DNA of 64,000 bases, from the NCBI GenBank assembly GCA_051294905.1, contig CM119373.1, forward strand, positions 2,792,001 through 2,856,000, written 5' to 3'. The translations under genes and the position numbers were made by a program. This DNA is from Botryllus schlosseri (taxonomy: Eukaryota). The notes beneath the pieces were generated by a model. That model was not told the origin of the DNA and did no database searches. It worked only from the letters and a program-made list of their open reading frames with translations. This document shows positions 1-64,000 of this stretch, piece by piece. Position 1 is the stretch's first letter; each line of letters starts with the position of its first letter.

Positions 1-279
1 CGAAATTTCTGGTGCGATAACGTCACCATCGCTTTACTCGCCCCGACTTCTATATTTTCGCAACGGGTTAAGAATGGATGACGCGCAGCCACGACAGTTG
101 GTCTTAATACGAAAATTCTGCAGCTCCATTACGTCAAGCGCGGTGTTTAGCATAACATAATACACCTTCGTTTTGGGACGGCTCAAGAATTTCTATCATA
201 TATAAGGATTCTATTTTATAGAACTTCTATATATATCTGAGCTGAAGCAGATCCATACTAGACAGGTAGTAAATCTTAC

Positions 280-2866
280 CTGACAAAGACATATTGCACT
301 CAAACCATGGTTCGACTTTATTTTCTTGTCTGTGAGAGGTTCTGCAGTTTGAGCAGTACATGAATTTCATTGTCTTCATTTCCCTGCAAACAAGTAGAAT
401 CATAATAAACAGTAGAAGGACTAATAAGAATATACAGGTGAGGGAAATTCCTGCACTTCAAATGCTTTCATTCCAGCCCATCCTTTTGAAATGCCAATTC
501 ACTAATCCGTATTATCGATGCTGCGTAGGCCTACTGCAAAATAGCGAGAATCATTTGTATGCAAAATGGGTTATCAATATCTCATGTACGCTATCGTCGG
601 GGGTTTGATATAGCGCGTCCGCGTGCAGGCCTTACTACTGTCCGCAGAAACACTTTCCCCAAACAGTTCGTGTTTATGTATCTTTTTGATTAAAACTTAT
701 GCCCGTGGCTGAACAAATTATGCTCGTTGCCAATGCCGAATCTGGGTATTCACGTATGACAAGCGTACCCTGTAATTGTAATTATTGCGGGTTTGCGGCA
801 TATCTGCAATTTCTTTATCAGCATAACTTTGCCGGTTTATTGTCCAGTCCGATAAAATTGATCACTACTATGTATTTCGCACAGCGTGCTGATTTCACCA
901 AAGTAACGATCCTTATTAGATGTACAAATTCGACCTCATCGTTAGAGACGTCGATTTCATCGCGCCTATGACTATAGCACTGTTAATTATCAAACATAAT
1001 ACCAACCTCTTGATCAGTCTGCTCTCCAAAAACTTTATCAAGAGTGAGAAGCATTTCCATGTACTTCTCATGCATTTCTTCAACACTTCTATCAACAAGC
1101 AGTTGAAACTCATGCCTGATCTATTGAGAATAACAACGAGTTACTCAGAGCTGTTAGTCATGAATATGCACATCAGTTAAAACAGGTTAGCCAGAGTAAG
1201 TAAATTCATCCGTATTCATTTTAAAATACATAGTTATTCACTAACTTATCTTGATACGAACAAAATTAGATTGCCTTCATTTATTCATCACAATAATTTA
1301 ATTATTATTAGCATATTGTATCACCATACCGTGCACACTTTGACAAATAAATAATTCTAGTTGTCCAATTTCATCCTCCAAGTAGTACGAAATCTCATTA
1401 ATCTAATTCTAACCTAATTAGTTGAAAGTTTCTATACTCTTTTATTTCTCATCATATTCACTGTTCTTCTGAAAATGCCTAATTGATCATGGTATTTGGT
1501 AGTGAGCTAACAAAAATATCCGCCTCGTGCAACATCACGTCCAACTTTCAGCTATGGTGCACAGACGCTAACCAATCTCATGCTCCTTCCTATGAAGTAG
1601 ACTTGAATTTTGCAGGATTCCCTTGTCATTCATAATTTCTGTCAATTTTCAAGTTTTTGCAAATTGAGCAAAATCTTATTTGAAAAAAAATGCGCTTTAA
1701 TTCTAATATAATTCAATTTGGAAGAGCTTAAAATTTTCTATAGTTGTCCAAGCCTGGTACAGTGTACACATGTCGTGTAATAGGAAAACAGTGTATATAT
1801 TAATGCAATAGGAAAATACATAGGCAATACAATTTTCAATTTGCCGAGGCACACAAACAATTTCATTTTACTGATTTTCAAAGTTATGACTGCAACTCAA
1901 AGTCATCTTTAAGTAATGAAAGAACTCACCAGTCTAATATCTTGCAGCATCGGAAAGCTCTTCAAATTTTCAGCAACGCCACCGAATTGTAGCACCTTCA
2001 ACTGATTACGTCTGTCGTGATGAGTGTGTACTTCATGAGAGCTATGACATTCGGCCAACTGGCGCCAGGTCTATTGAATTCTGTTTCGAACTGCACCCTG
2101 GCATCTTCAATAGTTAGATCGGGGTGACCTTTGGAATAACATGAAACTTATAAATGATAAAAAAAAAGAATAACCATCATCCCAATCACCTGATGAGCAT
2201 AGACACAAAGCTGGCGCTCTCTATGAAGATGTGCCAGATGCTTTTGTCTTTTGCATGAGATTCCTCAACTTTTGCGAAAGCTTTTTCGAGAAGTAATACT
2301 GCAAAGCATATGATCATGAATGCACAGCAGGTCATAGTCAAGAGAGGACGGTGCTTCATAGCAGAACAAGTCCAGTGTCTTAATATTTTTAATACACTAT
2401 GCCAGATCCTGCATGACATGACAACACTCGGATGTTGTCTGTGACGCCTCGATAAATGTGTCGACAGCAAATCGGTAGTTCCGATATAAAGGCACAACCA
2501 ACACTTTACATTAGACATTCTACCAAACCATATCAAGTAATTGAAACAGGTCAACTGCAAAACAAGATGTACAACATAACTTCATCTGCCAGTGAGGTTT
2601 CATCACTAGGTCTACAAATATATATCTTCAGATGACATTATTAAACAGCATTAGCTCACATTTTTTATGGTGCATAAAGCTGCTAGATCGAAAATAGGTA
2701 ATCTATATCTACTCATCCCGCTGGGCGCTGTGTGTGAAACTCGATGAACATGAACATGAACATGACTTAATTTACAGATAATGTTGAAAATTTACATAAA
2801 CGAATTACCTTTCAGTAAATCAATGTGCTCCCTCTTGATTCCGTTTTGCACTAAATACATCTCCAT
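280..2866 (-). pseudogene. Degenerate spliced SAM-domain (SAMD3-like) gene of EnSpm copy B
   Basis: GT-AG-bounded exons: 2866-2809 (MEMYLVQNGIKREHIDLLK), 2298-2190 (YYFSKKLSQKLRNL), 2146-1930 (ASWPNVIALMKYT..HDRRNQL..LKSFPMLQDIRL, frameshifted), 1120-1007 (IRHEFQLLVD..., 114 nt) and 383-280 (GNEDNEIHVLLKLQ..., frameshifted). They align with exons 1, 6, 7, 8 and 9 of the gene at 35699-41552. Confidence 0.8.
2380..2518 (-). pseudogene. C2H2 zinc-finger N-terminus of the transposase ORF (remainder deleted)
   Basis: MSNVKCWLCLYIGTTDLLSTHLSRRHRQHPSVVMSCRIWH resembles the finger pair at 36195-36385 and lies at the equivalent position in intron 1. Confidence 0.65.
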
Positions 2867-4542
2867 TTCCTCGCTATATGCTATTTAGATTCACGTAACT
2901 AAGACCGAAAGATTCGCGATATATCTCACTCACTCCGATCCTGCGTGGTATCGATCGATTGCGTGATACAGTCACGTGACTCAGTAAGTCATGCGTAAAG
3001 GAGAGACAGACTCTAGTCCATTTTTCATTTCATCAATAATAAAATACAACGCGTACTACTAATAACTGAATGATTGCTATACACTATACTGTTGTTCGAT
3101 GGCAATGGCAGCGGTGCCGGATACAAGTAAAATGTTCAGCGTCGCGGTGTTTCATTTGTATTACAAATTTCTTCAGTAAGTTCGGCAGGAAAATAATACG
3201 ATCACCTTTTTATTTTATCGCAATCTTTTGGTATGTTGATCTGATAATTTGTTTATAATAAACTGGAATGAGAAACAAGCGATTAACTATAAGAACATTT
3301 AAGAAAGTAACACTAACATCAAGGAGTAACGTGAGTATCGTAGGTATGTAAAGTCAGATCAGAGCAAACCTCAAGAAAGCGAGTCGTCAGTCAAGTATTG
3401 GTACAGCACGACCATAATATCTGATCACCTACCTATTTGCTTCAAGCCCGGCACCACCGTCGGTTACAACCTTGGTTAGTTATATCAGTAATAATATTAC
3501 TAATTAAACACTGCAGCCTGATGAAAAAGCTATAGCTTAGGGTCAATAACCATGCCGATCAAATCACATTTTGCGAGGCTTTTCGAATTCCTGCCCAATT
3601 GATATCCGGTATGAATGTTTGACACCGCATAAAATTCGTTCGGAATGACTACTGATATACATGTGAGCTCATAGACACATCATATGAGCATGAACCCACA
3701 TCTTATAACATTCCTTGATGATGTGTGGACGTGCACACAACATGGCGGATTCTCGATGTCAGATCTCAGCCAATAATATGTGTCAGCCAAATATTGTATA
3801 TACCTATGCGCAATGTTGTGTGTCATTCAGCGCTGTGAATTTACAGTGCAGTACTGTGGTTTTACACCACAGTCACAAGCGCCGTTAATAGGGTCCTTTG
3901 TGTCATAGTACACAAAGCACCGATCTCGGTTTGCTTCTTCTTTTTTACCTTTTTTCGTCTGGTTAAGGTACAAACGGCTGACACAAGCATAGCTGTGAGA
4001 GGGGGCGTCTGCGGCCGCTGATCCCTCCGTCACCATGCTTGTACCTAGGGAGAACATGCCTTTAAATTACAGGCTGCATCCCTGGGGTCGGACACAGGCC
4101 GTCGGCCATACTCGTCCTCGGTTCATGAGACAGTGATTGGAGACTTGAAGGTTGTACCGCAAGGGCTTCGTATCTCCTACTTCGAAAGAGATGCTTAGCG
4201 TAATACAACCAAATACTCCAAAAAAAACGCTACACATATTTTTGGGGGGATCTTGGGATCGTCTTCGACTCTAAATTCTAATCGAAACCGCATTTGCTAT
4301 AACCGTAACTCAGCTTTATAGGTGTGTTGGTGTTATGACCCGACTCAAGCACATATTTCTAGGTCTGTCCTTACGACATTTTATTTCTAGATTTTCTACT
4401 CCTATTCACAGTAGGGCATAATTGTATGGCACAATACTTGCACCTGACATTGTTCTAAAATTCGAAGCCTGCAAAACCGAGCCATGCGTTTGATGGCGAT
4501 GCGGTTTATGCCATCGAACCAGTCTACCGCAAACACAGAATT

Positions 4543-5790
4543 TTGAAATTTACATTTGATGTAGCAACATTTAAGCACCAATATTTTTCGAATGAGTTGC
4601 TTCCAGTGTTGGGATCAAGTCACTACCTTCCAGTCACGAGTCATTTCGAGTCATTGCACATTTTGACTCGAGTCAAGTCAAGTCAATCGATTTGCAAAGG
4701 TGACTCGAGTCAAGTCAAGTCACTCGATTTTTGAAGGTGACTCGAGTCAAGTCAAGTCAAGTCAAGTCACGAGTCAAGTCACATTTCAAGTCAAGTTGCC
4801 CTTTCGAAGTATGTATGAGGCATGAATACGTCATTGCAATTTGCTAGCTGTCTGAAATACAGTTCGAGTGGTCATTGATTCCGAACCGATGAACGAATAT
4901 AGAGTTGAATATAGTTGCGCAAGAAGGTGCTGTATCGGTCACATATGCGTAGAACTGGTAAACTACGTAATTGCATGTCTCAGTTTAGAGTTACCAGCCA
5001 AAATAGAGAATAGAGAATCGGGATGATAATGATGCAATACATTGTAGCCTACCCAGTTACAAATAGATATGATACTATCGGAGCCTGCGACAATGGTTGA
5101 GGACTACATAAACTATATTCGACTTGAATTTCAATAAAACAAGAGGTTTGGTTATGGTAAGAACAGATAACAGAAATATACATTTTGCTATTCTATTACT
5201 TTACTGCTTGAGTTACGACAACGTATACTGTAAGCTTCTATCACTTCGTTTGCGGTCAATTTATTTGTGAGAGAACAATCGAGGCTCAGTGAAACGCACG
5301 GTCATTGAATGATTGGTCGCTTTCACGGGTTACACAAGCGTTTCGCGAACAATCCGAACATATGCAAGATACTGTGATTTTTATCGACACCGATTACTTG
5401 ATGACTTGAAATTGACTCGTGAATTTTGCTCCGAGTCACGAGTCAATCCACATTTCTGATACGCCGAGTCAAGTCAAGTCAAGTCATTTTAGCAAAGTGA
5501 CTCGAGTCAAGTCAAGTCATGCGAAAAAGGTTACTCGAGTCATCCCAACACTGGTTGCTTCCTGTCTCAAATCATCTCTTCGTGCTTGCTGGAAGTGTAT
5601 ACACCCACAATACCAGATTTACTTCCAAGATCAACATCCATATACGCACTGCAACCAGTAATCTCACAAAAAAATCAATCGACTATGCCGGTCCTGTTAT
5701 TTGGAAATCTTTACCTACATCCATACGAGACCGTCCATATCACTGATTTAAAAAAGAATTTTTCAGACACCTGATCTCCTATTACTGACT
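4543..5790 (+). mobile_element. 3' fragment of a non-LTR retrotransposon ORF2 (CR1/L2-group-like), split by a MITE
   Basis: Joined across the MITE it reads FDVATFKHQYFSNELLPVSNHLFV..YTHNTRF..TKKSIDYAGPVIWKSLPTSIR..FKK. This fits the recalled ORF2 C-terminal pattern H.YNTR...S..Y.G..lWN.LP...FK. Confidence 0.7.
4604..5553. mobile_element. hAT-type MITE (CAGTGTTGGGAT termini, AGTCA subterminal repeats)
   Basis: TIRs CAGTGTTGGGAT/ATCCCAACACTG and a perfect 8-bp TSD GTTGCTTC. A second copy lies inverted at 60265-61215. Confidence 0.9.
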
Positions 5791-6569
5791 CCACTTGTCC
5801 CACCCCAATTATTCACGTTATTAATAATATTTAATTCATGCTGTGCTTAATTTAACAATCCCAACCAACTGTAACCAAATTTATAATGTGCATTGCTTTC
5901 CAAGGCAATCTGAAATGCTGTGGCTGATTTTTCGTTCATTCCCCAAATGATTTTTTTTTATAACCAGATAGGTAAATGTGTTAGACTTCGACTATTCATG
6001 AATCAAGTTTTAACGGACATAGCGCAGAAATCAGCATCTATAAACTCACGATCGCAATTATATCCGTGATATCCTGTGACGCATGTGCACCTGTAGTACG
6101 GTTGGGTGCCATCGTACATGTCCAAGCACGTTCCTCCATTTTTACAAGTATTCGGATGGTGTTGACAGTATGTTTCTGTTCGGAAACCAACCCAAATTTG
6201 AGGCGGGCAATTATTGCGGCAGTGAGCGAATCTTTTCCTCAGTATAGCTCAACCATTAGAAGCGACATACTTACGTTCGCAGTTACATCCATAACATCCG
6301 TCGATGCAGTTACACTCATTGTTAGGATTAGTATCAACACATTCTTCATTATGATGACAGGTATTCGGGTGGCGTTCACAGTAATTTACTGTATGGAAAC
6401 AAACCAATTTGTCAAACTTACTGATTCTATACAAAGTCAAGTATTTTGTTGCATTGAGCGTGTCTTATTCGTAAGAATTAGAAACAATATAGCCTACTTA
6501 CCACCGCAGTTAATTCCATAATATCCGTCGGAGCCATTGCACGTATAGTAGTACGGATATGTGGTATTA

Positions 6570-8070
6570 CATGGCTGTGGAGTAGGTAAATTTTACCACC
6601 GAATCCAACTCCGACTCGACACATTTTCGATATACCGACTCCGACTCCGACTCCGGCTCCGACTCCGACTCATGAGTCTTTAAATGTACCGACTCCGACT
6701 CGGACTCCAACAGTAATACCAATTGACTTCGAAAATTATGTGCCACAGTAACGATAAATGACTATCATATAACCATTAAACATATGCAAACATGATTAAC
6801 GATGGTATGCAAAATTGTTTCATTGTGGCACAGCTCGAATTATTCTCTACGCAATTAACATGAACGATTGCCTTCCTTTCTTCATATTTGATGAACATGG
6901 ACTCTCTAATATCCTAATATGCATGAATCATTCAAATATGACATATATTTAATCCTGTATAATTAAAATGTCGATAATACAATCGAAGTGTAACTCTTGT
7001 GTATGAGCCAGCAACTAATCCAGAGATTTAACTTACTAATCTTCTCATTGCACACTATACTAATTATAAGCCTACACACTCTTACTACTAAGTCAAGTAT
7101 TCAAAGACTAGGACTTACAGTCTTTCTTAATCATTTGTTCGACCCAAGCAGCTAAACTACACTGCTATTACACTACACTATTTTTAATTTTGTCACATGC
7201 GAAGCAGCGTTTGGTTATATTTACATCAATTTTCCAAAACCTGACGATGTATTTTCTCTTTTTTGACTGCATCGCGAAGATGCATATTGCAATTTTCTTC
7301 ATCTATGCAACTGACTTGCAATTTGCACATAATGTCCAATTCTATCTATCAGGTTTGGCAAACCTTTTCGGCCAAAAGGCCACATGATATGCATACGAAC
7401 TGCGCGGGCAACTGGAATGTTGATGCACTTTTCAGTCGTCCGATAGGAGCGAACCGAATTAGGTAACATTGAAAACAATAATTATAATACTACGCTTTAA
7501 AATTGCTAACAATTATGTCATGCAAGTGTGCAGTGTGCAGCTATGTCCTGATCGCGCCAAGCGCGACATTTTTTCAAAGGTAATGAATGAATTCTATCAA
7601 TAAATATGCTACTCACATATCTTGGGCTCATTTGGCAAGGACAGGATTATTCGGCGTTTAGACGTAACAATAACGACGGTTGCGGTGAACAATGAACATA
7701 CTCCATCATTTTGTTGCAATTTTCTAATTTGGAGAATTATACCTTGCAGACCACACAAAACCTTCTGGCAGGCCACATTTGGCTTGCGGGCGAAGAGATG
7801 GCCCCCTGATCAGTATCGTTATTATTAGCGGTGATTGATGGAACATAAAAATCCTATTGAAAATCGTTTGAAAGCAATTGTATCATGATAAAGAAGTTGG
7901 AGTCGGATTCGGAGTCAGGGTCATTTTCACAAACTCCGAATCCGACTGCAGCCAATATTTTTTCCACGACTCCGACTCCGACTCCAGCCCCTATAGTTTT
8001 CACGACTCCGACTTCATCAAGCGAAAATTAGTCAAACTCCGACTCCACCGACTCCGACTCCGCAGCCCTA
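6570..8070. mobile_element. MITE with (CCGACT)n subterminal repeats, inserted into an EGF exon
   Basis: Ends are CATGGCTGTGGAGT / ACTCCGCAGCCCT, and the EGF exon sequence resumes on both sides. A related copy starts at 47164. Confidence 0.85.
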
Positions 8071-8452
8071 GTCAGACATGTTCCTTCGTGTTGACAGGGA
8101 TTCTGGTGTTGTGCACAAAATCTCTCTTTGTGGAAACGAAGCGCTATGTCAAGTCTACTGAATTTAGACACAACAAACTGTTGTGGTATTGAGCGAGTAT
8201 TTTTCTAAGCTTAGCTTAAGAATTAGAAGCGATATACTTACGGCTGCAGTTTCTTCCAGAATATCCGTCGGTGCAATTACACGTATAGTACGGATGAGTG
8301 TCATTATTCAGACATGTTCCTCCATGTTGGCAGGGATTCGGGTGATGTTTACAGTAATATTCTGTACGGAAACAAAGCTATTAGTCAAACCTAGTGAATT
8401 TAATAACATATATGTGTTGTGGCAGTGAGCGAGTCTTTTCCTGGGTATAGTT

Positions 8453-8961
8453 CAGTGGTTCTTAGCCTTAACAAGCCTGCGCAACATATACGCTATTCTG
8501 CAAGCCTCCGCGAAACCATTAAAATGTAATTTCCATACAAAGCAAAATCATTAAAATGAATATTTATTGCAATATCAGTGTGAATTTTGCTGTTTCCATT
8601 CGGATACCAGTTTAGAAATGCGAGGCTTCGCCTTGGCAGTGTCGCCGTATTGTTCGATGGAAATGCAACAACGATGCCAATTGCTTAATTACAAATGTGC
8701 TCATATATATTGGAGATAAACGTGGCACATCAGGAGGATGGGGTTTCCAATTTCGAACACACTGCACGCGACGTATCACCAAAACAGTCACCATTCAACT
8801 GCTGATCGGACCTAGTCGCCTGCAATCAGCCACGGCCAACCAATGCGTGCCATCACATAAATGATAGTATTAGTTAAGTGTGCGTCTTGACCTCCGCGGA
8901 CCATCTGAGACTGACTCAAAGAACCCCTACTGTTCCATGGAACACCCGTAAAGTACCACCG
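8453..8961. mobile_element. Degenerate hAT-type MITE in an EGF-array intron
   Basis: It starts CAGTGGTTCTT and ends ..TACCACCG. It interrupts the otherwise regular intron unit. Confidence 0.6.
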
Positions 8962-10233
8962 ATGGTTGAGTATTAGAAGCGATATATTTACTTACGGCTA
9001 CAGTTCTTTCCATATTATCCATCAGTGCAATTGCACGTGTAGTACGGGTGACTGGCATTAATCAGACATGTTCCGTTATGTTGACAGGCATTCGAGTGAT
9101 GTTTGCAGTAATTTTATGTATGGAAATAAAGTGAAATATCAAACCTACTGAATTTAGAAAAATCTAGGTTTTGTGACAGTGCCCGAGTCTACTTGTGGGG
9201 ATAGCTCAAGAATTAGAAACGATATATATAATTATGCTTACCACGGCAGTTTTTACCATAATATCCATCGGTGCAATTACAAGAATAGTACGGATGAGTG
9301 ACATTACTAAGACATGCACCGATATGTTGGCAGACATTCGGATGGTGTTCGCAGTAATTTTCTATATAGAAACGAAGCGATGTGTCAATCGTACTGAATC
9401 AATAAGCAACCAAGTTCTGTGGCAGTGAGTGAGTCTACTTCTTGGCATAGCTCAAGAATTTTATACGATATACTCACCACTGCAGTTTCTTCCATAATAT
9501 CCGCCGGAGCAATTACACGAATAGTACGGATGAGTTTCATTATTCAGACATGTCCCGTTATGTTGACAAACATTCGGGCGGTGTTCGCAGTAGTTTCCTA
9601 TATAGACATGATGCGATGTGTCAAACGTAATGAATTTATACGCAACCAAATGTTATGGCAGTGAACGAATCTACTTCTGGTCATAGCTCAAGAATTAGAA
9701 GCGGTATTCTTACCTTAAGAGGAAATGTCATATCTATGAAGTCGCGATCAACCCACAGCAACATCACAAAGTGCAATGAAATAGGGATTATCCTAGAACT
9801 TGCATTGTATTCTTTATGGTCACAAAAAAGCTACTTATTCGAACTTTCCACATCGTTCATATTGCTTTGACGTGCTAATGAGGGATACTCAAATGCTAGA
9901 CTCGACTCGAAGCCTATTACTCTAATCAGATTCGTCCCACATACACGTATGGCACGGCTTAGTGTCATTATTTAGACATGTTCCGTTATGTTGACAAGCA
10001 TTCGGGTGATGTTCACAATATTTCTCTGCATGGAAACGAAGTGATAACAGGGTAAAACCTACTCAAGTTACACATAGACACAACCTAGTTTTGTGACAAT
10101 GACCTAGTCTTCATCTGGACATAGATCTAGAATTAGAAGCGTTAATCTTACGGCTGCATTTTTTTTCATAATATCCGCCGGTACAATTGCACGAAAAGTA
10201 TGGTTTAGTGTTATTATTCAGACATGTTCCGTT

Positions 10234-10760
10234 CAGACATGGGGTGATTACTTCATGAATGTAATCGATTGCGATTACGATTACTTCAGAAAAACGCGAT
10301 TACGATTACGAGTGCGATTACAGCAAATCAGGAAGTAGTCGATTACGATTACGATTACATTGGAAAAGTAATCACGACTCCTCACGATTACATTTATTTT
10401 GCTTCTTGGAACTAATCTTAGAAGATATATTGGAATAAAATATAAGGATTGCGATGAATAGGCCTGATGAGATAACAACTTTCTTTATAAAAGATGCATC
10501 ATATCCTTGTTACGTCATAATGTACCCATTGCCCAACTTCATAAGGGACGATTTATCGCACCCAACGATTTGCATTCATGCCACGTCCGTAACTGCCGCA
10601 CCAAAACTCCCCAATAGGGTGGGGAGCGAGCTCGAAGGGGACTCAAAAGTATTTCGTAAATCAAGAGTAGGCTGTTTTCGAGAGATTTAATTAAATTGAA
10701 AAATTTATTCGAGCGTCGCGATTTAAATGTCACTAGAAGCTTGATTTTGAAATGCATACC
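10234..10760. mobile_element. Truncated end of the CAGACATGGGG / (GATTAC)n MITE family
   Basis: It is the reverse complement of the right part of 25531-28930, without that copy's two nested insertions. It truncates an EGF exon. Confidence 0.85.
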
Positions 10761-10786
10761 TCACCCCTCAGGAAAAACATGCATAA

Positions 10787-12213
10787 CACTGGTCAACAAA
10801 ATGAAAAACCCGATTTCAGGCAGAATATCTGAGAGCCGTTTCTGGGGTGTTTGAGGTTGCTGATTACGAATATCACATTAGTTTTATCAGATTGGCTCTT
10901 TGTCAGAAGATATTTATACCCCAAAAAAAGCTCGAAATTACTCTATTTACCCTTAAATATTTCACTTGGTAGGAATAAAATCGTAGTATTTTTCTAATTT
11001 ATACTGCGTGTGAATAACTAATTGACTATGACGAACCCTCATGTCATTCTATCAATGATAATGTGACATGATGCGAAATATTTGTTTGTCAAAAAAGCAG
11101 TTTGTCAAGCCTAAAAATTCTACTTTTGTACAACGGAAATACATATTCTCCTGTGTCAATTGGTCATTCTACCAAGAATAAAGTGGAGGAAAACTACAAA
11201 ATTTGTCCTTGGAAAGCTTAACTACAATACTCATATGTGTATCTTTTCTTTTGACTGGTAAATGGATAATTTTCCGCTGAGTCAACAAAGTGGGTATACC
11301 TAGTAACCCTATCAAACGAGACGCCTAAATTTGGTATCTGGTGTATTCGAATTCCGATGAAAGATTCCAATTTCACATTAGGAAGGAATTCACTGCATGT
11401 GATTTCTCCTAAGATGTAGTAAATAAAACTTTTTAGATGATCATAAAGCACCCAACCACAAACAGTTGGTCCGTAAATTCGACATTCGTATCCGCGTATC
11501 GAACACTTGAGCACAAACATGAGCATAAAAGTTCAGTTCCTATTCAGAAATCTTGATATATTTCCTGATGATCTTGCTGATTAGCAAGGGGAGAGGTTCT
11601 ACCAAGACATCAGAACAACAAAAGAAAGATATCAGGGCAGATGAGATGAACAATTGAACGTATTATGTCATACCATTGCCGGAACCTTTCAAGAAACTGC
11701 TCTAAATAGCTTACAGGCGAAAATCTTACAAAAAAAAACAATTGTGATTTGAAATATATCAATAATATCATATTCCAACTGATTATTTCAAATGTACAAT
11801 AGGTGGTGGACGTAAAACTGATTGAATTAATGCTACATTATTTGAGTATCTAGGTAAATACTTATGTATATGACTGAAGTTTATTTAGGTACATGATATC
11901 CGTGAAAATCTGTAACTATGAAAAATCTATTACCCCTAAATATTGTGCTGTTACTGTATTTTGATTTAAAAGAGTCTTCTGTGTGTAAAAATAACAAGTA
12001 GATTGATTTTCTAAACTTTATAGTACCACTAAGCCGATTTTATATCTAGTCATTACCGCTAAAATCGGAGATTTTGGTCAAAATAACCCCATGGGTTATC
12101 TCCACAACAAGAGCCAATTTGAAAAAAACTAAGGTCATATTCAGAATCAGTGCCCTTCAGGACCCTTAAAACCACTCTTACTTTGTCTGCCTAAAAATAT
12201 GTGTGGACCAGTG
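10787..12213 (+). mobile_element. Deleted Chapaev3-like (CMC) DNA transposon remnant
   Basis: TIRs CACTGGTCAACA/TGTGGACCAGTG with TAA/TTA flanks. Positions 11430-11650 translate to FLDDHKAPNHKQLV..LSTNMSIKVQFLFRNLDIFPDDLAD*QGERFYQDIRTTKERYQGR*, matching the recalled Chapaev3 motif NMSIKVHFL..HLD.FP..EQGERFHQDI..ME.RYQG.W. Confidence 0.8.
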
Positions 12214-12964
12214 TTATAATCCTTATCATCTCTACCAATCCTTCATGATATGGTGGGTCTTGCAAGTAGTCGAAATCATATGCTTACTCCGGGTTTACTC
12301 TTGGCCCGCAATATTTTTAACGATGACAATGAGTCACGACTACATTGTAACGCGTCTAAAACTAGTGACGTCACAACATCACAGTCAAATTTTGTAGGAT
12401 ATGTCTCCTAGCTACACCCTTTTATATTACTCAGAGAACGCACTAGGTTTCTATTTGGATTGAACACGTGTCTGTTGCGAATAATTGCGTGTCTCGTATT
12501 TTGACCGGGTTGTTGTATCAGAATTTATCATATTCAAAACATAAATTACAATTCCTTGTTTTGTGGTGGAATTTATATGACCCAATGTGTAATTAGATCA
12601 TATACTTTATTCCTAATTTTCCACTGTCTCAACCTACTAGTCCTAATTTACATGAGCCCGCATTTACTGGATACTCTTGCTTTGCACATTACATATGGCC
12701 CTGGTAAAACATGTTATGATTGAATTCCAACACTTTGCTGTTAAACGTGGAGTTGAATTCATTCACGCACGTGTTTACTTGTACGCATTACGGCACAGCA
12801 ACGTCATGCGTTATAAATTTCAAATATAGATCATAACCTTTACCGACGTTCGTTCATGATCAGATTCATCCTAAAAAATCGAGGAAGACTGAACTAAGCT
12901 AATTTTAATGAACATAGTTTAAACATTTATATATGGTGTCAATAAAATATATATTTTCATCATT

Positions 12965-15900
12965 TTTAATTTATGAATATCTATGAAGATGCCTTTTGCT
13001 GGTGTAATAAGACGAATAAAACTGGATGTTCCGCTGTTCATCAACTTCATAATTTACCAAAAGCTCTGTGGCCCACAATCAAGTGATGGCGGACCACTGC
13101 GCGAATTAGTTTAAAACATTGGTTGTTTGGTTGGTCGGCTGGTTGATTAGCAAGCGCTGGTAGCGTCGCAAACAAGAGAAATTTATTTTGATGCCCCGAA
13201 ACATATATGAAACTCAAGACATGGGCCCATACCCTCTGATCCCTCAGTGTCCATATCATTAGTATATTTTTCTTACCTGAGAAGTCACGAGTGGAATATA
13301 TGGTAGTTTCAATTTTACAACCTCCCTCGACACAGTTCGAAAATAATTTTTGGAGCTCCGCCATGTTACTCGGACCTGCGGATGTATATGATTTAATCAT
13401 GCGATATCGAAATGAGCGTATAGCGCAGCGTTTGGCTGTTCAGTATTATAGTAAAACGCTAGTCTCGTGGGAATGTCGTAACGATCCTAGCCATAAGTGT
13501 TATTGCTATAGCATGCAACGAGATGGCCAAGTAAAGGCCATCTATATAAAGGAAGGAGACTATAGCCTATTAAATTACCTGAAGAGAGCTAATATCTGAG
13601 ATAACGACTTATAAAACATGTCCTTGTTACATACAAGGTATATCTTCAAGGTAATGCAGATATGGGCCCATATCTGATGCGAGTAATATTAACTCATTCT
13701 CCTTTCGTGCTACTTAGACTTTGAGGATAGAATAAACCATTTGGAACTCACCGAACATGTCGTCCTGAAATATGGAAGAATGGAATTAAGTGATATCTAA
13801 GCTTTTTGCATACATATACATTATACATATATTATATATACAACAGCAAGTTACACGCAGTCGAAATATAAACCCATATAACAGAACGGGCCTTAATATT
13901 GAATCCATCCACTATTCAGCCTGTTATTGAATTGTATTCGTACCTCAACCAATATAATTTAGCGGGTAGTCACGTTCGCACTGGCCTGGTGCACAAGATC
14001 ATAGCAGTCACGTACAATTAACCCTGCATACAACAGTGTTCTCGAAATCGGTATTTTTCAATTTTGCTTCGATTGCTATTTCACATCAGCCTCTTCATTT
14101 GAGTTTTTCGCTAAGACTTCTTTAGTAAGAAATGCTTCCAAAACGACTCTCACTTGAAAATTCAGCCTATTTATTACTATATCTATCTGCTGATCAGTTT
14201 ATATCATCATCGTGGTCGCCTATTTCAGTGGCACATTTGAAATATTATAAATCGCTCGCAGCACACTTACATGAGTAAAAAAGTTTCTTTAATTTTTGTT
14301 GATGAGATTATAAGAATTAGAACGAAATAATTATGCAAAATGTGATAGTGGCTTCGGGGATCTAAAACATCGCCACCTCGAAGTGATTAGAATTAATTGC
14401 GAATAATATAGGAAAGGATCCTGTACTTTTGAAGTGCCCATGGGACTTGATACGTGCATGTGCATTGCCATGGAGTATTCTTATAGAAGTTTGACATAGC
14501 CTGCTCGAAATTTACAGGCTGAAACGAATATCATGAGACTACTGACCCGAAATCGTAGACTATTGCTGGTTCAATTGAGGTCAGTATGAAGGGATACTGA
14601 GATTGTTGTGAGCTTGAATCAACACATCCCCCACGAAAAATCAACACTTTTGGAATTGATTGTATCAAAACTATATGTAAGTGGACGGCTCAACACATAG
14701 AACTATCCTATGATTTTCATAAATTCTGACATACCGTCATTCTCAGCTCGACTTCCTTTTCGGTTGCGCAATGGTGTTCCCCTGAAAACGAATGAGTAAT
14801 CTTTAAATGAGTCCTTAAATTGAATTACTGTTATTATTGAATTCGGTTTATCTTTACGCTACAGCTAGATGATGTATAGATATAACACTATTGGTTGCAG
14901 AAAATTGCCTCAATTATTCAATTGTTTCTTGTTTTAGAATAATCCATGCCTGTAAACTCAACCGAACCTGAAGCGAACGCAGCTCATAATTTTCATATAT
15001 TTAGACAGGTGGCTCTTCACATTTAATAACTTGGCGAACACTGCAAGCTTTCGGCGAACCCCATATATTCGCCTATTGACAAAAATCTATCATCATACAC
15101 ATCTAGTACATTACTTTGTACTATACTAGAGCACAAAATTAACTGCGCATCAACAACAGTGTTAAAAAACAAAGCAAATAAAACATGGTTGTCACACAAA
15201 ACGAAAACATTATGATTAATATTTATTGGAAATCAGAGTGAATTCTGTTTTGTAACTCTGGTGTGAGTCTTGACCTCAAGCGAACTCCTAGGGCTCGTAT
15301 TAACCCCGGCTGCGAACCACAGATTTCGAAGTATGATGAGCATTGGTTGAATTGGGTTGTTTCCTGATTTAAATTATCAGAATCGCTCAATAAGCATGGT
15401 TGGTGTATCATGATCGCTGGGTGTAAAAACGACATTGTGTCTCTATGGATGTTAGATTGACACGCCGCACTGGTCATTTCAACATCTTTTTATGAAAAAC
15501 TTCTTGGAGGTACAGAACTTCAGTATGCCATTCAATAGTGTATACTGTATATTCAATCATATTGAAAGGTACAGAACTTCAATATACCATTCAGTAGTAC
15601 ATTCATATTGAAATGAATCCGAATATTTTCGGCTGATACTCGTCAGGGGTAATCGTCAGCAACTAGCAGAGAATTGGAAAGAACACTCTATATCAACAAT
15701 CGTATCACAAATTAAAACGTCACCAGCATGAAATTTCGAATACGAGAGCGTTTAATGCATTATTTTTAGAAGATACACGAACTCCTTTTGCAGATACAGC
15801 CGTGGGTGTCGTATTTTCATAAAAGTAAGTCGACCCATTGCGTCAAATTGTGTCTTGTTTATCACATTGTTGGTGTGAATGAAAATAATAGCATCCCTGG

Positions 15901-18320
15901 TTACATATTTTTCCGGAAATTGGCTCTTGATAGGACAGTACTGACTAAATGATTTTGTAAAAATACTGTACCGCGAATTCCAAGCGAGTTCGTCTCGAAA
16001 AGCAAGAGCATGGACGATATCCAGTGGGCGAACATCACGGATGTCATTAGTTCCCTGTCAAAAGATGAACAATGAATTGAGGAATATATTATAGGCTCAT
16101 TCTGAAAATACCATATACATAGAATAAACGTAGTGTAGATGCCTCGTGTGAGTAATTAAGTTTGGGCAAAATCGAGTGACTCTGTGATTTGATTCTTAAT
16201 CGAGTAGTATGCGTCGAGTCGAGAATTCTAGTATCTCTTATTGTGCCGTCATGACAGTATGGAAGATGTGGAAAGCTCACACAAATACCTTTTACGCGGC
16301 CACAAAGAATTCAATGCCATTTCTACATCACATTAAAGAATATTTGGTAATTTTTAACTATGATTATTTCATTGCACTTTTCGAAAATGATGTGGGTTAA
16401 TCACGAATTTCCAGATATGTCATTACCACTAACGTACGTAGTTGTGTACTACATCAGTGGTTCTCAACCTTTTTGTATTCGCGGACTCCCCATGGACTGT
16501 CGCGTATACCCCGCGGACCCCCCCCCCCAAGTTTTACTTCTAATCTTATCTCAATTTTCGTGAAAACGTAATCTGTCTGGTGCAAATATTAACTGTAGGC
16601 TTAGTGATGAACAGCAACAAATCCTTTCTTGAAAATGTCGTCATACTATATGCAGAAATTGAGTAGACTTCTATTATTTCGAAGCGAATTCTGTAGCTCC
16701 ATTTGTTAAAATACGTGATCGTGTCTTGAAGATCGGCGTCTTCAATTTCATATGAACGAGTGCAGCAAGTCCATTTCCACAAAAATGACGAATGCAATAA
16801 TAACGGGTAACGCTTCCGACGACACGATTTGCTATGATCGCAACATAAATCGCACCATATTTTTAATAAACATATAACGTCCAGCCTATATAGTTATTTC
16901 TATATAGCAGCCCACATTGAAGTTATTCTGGAATGGTGGTTACGTATATCACAGGAGAAACTGGATTTTTGCAGCAAACATTTCGAAGTCACCCGCTTGA
17001 CCATACTATCTTTTTTTTCGCAAACCCCACCAGAACATTTGTAAACAGCAATATAATATGTTTGTATCAATAGGCATTTTACATGGTAGGATATTTCACC
17101 CCAGACGGCCATTCTAATGATGAGAGTCCTGAGGTTTTAGCAGTTATGAAGCTAAACTGCCTCGTGATTTCTCTAATTTAAATAAATGCAAATTAGGTTA
17201 TCAAACATTTTGCAAATTCAGAGGTTTAGCGGACCCCCTGAAAATTCTTCGCGGAACCCGGTTGAGAACCCCTGCCTCTACCTTTTGGGTGTGAATACAC
17301 AGTGTTTTCGCTAGGAATGTAATACCGACATTGTGACAATACGGTCACTTCTGCACTACTGACTCAGTATATTATCGTGACTCTGTGTACAAGGTAAATT
17401 TTTAAAATGTGATCCATATGAGATGATTGTTATTTGGGGAAAAGCTGAAACCAAACGAAGCTATGATACATCGTTGAGTTATATTGTTCATGTGAACAAG
17501 ACACACGCAATGTACAATGCGATAAGATACAATGCGATGTCATGAACAGATAGGAGGATATCGAACGACACGCATCAGTAGCGATCATTTACTCTAACAT
17601 CCACCTCGGCCCGATGTCACAGTTCTTTTCGATGTTGATCTTTTTGAAGCTGCGGCCCTGTCGTTCTTTCCATTCCTTGTGAATGCTTTCTTTCGTCGGA
17701 TCTTTTTCTGGGCTTTTCTGCCGCCGTAAGAACGGCAACGGCGGGGAAAGAGGAGCCCGGATAAACCTCAGACGGGAGTCGAACCGAATCGAATGGTGGG
17801 CCCTTATGGCTACCACTACGCTATCTCCCCCTAGATATACTTGACGAAACATTGCACAATCTTAATAATTTTCAGTCACATCGAATACTCATCGAATACT
17901 CATCGTTAACTGGGAGAGAAACTGCATGGATCTACCCTTATGACCTGACACTAATACCAATATGCAACTATGTCGCAAGCAGAATTTAGTATTGAACTGG
18001 GAAAGTGCAACATTTATTATATGCGTTACGGTAAAGCATAGTGGGACTTCTTTATAATTCTAAACGCGATCAATACATGTTCTTTAACTTATTCCAAGAT
18101 CAACGTTAAATCCCCTAACGAAACTGTGAAGCAAATGCAAGTATTTTCAGTGTTGCGTATACGGCAACATACGGCTTAACATAACAGTAGTTCTAACTAT
18201 GTTATATTTGTATTACGTGTAAATGGTAGTCTTAACTTCCGCGTTGTAATGGCAAACTAGGATCCACGGTTGCACTGGTGACTTTATGTAAAGATAGTCA
18301 TTAATACGGATACAGTTTGA
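12965..18320 (+). repeat. Segmental duplication, copy 1 (homologous to ~58765-64000)
   Basis: Collinear similarity, for example 13730-13800 vs 59545-59615, 14780-15075 vs 59965-60260, 15870-16450 vs 63050-63615 and 18135-18320 vs 63800-63995. The copies differ by copy-specific insertions. Confidence 0.9.
16455..17274. mobile_element. hAT-type MITE
   Basis: TIRs CAGTGGTTCTCAACC/GGTTGAGAACCCCTG. It is absent at the paralogous position (~63615). Confidence 0.8.
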
Positions 18321-20797
18321 AAATGCGCTTACTTTCAATGCATAGGCCATAGGGTTATTGTAATCCACACTATACCACACGGGTGTCAACTAAGATGCCT
18401 CTGGTGGGCATTGGTCGTTGAACATTTAACTATCACGCGTCCGCCAGCGAGCTATGTTTGAATGAAATGGTGGGAATGCTGCTATATATTTACAACAAAT
18501 TCGATGTAACGCCCAAAGGAAGTCATCAGTCGTCACTAAGCAAATTGCGATCCCTTCCTCATGCAATTCAAATCAGCTCATACTAGGCCAGTATGAGTTG
18601 TCAGATATGATACATGATACATGCTTTAGAATAAATTCAATGTGGGCAAGATATGTACCAATGTGCACCAATATGATTACCAATTCGGAACTATCTAAAA
18701 ACTAAAAACTATCCCTTGACCGCGACGAGAAAGTGCAACAGTGAACAATGTGTGCCAGCAATCTCGAAAAGCGAAGAAGTGACACGTCACGTCGATATGA
18801 CATAGATCTATGTAATGGTATTTACTTTTTGGTAAAAATATTTTAGCTGCAATAGAAATACGGTGGACTTTTTAGTGTAGCGGCCCAGATTCAACCAACT
18901 GACAATCCGCTACTCGAAAGAAGTAAGCCGAAAACGTCACCCGCCTAGTTCGGCCGAATCACGGTCGGATTACACCTGGTTATGGAAAGACGGTCGACAA
19001 GTATAGCGCATGCGGTCGTACATTTGCCGTTCTTGGAAACGAAGTAAATGAAGCGACCAATTCGTCTTACGACAAATTCGGACAAAGCCGTTTCTTCGCT
19101 TAATTCGTCTTAGGGAGCGGAAGGAAACTGCTCGTACTAATCGGTATCGACTGTATATGTAAGAAGATGAAATGAAATTGACTGTCCACTTTGGTTTGAT
19201 GACTTGCAGCACAATACTGTTTGTAACATGCCTCGGCAAATCATTCATTTTGCAAATATGAGCGTCACCTTGCAGCTAGCGATTGTAATGAATCATTACC
19301 TTCTCAAATGTCAGATTCGAACTTCCTGGAAACGCAGCGTCGTCTTCTTTGCTTCTATTTTCGCTATACTTCGACGGTAGAATACAACATATAGCTCGAA
19401 TATTATATGTTTTGTTTTAGGAGGCAGGCCATATCTGTATGTACGAGTATTGTTTTATTTCCGCGTTGTTATGGCTATTTGTGGAGTGGAATATCGGTGC
19501 ATTAAAAGTCATTCGCACATCAAAATCGTTGACGTAATTATTACGGAAATAGAACACCAGATAGTTTCAGGTTGTGCTCCCAGCGGCAATGATTTCTAAC
19601 GATTGTTTCGTTTAATGCGGATTCAGCAATATCTGTCGCAATGAAATCTTCTTGTTATCGCATTAATACTGCGAAATTCCAACACAATATGAATGTACAC
19701 AGCATACCATTTAATGACCCAACCATTGATGTCGCACCTCTATATACCCTATACCTGTGATACTTCAAGAGCAGTTTTCTTTGAATATTTCAACAATTGG
19801 TTTATTGCTATGAATGCGCAGAGCATCAGCAAGGCGTTATTTGCTAATGCAGCTCAAAAACCTGAATTTCTTGAAGATGAAGAATCGTTTTTATCGTAAT
19901 TTTGTGCTTTGTCGTCCTCCGCAACCTTGATCATTTTTCAAGTGATTACATTTGTTCAATAATTGAAAAATCCCTATGATACATGCAAACCAGTTAAAAC
20001 CGGCATTATACTATCAAACATACTTCGTATTGTATCCACAAGCAGTTGCTTGCAAAAGCCATCCCTGATATTTTCATATTTGTGCGATTCAGTTCCAAAA
20101 TTTATTTCGATTTATTTGTGTTACTATTTATTCATTTAATGTTATAATTTTATTCAGGTCTGCATGCGGGGAATAACCATGCTAGATCAACGGAATTCCT
20201 ATCGTCTTTGAAACAGTAGCTGAATTCTGTCTTCCATGATGCTAACCCCAATTTGATGACTCTGAATATGAATGCATGCATTCGCTCTCTAAAGTTGGCA
20301 GTTTCTCGTTGGATACTTGTGAATCAATTGGTTTATACTACCTTGCGGGTTGTGCAATTCACCAATTATTTGGTGCACTGGTTAATATTCGTGTAGCCTA
20401 GCCCACGATAAACAAAATGCGATCTTGATGAATACTCGGTCATACACACCAGATGGAAATCTGAGCAATGAAAGCACTGCACCTCAGAATCAAAAGCGCA
20501 CAAAGTACGACAAATACGCGTCTAATATCGCTCCATCAAGTATATGCTGACAATAGCTACGGAACAGTATCTCAATAGTCCTCAAGCATTTCTAGGTTAC
20601 ATTTAAGTAGTTTCTACTTAATGAATACTAGTCAGCCTGCAAGATTCGCATTTTTGTTAAATTTTAAAATATGAAAATATGAATAAACTGATACCGACAC
20701 CACCACCTATCTTTCGTGTTATCCAAATACACGGATTTATCTCAGAAATCACCCGGAAAATTGCTGTCAGATTGTGAATTCCTGCTAAAGAAAAGCA

Positions 20798-20803
<6 letters not shown>

Positions 20804-20833
<30 letters not shown>
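20804..20833 (+). repeat. (AG)15 microsatellite
   Basis: Read directly from the sequence. Confidence 0.95.
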
Positions 20834-20835
<2 letters not shown>

Positions 20836-22277
20836 AGCAGTATGCTGGGAAATGTGCTGCGAGGCTCTGTATAAGATGCCAGACAATAAAAAACCTATTT
20901 TTACATATGTGGACTTTCAAGATTAAGGTTTCTGCATGTTTTAGTTCTAGTCTATCGATTAAAAGTTGCTGTAAACATGTGTTCAGGCGTGGAAACTGCT
21001 CGGGATCCCATAGCAGGTTGGTAGTTGTCTGCTTGTAGGCTGTTTCTCCGGTCTATGAGGGGTTGAGTTCCATTGGGCAACATAGCATAGATCGCATTCG
21101 TGCGACTATGGTAGAAGTACAACTGGAAGGTCACGACATGCAATAACCTTGCATCCCGACAAACAATACTTTCGCTTTAAGCCGAAATTTATATTGCAGC
21201 ATATAAATACGGCATATTTCGTTTTAAGGTCATCCTTTTATACACATTTCGTTTTAAAGTCGTTTAAATACATACCGTACTTCTTGAAATCACACACAGC
21301 CGACTAATTATCGAGAAATGACCGTTAAAAATCGAAATATATGGTCGCCAAGCAAGGAATTCCATAACGGCAGGTTAGCGTCGACGGACTTTTGTGCAAC
21401 ATTTTGTGCTCCTGTACTCTCGTAACGTTGTGCTTATTAGTCGGGCGACTTGTCATAGTTGAGTGACTTTGATTATACTTAACCGTTTCTGGCCTGGGGA
21501 ATACTTACGACAAGCCTTTAGGCTTCACGGAACTACAGATTTTCGCTGATCATAAAAACTAAACTATACCACGATGCCCATCCAGTACATTATTATAGAC
21601 TATACTGGTGCACGAAATGAACGGACACAACCATTGAAATAAGATTTTCGCGCAAGTCGAAAACACTACGATTCATATTTATTGCTAATCAGTGTGACGT
21701 TGTTTCCTTTCAGATTCCAGTTCAGAAATGGGATACCTCACCTTGGAAACGGTCGAAACGCAACAGTTTGATACACATTAGTTGCTACATTGCAACTGAA
21801 CTTTCAAATATTGGATATAGAATTGGCATTTAAGAAGAACGTTGTTTCCATTTCGAACTCCAAAATCCCCCACTTATGCCACTGCACATCACGTACCACC
21901 ACTATGGTCACAATTGGACTACTGGTTGCGCCTACCAATGGCGACCAAGTCTGACGTATCACCATAAATCATATGTATGAGTTTATTGTGTGTCCTGACA
22001 TATGGGGAGCACTTGATACTGACACAGGAAACTTCTGGTGTTCCAGGTAACACTGCTTAAGAACCTAGAGGATCAGTGCCGGTTTTCGCGCGATGCAGTA
22101 TAGAACGGAATGAGGTGTGCGTGGCAACGAACAGAAGCCTTGTACCGCCGGACAAAAGCATGAACTGACAGCCCTAATTTAAGCAAATCGGTCGGCGGGA
22201 AAATGAAGGTGTGTGATAGTCCTGCTCCAGCAGGTTTCACAACCCTGGCTAAACCACCCAACGCCTTCAAGCCTTCA

Positions 22278-23420
22278 TGGTGATATAGCATAGTGCAGTG
22301 GTCGGGAACCTTTTTTGTCCGAAGAGCCATATCGGCCCTATTTTTTCCATCTCAACTCCCATAGAGCCATACATGCCAATCAACTGCTACGTCACAATTG
22401 AAAATTCGTGACGTCATTGTTGCACTAATTCGAACTCACTACATGGGATTCCTCGTGTGGGCCATATTTTCTCTGTAAAACTGGTAGGTATTTATTGTTA
22501 GAAAATAAAGCTCGAAACGAGAGGTACGGCACAGACGGGCAAAGCCTCACCAGTCACCAATGATAACGCAATTCATCGTAACTAGCTTAGAATTTATTAT
22601 AACTGATATTAACCGAATGTGACTGTTACACTGATTCCGAAACTCTAAAGACTTATCGACTTCTCAATTCTCAAAATATTCCGCGGTAACATAACGTTGC
22701 GCTACACGCATACATTTTATCGCCGGTAAAACACAAAGCTATACTTAACAATCAAGAACGTGGATAGCTATGGAGTTGTTTGTAATTCCAGTCTGTAATT
22801 GTGCATGTCACATCCACAACAGTTCATTTCGTGCCGTAGATCAGGAAGGCAATGTGTACTTAAAAACTGCCTTTTGAAATGGGCGTCGCCATGTCGGCTA
22901 TGCTTTTTCATTAATTAACCTATCGCACAATTCAAGATTTCGAGTCGAGTACATAGAATTCGCGACAGATATTTGCCGCCAGTGTGACAGTAAGTTTGAT
23001 GATTTTGAAAATATGAGGTCCGAGCCCCTAAACCTGAAAACGGCATTATCTTTACGTCTCAAAGACATGTTTTGAATAATTATTCTAGCCGTGATGAAAA
23101 TTTACCAAAAATCACTGCAATATTGATCAATTCAGTACAAAAATAAATAGTTGGCAAACTGCCGTATCTTATACCCAAAAGAGCCATATATGGCTCGCGA
23201 GCCATAGGTTCTCGACCACTGGCATAGTGGTACGTTCCACAGCTGCGACACCAATGCGTTGCAGGCTAGAGTCCGACCGAGTTCGATTCCAAGATTCCTA
23301 CCTAGTGTCGAAGGTTTATCTAGGCTTATGGCCAAGTCGATTGAGCTTGGCTCAAGTGGGTAATAGGCACCAAACAATGCAATGGGGTGGCAATAGTTCG
23401 GGATGCTCTTCCTAATATTT
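22278..23420 (+). mobile_element. tRNA-derived SINE-like element, interrupted by a MITE
   Basis: After removing 22296-23221, a box A-like TAGCATAGTGG is followed by a box B-like GAGTTCGATTCC (~23278-23289). A second related head, GGTTCGAATCCC, is at ~23577. The 3' boundary is approximate. Confidence 0.5.
22296..23221. mobile_element. hAT-type MITE
   Basis: TIRs CAGTGGTCGGGAACC/GGTTCTCGACCACTG and 8-bp TSD GCATAGTG. A second copy is at 42489-43407. Confidence 0.9.
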
Positions 23421-23805
23421 TTTAGAAGATAAGGGGGCGCAAAATTTTTCACTATCACCAACACGTTCTGGATTGTTTTGCCGTGTCAAGTTTCATCCGC
23501 CTATAAACCAGCAAAGCACGCGCGAAAGAGTGCTGATGCAAATAGTAAAGCACCAGCGTTACGACACCAATGGTAGCGGTTCGAATCCCGGCTCGGACCA
23601 CTATATATATGTCGGAGATTATATGGACTCCTGATCGCCGACCTCACGGCAATTGCAACCAAGTCATATGGCTCGAGGCTCAGACGGCAAGGCCGACATT
23701 TCATTGTGATTTCGAAGAATAGTGAAGTAACCAAACGATTGGGATTTCGTCTATTGATATTGGAGTAGTATAGGTGATCGCTCTGGGTGTGCCTGGGGCT
23801 CTTAT

Positions 23806-24280
23806 GGCGGGGTGGTGACTCGTATTGAAAACCGGGGGTGGTGACTCGTACTTTCAGACCCCCCCCCTCGGCCGTGATTCGTAATGGGTTCTTATGGACG
23901 CGGTCGTGATTCGTACTTTTGGGTATAGGCTGCGGCGGTGACTCGTATTGAAAACTCGGGGTCGTGATTCGTACTTTTGGGTATAGGCTGCGGCGGTGAC
24001 TCGTATTGAAAACTCGGGGTCGTGATTCGTACTTTTGGGTATAGGCTGTGGCGGTGATTCGTCTGTCGTGTATTCTTACAGGGTCTCTACTGATTCACCA
24101 TGTGTTCTTATGGCGTGGTGGTGATTCATCTGTCGTGTATTCTTACAAGGTCTCTACTGATTCACCATGTGTTCTTATGGCGTGGTGGTGATTCATCTGT
24201 CGTTTATTCTTACAAGGTCTCTACTGATTCACCATGTGTTCTTATGGGCGTGGCGGTGATTCGTACTTTCGAGTATAGGC
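23806..24280 (+). repeat. Compound tandem repeat (58-bp unit x~3, then 67-bp unit x3) built on a GTGA(C/T)TCGT core
   Basis: The units are GGTGACTCGTATTGAAAACTCGGGGTCGTGATTCGTACTTTTGGGTATAGGCTGCGGC and GGTGATTCATCTGTCGTGTATTCTTACAAGGTCTCTACTGATTCACCATGTGTTCTTATGGCGTGGT. Confidence 0.9.
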
Positions 24281-27120
24281 ATCTCTCGCGCGGTGTTGAA
24301 TATGTACGAGCCACCAACAATAACCGCACAAACGGAAACGTGGCTTGTTGTGCAATAGGATTCCGCAGTGCGTGCGACCTATATTTCGAATGACCCGCGC
24401 GCTGAATTGTTGCCCGTGCAGCTGTTTTGTGCTACTATCGTATCGATTATTACACTAATCCAGTCAGTGCGAAATAGTTTGCTAAATCTAGGAATCAGTC
24501 GCATGGTGTTACTTTAGTAATTAGTTTACCACAGAGCCGGCGTAGACGGCGATTCAAATACCAACAATAACCGAGTTCACATACTAACACTTCAAAAAAA
24601 GGTGTGAAATATTTGTAAAATCCTACGATCGCCCACAAGATAACACCTAAGACATAGCCATTTTTCGCGTCTTGTCATTACTTACATCCCAATCGCTACG
24701 GTTTAATATGTCGATGGTTTTTACTATCAAGTAATAAGTAATGAGTAACAGAACCGGCGCAGACTGTGATTCGAAAACCAACAATTTGGCACTCGCACGC
24801 GATCGCTATATGTTTTGACACTTCGGAAGAGTGGTTGACTTTAGTTGCGTGATACAAATCATGAGAATATTCAATCAATGTGTCAATTTGTCAACTTGAA
24901 ATTAAACTCACTGTACACAAATCAAGTTGATTCGTATTTGAAGGTGTTGATTCGACACAACTCAAATCCTTTGAGAAATCCTTTTACCACGATCTATCGT
25001 ATCAAACGTAACCTGAATATTACTGACGCTAACATTCGGCCGCATCGGATTATTCGCACATTCCGCACTGCTGTTTTCACGTCTATAGAATCAATACCAA
25101 CTAACTCAATGAGAATCAAGAATCGCAAGCATGCACATACAATCGTTGTATTTATTACTGGGAAATCAAACGCTTAACAAAAACACGCAACTAATCATTT
25201 GCCAACTCTAACATTACCAAAAAAATTCAGGCATTGTTGATTGAAAATCCTTGAATCCGTATTATTAAGAATGTTATAGTACGGTATCGGAATCCATTCG
25301 CGAGATGTACTAAAGGTAAATCCAAATAATCCAGAATGAAATATTTGGACTTGACATAGTGTGAATTGAAATATGTTTGACAAACATGACTACCAACTTT
25401 GATCCAGTCACATTTCAAGATCATACTTTGAAACAATCCTTGAAACTTACAACTCTATTCACGACTGAGTTTTCCGTTTGTCAAATAGAGTTTCAGTAAA
25501 TACTATCGCGATATTTTAATGTGTTACTACCAGACATGGGGTAATCGCGATTAGTAATCGTAAACGATTACGACGATTACAGCATTTTCAAGTAATCGTA
25601 ATCGCAATCGATTACATTCTAAAAAATTACGAAGTAATCGTAATCGTAATCGACTACTTCCCTTATCTAATCGATTTCTTTGTGAAAGAACGATTACTTT
25701 TTATTTGTACAACGACTATGACATATACTGAACCTTCGTACACAAGGAAGAGATATTATACCGGGATAGTGATAGCATGAACGTCTGATTTTCAATCGCA
25801 ACGGATCATTATTACGTCAGAAGTATTAAGCTTTGCTCGTTATTGCGTAAGAAGTATCCACATATCGTAAATAGATATTCGATGTACATTGTAGTGTGAT
25901 TGTGAGAACACCAGCCGTGCTGTATATCAGGTTTTCAATACACTCGAAACGCCACCACTTCTCAGCAGGAGAATTAATTACCACTCTGCCTAGTTTCAAA
26001 TAGTAACTTATGTATTGATGTTTGGTTATGCTTAGTTAAACGTAGTTTGCCCGCTGCTGCTTGGCGCGAGCAGTAGGCCAATAGTACGTACGTACGTACA
26101 CCGGACAAAGATTTGAAATTTTGTACTCGTCAAATAAAACATTATGGTTTTCACAACGAAGCATTTAAAAATCAACAGCTGCTGATATATATCATTACGG
26201 AGCCGTTCTTGCAGTATCTGTATTAAATTGAAGGCGAAATTTTATGTTCACTTTAGCTTATTCCCATATGACTTTACTTGAAACGGGTGCCAATCGTTAT
26301 TTCACAATTCTTTACTTAATATCTGGACCTGCCGCTATAGCCATCCGCTTATATACCATGCTAGCGTGGGTTGCAGCCAGAATCAGGATTAAAAGAGAAA
26401 TTCGCCCCCCACTCCAAAAGTTGGTCTTGGGCCCCCACAGAGCTGTCAATATTCAAGTTGAAGACCGAATTTCGTTAATAATATTGGTAATTGCATAATA
26501 TTACTATTCATTTTTAACCCGCTCTCAGCCCCCGATGGTCAGATTTACCTGTAGAGCCGGGGGCACATAATTCATAACTATAACATCTGGTATCTATAAT
26601 TACTTAAGTGCATGTTTTTAATTCGTGACTTCCACTCTGTTATATAATCAAAAGATACCGTAGTCGCCCAAACGTAGCAGACTAAAAGAAAAACCTTCGT
26701 GAGACACACACGCAAATGGTCATGCCTTTATTCCTCTGTGGGTGCCCCGGGTGGCATTTGCATTGTGGGCTGAGATTGAAAGGACAGGACTATTAGTCAC
26801 GCCCACCCAGCGCGGCTATTGACAATGCACTCATAACCTATAAGTTTCGGCCAAGGTTTTTCTTTAGTAGCACACTTTATGAAAACGCATGTTGGCCTAA
26901 ATTGCACATGCACATGTCTTTTGGTTTGTGGTGGCGCGGCAATGACTGTAACCGAAACGCCTATTCCTATAAATTAGACATGCTCTCTTTCATGAGGGGA
27001 AGACGTATGCATTTCAAAATCAAGCTATCTAAAGACATTTAAATCGCGAAGCTCGAAGAAAATTTTCATGTTAAATAAATCCATTATAACGCGAAACAAT
27101 AACTTCATATTGTTAATTTA

Positions 27121-27160
27121 TTCGCTAAAAGCTTTTCGACTAACTCTCATCAGTAGCGAA
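27121..27160 (-). ncRNA. Minimal type I hammerhead ribozyme (mirror copy)
   Basis: Exact reverse complement of 27773-27812. Confidence 0.75.
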
Positions 27161-27772
27161 CGTTAGTGATGGGGTGAATCAAATTCGAAATGTAAGAACT
27201 ATTTTGTCTGTATGACGTAATAATAACAAAAACAAACAACTAGAAGACGGGCTAGATACGGTAGTAACGGTACAAAACAAACGTTAACGAGTACATATTC
27301 GGTTATAAATAACCGAAAACACAACACATAACATTAATGAAATATTCCAAGAGTGTAGAGGCGTTCCTTCTGGCGACAGAGAATCGGCTTTCGTAGCTTT
27401 ATGATCGTAGATTCCAGGACCTTTAAATGAAACAGAGAACGGCCACGAGCAAGTATAGAAAATTGACTGTCATTGTAATGATCAGCACATTCTGGATGGG
27501 ATAAGAGATGCTGTCCTGGAATCTACGATCATAAAGCTACGAAAGCCGATTCTCTGTCGCCAGAAGGAACGCCTCTGCACTCTTGGAATATTTCATTAAT
27601 GTTATGTGTTGTGTTTTCGGTTATTTATAACCGAATATGTACTCGTTAACGTTTGTTTTGTACCGTTACTACCGTATCTAGCCCGTCTTCTAGTTGTTTG
27701 TTTTTGTTATTATTACGTCATACAGACAAAATAGTTCTTACATTTCGAATTTGATTCACCCCATCACTAACG

Positions 27773-27812
27773 TTCGCTACTGATGAGAGTTAGTCGAAAA
27801 GCTTTTAGCGAA
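27773..27812 (+). ncRNA. Minimal type I hammerhead ribozyme
   Basis: The sequence parses as TTCGCTA-CTGATGA-GA(GTTAG)TC-GAAA-AGCT-TT-TAGCGAA. That gives a 7-bp helix I, an intact CUGAUGA/GAAA core, a 2-bp helix II and a palindromic AAGCTT helix III region. AATAAA follows immediately. Confidence 0.75.
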
Positions 27813-28033
27813 TAAATTAACAATATGAAGTTATTGTTTCGCGTTATTCTGAAGTTCTGTACCACAAATCACTTGTTCAAATAAATCCATTGAAAATACT
27901 CTAGAATTTATGTTGGTTTTACTGAATACTTTTTATCCCCCTTCGAGCTCTCTCCCCACCCTATTGGGGAATCTACTAGGGTGCGGCAGTTACGGACCTG
28001 GCATCAATGCAAATCTTTGGCTGCGACAAACTA

Positions 28034-28606
28034 TAGATAACTAACCTACGGATAAATACGCAACACCCGTCGTCACGCTTGCTTGCCCGGAGGAAATTAC
28101 TGCTCAGCAATCTGAACGCAGCAGAATTGCAAATCCCATAGCTGACGACCCGCGTGCTTAAATTCAATAAAGTTGATATTTTTTGAAAGATACTGTTGCG
28201 CTGATTCCTAAAATATACAATAAAATCTAATCAGGGCATTGGGACCCCCTTGAAATACACCTCAAATTCTGAAAATCGGCATTGTTCTGAACAATCGCAA
28301 CCACGCACGGGCCATTGTTATGGTCATTGTGATGCGTCGCTGCGATTGTTTGGAACAATGCCGATTTTCAGACTTTGAGGTGTATTCCAAGGGGGTTCCA
28401 TTGCCCAGATTTGATTTTATTGTATATTTTCGGAATCAGTGCAACAGTAGCTTGCAAATAAGGTCAACTTTATTGAATTTAAGCGCGCGGTTCGTCAGCT
28501 ATGGGATTAGCAATTATGCTGCGTTTAGATTGCTGAGCAGTAATTTCCTCCGGGCAAGCAAGCGTGGCGACGGGTGTTGCGTATCTATCCGTAGGTTAGT
28601 TATCTA
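28034..28606. mobile_element. Fold-back MITE (long imperfect inverted repeat)
   Basis: TAGATAACTAACCTACGGATA...TATCCGTAGGTTAGTTATCTA, with ~270-bp arms and TA at both ends. It is absent from the homologous sequence at ~10550. Confidence 0.85.
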
Positions 28607-31600
28607 GAGACAAACCGTCCTCTATAAAAATGGCAATGGGTACATCATGACGTAACAAGCAAATGACGCATCATTTTTAAAGAAAGTTGTTATCTCATTA
28701 GGTCTTTTCAGCGCAATCCTTATATTGTCCCCAATATATCTTCTAATATTAGTTCTAAGAAGCAAATAAATGTAATCGTGAGTAATCGTGATTACTTTTC
28801 CAATGTAATCGTAATCATAATCGACTAGTTCCTGATTTTGCTGTAATCGTAATCGTAATCGTAATCGCGTTATTCAGAAGTAATCGTAATCGCAATCGAT
28901 TACATTCATGAAGTAATCACCCCATGTCTGGTTACTACACACAATAGAATCAATCAATGAAATATCGCCCATTGTTGTAAACATTTCCAACTTTTCAACC
29001 GCTTGCAGATAACACGATCGAGTTGCAATGCGATGAGTTGAATCGGAATATTTCCAACCTACTTTGTCATATCGCGATTTGAAGTAGGATTGCCAGATAG
29101 GCTGGGTAAACTTTCACTCCACTGCGTTTCAGATTAATTTATTCACACGATCACCATCTCGCTGTCTTCACACTTACACAATCGCATACTGTTCCCACTC
29201 GCAACTTCGGTACGATATTTCAACTTGTCACAATAACTGATTATTCACATGTTGATTTGAAACAAAAGAAGTCTTGAACAAGTTATCTTGGTATTTTTTG
29301 TTGCAATCGAGTGTACGGAAATAGTATTACGTCTCAACATTTTAACATCTTCCCATACACAAAAGAGTAAAATACAAAAAAGCCTTGTCAAGTCAATCCG
29401 TTTGTAACTTACCCAACCAAAGCAAAAAGTATCCTTATGAAAAGTAGACAAGACTACGCGAGTAATCACCACAATCCAAAATCCATAGCAAGTTCGGTCA
29501 TAGTCATATACCACCAAATCGTCTTTTTATTTGTTCAACTGTAAAAGTCGTTACTATTCTGTAAGATAAAGTAATTAATACTCGGTATATTTTATAAACC
29601 AAAGTAAATACTACTCGGTGTGTGGTTTGAGATTAACATATTACATTTGAGTATACCGGATTTGAATGTCTGACCAACGTAGTTGAGAATTCATTTCTTA
29701 CAATCAAACGCCGGTGTTACATTGAATGGTATCATACTGTAAACATAAGGATTGACACATTGATTTGATATATGAGATTTTGTAATGTTCGACCACGATT
29801 TGATTATTAAATTATTCACGATAATTAGACCCGATGTTGTGGTAAAGGTTATTAGAAAATATCACTTTTGGCATCGAGTACCAGTCGAAGTGGGTGAACA
29901 ATACTTAATCCTTTCAGTGACTCGCTGTTGTACGTGCTAAATGTAAAACATTACGAGGTTAAACTCTAAGACTTTGATCAGCACAAGAGCAATTTGGAAT
30001 ATCTTTACTGGCTGCAACCTATTCTACTAGACAAAACTCGCAGCATTAATAAAATCAAAATATGTGCTACACTGAAATCTACAAAATGGGTTTGTATTGT
30101 TGCTAGTAGTGATCATGCATTATCATTTGAATCTTCTAAAGTAATTGTAATGATAAAAACAAACTACTCGAAGTCATTACCAACACAAAAAACGATTTCT
30201 ATGATATTCGTCAAACGCATCATACCTCAGTATGCAGAAATTATTTGTAGAGTGCATACCAACAAAGAAATCAGGAACACAACCAACACCGAAAATGATA
30301 AATGCGTTTCGTGCTATTATTGATACAAGTTCATTTCTATCAGGTGAAATAAACGCGATCAAAAAACTCAGAGCATGCAAAGGTCTTGATTGATATGAAT
30401 TTCGATTTGTGTCTTATGATACCAGCAAGCATTTTAGAAATATTATGATTCGTTAAACCAAAGTCGTATGTCCGATTATTAATTGATTGGAAACTTGATC
30501 ACGTACCTCGATCATTACAGAAGATTATAACACCATTGTCCGACAATCTTTTACAAAAGGATCGAAACCAAGTAACCCAAAGTCGTTGCCGTCGCATAAA
30601 CAATTTGTACGACGTTTGATAAATGTACCCTATACTTTGGTGTACTAGAAATATTTGTAAAACACACTCTGGTAAAGAAATCGAAAAGATATCCTACACC
30701 TAAATCCGATAAAACCATTTTGCACTTTTTGTTCGTCAGTAGTATCCATTTGAATTTTTCCATTTCCTCTCGTCAAAGTAGATGTAATCATAGTCGCTAA
30801 AGAACTTACTTGGATGTGTTTGAATTCTAGACATAGTTATGATTTACTCAACGCAAGACCCAAGAACAACCGTAGTTTACAACCGTGCACACATATCCAA
30901 AATATCGCACACTCCGCTATTTTTAAAGTACAAACACCCGATACAAAATATTACTTGTTGTGTTGTTGCGGCATCATTTTAACAATATCACCATTTTGTT
31001 TGTGTCAATTAGTTACTTTGTATGTTACCCCACAACTCTTACAAAAGTACGAAGGATATTAACATCGCACTAAGTAATGAACTTTACTCGATATTCTCGC
31101 ATTACGAAACTAAAGAATGGTTGGTTAGACTCTACAAACTGTTTCGATATCACAAGACCTTTATTGTCTGAATGGGTGTTCATGTATCTTAATAATCAAA
31201 TAGTTCAACACAGAACTAGTACTAACAGAAACATCAGAGTTGTTTACACAAAAGTTTGTATATGTGCACAGTATGCGAATACCATGTATAAGTCCAGCAC
31301 AATTGCGGTATCCATCTGAATTTAGTTAACACAAATTTATTACAACGGAGTCACGTAAACTTTCGTGAAAGAAAAGCATACTCACTCCTAGAGGGTTATG
31401 TCAATGCCATAGCAGTTCCCCAACAACAAAGTACATATGTTTTCTAGTCACGGTCCTTACATCTTTCACATAGATCAATCTACTTTGCTAACGAAAAGTG
31501 CTGAGTCATCACATGATCGCTCTCACAACAAAACAGCTAGTAGATATTATCATTCAAAATATTCCTAACCCTTTACACACCAGTAACAAATCATACAACG

Positions 31601-32224
31601 AATATGGTTTGTGGGTCGAATTGCTGTTCAGTGTCAAGTCTACCTGTTGAAACGTACATTAAAACAACACAGTCACAATCAAATTAAAACCACGAATCTA
31701 TTTTCATTTCCTCGCAAACTGTCACATACAGAAAAATAAATTTAATTTCCCAAAACATACTTGTAACCAATCGCTTTCATTAAACACACAACACCATAAT
31801 AGTATTTACTTTCTACAACATAGACATTCCGGTGTAGTCAAGAAATATTTTTAATAATCAAAATCATCGACTTCTGGTTACGGTGTTAGTGTGTGCATGT
31901 CATACATGTGGGCCCGTATTAAAATGGACACGACACGACTGACTGTAAGGAGATAGAAGTCTATCGCATAGATTTACATGTGGTCTTCGCTACGGTTTCA
32001 AAAAACGAATCATCTATTTTGCATTGATCTAGCTAGACCGAGCAAGTTAGTTAATGGCCATGATTGTGTTTGTCATATGCAGATGATAGGGTTACTGTCA
32101 AATCTACATACAACAATCTTCTGACGATCATAATAGCAATTTCATTTTCCGCCCCTTCATAATTGTACAACTCGGTAACTACGTTTAACAAGACCAATCA
32201 CACTACCAGCGTTGAACACAAGAT

Positions 32225-32750
32225 ACCTACCCAAGTAAAAATATCATTCTGGTTTGGACAACTGACGTTTACCTGTGTAAAATTATCATTTTCACTTGGA
32301 GGTCCACCGTTACCTAACTAAAATACCATTGTCCTTTGGAGATTTATCGTTTACCCAGTGTAAGAATCCCCTTTTCACTTGGAAATATATTTTTGGCCCG
32401 GATAACAAACCCCTTTTCACTTGGAAATCTATTTTTTCTCTTGGTAACAAACCTTTTTCACTTGGAAATATATTTTTTCTCTGGGTAACAAACCTTTTTC
32501 ACTTGGAAATATATTTTTTCTCTGGGTAACAAACCTTTTTCACTTGGAAATATATTTTTTCTCTGGGTAACAAACCTTTTTCACTTGGAAATATATTTTT
32601 TCCCTGAGCAACAAACCATTTTCACTTGGTGGGTCGTCGTTTACCTTAGTAAAAATATCATTTTCCTTTGGAGATCCGGCGTTTACCAGTGTAACAATAC
32701 ATTTTCTCTTGGTCATCTAGCTTTTCCTAGAGTAACAAAACCATTTTCAT
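32225..32750 (+). repeat. 41-bp minisatellite, about 12 units
   Basis: CACTTGG recurs at 32418, 32459, 32500, 32541, 32582 and 32623. The core unit is AACCTTTTTCACTTGGAAATATATTTTTTCTCTGGGTAACA; outer units are degenerate. Confidence 0.9.
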
Positions 32751-35700
32751 TTTTAAATCTGACAAACACACCTGACAATTTGGTATTTGTTGTATTGACG
32801 ATACCTTGAAATATATTACAACGAACAGTGACGGAAACATACACGGACTACCGGTTTCATAGTATACCCACATCAGTCGTATCACATCAATATCATTGGT
32901 TAACCACATACAATATGCTCTTGTACACCGAAATGCATGTTTTGGAAAATTGGACAATATAGGCTTCGATAGTTCTGTGATGTCCGGGTTCGTGCTTTGG
33001 ATTTTCCAGAGTCAAAATGTCTGAATAAAACACCTCCTCGACGATGGTTGGTATGTGGATAACGGTGTTCGGAAAACGGTTGGATTTATGTCACCCATCG
33101 CGATAACAACTCCAGGTCGAGTTTCCCACCGCATGTTTACTATATTGTGTCTTTATTGGTCAATGTATGTCTCGTCATTCAGTTTGAAATCGGAATCCCT
33201 GATAAAGTATGTAACCGGATCCGGATATCAATTCTGAATCGATAAACCAATGAGCAATATTCAAAGTAAACATGTTGCACACTGTGTTTCCACGACAAAA
33301 TACCATCCAGACATACGTCGCGCTTGTTTACCCACAACAGTATACGCGTAAATGGAGGTGTGTGACATTGCATGCAATGTGTTGGTATACAAACATCGGG
33401 GAGTAAGCCTTCGATCCACAGACATTATCATAGCCGGTAGTTTTGATGTAGATCGAATGTCATCAAGCACACCCGATAACAATGTCATACCAATAAGCCA
33501 CATTACAACTTCGGGGGGGGGGGGGGGGGGCGGGACTGAATACATAAGATGTTGAGGCGCATTTGAAACAAATCTGCGACTCGGGGAATGTCAACAGTAC
33601 AGAGTAAATTATGCTCACTTTCCCATACTGGAGGAGAGAAAACCCAGTACCAACATTATATTTGTAACTGTGATACGAAATTTAATTACTGAATATTCTC
33701 ACGCTTTTCCGGCATTCCTTCTATACAAAATAAATTCTGACTATTCAGTACTCCATTTCATGTGGACACAAATACCATTGTCTGAAAATTTCAAATCGGA
33801 CTTTTTGAAATGCGGTGCAGTTGGATGGAATGACAAGTTTCATACAAAGAGCATATCGATGCATGACTTTGACAAAGAGTACGTTCTTGAAATTGATCTT
33901 TATCCCAGCTTATCAAACGATGCAAAAGACATCGCATCGATTTTTGGTAGAACGTACGCATGTGAGCAATAGTTTTGAACAATGAAATTCACGAATAGAA
34001 AGCAAAGATCACGTATCTCGGACGCCCATTTAGAATATGGTCTGATTCTTGCTTCATCTGACTGCTACCAGAAGTTGAAAACTTTTCACAAAGCAAGCTG
34101 CGTCAATTGTCATATTTATTCTGCGTTGTTGAAGTGTAAATAATTGTGTTTTATGATTGGTATGATTGGGATTGCAGCAATGTAGGATAATATACCGAAG
34201 TGAGCGGAAAATATAGTATTAAGAAAAATTCCGGCCCGCCAGAAAGTTGCACACTCGAAATTTGGCCCGTGACTAGCAAAAGGTTGCCGACCCCTGCTCT
34301 ACGTATTGCAATTGACATCAATTCTCTAAATACTGCAAGGGTTACCAACTGCCACTACACTACAACTCTAGTATAGTATACTATCCACACCTAACTTAAT
34401 GCTGCAATAAATATCATGCTGTCGATCTATAGTTATAATGCTATAAGCCAACAGTTATAATGCTACCATGCCATCCAACCGGAAAATCAACCTATGGCTT
34501 GATACCAAGTCACTCTTAGATACAGGAGTTGTCAACAGAACCGTTACAGCATTTCGCAAGGACCCCCCAAAACGTTCGTTATGTTTTCCTTGCGGGTAGG
34601 CATTTGTCTTGCGGGGTTCAGATTGCCATGACATAAATATTAGAGGCGCCAGCCATTTAGACGCCTATGGACAATTAAACATATGGGCCTATGTAGATAT
34701 ATCGAAGTTTTCGGTCAGCATAAGGGCAGTCATTTTCGGCTCAGGTTTTGTTGCCGATCGTTGTGGCACACTTCTTGGAGTCGCATGTTACGTGGCCTAA
34801 AACTGTGTATATCTTAGTGCGTCGTGTGCGGTAATGGCCGACGCCTAAATGCCCATTTCTATAAACCATGCATATTTCTTCTTTCTGGAGGGAGAGTACC
34901 CAATAACCCAGATATTTGGCAACATTAAATCGCGCGTAGCTCGACAAATTTCTTTAAATATTGCATATTTTGCCAAAAAAACTCTATAATTTGTGTTAAT
35001 TTACGAAATAAGTTTGGGCCCCCATCGAGCTCCCCCCCCCAATTGGGGGTTTGGGGTGTGGCAGTTACTGGCCTGGTTGTCAGTACAATTTCGAATTAAT
35101 TCCGTATGGTGTTGGCTACACAACCAGGTTGCGGGTATATACTATATGTGCCTACACGTTTCCAGCTAGGGTTGCACTTAAAACATAAATCATGTTAAAC
35201 TAAACATGTTTAAAACATTACGCTTCTTTAATACATATTTTGCAATGTTTTTTTTTTGTTTGTTTAATTTTAGCCATGACGACGCACCAAATATTTGATT
35301 GTGACGTCACAGCGGATAAAATTTGATAATTGATCAAAATATAGGGTAAATATGGCTCCTTTGACGAAAAAAGGCTCCCGACCCCTGTCATAAACAGACC
35401 AAAAATATCTTTTCACTGTAAATTCCAAGCGTTATGCTTGAACACGAAATGCCTTTTTCCCGATTATTTAGTTGGGTAATATTGAAGTAAACACCGTTCC
35501 AGCAAGAGAGCGAGGTGTGTTTTCGCGTGAGTGGCATAACTCGTGCTCATTCCTCATTCTCCTCTTATCTCCTAATATAAACTCTCAAACGAAATGCGGT
35601 ATCTCGCGGTCGATGGTGTGTCTGGCGCGGGAATTCAGAGAGCGTGGATCGCATTTTGTCACATTTTCCTCGAGCGTCGAATTGCAAGCTGGTTCGTGAT

Positions 35701-36194
35701 GGATTCCGAATTGGCTCAATATTTGTTAGGGAACGGTTTAGAGCAGAGACACGTCTACTTATTGAAAGGTAAGTGTTGAGAATATCCATCACGCACATCA
35801 GTAAGCTATTAGATATGTTCTCTTTATTAACGGTATGCCATGGTGTCTTCCATTTCAACGGCTCGACTGTTATTTGTTAACGTGCAGCAACGCGTTTTGG
35901 TTCATTGTAAAGCTCACAGATGCAGATATAGTGTTGCTGTTCTTGAATTTTGCGTCGTACTATGGTAACAGTGCAACTCGTGGTACCGTACCGCTATTTG
36001 TAGCAATCGGCAGAGTGTAAAATTGTACAGTAAAACCTGGTGCAAGTTCCTTGCAAAAACAGTACGGTATGTAATATGGTATCAAAATCGTTTACATTAG
36101 AAGTTGAAATCATGAATAAATTTCCAATATTGATTTTACCCCTTCTATTGACACAGCTTTATTGCTATTTTGTTAATGTAACTTCAGTAGGATA

Positions 36195-37760
36195 ATGTCT
36201 GAACCACGGATTGCTTGCTGGTATGCCCATTTTTCTGTTCTGATCAGGATACTCTAACAAAGCACTTGTTGCATCGTCACAAGGATAATGGCGATTTCAT
36301 AATATCATGCAGAATCTGCCATTTGCGTTTTTCCAACTTCAAGGGGCTAAGGAATCACGTTGTCAGGCAACATAAAAGTATGTAACTGGCAGGCCCACCG
36401 AGTCCTTCTGGAACTTGTAGCGAAATTGACTCTTATATTGATGTAGAGCCCGCGTCGACAGAAGTAGTTCAGCCACGCCCTATCGAATCGGGTACTCTGG
36501 GTCAAGCAGCTTTACTGTTGCGACTAAAAACTATTCATAAACTGAGTGATTCAGGGCTTACTGATATCTTGTCATCTAATGTCAATCTGCTGAATAGCAT
36601 TTCTGCGGATAATTGCTGTGCTTGTTGCAAACAAAGGAAGCAAGAAAAACTTTTTATAAGGAACATTTTGGTCTTATTGAACCTGAAAGTGTCGAATTCG
36701 GGACACGCTTTGAGAATATTAAAACTCGCCAACTCGGGATGGTTATATGCTCCAGAAAGCTTCTGCATACGGCTACTTTGTACCTTTTATGCGGCAGTTA
36801 GAAGCACTATTGAACGCCACTGCTGAATCTCTCATTTCAAAGCCGGATCCGTTTCATGAATTTCATACCATGACAGACTGCTTACATGGAGATTATCTCA
36901 AAAGTCATCCTGGGATAATTAGTCACCCTGACTGCCTGCTATTCTCCCTTTATTTTGATGAATTTGAAATAGTTAATCCAATTGGATCCCACCGTAAAAA
37001 ACACAAAATATCGGCATATTACTGGTCGCTTTTAAACATCCCGGCAAAATGTAGAAGCAAAACGGATAGCATACAGTTGTTGTGTCTTGCCAAATCTGTT
37101 GATCTTAAAATGTTTTCTGGGTATAATATTCTGTTAGCAAACTTTGTGGCGGCGATGAACAGCCTAGCAGAAGGCGTCACCTTTACTGTTAATGGAGTGA
37201 AGAAAATTGTGCATGGATATTTGCTCTTTTGTATTGGTGATACACCTGCTGCTCAGCAGCTTGCGGGGTTTAAAGAAGGTGTAGGTGGTGCAGATAAACC
37301 TTGCCGTAATAACAGTGGTGTAAAAAAATCGGACTTTTTGAAGCCAGTAAATGCATTGAAGAACGAATCGTATGTTCTTGCCGGTACGCTCCCAGAACTT
37401 TCCGCCTATTCAACACTTTCTTCATCTGAAAATGTTGCTACATCCACGCAAGCTATATGCAATAACATTTGTTATAATACGAATGATTTTCTCGTGATGA
37501 AATTCTCGGATTTCAGCTACCCGCAGTTCATTTGCGTTATTACCTTTGTACATGCATCAGGGCCCATATTTTGCATGTACCGTCGCCTAAATGTTCTATA
37601 TTTTGAGTCCAAATTCAATGCATTTGCCGTACAAAGTAGTGATGTTGTTGAGTTCTGTAAAGTTTCCGACTTCAACTATCCGTGGCCACAAATTAGTCAC
37701 AAAATTGGTGACATCCAGTATATTATAACCAAGTGTGTTGATCAGGTGTGGTGTCTTTAA
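36195..37760 (+). pseudogene. EnSpm/CACTA-type transposase with N-terminal C2H2 fingers; frameshifted and internally deleted
   Basis: Finger pair C..CPF...LTKHLLHRH / SCRICH...LRNHVVRQH, then FYKEHFGLIEP, YFVPFMRQLEALL, LYFDEFEIVNPIGSHRKKHK..YWSLLNIP..RS and IGDTPAAQQLAGFKE..PCR. These match recalled animal EnSpm transposase motifs. A 337-aa stretch (36747-37760) is open. Confidence 0.8.
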
Positions 37761-38879
37761 AGGCTGTCGTGCTGAAGCTAGTAGAGTCTTTGTTCAACAT
37801 GTCATACACTTGGAAGTGAAAAGTAAATTTGTATTTTTTTTTTCTTCAGAAAATGAAGTATCTAGCAGGACTTTCGGCATGCTGGCTGATGAGGATTTCA
37901 TTGAAATGGATTTTAAAGTCGGCATGCGCCGCCTTTTGATTGTCCTGAGAGATGTGAGTATATTGTTTCCATATTCGTGAGCTATGAATTTCCCATCGTG
38001 GAATGGGAGCTATCATCATCATATAATCTTGTCTTGCAGAAGTGGAGGTCGGTCAAACACAGCGAGACCAATTTAGCGCCGCATGTACCTGCTCAGAATA
38101 ATGGTTTCGAACATCCAGGGACATCTACTCCTGATGTGCGTAGAACTTATTAAAGGCAATATTTCATGCACCGTTACATAGAACTATATTTTACAGAAAA
38201 TTCAACTCACGAAGATGCAAGTAGAATATAATACGAAGGACTCACCTGCATCAAATACTGACGTTTTGGTATGAACAATTATATAACTATAATCTACCGA
38301 TACGCACAAATTCAGTAATATCACATTTCAGGGCAGGGATGTTCTAGCGATTTCAGAAGATAGTGAGCTGGAAATTTCTGCAATTCCGGACGATAGCGAG
38401 ATGGAAATTTCTCCAATTCCAGACGATAGTGAGCTGGAAATTGCTCAAATTCCAGACAATAGTGGGCTGGGAATTGCTCCAGCCAAAAAGAGATTCACAT
38501 TACCAAAATTCAGTGCCCGTGTTACATCCGCATTGCAACAAGGAAAGGCTGGTCATTTACTAAATTCTGTGGTGGAGGAATGCGCATACCACATCCGAGC
38601 ACACGGTGATATGACATCCAAAGGAGAATATACTGAATTCTCCTGGAATCTTTGCGAAAAGTATACATGCCTTGCCTGCAATATGATGGGGCTGGGCGCC
38701 ATCCCTGGGTAAGTGTTCATTGCCAGTTGTTTGACCTGGCCTATATCCTTTCAACGGCTTTCTCAATTACAGACATTTTTCTCAAAGAAACTCTCCCAAA
38801 AGATGAGAAACATTCGTCTCAAGAACAAGAAGAAAACAGCCGTCGTCAATTTCTGTTCAATCGATGGTAGCATCTAATA

Positions 38880-39247
38880 CAGTGGTTCCCAACCTTTTTC
38901 GACCAATCGCCCCCTTTTCAAGGTCAACACCGATCATCGCCCCCCAAATTTTGTGCATCGATAATTGGGCATACAGACTGTAATCACCGGCGGGTTGACT
39001 AAAAAAAAAGCTGAAAATAACGTTTTTCGCTTCGCATTGCTAGGTGTATGACTAAAAAAAAAAAAAAAAAAAAAAGGTCAGCCAATTTTACGCGTCATCG
39101 CCCCCCTATCGCCCCCTTCGCTATTTTCGCCCCCCGTCGCCCCCTTTGTCCATTTTCGCCCCCCTGTCGCCCCCTTCGTCATTTTCGCCCCCCTAGAACG
39201 CCAAATCGCCCCCTAGGGGGCGATATCGCCCACGTTGGGAACCACTG
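38880..39247. mobile_element. hAT-type MITE with TCGCCCCC repeats, in intron 6 of the SAM gene
   Basis: TIRs CAGTGGTTCCCAAC/GTTGGGAACCACTG and 8-bp TSD ATCTAATA. Confidence 0.9.
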
Positions 39248-42200
39248 ATCTAATATGATTTTAATCATTTCTCTGTTTTGATAGCCTTTGAATATTATAA
39301 GGGAATGACCAGATGGTATCTGACAGCGAAGAACTTCTGGCAAAAGAGTATTCAAAGCATGATCCGGACTGGTCAAAAATTAGCGCGCTGTTCAAAAAAT
39401 TTCACAGCTCACGTCGCCAAATAATAGCGGATATGCCCACACGAAGTGTTCGTGAAATACTGAAGAAATTTCCGTATCTTTCCAATATGAAGCTAGAGTG
39501 AGTATCTGGATTCTAGGCAAGAATGTGCTCAATTCACTCGCATTGTGTGATAACCTTGGCGATAAAATGCTAATGTTCCACTTGAATGTTCAGATCTGAG
39601 AAGAATTTGAGCTTTTAACATCATGCTCGACACCGAAAATGACGCAGCAGTACCGAATTATGCTCTCTACTGTGGATAAGATGATTGGTGCAATTTCGGA
39701 AGGAACGGTCAGTACTAAATTATTTATTATTCACGCACCCATACTGAACACATCCTATACGACGGAAATTAGTAGAATAAGGTGGCAGGGGTTTCAAACT
39801 GAACTGGTATCGCGGGCCGGATTCAAACATTCAGATCGCTCACGGGGGCTGTACCAGACAAATGATTCTTATACGTTGCCTTGAAATTCATGCCATTGTT
39901 TTCACGGGTATACTTTATTATCAAATCTTGTATGCAAGGCGATAGAAATATATGTTTAACATGCTCGTGCTCGTGCATAAGACCTAATGTACTAACTTTC
40001 TTAAAACTATGTTTTACAGGGAGAAGATGAAAGAAAAGAGGTCAGAACTCTGCTATTTCTTCAGAAAGAATTGACCGATGGGCGAATAAGATCAAAGTCA
40101 ACGTTGCTCGCCATCGACGTAAAACAGGTATAATTCTAGGTCACAAGTAACCAAACAGATACCCACTGTGCAGCAGCCACATATGGCCGACGAGAAGGTT
40201 TTAAGGAAGGAGGTGATTGTTGCAATTAGATATATTACCAATTACCACGTTGGCTACCCCTGTTCTACCTCGATACTTTAAGCCAGGGGCTGGTGGCCCG
40301 TGAGAAAGTTTTGTGTGGTGTGGTGCAAATGACTCGTGTCAAGCCGAGTCCTCAGAAAATCGTGACCCGAGTCATTACAACCCTGGAAATGTCCATGTGG
40401 TCTAATTGTAATTCTAATCTAATTGGGTAAATGTGTTTGTGCTCTAATTTTAGTTCGAATCTAATTTAGTGTTTTCATGAAAGTGCCTGTTTGTCTGCGG
40501 CATTTTGCAACAAGAATATCCCTCTCGCGCTGAGTGCCAAGCCGCCATCGCATTACTTGCACCGTCCGTACAATAGTAGTTACTGTGACCAATGATAGCC
40601 ATGCTGCGGCATATATATGGTGGCTTGTACAGTCTGCGAACAACATTATAGTTGCGATCGCGTTTTTAAAACTTCCCGTTAACACAGCGTCATGCTCACT
40701 TGCATGAGCGATGAGCATGGTTACCACAAAAGAAGTAATTTTACTAAAGAAGTACAGACACAACAAGAAGTCTTATGATCATTAGCTTCATTTTATTTTG
40801 AACTATATTGAGCCGCGCACTATACCTGATCAGTTATCATGTTTATCATCGACTAATGAATCGATATTAGGACTATTTTATATTCATACATGTATAGCTG
40901 AAAGAATATTTCATCCTAAAGATTGATTTTGTGGGAAACCCCTAAGCCATTTTCTGGGCGTCTTGGGTGTCATCAGTAGTCCAAGTATTAGTCAATGTCA
41001 CCCTGCTAAGTTTCACAGTACATTTTTGCGACTAACGCGCTAGCCAAAACCTGCTTTAGGGATATAGTGTAAAGTAAAGATTGAAAGCACTTCGTTACAA
41101 ACGTTATTCTGAGTGTGGACTTTTGAGCTATATGTGCATTGAAGTCGAAGCTAAGAGTGTTATCTTTTATTCTTGCTCAGCAATACCTCGAACAGTCGTG
41201 CTTCGAAAATGGTTGTCATCATTTGATATGTTAACTATATATATATATACTCTTGCCGCATGATTTATATGCATTCGTGTTATTTCAGGGGCATGAAGCT
41301 GAAGTTGCATCTTCGAAAATGGATCCACCACACCTACTGATCGTCTGCCATGAGTCGGGCGTTCATCAAGGATGGGTATTGGTTGATAATACCAGTATTT
41401 CATGCACAAGAGGACAAGGGATCCTAGGCATGGTCATTGACCTCATGTCTTGTTTCTATGCCTGGGACCTTGCATACCCTAAAACCTTCATGGTTCTCGG
41501 GTTTTTACAAAAGATGGTAATCGGGGACGTGAAAATTGCTTTGAGATACTAAGATAAAGGGGGCGCGACAATGTTACCTGACAGTTGACTGAGTTGAGCA
41601 TGAGACGGTATTTCAAGTGCATGCATATGGATGAACTGTTATTTTGCAATAAAATTCGTTTTCATTTCAAGCTCTGTGTCGTTGTTCAGCATGACAGCGT
41701 AGCGATTTTCATTTTGAGCTCTGCGTTGGTAATTAACGCATCAGCGTTAAACTTGAACGTAAAAAGTGGTAGACGTAATTGTAGACACAATCGGACGGTA
41801 AAAAGGGGCTCACTTTTGGCGTTTAATTTTACGTCTTAGAAACGCTTTTGAAACTCAAGAGTGAGGACTACATCCTTATGCGGCAATTTTACGGTTTCAT
41901 CGGAACACGCCTGTCATACCGATGATATATATTTACGTGCTATAACCGCTCAACCGACGACGATTTCGAGGGTTCTAGCCACTTCATACCGTATACGTCG
42001 ACGATATCGGATGCAAATCTTCCATTTAGGCCAGCGGCTCTTGAACTTTTTGAACCGCGACCCAAATCTGAATTTTGTAGGCATCTCGCGACCAATGTTC
42101 CCTTTAATTTTTGATGAGTCTACACACACTTACCAACTCACTACGCAGACCCTTGGAGAACAGTGCGTAACGACTAAAAAAGGTCATCACTTCGGATTTT

Positions 42201-42336
42201 TTGTGCGCAACTTGAATTTTCTGTGCGCAGAGACCGCGACAGCACTGCGCATTTGCGCACGTGCGCAGGTTAGAGGGAAAATTGCTCGCGACCCAAACCT
42301 CACACATCGAAATTAATTCATTTTTATGTTAGTATT

Positions 42337-43510
42337 CGGGATGGTGTAAACTTATGAAAGGATCAGGTTTGTGTGAACGCGAGCCTTTTCGAAAGGTTCT
42401 GTTTGAACGCCAACGTGAACCTCGTGAAGTCAAGTGACGTCAAATTGCTAATTTCAACCCTACATTTCAGTGACGTGATAGTCTATATCAGTGGTCGGGA
42501 ACCTTTTTGGTCCGAAGAGCCATATTGGCCCTATTTTTCCATCTCAATTCCCAAAGAGCCATACATGACATTCAACTGTTACGTCACAATTGAAAATTCA
42601 GGACATCATGGTAGCAGTAATTAGAACTCACTATACATGGGATTCCTCGTGTGCGGCATATTTTCCCTGTAAAAACTGGTATTTATTGTTCGAAAATAAA
42701 GCTCGAAACGAGTGGTAAGGCACAGACGGGCCAAGCCTCACCGTTGATAACACTATTCGTCGTATAAGTAGCTTAGAATTTATTGTAACTGATATTAATC
42801 GAATGTGACTGTCACTCTGATACTTATCGACTTCTCAATTCTCAAAGAATTCGGTGGTAACATGATGTTGGGCTACACGCATACATTTTATCGCCGGCAC
42901 TACATAGAGCTATACTTAGTACTTACCAATCAAGAACGTGGGGATATATGGCGTTGTTTGTAATTAGAGTTTGTAATTGTGGATGTCACATCAACAAGCC
43001 GCGCCGTAGATAAGCAAGACAATTTGTATTTGAAAACTGCGTTTTAAAATGAGCGTCGCCATGTCTGCTATGCTCTTTGATTAATCAACTTATCGCACAG
43101 TTCAAGATTTGGAGTCGGGTACGTAGAATTCGTGAGAGACATTGGCCGCCGGCGTGACAGCTACATAAATTTGATCATTTTCAAAAGAGGGTGTGAGCCC
43201 CTAAACCTCAAGACAGCATTGTCTTCACCTCTCAAAGACATGTTTACACTGCCACGAGAATAATTATATTGGCCATGATGAAAATTTACCAACAAGTCGC
43301 TGCAATATTGATCAATTCAGTACAAAAATAAATATTCGGCAAAGAGCCATATCTTATACCCAAAAGAGCCATATATGGCTCGCGAGCCATAGGTTCCCGA
43401 CCACATGATGAATACACAAGATACTTAGCGACGACTCGGGCCACATGATGCCACAATGCTGAAGTACATATTGACGTTTTAAACGCCGCCAAATGTATCA
43501 ACTGCGGCAA
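42337..43510. mobile_element. Partial GGGATGGTGTGAAC-family MITE with a nested CAGTGGTCGGGAACC MITE (42489-43407)
   Basis: The outer parts are the reverse complement of ~49040-49267. The inner element is homologous to 22296-23221. Confidence 0.8.
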
Positions 43511-43944
43511 TCAAATGAAATAATAACCCAAAAAAAATCAACATCTTTGATCGCTTTGCCACCAATTTCAGCGAGGACTTGCGAGGGAATATGAGCTTAT
43601 GCCTTATCCGGTCAGACCAGACAATGTATTCAGTGTCAGAGTATTGCTACTTCGTTATGGACCAGAGTGTAAAACGGGTTTGTATTGATACCGATATTAC
43701 CCCAGCAACAAGTCATACAGCAATAGCCAGCACCCCAAGCGCGCGGATTTGGTTTTTTATGATATATGAAGTCAGGATTGACCCCGTACGCCTGCTAGAA
43801 TTTTTAAATTAGACAATGAATGATATCAATTGATTGACTCTTTTGTGACTATTGTAAAATGTTGAAATGTCGAGACGAATACTGATCGCATTTCCAGTTT
43901 CGACAAAAATAACTAGATGGAAAATAAAGTGATAGGGCTTCATG

Positions 43945-44200
43945 AGATGAGAGAGAGAGAGAGATATGATATTCTTTTCGCCTGCACCATCGAGATGCTT
44001 TGACGACGGAGTTGCGATACGGCCCCATGAGGTCATCTAGTCTGCGCGCCCGTTTTTTATTCTCCTCCATGCTATCCGTGATTGCTGAGCGCCTAGCAGG
44101 ATAGCTGCTGATACCATTTTTCGAGTCTTTCGTATGACCCGGCCGGGAATCGAACCCACGACCTACCGCTCGAGAAGCCGGACGCATAATCATTACACTA
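43945..44200 (-). mobile_element. tRNA-derived SINE, MetaSINE-like
   Basis: The minus strand has box B GGTTCGATTCCC, then CCGGGTCATACGAAAGACTCGAAAAATGGTATCAGCAGCTATCCTGCTAGGCGCTCAGCA (recalled Meta-domain-like core) and a (TC)n tail. Confidence 0.65.
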
Positions 44201-44464
44201 TGAATGTGTGAATATTACTAGCGAGAAACACTACTGGTATTAACGGATATAAGACAGTACCATGTTTACAGACTTAAAACAATATCATCTTGATTCAAGG
44301 CGACGAATTAACACATTTTGCTATTATGCAACTTGCAGTTTTGTAACGAGTTTGATCTCACTCACTATTCGCTAATAATCCGACAATCGCAGCACAGTGA
44401 AACGCACTATCGATTTCGGAAACAGACAGTGTTGTATAAATTGGATCGTCGTAGCGATGGCCAG

Positions 44465-45748
44465 CAGGCCGTGTTATTTTTGGCATATGCCAAAACTGCC
44501 AAAAATAACTTATTTTTGGCATTTTTCGATTTTTATTTTTGGCAGTTTTGGCATCGTCCTCTAAATAGATAGTTTCAGCCTCGAATTAGTCACAAAAACG
44601 CTTTATTTGGGCTAGTTTGTCAAGAGACACCACAAAATGTGCAGCATCCACGTATAATCAGTACCAACGAACAATAAGAAGAAGAAAAAACCTGACGATT
44701 TCATAGGTTAATAATATCAAACAAAAACACAAAATGTGCAGTATCCATGGGAATCGGTGCCAACGAGCAAAAAAAAGAAAAGCCTAACAAACACGCTCAA
44801 CAGCTGATTGTTACAGCTGTTGAATAGACTTAAATCGTTTGCACTGTAACAGTGCTTCCAAACTCATGTCAGCTAAGTTTCCCCTAAATTCCTTTCTCGC
44901 CCAGCGAATCTGGGAAATATCGGCTTCAACAGTAGCCGTTGAGGGACAGAATGTTGCCAGTCATCCACAAAAGAATTTCAGAGCTTCAAAATCTTTGGAA
45001 GGCCGAATCGGCTTCCATGCATCATGAAAAGAGATCACTACGCCAGTGCCATCGATCTCATCGCGGAATGAATTTTCTTCCCGATCCTTTTCCAGGAGTT
45101 TCCTGTGTTCTCTCTCAACACATTCTATTTATAGTAGCCCGACCATCATTTCTCCTTCAGTCGACCGGTATATTTTCGGAAGACTTTTGTCATTTCAGGT
45201 AGCTTTAATATTGCTAACTCGCATGGAAGAGTCCTGGGAAGGTTAGCTTGTTTGAGAACATTGACGCAACAAGACTGTCTGGCAAAACGAGACTATGCAG
45301 CTCAGAAATAGCCAGACAGTTTGTTGCGTCACCATGTTCAACTCGATCGCGTTGCAAAAATCGTGGTTGATTTTGGGTATTCCAGTTCCATGAGCAGAAT
45401 ATAATTTATATTTTAATAATCAGTACTGCGGCAGCTTCTCATTGATACCCGTTTTATCAAAGTTAGCGCTCGACAAGCCGGTCAAAAATGGTTGTACACC
45501 ATTTAGGACACCATGCTGTCACCCCTAATGGGTGGGCTGGACCCAGATTAAGAAACCTGCCATTCACAAACGCTCTTCTCGCTTGTAAAGCGGTCCTGTT
45601 AACACAACACCACGAACGAAATGCACTATTTGGCAGGCCGTGTTATTTTTGGCATATGACAAAAATTGCTTATTTTTGGCATTTTCAAATTTTTATTTTT
45701 GGCAGTTTTGGCATCTGGCTCCTGAAATGCCAAAAATAACACGGCCTG
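44465..45748. mobile_element. Non-autonomous hAT-type element, near-identical to 61441-62794
   Basis: TIRs CAGGCCGTGTTATT/AATAACACGGCCTG. It has a ~70-bp internal deletion relative to the other copy, and no clear TSD here. Confidence 0.9.
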
Positions 45749-47163
45749 CCAATAAGTAATGTGAAGAAAATACATCCCCTTCGTTTTTGTGACCTTTATG
45801 GTGTCTTCGACTGCAATAATAGGCATTTACAACTATGGTCGATATTCTATTTTATGATTTCATATCTGCCAACTTGTAGCATGGCCAACTTATAGGCGTT
45901 TGTAAGACACTTCTCACATGGAAGAGATGGCGAGGATTAGCGTTGATATAGCCTGCGTGTGAAGATGGCTAATGTGATAGGAAACAGGTCACAAACTCAA
46001 TGAGCTACCCTTATAGGTTTTATATAATTGCGAATCTTAAACCAAGGAAATCTGCATCCCGAAACAAAATCAACAATCTAACCCTGATTTTCCACAGTCT
46101 GAATGGTGTCTTCAACCAAATTTGATGTTAGTGAGTTACATATTTAGATCTAGTGATACAGTGTCCATTTGAATCTTGTAAAAAGAAGATTGGACGATCA
46201 AAGGGCAATAGAGAATATAAAACCGAAATTCGGACCTTCAATGATATATGGTTATGCTTTCGTTTCGTCCTTTTCGTTGAGCAATCTGTATAACTGAGTA
46301 TGTCACTAAATGAAAATTTAATATGTATTGTAGAATGTAGGCAGAGTTGCTACGGCTAACAGAGTGCAAAGAAAACGCTCTCGCGCATCCCCCTTCTCTT
46401 GCTGCTGATATTTGCGTAACTTTATCGGGCTGGGTTACCATACGTCTTCTTTTAAAAGAATTTGTCCTTTATCCTCTTTTTTGAATGTTTTGAAAGTGTC
46501 CTCGGAGGACGCCCAAATGTCCTGTTTTTTGAATTTTTTTTTAATGTTCGTGGAAATTGCACTGAGATATAGGGAATCCGCGCTCAAGTAGCGGTCCGGC
46601 GGGTTTTTCGGGACCTGAGCCATAAAAAGTAACCTTTTTTTAGTCAACCAACCACAAACTATGGAATATTCACCATTTCTACGTATTTTAATCCAGTATT
46701 GTATATCTGAAAATTATGAAAAAGTATCCTCTTTTCAGATTCCAAAAATATGGTAGCCCTATATTAGGTACTTTACGTGTGTGTGGTGGGGGAATGCCTC
46801 ACCAGCCATGAACCTAACCGCAGGTCACTGAGTTAACTGTAGACACGGACGCTGTCAGGCTTTCCAATATTATGAAATCAGCATTCGGGTTTTTCCAGAA
46901 GCTGATTTCAGTCAGCTGTGAGATCAGATCAAACACATATATCATTATATTATAAGTGCAACTTATTATCCGTGCTGACTACGGCTGTGCATTGACATTT
47001 TAGATCCATTAACGAACTATTTGTCCAGAAAAATAAGTGCGTAGTGTGCACGTTCTTGCCTTCTCGTAATATTCACCGACTTGATCGTATAATGGTGAGT
47101 AGAGTGCAAACGCAGCCATGACGTATGCAAGTTCATTATATTATGACATATGTGCATTTTAAC

Positions 47164-49800
47164 CAGGGCTGTGGAGTCGGTCGATTTTACCACCGACTCC
47201 AACTCCGACTTCACACATTTTCAATGGACCGACTCCGACTCCTGAGTCTTAAACGTATCGACTCCGACTCCTACCCCAACCCCGACTCCAACAGTATTAC
47301 CAATTCCCTTCGAAACTTATATGCCACAGTGACGGTTAAATGACTATCATATAACCAATAAACATCTGCAAACATATGATAAACAACAGCGTGCAAAATT
47401 GTTTCATTGCGGCACAGGTCGAATTATTCACTATGCTAAATTTTGTTCCTTTTTTTATATTTTATCAGTTTTCATAACATGGACTCTTTAATAACCTAAT
47501 ATATATGCATCATTCGAACACGACATACCTCCCATACTGTATAATTAAAATGTAGATAAGCAATCGAAGTGTTACTCTCTTTCCATGAGTCAGCAACTAA
47601 TACAAGATGCATCTTACTGATATTCTAATTACACACTGCACTGATTACAAGCACACACACTCTCACTACTAATAGACATTGGTCATAAACGGAATTTAGG
47701 AACTAGTCAAATAGCATAAGTCAATAGTCTACATGCACTTGATCAAGTATTCAAAGACTAGGACTTGCAGTCTTTCATAATCATTTGTTCGAACCAAGCA
47801 GCTAAGCTACACTACAAATATTTTTAATTTTATCAAGTGGGAAGGAGCGTTTGGTTATATTTACATCAACTTTACAACCAGACGATATATGTACTCAGTC
47901 ACAATATCATGGTATGCTTCCAAAATTTGCATCAATTTGTGACTGCATCGCGAAGATGCACATTGCTTCTTTCTTCCGCTATGCAACTGAATTGTATTTT
48001 GCAAATAATGTTCAGTTCTAGCTATGTCAGGGGTGGCCAACCTTTTCGGCCAAAGGGTCACATGAGATTTACGAACCATTGCGCGTGTAACTTTAATGTT
48101 GATAACCTTTTCTTTAGTCCTCCGATAGGAACGAACCGAATTCGGTAACATTGAAAACAATACTTATATGACTACGTTTTAAAATTGATAACAATTATGT
48201 CATGAAAATCAGTGTACAACTATACAGTGTGCAGTAATGCCCTAATCGCGCGAAGCACGAAATTTCTTCAAGGTAATGCATGAATTCGATCAATAAATTA
48301 GGGATGGTGTGAACGCGAAGTTCACGTTCGCGTTCTGTGTGTGAACCTCGGAAATCTAGAGGTTCGCGTTGACAACAGAACCTTGGTAGATTCTGCACTG
48401 TGAACCTTTTTGGTAAATAGTAATTTGGACTTCACTATAAGATCTTTGGTTAAAATATATTGCATTTCAACTGCGGGTCACTCTATGCATGGCGCTGGCA
48501 GCATGAAAAATGAACACTAAACGAGCATGCACCTTGACAACATTAAAAGTTTTACTTGCTTTTTTGTTGCAAAAATTTCTCGAAATATCCAGCTTTCCGT
48601 TTGTGAATATTTAGTGACTCTCTGCTGTGAGCTTGACCCGCAACCACACAACATCACGAGCGATATACGTAGTCAGCGAATGATGCTTATTCAACAAATC
48701 AATGACATTGATATCGTTTTCTGATGTAAAAAATCGAGCGGGCGTACTGGGTCAATCTTGACTTCATATCCTTAATGTATCATTAAAACCAAATCCGTGC
48801 GATTAAGGTGCTGGCTACTGCTATATAACTTGTTGTTTATGGTATCGGTAGCGAGCAAAGAAACCCATTTTACACTCTGCTCAATATCAATGTAGCAATA
48901 CTCAGACTCCGAACATATTGTTAAGGCGTTAAGGAGACCGTTAAGGCGTAAGCTTATATTCCCTGGTAAGTCCTCGTCGAAATTGTTGGCAAAGCGACGG
49001 AATGTATTGATTTTATGAGATTATTATATGCCTTCATAACCGCGGTTGATACATTTAGCGACGTTTAAAACGCCAATATGTGCTTCAGCAATGTGACATT
49101 ATGTGGCCCGAGTCTTCGCTAGGTATCATAGGATATCACTTCGTTGAAAGATAGCGTTGGAATTAGCAATATGACGTCACGAGGTTCACGTTCGTGTTCA
49201 CACAGAACCTTTCAAAAAGGTTCGCGTTCACACGAACCCGAACCTTTCAGAGGTTCACACCATCCCTAATAAATATATTACTTGCACATAAGGGTGGTCG
49301 CCTCTGTATAGCAATGGGCTCATTTGGCAAGGACAGGATTATTTGGCGTTTTAGACATAGCAATATCGACGGTTTCGGTGAACACGCCTCTGTCACATTG
49401 CGCAAATGTTTCATCGCCGACGATCTCGCTTCCAGCGCACAAGCGAAGTTCTATGTTGGACGACACTTTATCTCCTAATTGCGAGTACAGTTCGACTCAA
49501 TTCTGTAAATTACGCGTATTCGTAATTTCTAGGAGGGCTTCCAATACTAAATGCTAGAATTGTAACAATAAATCATGCGAAGTGTCAAGACAAGTCAAAT
49601 AAATCTGCTACAGAATATTCTACTTCATGGTGTTATACGAATATCTGCGCTGAATAGGCTGGTCCCTGGTTACGTCAATGCGTCGAAATTGATGTTTTAG
49701 CCGTAATTAAATTTCGCGGTCAGGCTAATCAAATTTTAGTTGGCCTTGCAATTTTACCTGATGTTATATCTAATTTCGAGAATTACCTCGCGGGCCACAC
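47164..49800. mobile_element. (CCGACT)n-family MITE copy with a nested element at 48300-49267
   Basis: It is collinear with 6570-7800. The nested element has TIRs AGGGATGGTGTGAAC/GTTCACACCATCCCT and flanks AATAAATT/AATAAATA; the site is empty at ~7600. The right boundary is approximate. Confidence 0.8.
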
Positions 49801-50171
49801 AAAACCGGCATACCTAGCATATAACCTGAGTTTAGCGCCTATGCTTCAATTACAATTAGTAATATAGCAACATGTAATAGAATCAAATTCGTTCTTTCAC
49901 AGAGTAATCGATCAGACATGTGAAATAATCAATAAATATTACGATTAAACCGGATATTAATATTTTTAATGAAATTGTGATTGTAATTATATACCAATCA
50001 TGATTACCCCATGTCTGATTACAACCACACGAAACCATCAGTTTCCTATTATGAATTAACTGATATTTCGTGATATCTCTTCCTCTGGTGATAAGTTTGT
50101 CAAAAAACGAGTATGTCAATGTATCCGTCGCAACGTCTATGTTCAATTAGGTACGAGTTCTTTCTTTTCGT

Positions 50172-50439
50172 TTACGACGTAACCGGCCGCTCGCATATGG
50201 CTGCAAGCTTCCGTGTACACGAGATATCTCCAAGCCCGTTAAACGTATGGAATTCACTAAGCCAGAACAGGCAATTCTCAGCCGTTCCGCGATTCGGCTC
50301 CAAACGTCTCCAAGTTGTGAGGTCAGCAGTAGTCACCTCAACGGAATCCTGAAAAACCCACGTGTTTTCCGTGACGGCATCTGAACCCCCGACAAAGTAT
50401 GCTCTATTGTCTTGAAGCCCCATCTCAAATCTTTCGAAA
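50172..50439 (-). CDS. Terminal exon: C-terminal half of a C-type lectin domain (EPN type)
   Basis: YFVGGSDAVTENTWVFQDS..WRRLEPNRGTAENCLFW..GLGDISCTRKLAAICERPVTS*. Its phase-2 acceptor is compatible with exon 55329-55170. An alternative in-frame acceptor lies at 50430. Confidence 0.9.
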
Positions 50440-50874
50440 CTGGAAGGTTGAAATATTTCCGTTGTGCCATGCGACGCAAGGAGGAAGATTAACTGTACCG
50501 GGATCAAGGGCGTGGCCAAAAATTAATAGAGGCCCACTAATTAGATAAGGTAAAAGATGTCCCCCCCTTAAAAAAACACCAAAATCTATTTGTCTTGGAC
50601 CCATACTGGGTGATTAACACAATTTTTAGGGAGATCTTTCACCCACAGATATATGTAATGAAAGATCAGTGTGCTTCTACTTCCGCACAAAGCTAGAGAA
50701 TATATTCAAAAGTTAAGGGTCAATTGATCAATAATATTATTAGTTGCAATGGTCTTGGGCATCCCATTGGGCGATCAACCGAACTCCTGGGGGCTTCGTC
50801 ATATTAACATCTCATGTCACATCAACTCGAAAGTCTGACTTCATAGTCATGTATGCACATTGCACAGTGTACAC

Positions 50875-51678
50875 CAGGGGTCGCCAACTCAAAACGGGTC
50901 GCGGGCCACTTTTCAAATTTCGTAGCGGCCGCGGGCCGCATGAATTCGATATCGATATAAAGTAGGCAACCACGTTTTAAAACTCTACGTCGGTACAACA
51001 CTGTGCTACCTAACATAGACGATGGGTATAGTGATCACAAAAGAAGTAACATTTTATTAAAGGAATAAAAATAGAACAGAATATCACCGTCATCAATTTC
51101 ATTTTATTTTGAACTCTGAGCTGTGCACGATACCTTGAAACGCTTTTTGGGGCTGGCGAGATACGTTACTAGATGCATCTCCACGTAAAGCTTGATCTTG
51201 TGAAGAAGCCCTAAGCCAGTGGTTCTCAAACCTTTTTAGAGCTGCCCCGCTTTATGATACTGAAAATTGTCGTCCCCCCTTATTGTCACATCACAAAATG
51301 CACCCATAAAGCTAGTAATCCGAACGGATAGTTTAATGGCATGTATGGTTATGAATGTTGATGAGAGAATTCTATAATATGAATTCGGGACTGTACACAG
51401 AGCAATAACTATAATTTTTCAGTTGACTGCAGCTCCGCGCCACCTTCAGGTGCTTTCACGCCCCCACAAGGGGACGCGCCCCACAGTTTCAGAACCACTG
51501 CCCTAAGCCGTTTTCTAACCGTATCGGTCTTGGCTGTATTTCGGCCATTGCAGGTCAATTTCAGCATTTGCAAAATGTTTTCTTAGCTTTCTTCCGAAAT
51601 CTCAAATCAAGTCGCGGGCCGCAAAATATGACCTCGTGGGCCGCATGCGGCCCGCGGGCTGCGTGTTGGTGACCCCTG
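50875..51678. mobile_element. hAT-type MITE with a nested MITE (51217-51500)
   Basis: Outer TIRs CAGGGGTCGCCAAC/GTTGGTGACCCCTG with TSD GTGTACAC. Inner TIRs CAGTGGTTCT/AGAACCACTG with TSD CCCTAAGC. Confidence 0.9.
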
Positions 51679-52210
51679 GTGTACACCGTGCACATCATAT
51701 ATATTGTCGCGAATCCTGAAGAAATTTCCTAATGCGTGCCTGAATTTTACCAATAATTGCATATCATATAATTGCCCACTTGATAATTTTTACAGGTAGA
51801 GCTAAGGGATGTGGCGTCTTCACACGTTTTTACACGTTAATGATATAGAATTAATTAAATATTTTATCCATCCACGAGCGGGCGGGCGGGCGATGTTATT
51901 TAATTAATCTGTTACATGGTCTTATTTCGTGACCTCTCGGCTTCCATATGGGTAAAAGATATTGGAGTAGCACAAATGTATCAGACTGAACTAAAAGACG
52001 CGCCTCTTTCGTGAGACATCCACGATTCCAAGTTGGCATTTCATCACGGACTGCGGCATTTTTTCAGATTGCCAAGATAGAGCTATTCGGTGCCGACCAT
52101 TTATGCACGTATATGAACATTTGACAACTGAACATTAGGCGTCAAAATTCCTATTTCGATATATTAAGCTATAGTTAATTTTATTTTTTCTGGGGGGATG
52201 AGGTACTCAT

Positions 52211-54546
52211 CAGGGCTTTTGAGCCGGAGCCAGGGCCCGGAGCCGGAGCCCCGGAGCCGTGCATTTTGACCGGAGCTGGAGCCGGAGCCGTAGCTCTACA
52301 TAAAATTCAGCAGGAGCCGGAGCTGGAGCTAGTTATTTGAGGGGTAGCTCCAGCTCCGACTTATTTCATAAGATGCTATTATATATGTAACTAACCATCT
52401 GCTGAGTTCACATAATTCAACAGCAGGCCTTCGCGAAATTAAGAATCTTTTCCTCTTTGGCGCTACCTTTTCCGACTAACCATGTTCCTGGGGATTTAGC
52501 AGCAGAGCAGTCATATGTTATTGTTCAAATTTCATACATGAGTGCCGAACCTTGGTATGCTGGATATGCCTGTGAATATTGTGGATATTCGGCATACCCA
52601 CATTTCATCATCAGCATAATTTTGTTGGCCAATTGCACGGTTAGAAAATAATGATCACTATGTATTACACGAAATGGGAGAGAGGTTAAAAACGTCATAT
52701 CGTTGCACTAGTCGATATGATGATCACGAGCCTAGAAATTCCATCTCATCGTTGCTATGAATCGGATGAGCAAATACTCGTTCTTTCGTGATAGTTCTTT
52801 AATCGGGCCGCGAAATTGGACAGTGTTATTGAGTATGCAATTATGCATGCGAATTGGAATTCATTACTGCGCATGATCGTCATTCACTACAGTAAGGATT
52901 TTCGAGCGTGAATAGGGGATGGCAGAACAGTAGCCTAAAGCGCCATTACACTCAGCGAATAATTGTCGCGGTGCGAGCTACTCAATGCGATGTCAGGACC
53001 CCATGGTATTTTATGCTGGAGACAAATTACTGTTTTGATACGCGATTTCCAATTTTCAATCATCTGTTTCGCAAATTCCTTCTTGATGTCTGCTTGATAG
53101 GCTACTCCAGTATTCCCAGATTATCGCGCACTGTGACTTGTAAATGTACAATGTGCATACTGCATAGTTTAATTCGTTATGAGCATCGCGCAATGTGCAT
53201 GGCACAGTGTTTAATTCGATTATTCGATTCGTTTCATCGGGAAAATATTATATTCCGATAAACTTGATCAACACCGGATGGACTGGTAACGAGTGCACCA
53301 ATATCGAACGTCAAACCATTGGCCATTTGGTACAAATCGAATTACTATTGATCAGGTCGTGATGTCCGCCCATATTGCTCTTACTACCGTTACAATTGCA
53401 TAGTAATCGCTCATATTTAAAGATCGAATTGAGCTGTATGGCTTAATGTCAACGAGTACAGTGCCAGTGTTAAAACGCCGCGTCAGAATTTTCATACTGT
53501 ACACAGCAATGGCATGGAGTTAAGTGCGTTCTAGCTAGTGCAACTATGATGTTATCCAGAATTGACAAGTATTCATTATGCCTCCACAAGCCGACACGGC
53601 GGCACCTATGTCTTCGTTGCTGCACCCGATGTTACTGACGGCTGACAGACTCAAGATTACTACAGATAACTAACCTACGGGGAAATAAGTAATCTATATA
53701 GACCAGGGATGGCCAACCTTTTCGACTAAAGGGGCACATGCAATTGACGAACTAATGCGCGGTCCACTGGCTGCGCCAAGCGGGTAAAATTTTCAAAGTT
53801 TATAAATGAACTAGGTCAATAATATTATTACTTGAGTATATTGCGGGTCTATTTTAACACCCGCTGCGCTCAGTTTGCAAGGACAGGACTATTCGGCATC
53901 TGGACATATCGATATCGAAGTTTCCGCTATAATATACGACAATCATTTTGTGCCTACATTTCATCGTCGACGATCTTTCTGCGAGCGCAAACACGAAAAT
54001 ACTTTTTCACGTAATTGCGAATATAGTTAGACTCAATAGGCTAAATCAGGCGTTTTTCATTTTCAGGAGGGGGTAGGCTACAAAGCAAGAAATCGAGTGA
54101 CAATTAAACACGCAAAGCGCGAAGAAAAATATTACTACTCTTTTAGATAATTGTAATGTACGACGATTTACTAAAAATGTGACTGGACCCTGGATCTGCT
54201 AATGCGTCGGAACTGATATTTCAGTCATCAATATTCCAAGTGTCGCGGCCAGACTAATCATATTTTGGTTGGCATTGCAAGTTCACAATCTGAGCAATTC
54301 AATTTCTATAATATAACAGGATTTCGATAATATAATGGGAAATTAACTCAAAACCTTTTGGCGGGTTGCCACCCTTGAAAGACAGACACATTCGACAGTT
54401 TCAGAGCCGGAGCCCGAGCTGGAGCCGGAGCAGTGGTAATAATGGGCCTCCGGAGCTGGAGCCGGAGCTAGTGTATGCTAGAAGAAAGCTCCGGAGCCGG
54501 AGCCGGAGCTGGAGCAATGCAAATTTACGACTGCTCCAAAGCCCTG
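52211..54546. mobile_element. Large hAT-type non-autonomous element with (GGAGCC)n subterminal repeats
   Basis: TIRs CAGGGCTTT/AAAGCCCTG and 8-bp TSD GTACTCAT. Confidence 0.9.
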
Positions 54547-54759
54547 GTACTCATATTAAAGTCAAGACACGTAGGGCGAAATTAACTCACGCGCAGCGCG
54601 ACGAAATATTTATAGTTTAATGACTCTAAACAAAAATAATCTATCAATTTATATTTATTCACGAAATAATTTCAGCTCGCCTTCTAATGAGGGGATTTGG
54701 GGTTCGACTCAGTTCCACTAGCCTTAGATTCACGTCATCGCAGGATTCTTTCCTATAAC

Positions 54760-55157
54760 TAGAGTTGCATTTAAAACAAACATGTTTAAAACAAGGCCTT
54801 TTTTAAAACATGTTTTCTATTGTTTTTTTTAAAGCCTCGACGTCACGAATTTCAAGTGTGACGTCATAGTGGATTGACATTGACAATTAAAAATATAGCG
54901 TAGACTAGCTCCTTTGACGAAATATCTGTATGTTGAACCGACTAATTTGAGGGCTCTAACCATCCCAAATCGATCTACGGATGGTATTGCCTGTAGGCTC
55001 ATACATCATTATCTATGGAAAGTATTTACACAATTATGGCATAATTTTACAACTTGAAAAAAACGACTTTTTTAAAAAGCCTTTTTTTAAAAACACTGTA
55101 TAAAATATGTTTTAAACAAAGTGTTTTAAAACACCGTTTGTTTCAAATGCAACTCTA
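54760..55157. mobile_element. hAT-type MITE
   Basis: TIRs TAGAGTTGCATTT/AAATGCAACTCTA and 8-bp TSD CCTATAAC. A related fragment is at ~35167-35370. Confidence 0.9.
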
Positions 55158-55169
55158 CCTATAACCAAC

Positions 55170-55329
55170 CTGAAGAGATCGCCACTCCTAACTGCCACCG
55201 ATGCAAGACGCGCAGTCGAGTCGATATTTGAGCAGGTGGATGTCTGAACATCGTACGTTGCCAAAGAATTGATGTATTTGTATTCATGTCCATTCGAGTA
55301 ACGATACCACCCGTCAGCCGTGAACCCAA
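55170..55329 (-). CDS. Exon: N-terminal half of the C-type lectin domain
   Basis: A 160-nt phase 1-2 exon bounded by AG/GT: GFTADGWYRYSNGHEYKYINSLATYDVQTSTCSNIDSTARLASVAVRSGDLF (GW..Y..C...arLAS pattern). Confidence 0.85.
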
Positions 55330-56317
55330 CTGCAAGGGGCAATGTTTTGTAGGCCAGTTTCATAAAGTAATTGCATTTCAAGAACAGAATGATCTATCAA
55401 AAAATGTTAGCCTTCATTTGCTCAACCTCAATTTCACTCTGATATGTTTTCCTGATGAAATGATGTGTCGGATGAAAGGAAGTACTTAACTTAACTTTGT
55501 AGACTGAAAAGTACTTTCATTTAGGGATTTTTTAAAGAATAAATTAGCATTGTAATACTTTTTCATCGTGTTTACGAATGAAGTTTTCATTATATGTCCA
55601 CGGACCGTGTGCAATAGCTCCTGCGTCACTTTAATTGAGTATGTTTCCTAAAATTGCACTAATTTATTGTGGCATTGATCGTTCTGCATTAGTCGTGAAC
55701 CAGACATGAAGCACTTCGTCAGCTCCCCAAAAACGTATTTCTGTGACCCAGTTAGGGTTATCAACCAAACTGCTGGAGGCCCTCGTAAGTCATCAGCAGC
55801 GCAAACCACGAGCATTGTCGCCCAAGCAATTTGGCACTAAGGTTGTTCAAAAAAATTGAAATTTTGCGACTATTTTATAAAAATGTAATGTTGCCTCAAA
55901 AAACGTTGCACGCAAGATTAGACTCAATTGCAACTAGTAGATGTGAAGCTATAGGAGTTTGGAAATTTTTAATGCCATTATTCAGACACGTTCCGTTATG
56001 TTGATCAATATTCGGGTGCTGATCACAGTAATTTACTATACAGAAACAAAGCGACGTGGCTAAGGAATTAGAATTAAGGCTGGGAAAATGGTTCGAGTAC
56101 TGGAATCTCACACGAGTATTAATTCTAATGATTCGAGTTGAGTTGTGAGAGATGATTCTTTCATGCAATGAAAAATACCCTTCTACCACTAAAAAGTGAA
56201 TTAATCAACCAGAATTACAATTTCGATACTATTTGCCAATGTGCAAGCCTTGAAACCGCAGTTGCTAGTAGCGCAGGATATGAAACATGTCGAACCAACC
56301 TACTACACACGTTAGAG

Positions 56318-57477
56318 CGGGGGTGGGCAATCTACGGCCCGCTGGCCGTATGCAACCCGCAACACCTTTTTGTATGGCCAGCGAGAGGCTCCAGAGACGG
56401 ATTTAAAATTGGTAAAATGCGTACCAAAATTTTTATTACTGCAGGGACTCGATTAAACTTTTTCTTGTTATTCTTCACCACAATAATCATATGTTATATT
56501 CGTACTAACTATTGCATATTTATATTTCATTGCTGGCGCGATAGTCCGACCTCAAGGCCCACGCATTTTAAAAGGTATCAGCACAGTAGTTATTATTAAT
56601 ATTATTATTTATTGGAAGAAGAAAAGGAGTGTCGCCTATCACCGTTAGGTCTTGTGCGCCACGACAGTACTCAATTTTAATGTATAGCAGCAATTCAAAT
56701 ATATCGATTACAGCTCAGCACATATTCTACCACGTATTTCAAAATGCTTGGATTCGGTAGTAAGTTGACGAGGCGAAATGGGATATTTATACAAACACAC
56801 ACGACGCAGGAACGTTCTATGAAATTCATGCGAGGGGCAGTTCATTATAACGTGCTCAACCGTCTCAGGTTCATTGCAGGAGCTACAATGCGATGAAGGC
56901 GCGATTCCAATCTTAAACAAGTGTGCGTTCAGTAGTTAAAACGGGAATGACTTCGGGATCACGAGTGTAATTTTATATTGGCCACTTCAGCATATTTGTG
57001 ACTTTTGGTGCTGTAGCCTACTTGGAAAAATCACGAGCGTGTTCTGTATGTGCACAAATATTAAAAAATCTATATGTTTTAATGGGAGCGTATTTGAAGC
57101 TAGCATGGTTGTGACGCTGTCAGCATTGTGTGTCCTCGAGCTGAAACAAAAGTAGAATCAGCAAATCTATAAACAGATCACTGCTTACAGACTCAACTCT
57201 CCACCCTGTTCAAGAATCGGGACAACAGACTTTTGTCCCTAGTTCGGAAAATTGGTTATTGAGTTTGACAATCTTATGAAATCGGACGCGTGTACGATAT
57301 CATCAAATCAATGTTTTGTTTGTTTTAAATCAGCATATATATTATTGCCATATCCTCACTATATGATCAAATACCAATATTGCGTTTCGGTTTATAATTC
57401 CGTTTTATATATTGCGGCCCTCAAATAGATTAAGATGTTGAATGCGGCCGGCGAGCTAAAAATTTTGCCCACCCCTG
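56318..57477. mobile_element. hAT-type MITE containing a LINE 3' fragment
   Basis: TIRs CGGGGGTGGGCAA/TTGCCCACCCCTG. Confidence 0.75.
56590..56935 (-). mobile_element. Non-LTR retrotransposon 3' fragment with a C-terminal CCHC knuckle and (TAA)n-like tail
   Basis: LNAHLFKIGIAPSSHCSSCNEPETVEHVIMNCP, with an AAT-rich tail at ~56590-56612. Confidence 0.75.
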
Positions 57478-57731
57478 TGTCGGAGGAAATGTCATATCTA
57501 CGAATCGCGATCAACCCACATAATTATGACAAAGTGCAACGAAATGGGTTTGATCCTAAAATAACAAATTATCCTTAATCTGATGTAGAACTGGCATTGT
57601 ATTCTTTGTGGTCACTTTCCACATCGTTCATACTGTTTTGACGTGCTCGTGAGAGACACTCAAATGCTAGACTCGACTTGAAGTCTAATACTCGAATCGG
57701 ATTCGTTCCTAATTGGAAGCAATATACTTAC

Positions 57732-58646
57732 GGCTGCAGGTTTTCCCGTAATTTCCGTCGGTGCAATCACACGTATAGTACGGATGAGTGTCATTATTCA
57801 GACATGTTCCGTTATGTTGACAAACATTCGTATGGTGTTCACAATATCTCTCTGCATTGAAACGAAGCGATAACTGGTTCAAACCTACTCACGTTATAGA
57901 CACAAACAAGTATTGTGGGAATGAGCTTGTCTTCTTCTGGACATCACATAGCTCAAGAATTAGGAGCGATGTACTTACGGCTGCAGTTTCTTCCATAATA
58001 TCCGTCGGTGCAATTACACGTATGATACGGTTCAGTGTCATTCTTTAGACATGTCCCGTTATGTTGACAAACATTGGGGTGGTGTTCACAAAAATTTTCT
58101 ATATAGAAACGAAGCGATGTGTCAGTCGTACTGGATTTATACACAACCAAATGTTGTGGCGGTGAGCGAGTCAATTTCTGAACAAGTCTGCTCAAGTTAT
58201 ATACGAGCACATGTTGTGGCAGTGTCCCAATCATTTCGTCGACATAACTCAAGAATTAGAAACGATATAATTACTACTGAAGTTTTTTCCATAATATCCG
58301 TCAGTGCAATTGCACGTATAGTACGGATGAGTGTCATTATTCAGACATGTTCCGTCATATTGACAAACATTCGTATGGTGTTCACAATATCTCTCTGCAT
58401 TGAAACGAAGCGATAACTGGTTCAAACCTACTCACATTATAGACACAAACAAGTATTGTGGGAATGAGCTTGTCTTCTTCTGGACATCACATAGGCTAGC
58501 TCAAGAAGTATAAGCGATATACTCACGGCTGCAGTTGCTTCCATAATATCCGTCGGTGCAATTGCACGTATAGAACGGTTTATTGTCATTATTCAGACAT
58601 GTTCCGTCATGTTGACAGGGATTCAGGTGATGATTGCAGTAGTCGC
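57732..58646 (-). CDS. Four 120-nt EGF-domain exons of EGF/C-type lectin gene copy 2
   Basis: Exons 58646-58527, 58394-58275 (last Cys changed to Phe), 58098-57979 and 57851-57732 are all phase 1-1 with AG/GT. A truncated fifth unit lies at ~55975-56040. Confidence 0.85.
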
Positions 58647-59090
58647 CTGTATTGACAAGCAGCGACATCATGTTAAAGTTCCTGATGTGAGGTAGATGCA
58701 GCGATTTTAGGAACAGAATTTGAATATGGCGCCATTACGAATATATATTCTTATCCTTTCTATATCTATGAGTATTTGTGAACATGCCTTTTCCTGGTAT
58801 AATAAGACGAATAAAACTGAATGGTCCACTGTTCATCAACTTCATAATTTGCCAATAGGTCTGTTGGCCAGAATAAAGTGATTGCCCCATCGGTTAACAA
58901 CCTCGCCTTGAATTAGTTTATACCTTGGTGGGTTTGTTGGTCGATTGGTCGGTCGGCTGGCTAATTAGCAAGAGCTGGCAGCGTCGCAGACAATTTATAT
59001 TCATGCCCCGAACCATATATGGAACGCATGATATGGGCCCATGTCATCCGATCTCGGTGTATCCGTACCATTAGTGTATTATATACTTAC

Positions 59091-59967
59091 CTGAGAAGTC
59101 ATGGGCGGAATATATGGTCGTTTCAATTTTACAACCGCCCTCAACACAATTCGAAAATAATTGTTGGAGCTTCGCCATGTTACTCGGACCTGCGAACGTA
59201 CAAGATTTAATCATGCGATATCGCAAGGAGCGTAGAGTTTCGGGAAGTGTCACATTCGCCTGTTTGGTATTATAGTAAAAATGCTAGTGCCCTGCGAAGG
59301 TATTGTAACGATCCTCGCCATTGTTATTGTTACAGCAGAAACAGGTGACAAAGTAAGGGCCACCCATACAATAAGAATAATATTATATTAAATTACCTGA
59401 AGAGTTCTAATATCAATGATGACGACTTATTAACCATTTCATTGTAATTGTAATATTTTTTCATGTCAATGCATATATAAGCCCACATCTGATATGAGGC
59501 ATATTAACTCAACCTCATTTCGTACTAATTTAATTTCAAGGATAGAATCAACCATTTGGAACTCACCGAACATGTTTTCCTGAAATATGGAAGAATGGAA
59601 TTAAGTGGTAGTTAAGCTTTCAACATATATATACAACTTCACGTTACTCACAGACTAAATATAAACGCATATAACAATACGGGTCTAATTATTGAAACCA
59701 TCCACTATTCAGACCGTTATTGAATTGTATTCGTCACCCTTAATTTAGCGGGTAACCAAGTTCGAACTGGCCTGGTGCAGATTTGCATCGATTAGGCGGA
59801 TATTAATGGCAATGAAATTGAAAAAAGTATTATCAAAATCAGTGATTCCTAAATTTACTTCGATTGTTCGACGACTCAACATATGGAATTATGCTATTAT
59901 TTCCATAAAACCTGACATACCATCATGGACAGTTCCACTTCCTTTTCGGGTGCACAATGGGACGCCC
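59091..59967 (-). CDS. Upstream exons of gene copy 2 (47 nt, 13 nt, 99 nt)
   Basis: Exons are 59967-59921 (ASHCAPEKEVELSMM), 59579-59567 (ENMF-G) and 59189-59091 (PSNMAKLQQLFSNCVEGGCKIETTIYSAHDFS). Lengths, splice sites and frame are conserved with copy 1, and the phases chain into the EGF exons. Confidence 0.65.
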
Positions 59968-60264
59968 CTGAAAAGGAATGAGTAATCTTTAAATGAGTCC
60001 TTAAAAGAAAATACCGTTAATATTCAATTCGGTTAATCTTTACGCTACCGCTAGATGGTGTAGACATACCACTATATGTTGCAGATAATTGCCCCGATTA
60101 TTCGAGTGCTTCGGGTTTTAGAATAATCCCTGCCTGTAGAATCAACCGAAATTGAAGCAAACGCAGCTCATAGTTTTCATTTATTTAGACAGGTTGTTCT
60201 TTCCCTTTGCTAACTTGGCGAACACTGCAAACCTTCGGCAAACCCCATATATTCGCCTAATCAC

Positions 60265-61215
60265 CAGTGTTGGGATGACTCGAGTCATGACTTGACTCGA
60301 GTCAGACTCGAGTCACCTTTTTCGTATGACTTGACTTGACTCGAGTCACTTTGCTAAAATGACTTGACTTGACTTGACTCGGCGTATCAGAAATGTGGAT
60401 TGACTCGTGACTCGGAGCAAAATTCACGAGTCAATTTCAAGTCATCAAGTAATCGGTGTCGATAAAAATCACTGTGTCATCTATATGTTCGGATTGTTCG
60501 CGAAACGCTGATGTAACCCGTGAGAGCGACTATCGGTAATCATTCAATGATGGTGTGTTTTACAGAGCCAAATTGACCACAAACAAAGTGATCGAAACTT
60601 ACAGCTAACGTTGTCGTAAACTAGTAATATAGTAATTTAATAGCAAAACATCCATTTCTGTTCTTTGTTCTTACCTTAGCCAAACCTCTTGTTCTATTGA
60701 AATTGAATTCGAATATAGTTTATTAACTCCTCAACCATTGGCGCAGGCTCGAATTGTATCATATCGATATGTAAATGGGTAATGTATTTCATCTTATCAA
60801 TCAGTTTTTCAGCTGGTAACTATAAACTGAGGCTATGCAATTTCTTACTTTGTTTAACAGTTCTACGTAGGCTACATGTAAGCAGTACAGGGCCGTCTTG
60901 CGCGTATATTTAGCTCTATATTCGTTCATAGGTTCAGAATCAATGACCACATAATCTGTATTTCAGACAGCTAGCTAAATGCAATGACGTAATCATGCCT
61001 CATACTTCGAAAAGGCAACTTGACTTGAATTGTGACTTGACTCGTGACTTGACTTGACTTGACTCGACTTGACTCGAGTCACCTCCAAAAAATGAGTGAC
61101 TTGACTTGACTCGAGTCACCTTCGTAAATCGATTGACTTGAATTGACTCGAGTCAAAATGTGCAATGACTCGAAATGACTCGTGACTCGAAGGTGGTGAC
61201 TTGATCCCAACACTG
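60265..61215. mobile_element. hAT-type MITE, inverted copy of 4604-5553
   Basis: TIRs CAGTGTTGGGAT and 8-bp TSD CTAATCAC. The paralogous site at ~15075 is empty. Confidence 0.9.
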
Positions 61216-61440
61216 CTAATCACAAAACTCAATCGCATCACACATCTAATAAATTACTATGTACTATTTTAGGGATCAAAATTAGCTGCGCATCAACAAC
61301 AGTGGTGAATAAACAAAGCAATTCAAACATGTTTTTTGCACACCAAAAAAAAACATTAGAATGAATATCAATTGAAATTCGGCGTGCCTTCTGTTGTATG
61401 ACTCTGAAGTATGTTTTGACCTCAAGCGAACTCCTATAGG

Positions 61441-62794
61441 CAGGCCGTGTTATTATTGGCATATGCCAAAACTGCCAAAAATAACTTATTTTTGTCATTT
61501 TTCGATTTTAATTTTTGGCAGTTTTGGCATCGTCCTCTAAATAGATAGTTTCAGCCTCGAATTAGTCACAAAAACGCTTTATTTGGGCTAGTTTGTCAAG
61601 ACACACCACAAAATGTGCAGCATCCACGTATAATCAGTACCAACGAACAATAAGAAGAAGAAAAAACCTGACGATTTCATAGGTTAATAATATCAAACAA
61701 AGCCACAAAATGTGCAGTATCCATTGGAATCGGTGCCAACGAGCAAAAAAAAGAAAAGCCTAACAAACACGCTCAACAGCTGATTGTTACAGCTGTTGAA
61801 TAGACTTAAATCGTTTGCACTGTAACAGTGCTTCCAAACTCATGTCAGCTAAGTTTCTCCTAAATTCCTTTCTCGCCCAGCGAATCTGGGAAATATCGGC
61901 TTCAACAGTAGCCGTTGAGGGACAGAATGTTGCCAGTCATCCACAAAAGAATTTCAGAGCTTCAAAATCTTTGGAAGGCCGAATCGGCTTCCATGCATCA
62001 TGAAAAGAGATCACTACGCCAGTGCCATCGATCTCATCGCGGAATGAATTTTCTTCCCGATCCTTTTCCAGGAGTTTCCTGTGTTCTCTCTCAACACATT
62101 CTATTTAGTAGCCCGACCATCATTTCTCCTTCAGTCGACCGGTATATTTTCGGAAGACTTTTGTCATTTCAGGTAGCTTTAATATTGCTAACTCGCATGG
62201 AAGAGTCCTGGGAAGGTTAGCTTGTTTGAGAACATTGACGCAACAAGACTGTCTGGCAAAACGAGACTATGCAGCTCAGAAATAGCCAGACAGTTTGTTG
62301 CGTCACCATGTTCAACTCGATCACGATGCAAAAATCGTGGTTGATTTTGGGTATTCCAGTTCCATGAGCAGAATATAATTTATATTTTAATAATCAGTAC
62401 TGCGGCAGCTTCTCATTGATACCCGTTTTATCAAAGTTAGCGCTCGACAAGCCGGTCAAAAATGGTTGTAAAATTGCCTTTGGACAAATGGAAAGTATGA
62501 CATAAACCAAATGCAGTCAGCGGTTCAATCTCGCTGTACCCACACCATTTAGGACACCATGCTTTCACCCCTAATGGGTGGGCTGGACCCAGATTAAGAA
62601 ACCTGCCTTTCATAAACGCTCTTCTCGCTTGTAAAGCGGTCCTGTTAACACAACACCACGAACGAAATGCACTATTTGGCAGGCCGTGTTATTTTTGGCA
62701 TATGCCAAAAATTGCTTATTTTTGGCATTTTCAAATTTTTGTTTTTGGCAGTTTTGGCATCTGGCTCCTGAAATGCCAAAAATAACACGGCCTG
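61441..62794. mobile_element. Non-autonomous hAT-type element
   Basis: TIRs CAGGCCGTGTTATT and a palindromic 8-bp TSD CCTATAGG. The paralogous site at ~15288 is empty. Confidence 0.9.
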
Positions 62795-64000
62795 CCTATA
62801 GGGCTCGCATGAACCCCGGTTGAGAACCAAAAACTTAGTAGTATGATGAGCATTGGTTGGTTTGGATTTTTTCCTGATTTAAATTCTCGGAATCGCCTAA
62901 TAAATATAGTCGCCGTATCATGAACACTGGGAGCAAACACGACATTGTGTCTCTATAGATGTTAAATTGACACGCGCCGCACATGGTCTTTTCGGCACCC
63001 TTTCATCTGTTGATTGCGACATTCTGTGTCTTGATTATCGCATTGTTCGTGTGAATGAAAATAATAGCATCCCTGGTTGCATATTCTTTCCGAAATTGGG
63101 TCTCGATAGAACAGTACCCACTAAATGATTTTGTAAAAATACTGTACCGGGAATTCCAAGCGAGTTCTTCCCGAAAAGCAACAGAATGGACGATATCCAG
63201 TGGGCTAACATCACGGATGTAATTTAATTTCTTGTCGAAAAATAAACAATTTATTGGTTTTAGTTCATTCTGAAAATATCGTACACTTAATATAAACGCA
63301 GTGTAGATTCCTTGTGTTTGTAATTAAGTCCAGCAAAATCGAGTGCTGCTCCCGTGATTTGACTCTTAATCGACTGGTTTGCGTCGAGTCCAGTATTGTA
63401 GTATCGCTTATCATGATGTCATAACAGTATGGAAGACGTGGAAAGCTTTAGCATACGCGACCACAAAGAATGCAATTCCAGTTTTACATCACATTAAAGA
63501 ATATTTGGTAAATTTCAACCATGCCTATTTCATTGCACTTTCTGCAAATGATATGAATTGATCACGAGTTTACAGATATGACATTACCACCAACGTACGT
63601 AACTTTGTACTACTACACTAACTACAGGATTTGTATGCTTCAGTACGACCAATCGAGGTTTCAAGGCTTCCACAGTAGACCTGTACCTCCAGCTCCGAAT
63701 CCTACTATTTCCGCATAGATGTTTTATACACATATGCATATATAGCTACCTACCTTATTCCAAGATATACGATGATTCTCAAAAAACAACGTGCAGCATA
63801 TTCAAGTATTTGAAGTGTTGCGTCTACGGCAAGATATTGCTTAACAAAGCAGTAGTTCTAACTGTGGCATATTTGTATTACGTCTAAGTAGTAGTGTTAA
63901 CTTCCGCGTTGTGATGAATAGCGAGTGCGAATGGTTGCACTAGTGACTTAATGTAAATGACAGTCATTGATGCTGGGCAGCTGGCACAGTTTGAAACTCT

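Follow-up and report, generated by a model that had tools for sequence, protein, structure and literature searches.

An EnSpm-like transposon of Botryllus schlosseri with its transposase gene inside an intron that splits a SAM domain

In a 64,000-nt stretch of the Botryllus schlosseri genome (assembly GCA_051294905.1, contig CM119373.1, positions 2,792,001 to 2,856,000 of the forward strand; hereafter, the window), positions 35414-41863 are a multicopy CMC/EnSpm-like cut-and-paste transposon, in which the transposase gene lies within the first intron of a second gene, encoding a SAM-domain protein. We consider it probable that this is a two-gene CMC/CMCT element forming one transcription unit, in which a choice in RNA processing would determine which protein is made, and in which the second protein would bind the transposase and polymerise through its SAM domain. 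The features of the window copy are as follows.

35414..41863, + strand: whole transposon copy, decayed and non-autonomous, with CAC..GTG ends and no target duplication
35414..35433, + strand: left terminal inverted repeat, imperfect, ~20 nt
35699..35768, + strand: exon 1 of the SAM gene, 70 nt, first SAM half, with the ATG and a phase-1 GTAAGT donor; ATG and GT kept in 16/16 copies
35769..37849, + strand: intron 1, 2081 nt, containing the transposase gene
36195..37760, + strand: broken transposase with two C2H2-like fingers, the first two catalytic D motifs and the C-terminal domain; deletion at ~37307
37850..37953, + strand: exon 2, second SAM half; AG/GT intact in all 12 (of 16) copies retaining it
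38040..38135, + strand: exon 3, linker
38197..38268, + strand: exon 4, linker
38332..38708, + strand: exon 5, an acidic 33-nt tandem repeat followed by the beginning of the conserved helical domain; carries a frameshift in this copy
38773..38866, + strand: exon 6, encoding the conserved KLSQK helix, whose counterpart residues touch the transposase in the oyster model
38880..39247, no strand assigned: unrelated MITE in intron 6, 368 bp, with an 8-bp target duplication
39302..39497, + strand: exon 7, 2 nt longer than in six other copies
39594..39707, + strand: exon 8, with a premature stop in this copy
40020..40127, + strand: exon 9
41289..41552, + strand: exon 10, encoding the C-terminal alpha/beta domain, which is conserved; its usual end is lost through a deletion after 41529
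41648..41653, + strand: AATAAA, conserved in the copies compared
41842..41863, - strand: right terminal inverted repeat, with mutations in this copy

The preliminary description of this locus had proposed an EnSpm-like transposon at these positions, and comparison of copies bore this out. A genome BLAST with the element returned 165 pieces, and its ends, CACTC or CACTG in the copies compared, recur in 15 other copies in this genome; TA stands at both flanks of 12 of these, TG at both flanks of one and no duplication at two, while the window copy is flanked by TT and AG. We applied the CMC/CMCT definition (PMC12730594) as a DDE transposase whose C(2)C and H(3-4)H motifs stand after the second D and ahead of the E, 5'-CA..TG-3' termini and a target duplication of 2-5 bp. 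The element has such termini and, in most other copies, a duplication of that length (TA), and the motifs are found in the intact relatives L041, P0001, P0012, P0008 and P0021; the window copy keeps two D motifs, the remaining ones having been deleted. Among Pfam families, Plavaka matches L041 at 31 bits (cut-off 26.3), DUF4218 matches 8/23 relatives (best E 0.002) and Transposase_21 (PF02992) matches 2/23 weakly (best E 0.046).

Both genes of the window copy, transposase and SAM gene, are dead. The transposase sequence is spread over three frames, is interrupted by a stop at 36383 and, measured against an intact relative of 813 aa, has lost residues 391-664, among them the DPMH motif and the catalytic E; thus, of the earlier claim that a whole C2H2-finger/transposase ORF lies in intron 1 on the same strand, the location and strand stand and the wholeness does not. 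In the SAM gene, exons 5 and 7 are frameshifted, exon 8 contains a stop, and the deletion after 41529 takes away the normal C-terminus. That the copy is dead had been overlooked in the preliminary description. The copy itself is without activity and its interest lies in the layout of its relatives, intact ones being present in this genome. We also considered whether non-autonomous copies retain an intact SAM gene as a rule, which was ruled out, as L024-L026 are without exons 2-5 and L028-L034 without exons 6-8. The MITE in intron 6, which we take to be hAT-like, is missing from copy L021, which is 97% identical to the window copy.

The exon structure first described for the SAM gene, namely a 70-nt phase-1 exon, a joint from 35768 to 37850 and eight more exons ending in AATAAA, was upheld: exon 1 has an ATG and a GTAAGT donor, the acceptor of exon 2 consists of a pyrimidine tract and AG, and all eight exons after it have canonical AG/GT sites. 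The same joint was said to complete a SAM domain. Indeed, against a profile built from seven mollusc SAM domains, exons 1 and 2 joined score 23.6 bits and singly only 4.3 and 7.8, while none of 300 shuffles exceeds 8.0. Pfam searches with single window exons gave no SAM match for exon 2 alone and no match at all for exons 5 and 10; among homologs, SAM_2 was found in 11/18, and in P0107 it reached 26.3 bits (cut-off 20.5). The modelled domain superimposes on the Scm/Sfmbt SAM domain with Z 11.9 and an rmsd of 1.8 over 70 aligned residues. Profile and five-helix fold together show that the partner protein carries a SAM domain. Fold searches with the non-SAM part gave a best Z of 5.3, with no E below 0.3 in Foldseek against the PDB. 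Identification of the helical domain as BEN- or HTH-like was set aside, since no fold match appeared in PDB or viral libraries, an absence that does not amount to exclusion. A word-index search with exon 10 retained 0 of 13 candidates; a HMMER search returned 78, some of them repeat artefacts (e.g., P0029).

The SAM gene is part of the element and not of the host: its last exon has at least 150 matches in this genome, and lies at most 7 kb downstream of the transposase, on the same strand, at 17 of the 20 loci in this genome with at least 35% identity to P0001 (an eighteenth locus also has the last exon). Values of dN/dS between 0.18 and 0.44 in five between-subfamily pairs indicate that its coding sequence has evolved under selection. 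The nested layout, moreover, is old and recurs in many related animal elements. The earlier question of whether the transposase always lies in intron 1 was answered largely in favour of conserved nesting: all 30 loci with a second SAM half (28 metagenome loci and two from this genome) have the same phase-1 acceptor downstream of the transposase, and exon 1 was found upstream in 9/19 testable loci, with a gain of 14.6-45.4 bits (best control 8.6). At the other ten, which include L042 of this genome, exon 1 was not found; four of these have less than 550 nt upstream. L041, an intact 813-aa family member, shows the same nesting, and the intron position is the same across transposases only 34-53% identical. 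Terminal repeats searched for in 14 metagenome loci were not convincing, so that element borders are unproven there. It could be supposed that the SAM gene belongs to the host, since annotation treats its homologs as ordinary genes, either uncharacterised or SAMD3-like, and that the transposase inserted separately into its intron, the case named at the outset as fatal to the nested reading. We regard this as highly improbable and, on the evidence, refuted: in 12/15 copies both genes sit between common outer ends flanked by TA, the copy number and the fixed intron position are at odds with it, and no inverted words of at least 8 nt bracket the transposase inside intron 1, which argues that it is not an independent insertion.

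Our proposal is that a single transcription unit would hold both genes, presumably behind a shared promoter. Splicing of intron 1 would, by the processing route we infer, remove the whole transposase gene and join the SAM halves, giving a product of ~500 aa with the SAM domain, a disordered linker, the helical domain and a C-terminal alpha/beta domain; keeping intron 1, or splicing to an acceptor right before the transposase ATG, would give a transposase of ~810 aa. The full SAM protein and the transposase would thus not be obtainable from one processed RNA. In oyster, the RefSeq gene LOC134240278 is modelled with both products, isoforms X1 and X2 being the transposase and X3 the SAM protein. 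The 34-residue tail of X2 corresponds to SAM exon 2 in a different reading frame, with 33 compatible steps against no more than 6 in shuffles, and X3 begins with a different upstream exon, not the first SAM half. As for the window, RNA reads of run X16 cover 35744-36409. Contig pieces from run X1 stop at the borders of exon 7 and near the exon 1 donor, though introns are covered as well and the RNA nature of this run is a guess. The 35768-37850 joint is absent among 15 joints listed (of which there are 108 more) from four runs, mostly from a DNA-like run and at low RNA depth; the low depth of runs X16 and X12 across the core of the transposase could stem from deleted copies and not from splicing.

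In a sister clade of elements, the partner carries CIDE-N in place of SAM. Both fold types make head-to-tail filaments, as described in PMC8647176 and PMC4980433. The partner ATG of this clade is located after the transposase, and a split domain is therefore not required. Acceptor-like sites, as would accompany a non-coding first exon before the transposase, occur in 6/18 CIDE-N genes against a background of 17%. Neither SAM nor CIDE-N follows the transposase at 14/61 metagenome loci. A CIDE-N search of this genome gave no match, its controls being silent too, and the literature matches listed contain none that links CIDE-N with a transposase or EnSpm.

Structure prediction suggests that the SAM partner binds the transposase. 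The oyster pair scored 0.64, compared with 0.01 for the best of three controls, and three runs agreed in at least 60% of contacts with a partner pLDDT of at least 73; the mark applied is reached by 51/78 solved and 2/108 mismatched microbial pairs, and by 39/65 solved and 2/126 unrelated eukaryote pairs. On the transposase side, conservation of the predicted interface falls below background (0.39 vs 0.58); on the partner side, it does not exceed that of the domain to which the interface belongs (0.78 vs 0.77). The accessory protein would most likely grip the transposase via its helical domain, may polymerise through SAM, and could serve the transposition complex as a scaffold or a brake, in the way TnpA works for TnpD, apparently without being a homolog of TnpA.

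These observations can also be read in two other ways. The genes could be nested yet independently transcribed from a transposase promoter in exon 1 or intron 1, the nesting being a frozen accident without a switch, while the partner may still aid transposition. Read-through from the exon 1 ATG stops within 1-48 codons, so that a shared RNA would place an upstream ORF before the transposase, which favours this reading, as do the CIDE-N clade, whose partner is without a split coding exon, and Arabidopsis Spm, with its separate TnpA-like and transposase genes (10.64898/2026.08.24.746577). The spacing between the exon 1 donor and the transposase ATG cuts both ways: in 4/9 relatives it measures 199-1002 nt and could hold a promoter, but each of these spacers ends, by eye, in a pyrimidine-rich AG before the ATG, and in the other 5/9 it is just 20-71 nt, which there favours intron retention over an alternative acceptor. 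As the X16 coverage and the joining of transposase to exon 2 in oyster X2 also speak against independent transcription, we hold it to be unlikely, though worth serious consideration. Alternatively, the main role of the partner could lie in chromatin or anti-silencing: its SAM domain would engage host Polycomb-type SAM polymers or bind element DNA, sustaining expression of the element, and the transposase contact would be spurious or secondary. In keeping with this, the nearest solved SAM domains are those of Polyhomeotic, Sfmbt, PHC3, L3MBTL3, Scm and SAMD1 (E 2e-7 to 1e-5), the conserved helix of the partner is basic, conservation is poor on the transposase side of the interface, and plant TnpA and VANC are described as element-specific activators (10.64898/2026.08.24.746577). 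Against it stand the complex prediction, with its three agreeing runs, and the exchange of SAM for CIDE-N, which speaks against particular SAM partners in the host being required; moreover, the 300-nt ends share no subterminal word of at least 8 nt, a comparison made on the decayed window copy alone. We judge a mainly chromatin-directed role to be quite improbable.

In maize En/Spm, the TnpD ORFs lie within intron 1 of tnpA, and plant En/Spm elements make a 3-bp target duplication and have subterminal repeat arrays; the present element differs in its 2-bp TA duplication. The likeness to maize, where one alternatively spliced unit is reported to give transposase and accessory protein and TnpD contacts TnpA directly (PMC1636069), extends to the layout proposed here, whereas the ends are CACTC/CACTG and not the CACTA core of plants (PMC1636069). 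Fungal EnSpm likewise makes a 3-bp duplication (PMC12730594). The preliminary description had equated the SAM protein with TnpA. A protein that works alike fits the oyster isoforms and the predicted binding, and those gene models support encoding within the same unit, a trait of TnpA-like proteins, which are further characterised by being needed for transposition and by binding to element ends; homology to TnpA was not found. The accessory protein described here carries a SAM domain whose coding sequence is interrupted by the transposase intron, and neither the TnpA family (no Pfam match in 18 homologs) nor the helix-turn-helix hallmark sought, two tandem tri-helical motifs ~45 aa apart, was detected. 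A 2026 preprint reports TnpA-like proteins as restricted to flowering plants (10.64898/2026.08.24.746577), and a defined second gene in animal EnSpm-like transposons would be a gain in this light.

Among other systems, ESTA, which with Plavaka belongs to the CMCT clade, shares the TA duplication with this element; it comes from rust fungi and has TET/JBP cargo, and a SAM partner such as found here is not mentioned in the available part of its description (PMC12730594). Zebrafish EnSpm-N49/N49B, classed in Repbase as animal CMC-EnSpm, have CACTC ends and a 2-bp duplication as here (PMC13189230); that report contains neither the gene structure of the autonomous element nor the words 'sterile alpha'. 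SmTRC1 of Schistosoma mansoni is also an animal CACTA-like element with a 2-bp duplication, and its spliced transcripts skip the transposase ORF; unlike the present element, it has CCC ends, and its second proteins are reported as not conserved (PMC1636069), whereas the partner described here, a SAM-domain protein, is conserved between phyla. We found no description of the nested layout, or of a SAM domain in EnSpm/CACTA, in a literature search that lay outside Repbase Reports, subscription journals and bioRxiv supplements, the last of which could list such accessory proteins.

Somewhat short of even confidence, we put forward a wider reading, in which this would be an undescribed accessory protein whose helical domain grips the transposase and whose filament module is interchangeable between SAM and CIDE-N, with RNA processing setting the ratio of products in the SAM clade, 'SAMD3-like' genes being element parts and vertebrate SAMD3 a domesticated descendant. 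A search of literature linking SAMD3 with a transposon, transposase or transposable element found none, and SAMD3 is absent among the named proteins from homolog searches. The link comes from one language-model feature search, not an alignment: in the ESM Atlas, the top clusters for an oyster homolog are SAMD3/'SAMD3-like' (score 0.96, 217/256 features shared, 263 members, most commonly Chordata). On such a reading, many gene models now labelled uncharacterised or 'SAMD3-like' would count as transposon parts, and SAMD3 itself would be given an origin. It also suggests a testable principle, that the transposase partner needs a polymerising head for which SAM and CIDE-N are alternatives. Finally, this transposase clade is described as related to Transib/RAG1 (PMC12730594), which makes a second cofactor solution of interest there.

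The transposon at 35414-41863 of the window (+ strand) is a dead member of a widespread two-gene CMC element whose nested design, a transposase enclosed by intron 1 of a SAM-domain partner gene, is conserved. The sequence is repetitive, giving 165 matching pieces when searched as DNA against the 495-Mb host genome. Among 20 element loci retrieved, the 15 with both ends start with CACTC or CACTG, carry the inverted word at the other end, and are flanked by TA on both sides (12/15), by TG/TG (one) or by unmatched dinucleotides (two); the flanks of the window copy are TT/AG. Overall, the nested, split SAM domain of the preliminary description was confirmed, the intact transposase ORF was not, and its interpretation as a TnpA-like partner controlled by splicing is partly supported.

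The SAM gene is real and part of the element. It has ten exons in the window, all with canonical splice sites; across 16 copies compared, the exon 1 ATG and donor are kept in all 16, and the exon 2 AG/GT in all 12 that retain this exon. The proposal that exons 1 (35699-35768) and 2 (from 37850) form one SAM domain held, as a SAM profile built from 7 sequences gives 23.6 bits to the joined exons, versus 4.3 and 7.8 bits to each separately and at most 8.0 bits to 300 shuffled controls. A search with exon 10 led to mollusc homologs and thence to full-length partner proteins, on whose full profile the ten-exon read-through of the window scores 192 bits. Pfam SAM_2 matches 11 of 18 full-length homologs, the homolog profile matches Polycomb-type SAM structures, and the model of one protein, P0120, superimposes on the Scm/Sfmbt SAM (Z 11.9, rmsd 1.8, 70 residues). 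Partner dN/dS is 0.18-0.44 between subfamilies (5 pairs) and 0.23-0.70 within them (4 pairs, few changes). That the gene is a transposon component, as previously suggested, is further indicated by its copy number: the host genome holds at least 150 matches to the last exon (150 scored of 570 candidates) and 56 to the transposase, many of the latter containing an open frame of about 810 aa. A last exon lies within 7 kb downstream in 17 of 20 closer transposase loci, a count into which 24 of the best 150 last-exon matches entered. Kinship with SAMD3 is a lead only, based on an ESM Atlas search that links an oyster homolog to SAMD3 clusters (score 0.96).

Several features of these genes and copies were observed alongside. 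A 33-nt tandem repeat (38350-38481) encodes an acidic 11-residue repeat in the partner linker, shorter in other subfamilies. Five oyster partner models (P0107, P0121, P0122, P0132, P0135) share a conserved extra 100-130 aa ahead of the SAM domain. As the stretch stands alone in P0134, it may represent a third small gene that annotation has fused on. Open full-length transposases occur in related families of the host genome, including C1:20641915-20644329 (-), C5:27477458-27479893 (+) and C3:18299289-18301724 (+), and the family of locus L042 may be recent, because its last exon is 99-100% identical in 4 copies. One subfamily (L024, L025, L026) has ~1.3 kb of other sequence in place of 36377-38706, and long unrelated ORFs lie in or beside family copies (704 aa, minus strand, in L030; 559-572 aa in L037 and L040).

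The window copy itself is dead. Its transposase, initially described as a whole ORF, is split between three frames, contains a stop and is missing the equivalent of residues 391-664 in the intact relative L041, a stretch that includes the DPMH motif, the histidines and the catalytic E; at this site locus L023 is longer by ~825 bp. In the SAM gene, exons 5 and 7 are frameshifted, exon 8 contains a stop, there is a 3' deletion, and one intron is interrupted by the following insertion:

38880-39247, intron 6: MITE of 368 bp, high-copy, with an 8-bp duplication

On either side of the transposon, small inverted-repeat elements resembling this MITE lie near 35330-35395 and 42480-43390.

The nesting of the transposase in the SAM gene is conserved. 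A metagenome contig scan kept 80 loci, 61 of them with the transposase C-end and at least 300 nt downstream. The second SAM half is present in 28 of the 61 (22 clusters at 90% DNA identity), compared with none in the reverse-strand control (0/61). Placement of the transposase in intron 1 was seen in part of the loci: an AG stands at the window's phase-1 position in 30/30 (these 28 plus L041 and L042 of B. schlosseri), and a SAM exon 1 that opens with an ATG and closes with a phase-1 donor was found in 9 of 19 loci having at least 300 nt upstream, and not in the other 10. Adding exon 1 gains 14.6-45.4 bits in those nine; the control reached 8 bits in 1/19. Seven of nine compared transposases are 34-53% identical. 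Element ends were not found in these contigs, where terminal repeats were sought in 14 metagenome loci.

In a sister clade of transposases, CIDE-N replaces SAM as the head of the partner, whose gene begins only downstream of the transposase. In 19 of the 61 loci, a CIDE-N exon begins after the transposase; SAM and CIDE-N never occur together (0/61), and 14 loci have neither. The CIDE-N loci include:

L068:4774-5790
L074:3561-4274
L076:9076
L086:3784
and 15 more

Each of nine exons tested has a Pfam CIDE-N hit, with E between 4e-7 and 0.03 and one above the cut-off, and partner-core exons are also present in five CIDE-N loci (L068, L074, L076, L077, L086). A quick tree of 48 transposases sets the 17 CIDE rows apart on one side of a branch (SH-aLRT 99), and 25 of 27 SAM rows on one side of another (99); SAM may be the older state, because the remaining two, L111 and L121, lie outside. 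CIDE and some SAM domains assemble head-to-tail filaments, according to the available parts of PMC8647176 and PMC4980433; we infer that the partner would require a polymerising head.

Two routes to the transposase can be weighed. The preliminary description proposed that splicing of intron 1 switches between the two proteins. Of nine relatives, four have the donor 199-1002 nt ahead of the transposase ATG and show, as read by eye, pyrimidine-rich AG sites near that ATG. In the other five (L055, L058, L059, L096, L100) the donor is 20-71 nt ahead, in the same frame with an intervening stop, and here intron retention with re-initiation would be a simpler route; these five are not independent, since four are close on the tree. 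Read-through in them would produce a transposase fused to half of a SAM domain. RefSeq gene models of oyster LOC134240278 (Saccostrea cucullata) give transposase as isoforms X1 and X2 and SAM protein as X3. X2 is identical to X1 up to residue 695, after which it follows SAM exon 2 in a different frame (33 compatible steps, as opposed to no more than 6 in shuffles); X3 reaches exon 2 from a different upstream exon. In the B. schlosseri RNA runs X12 and X16, depth is low on exons, and in X16 also on 5' intron 1; RNA is almost absent over 36410-37741 in both. The exon 1-exon 2 joint is not among the 15 read joints listed for B. schlosseri (108 more are unlisted). A splicing switch between transposase and SAM protein is therefore plausible.

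The partner is also predicted to bind the transposase. Its non-SAM part folds confidently (pLDDT 82), with no clear match in fold searches (best Z 5.3). The modelled complex of oyster X1 183-819 with X3 128-482 received 0.63-0.64 over three runs, and the highest score among three controls was 0.01; the runs share at least 60% of contacts, with partner pLDDT at least 73. The mark applied is reached by 51/78 solved and 2/108 mismatched microbial pairs, and by 39/65 solved and 2/126 unrelated eukaryotic pairs. The predicted contacts run between the transposase C-terminal region and partner residues 150-216, where the invariant KLSQK helix lies. Counting against binding, conservation at the interface falls below background on the transposase side (0.39 vs 0.58) and is level with that of the domain on the partner side (0.78 vs 0.77).

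Plant En/Spm elements duplicate 3 bp of target; unlike them, the present element has neither CACTA ends nor a 3-bp duplication. It agrees with the CMCT definition in the accessible text of PMC12730594, and would resemble En/Spm in its working, as a single spliced unit yielding transposase and accessory protein (PMC1636069, available part). A 2026 preprint (10.64898/2026.08.24.746577) states, in its available text, that TnpA-like proteins are found only in flowering plants; 'SAM domain', 'sterile alpha' and 'CIDE' are absent from its main text. Zebrafish elements have similar ends, the available part of PMC13189230 giving no gene structure. In the paper listings searched, we found no description of the nested transposase/SAM layout; Repbase, outside this search, may annotate the second gene. 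Elsewhere in the window, exon-like frames at 50172-58416 (- strand) resemble, as we take it, C-type lectin and EGF domains, and probably belong to a host gene.
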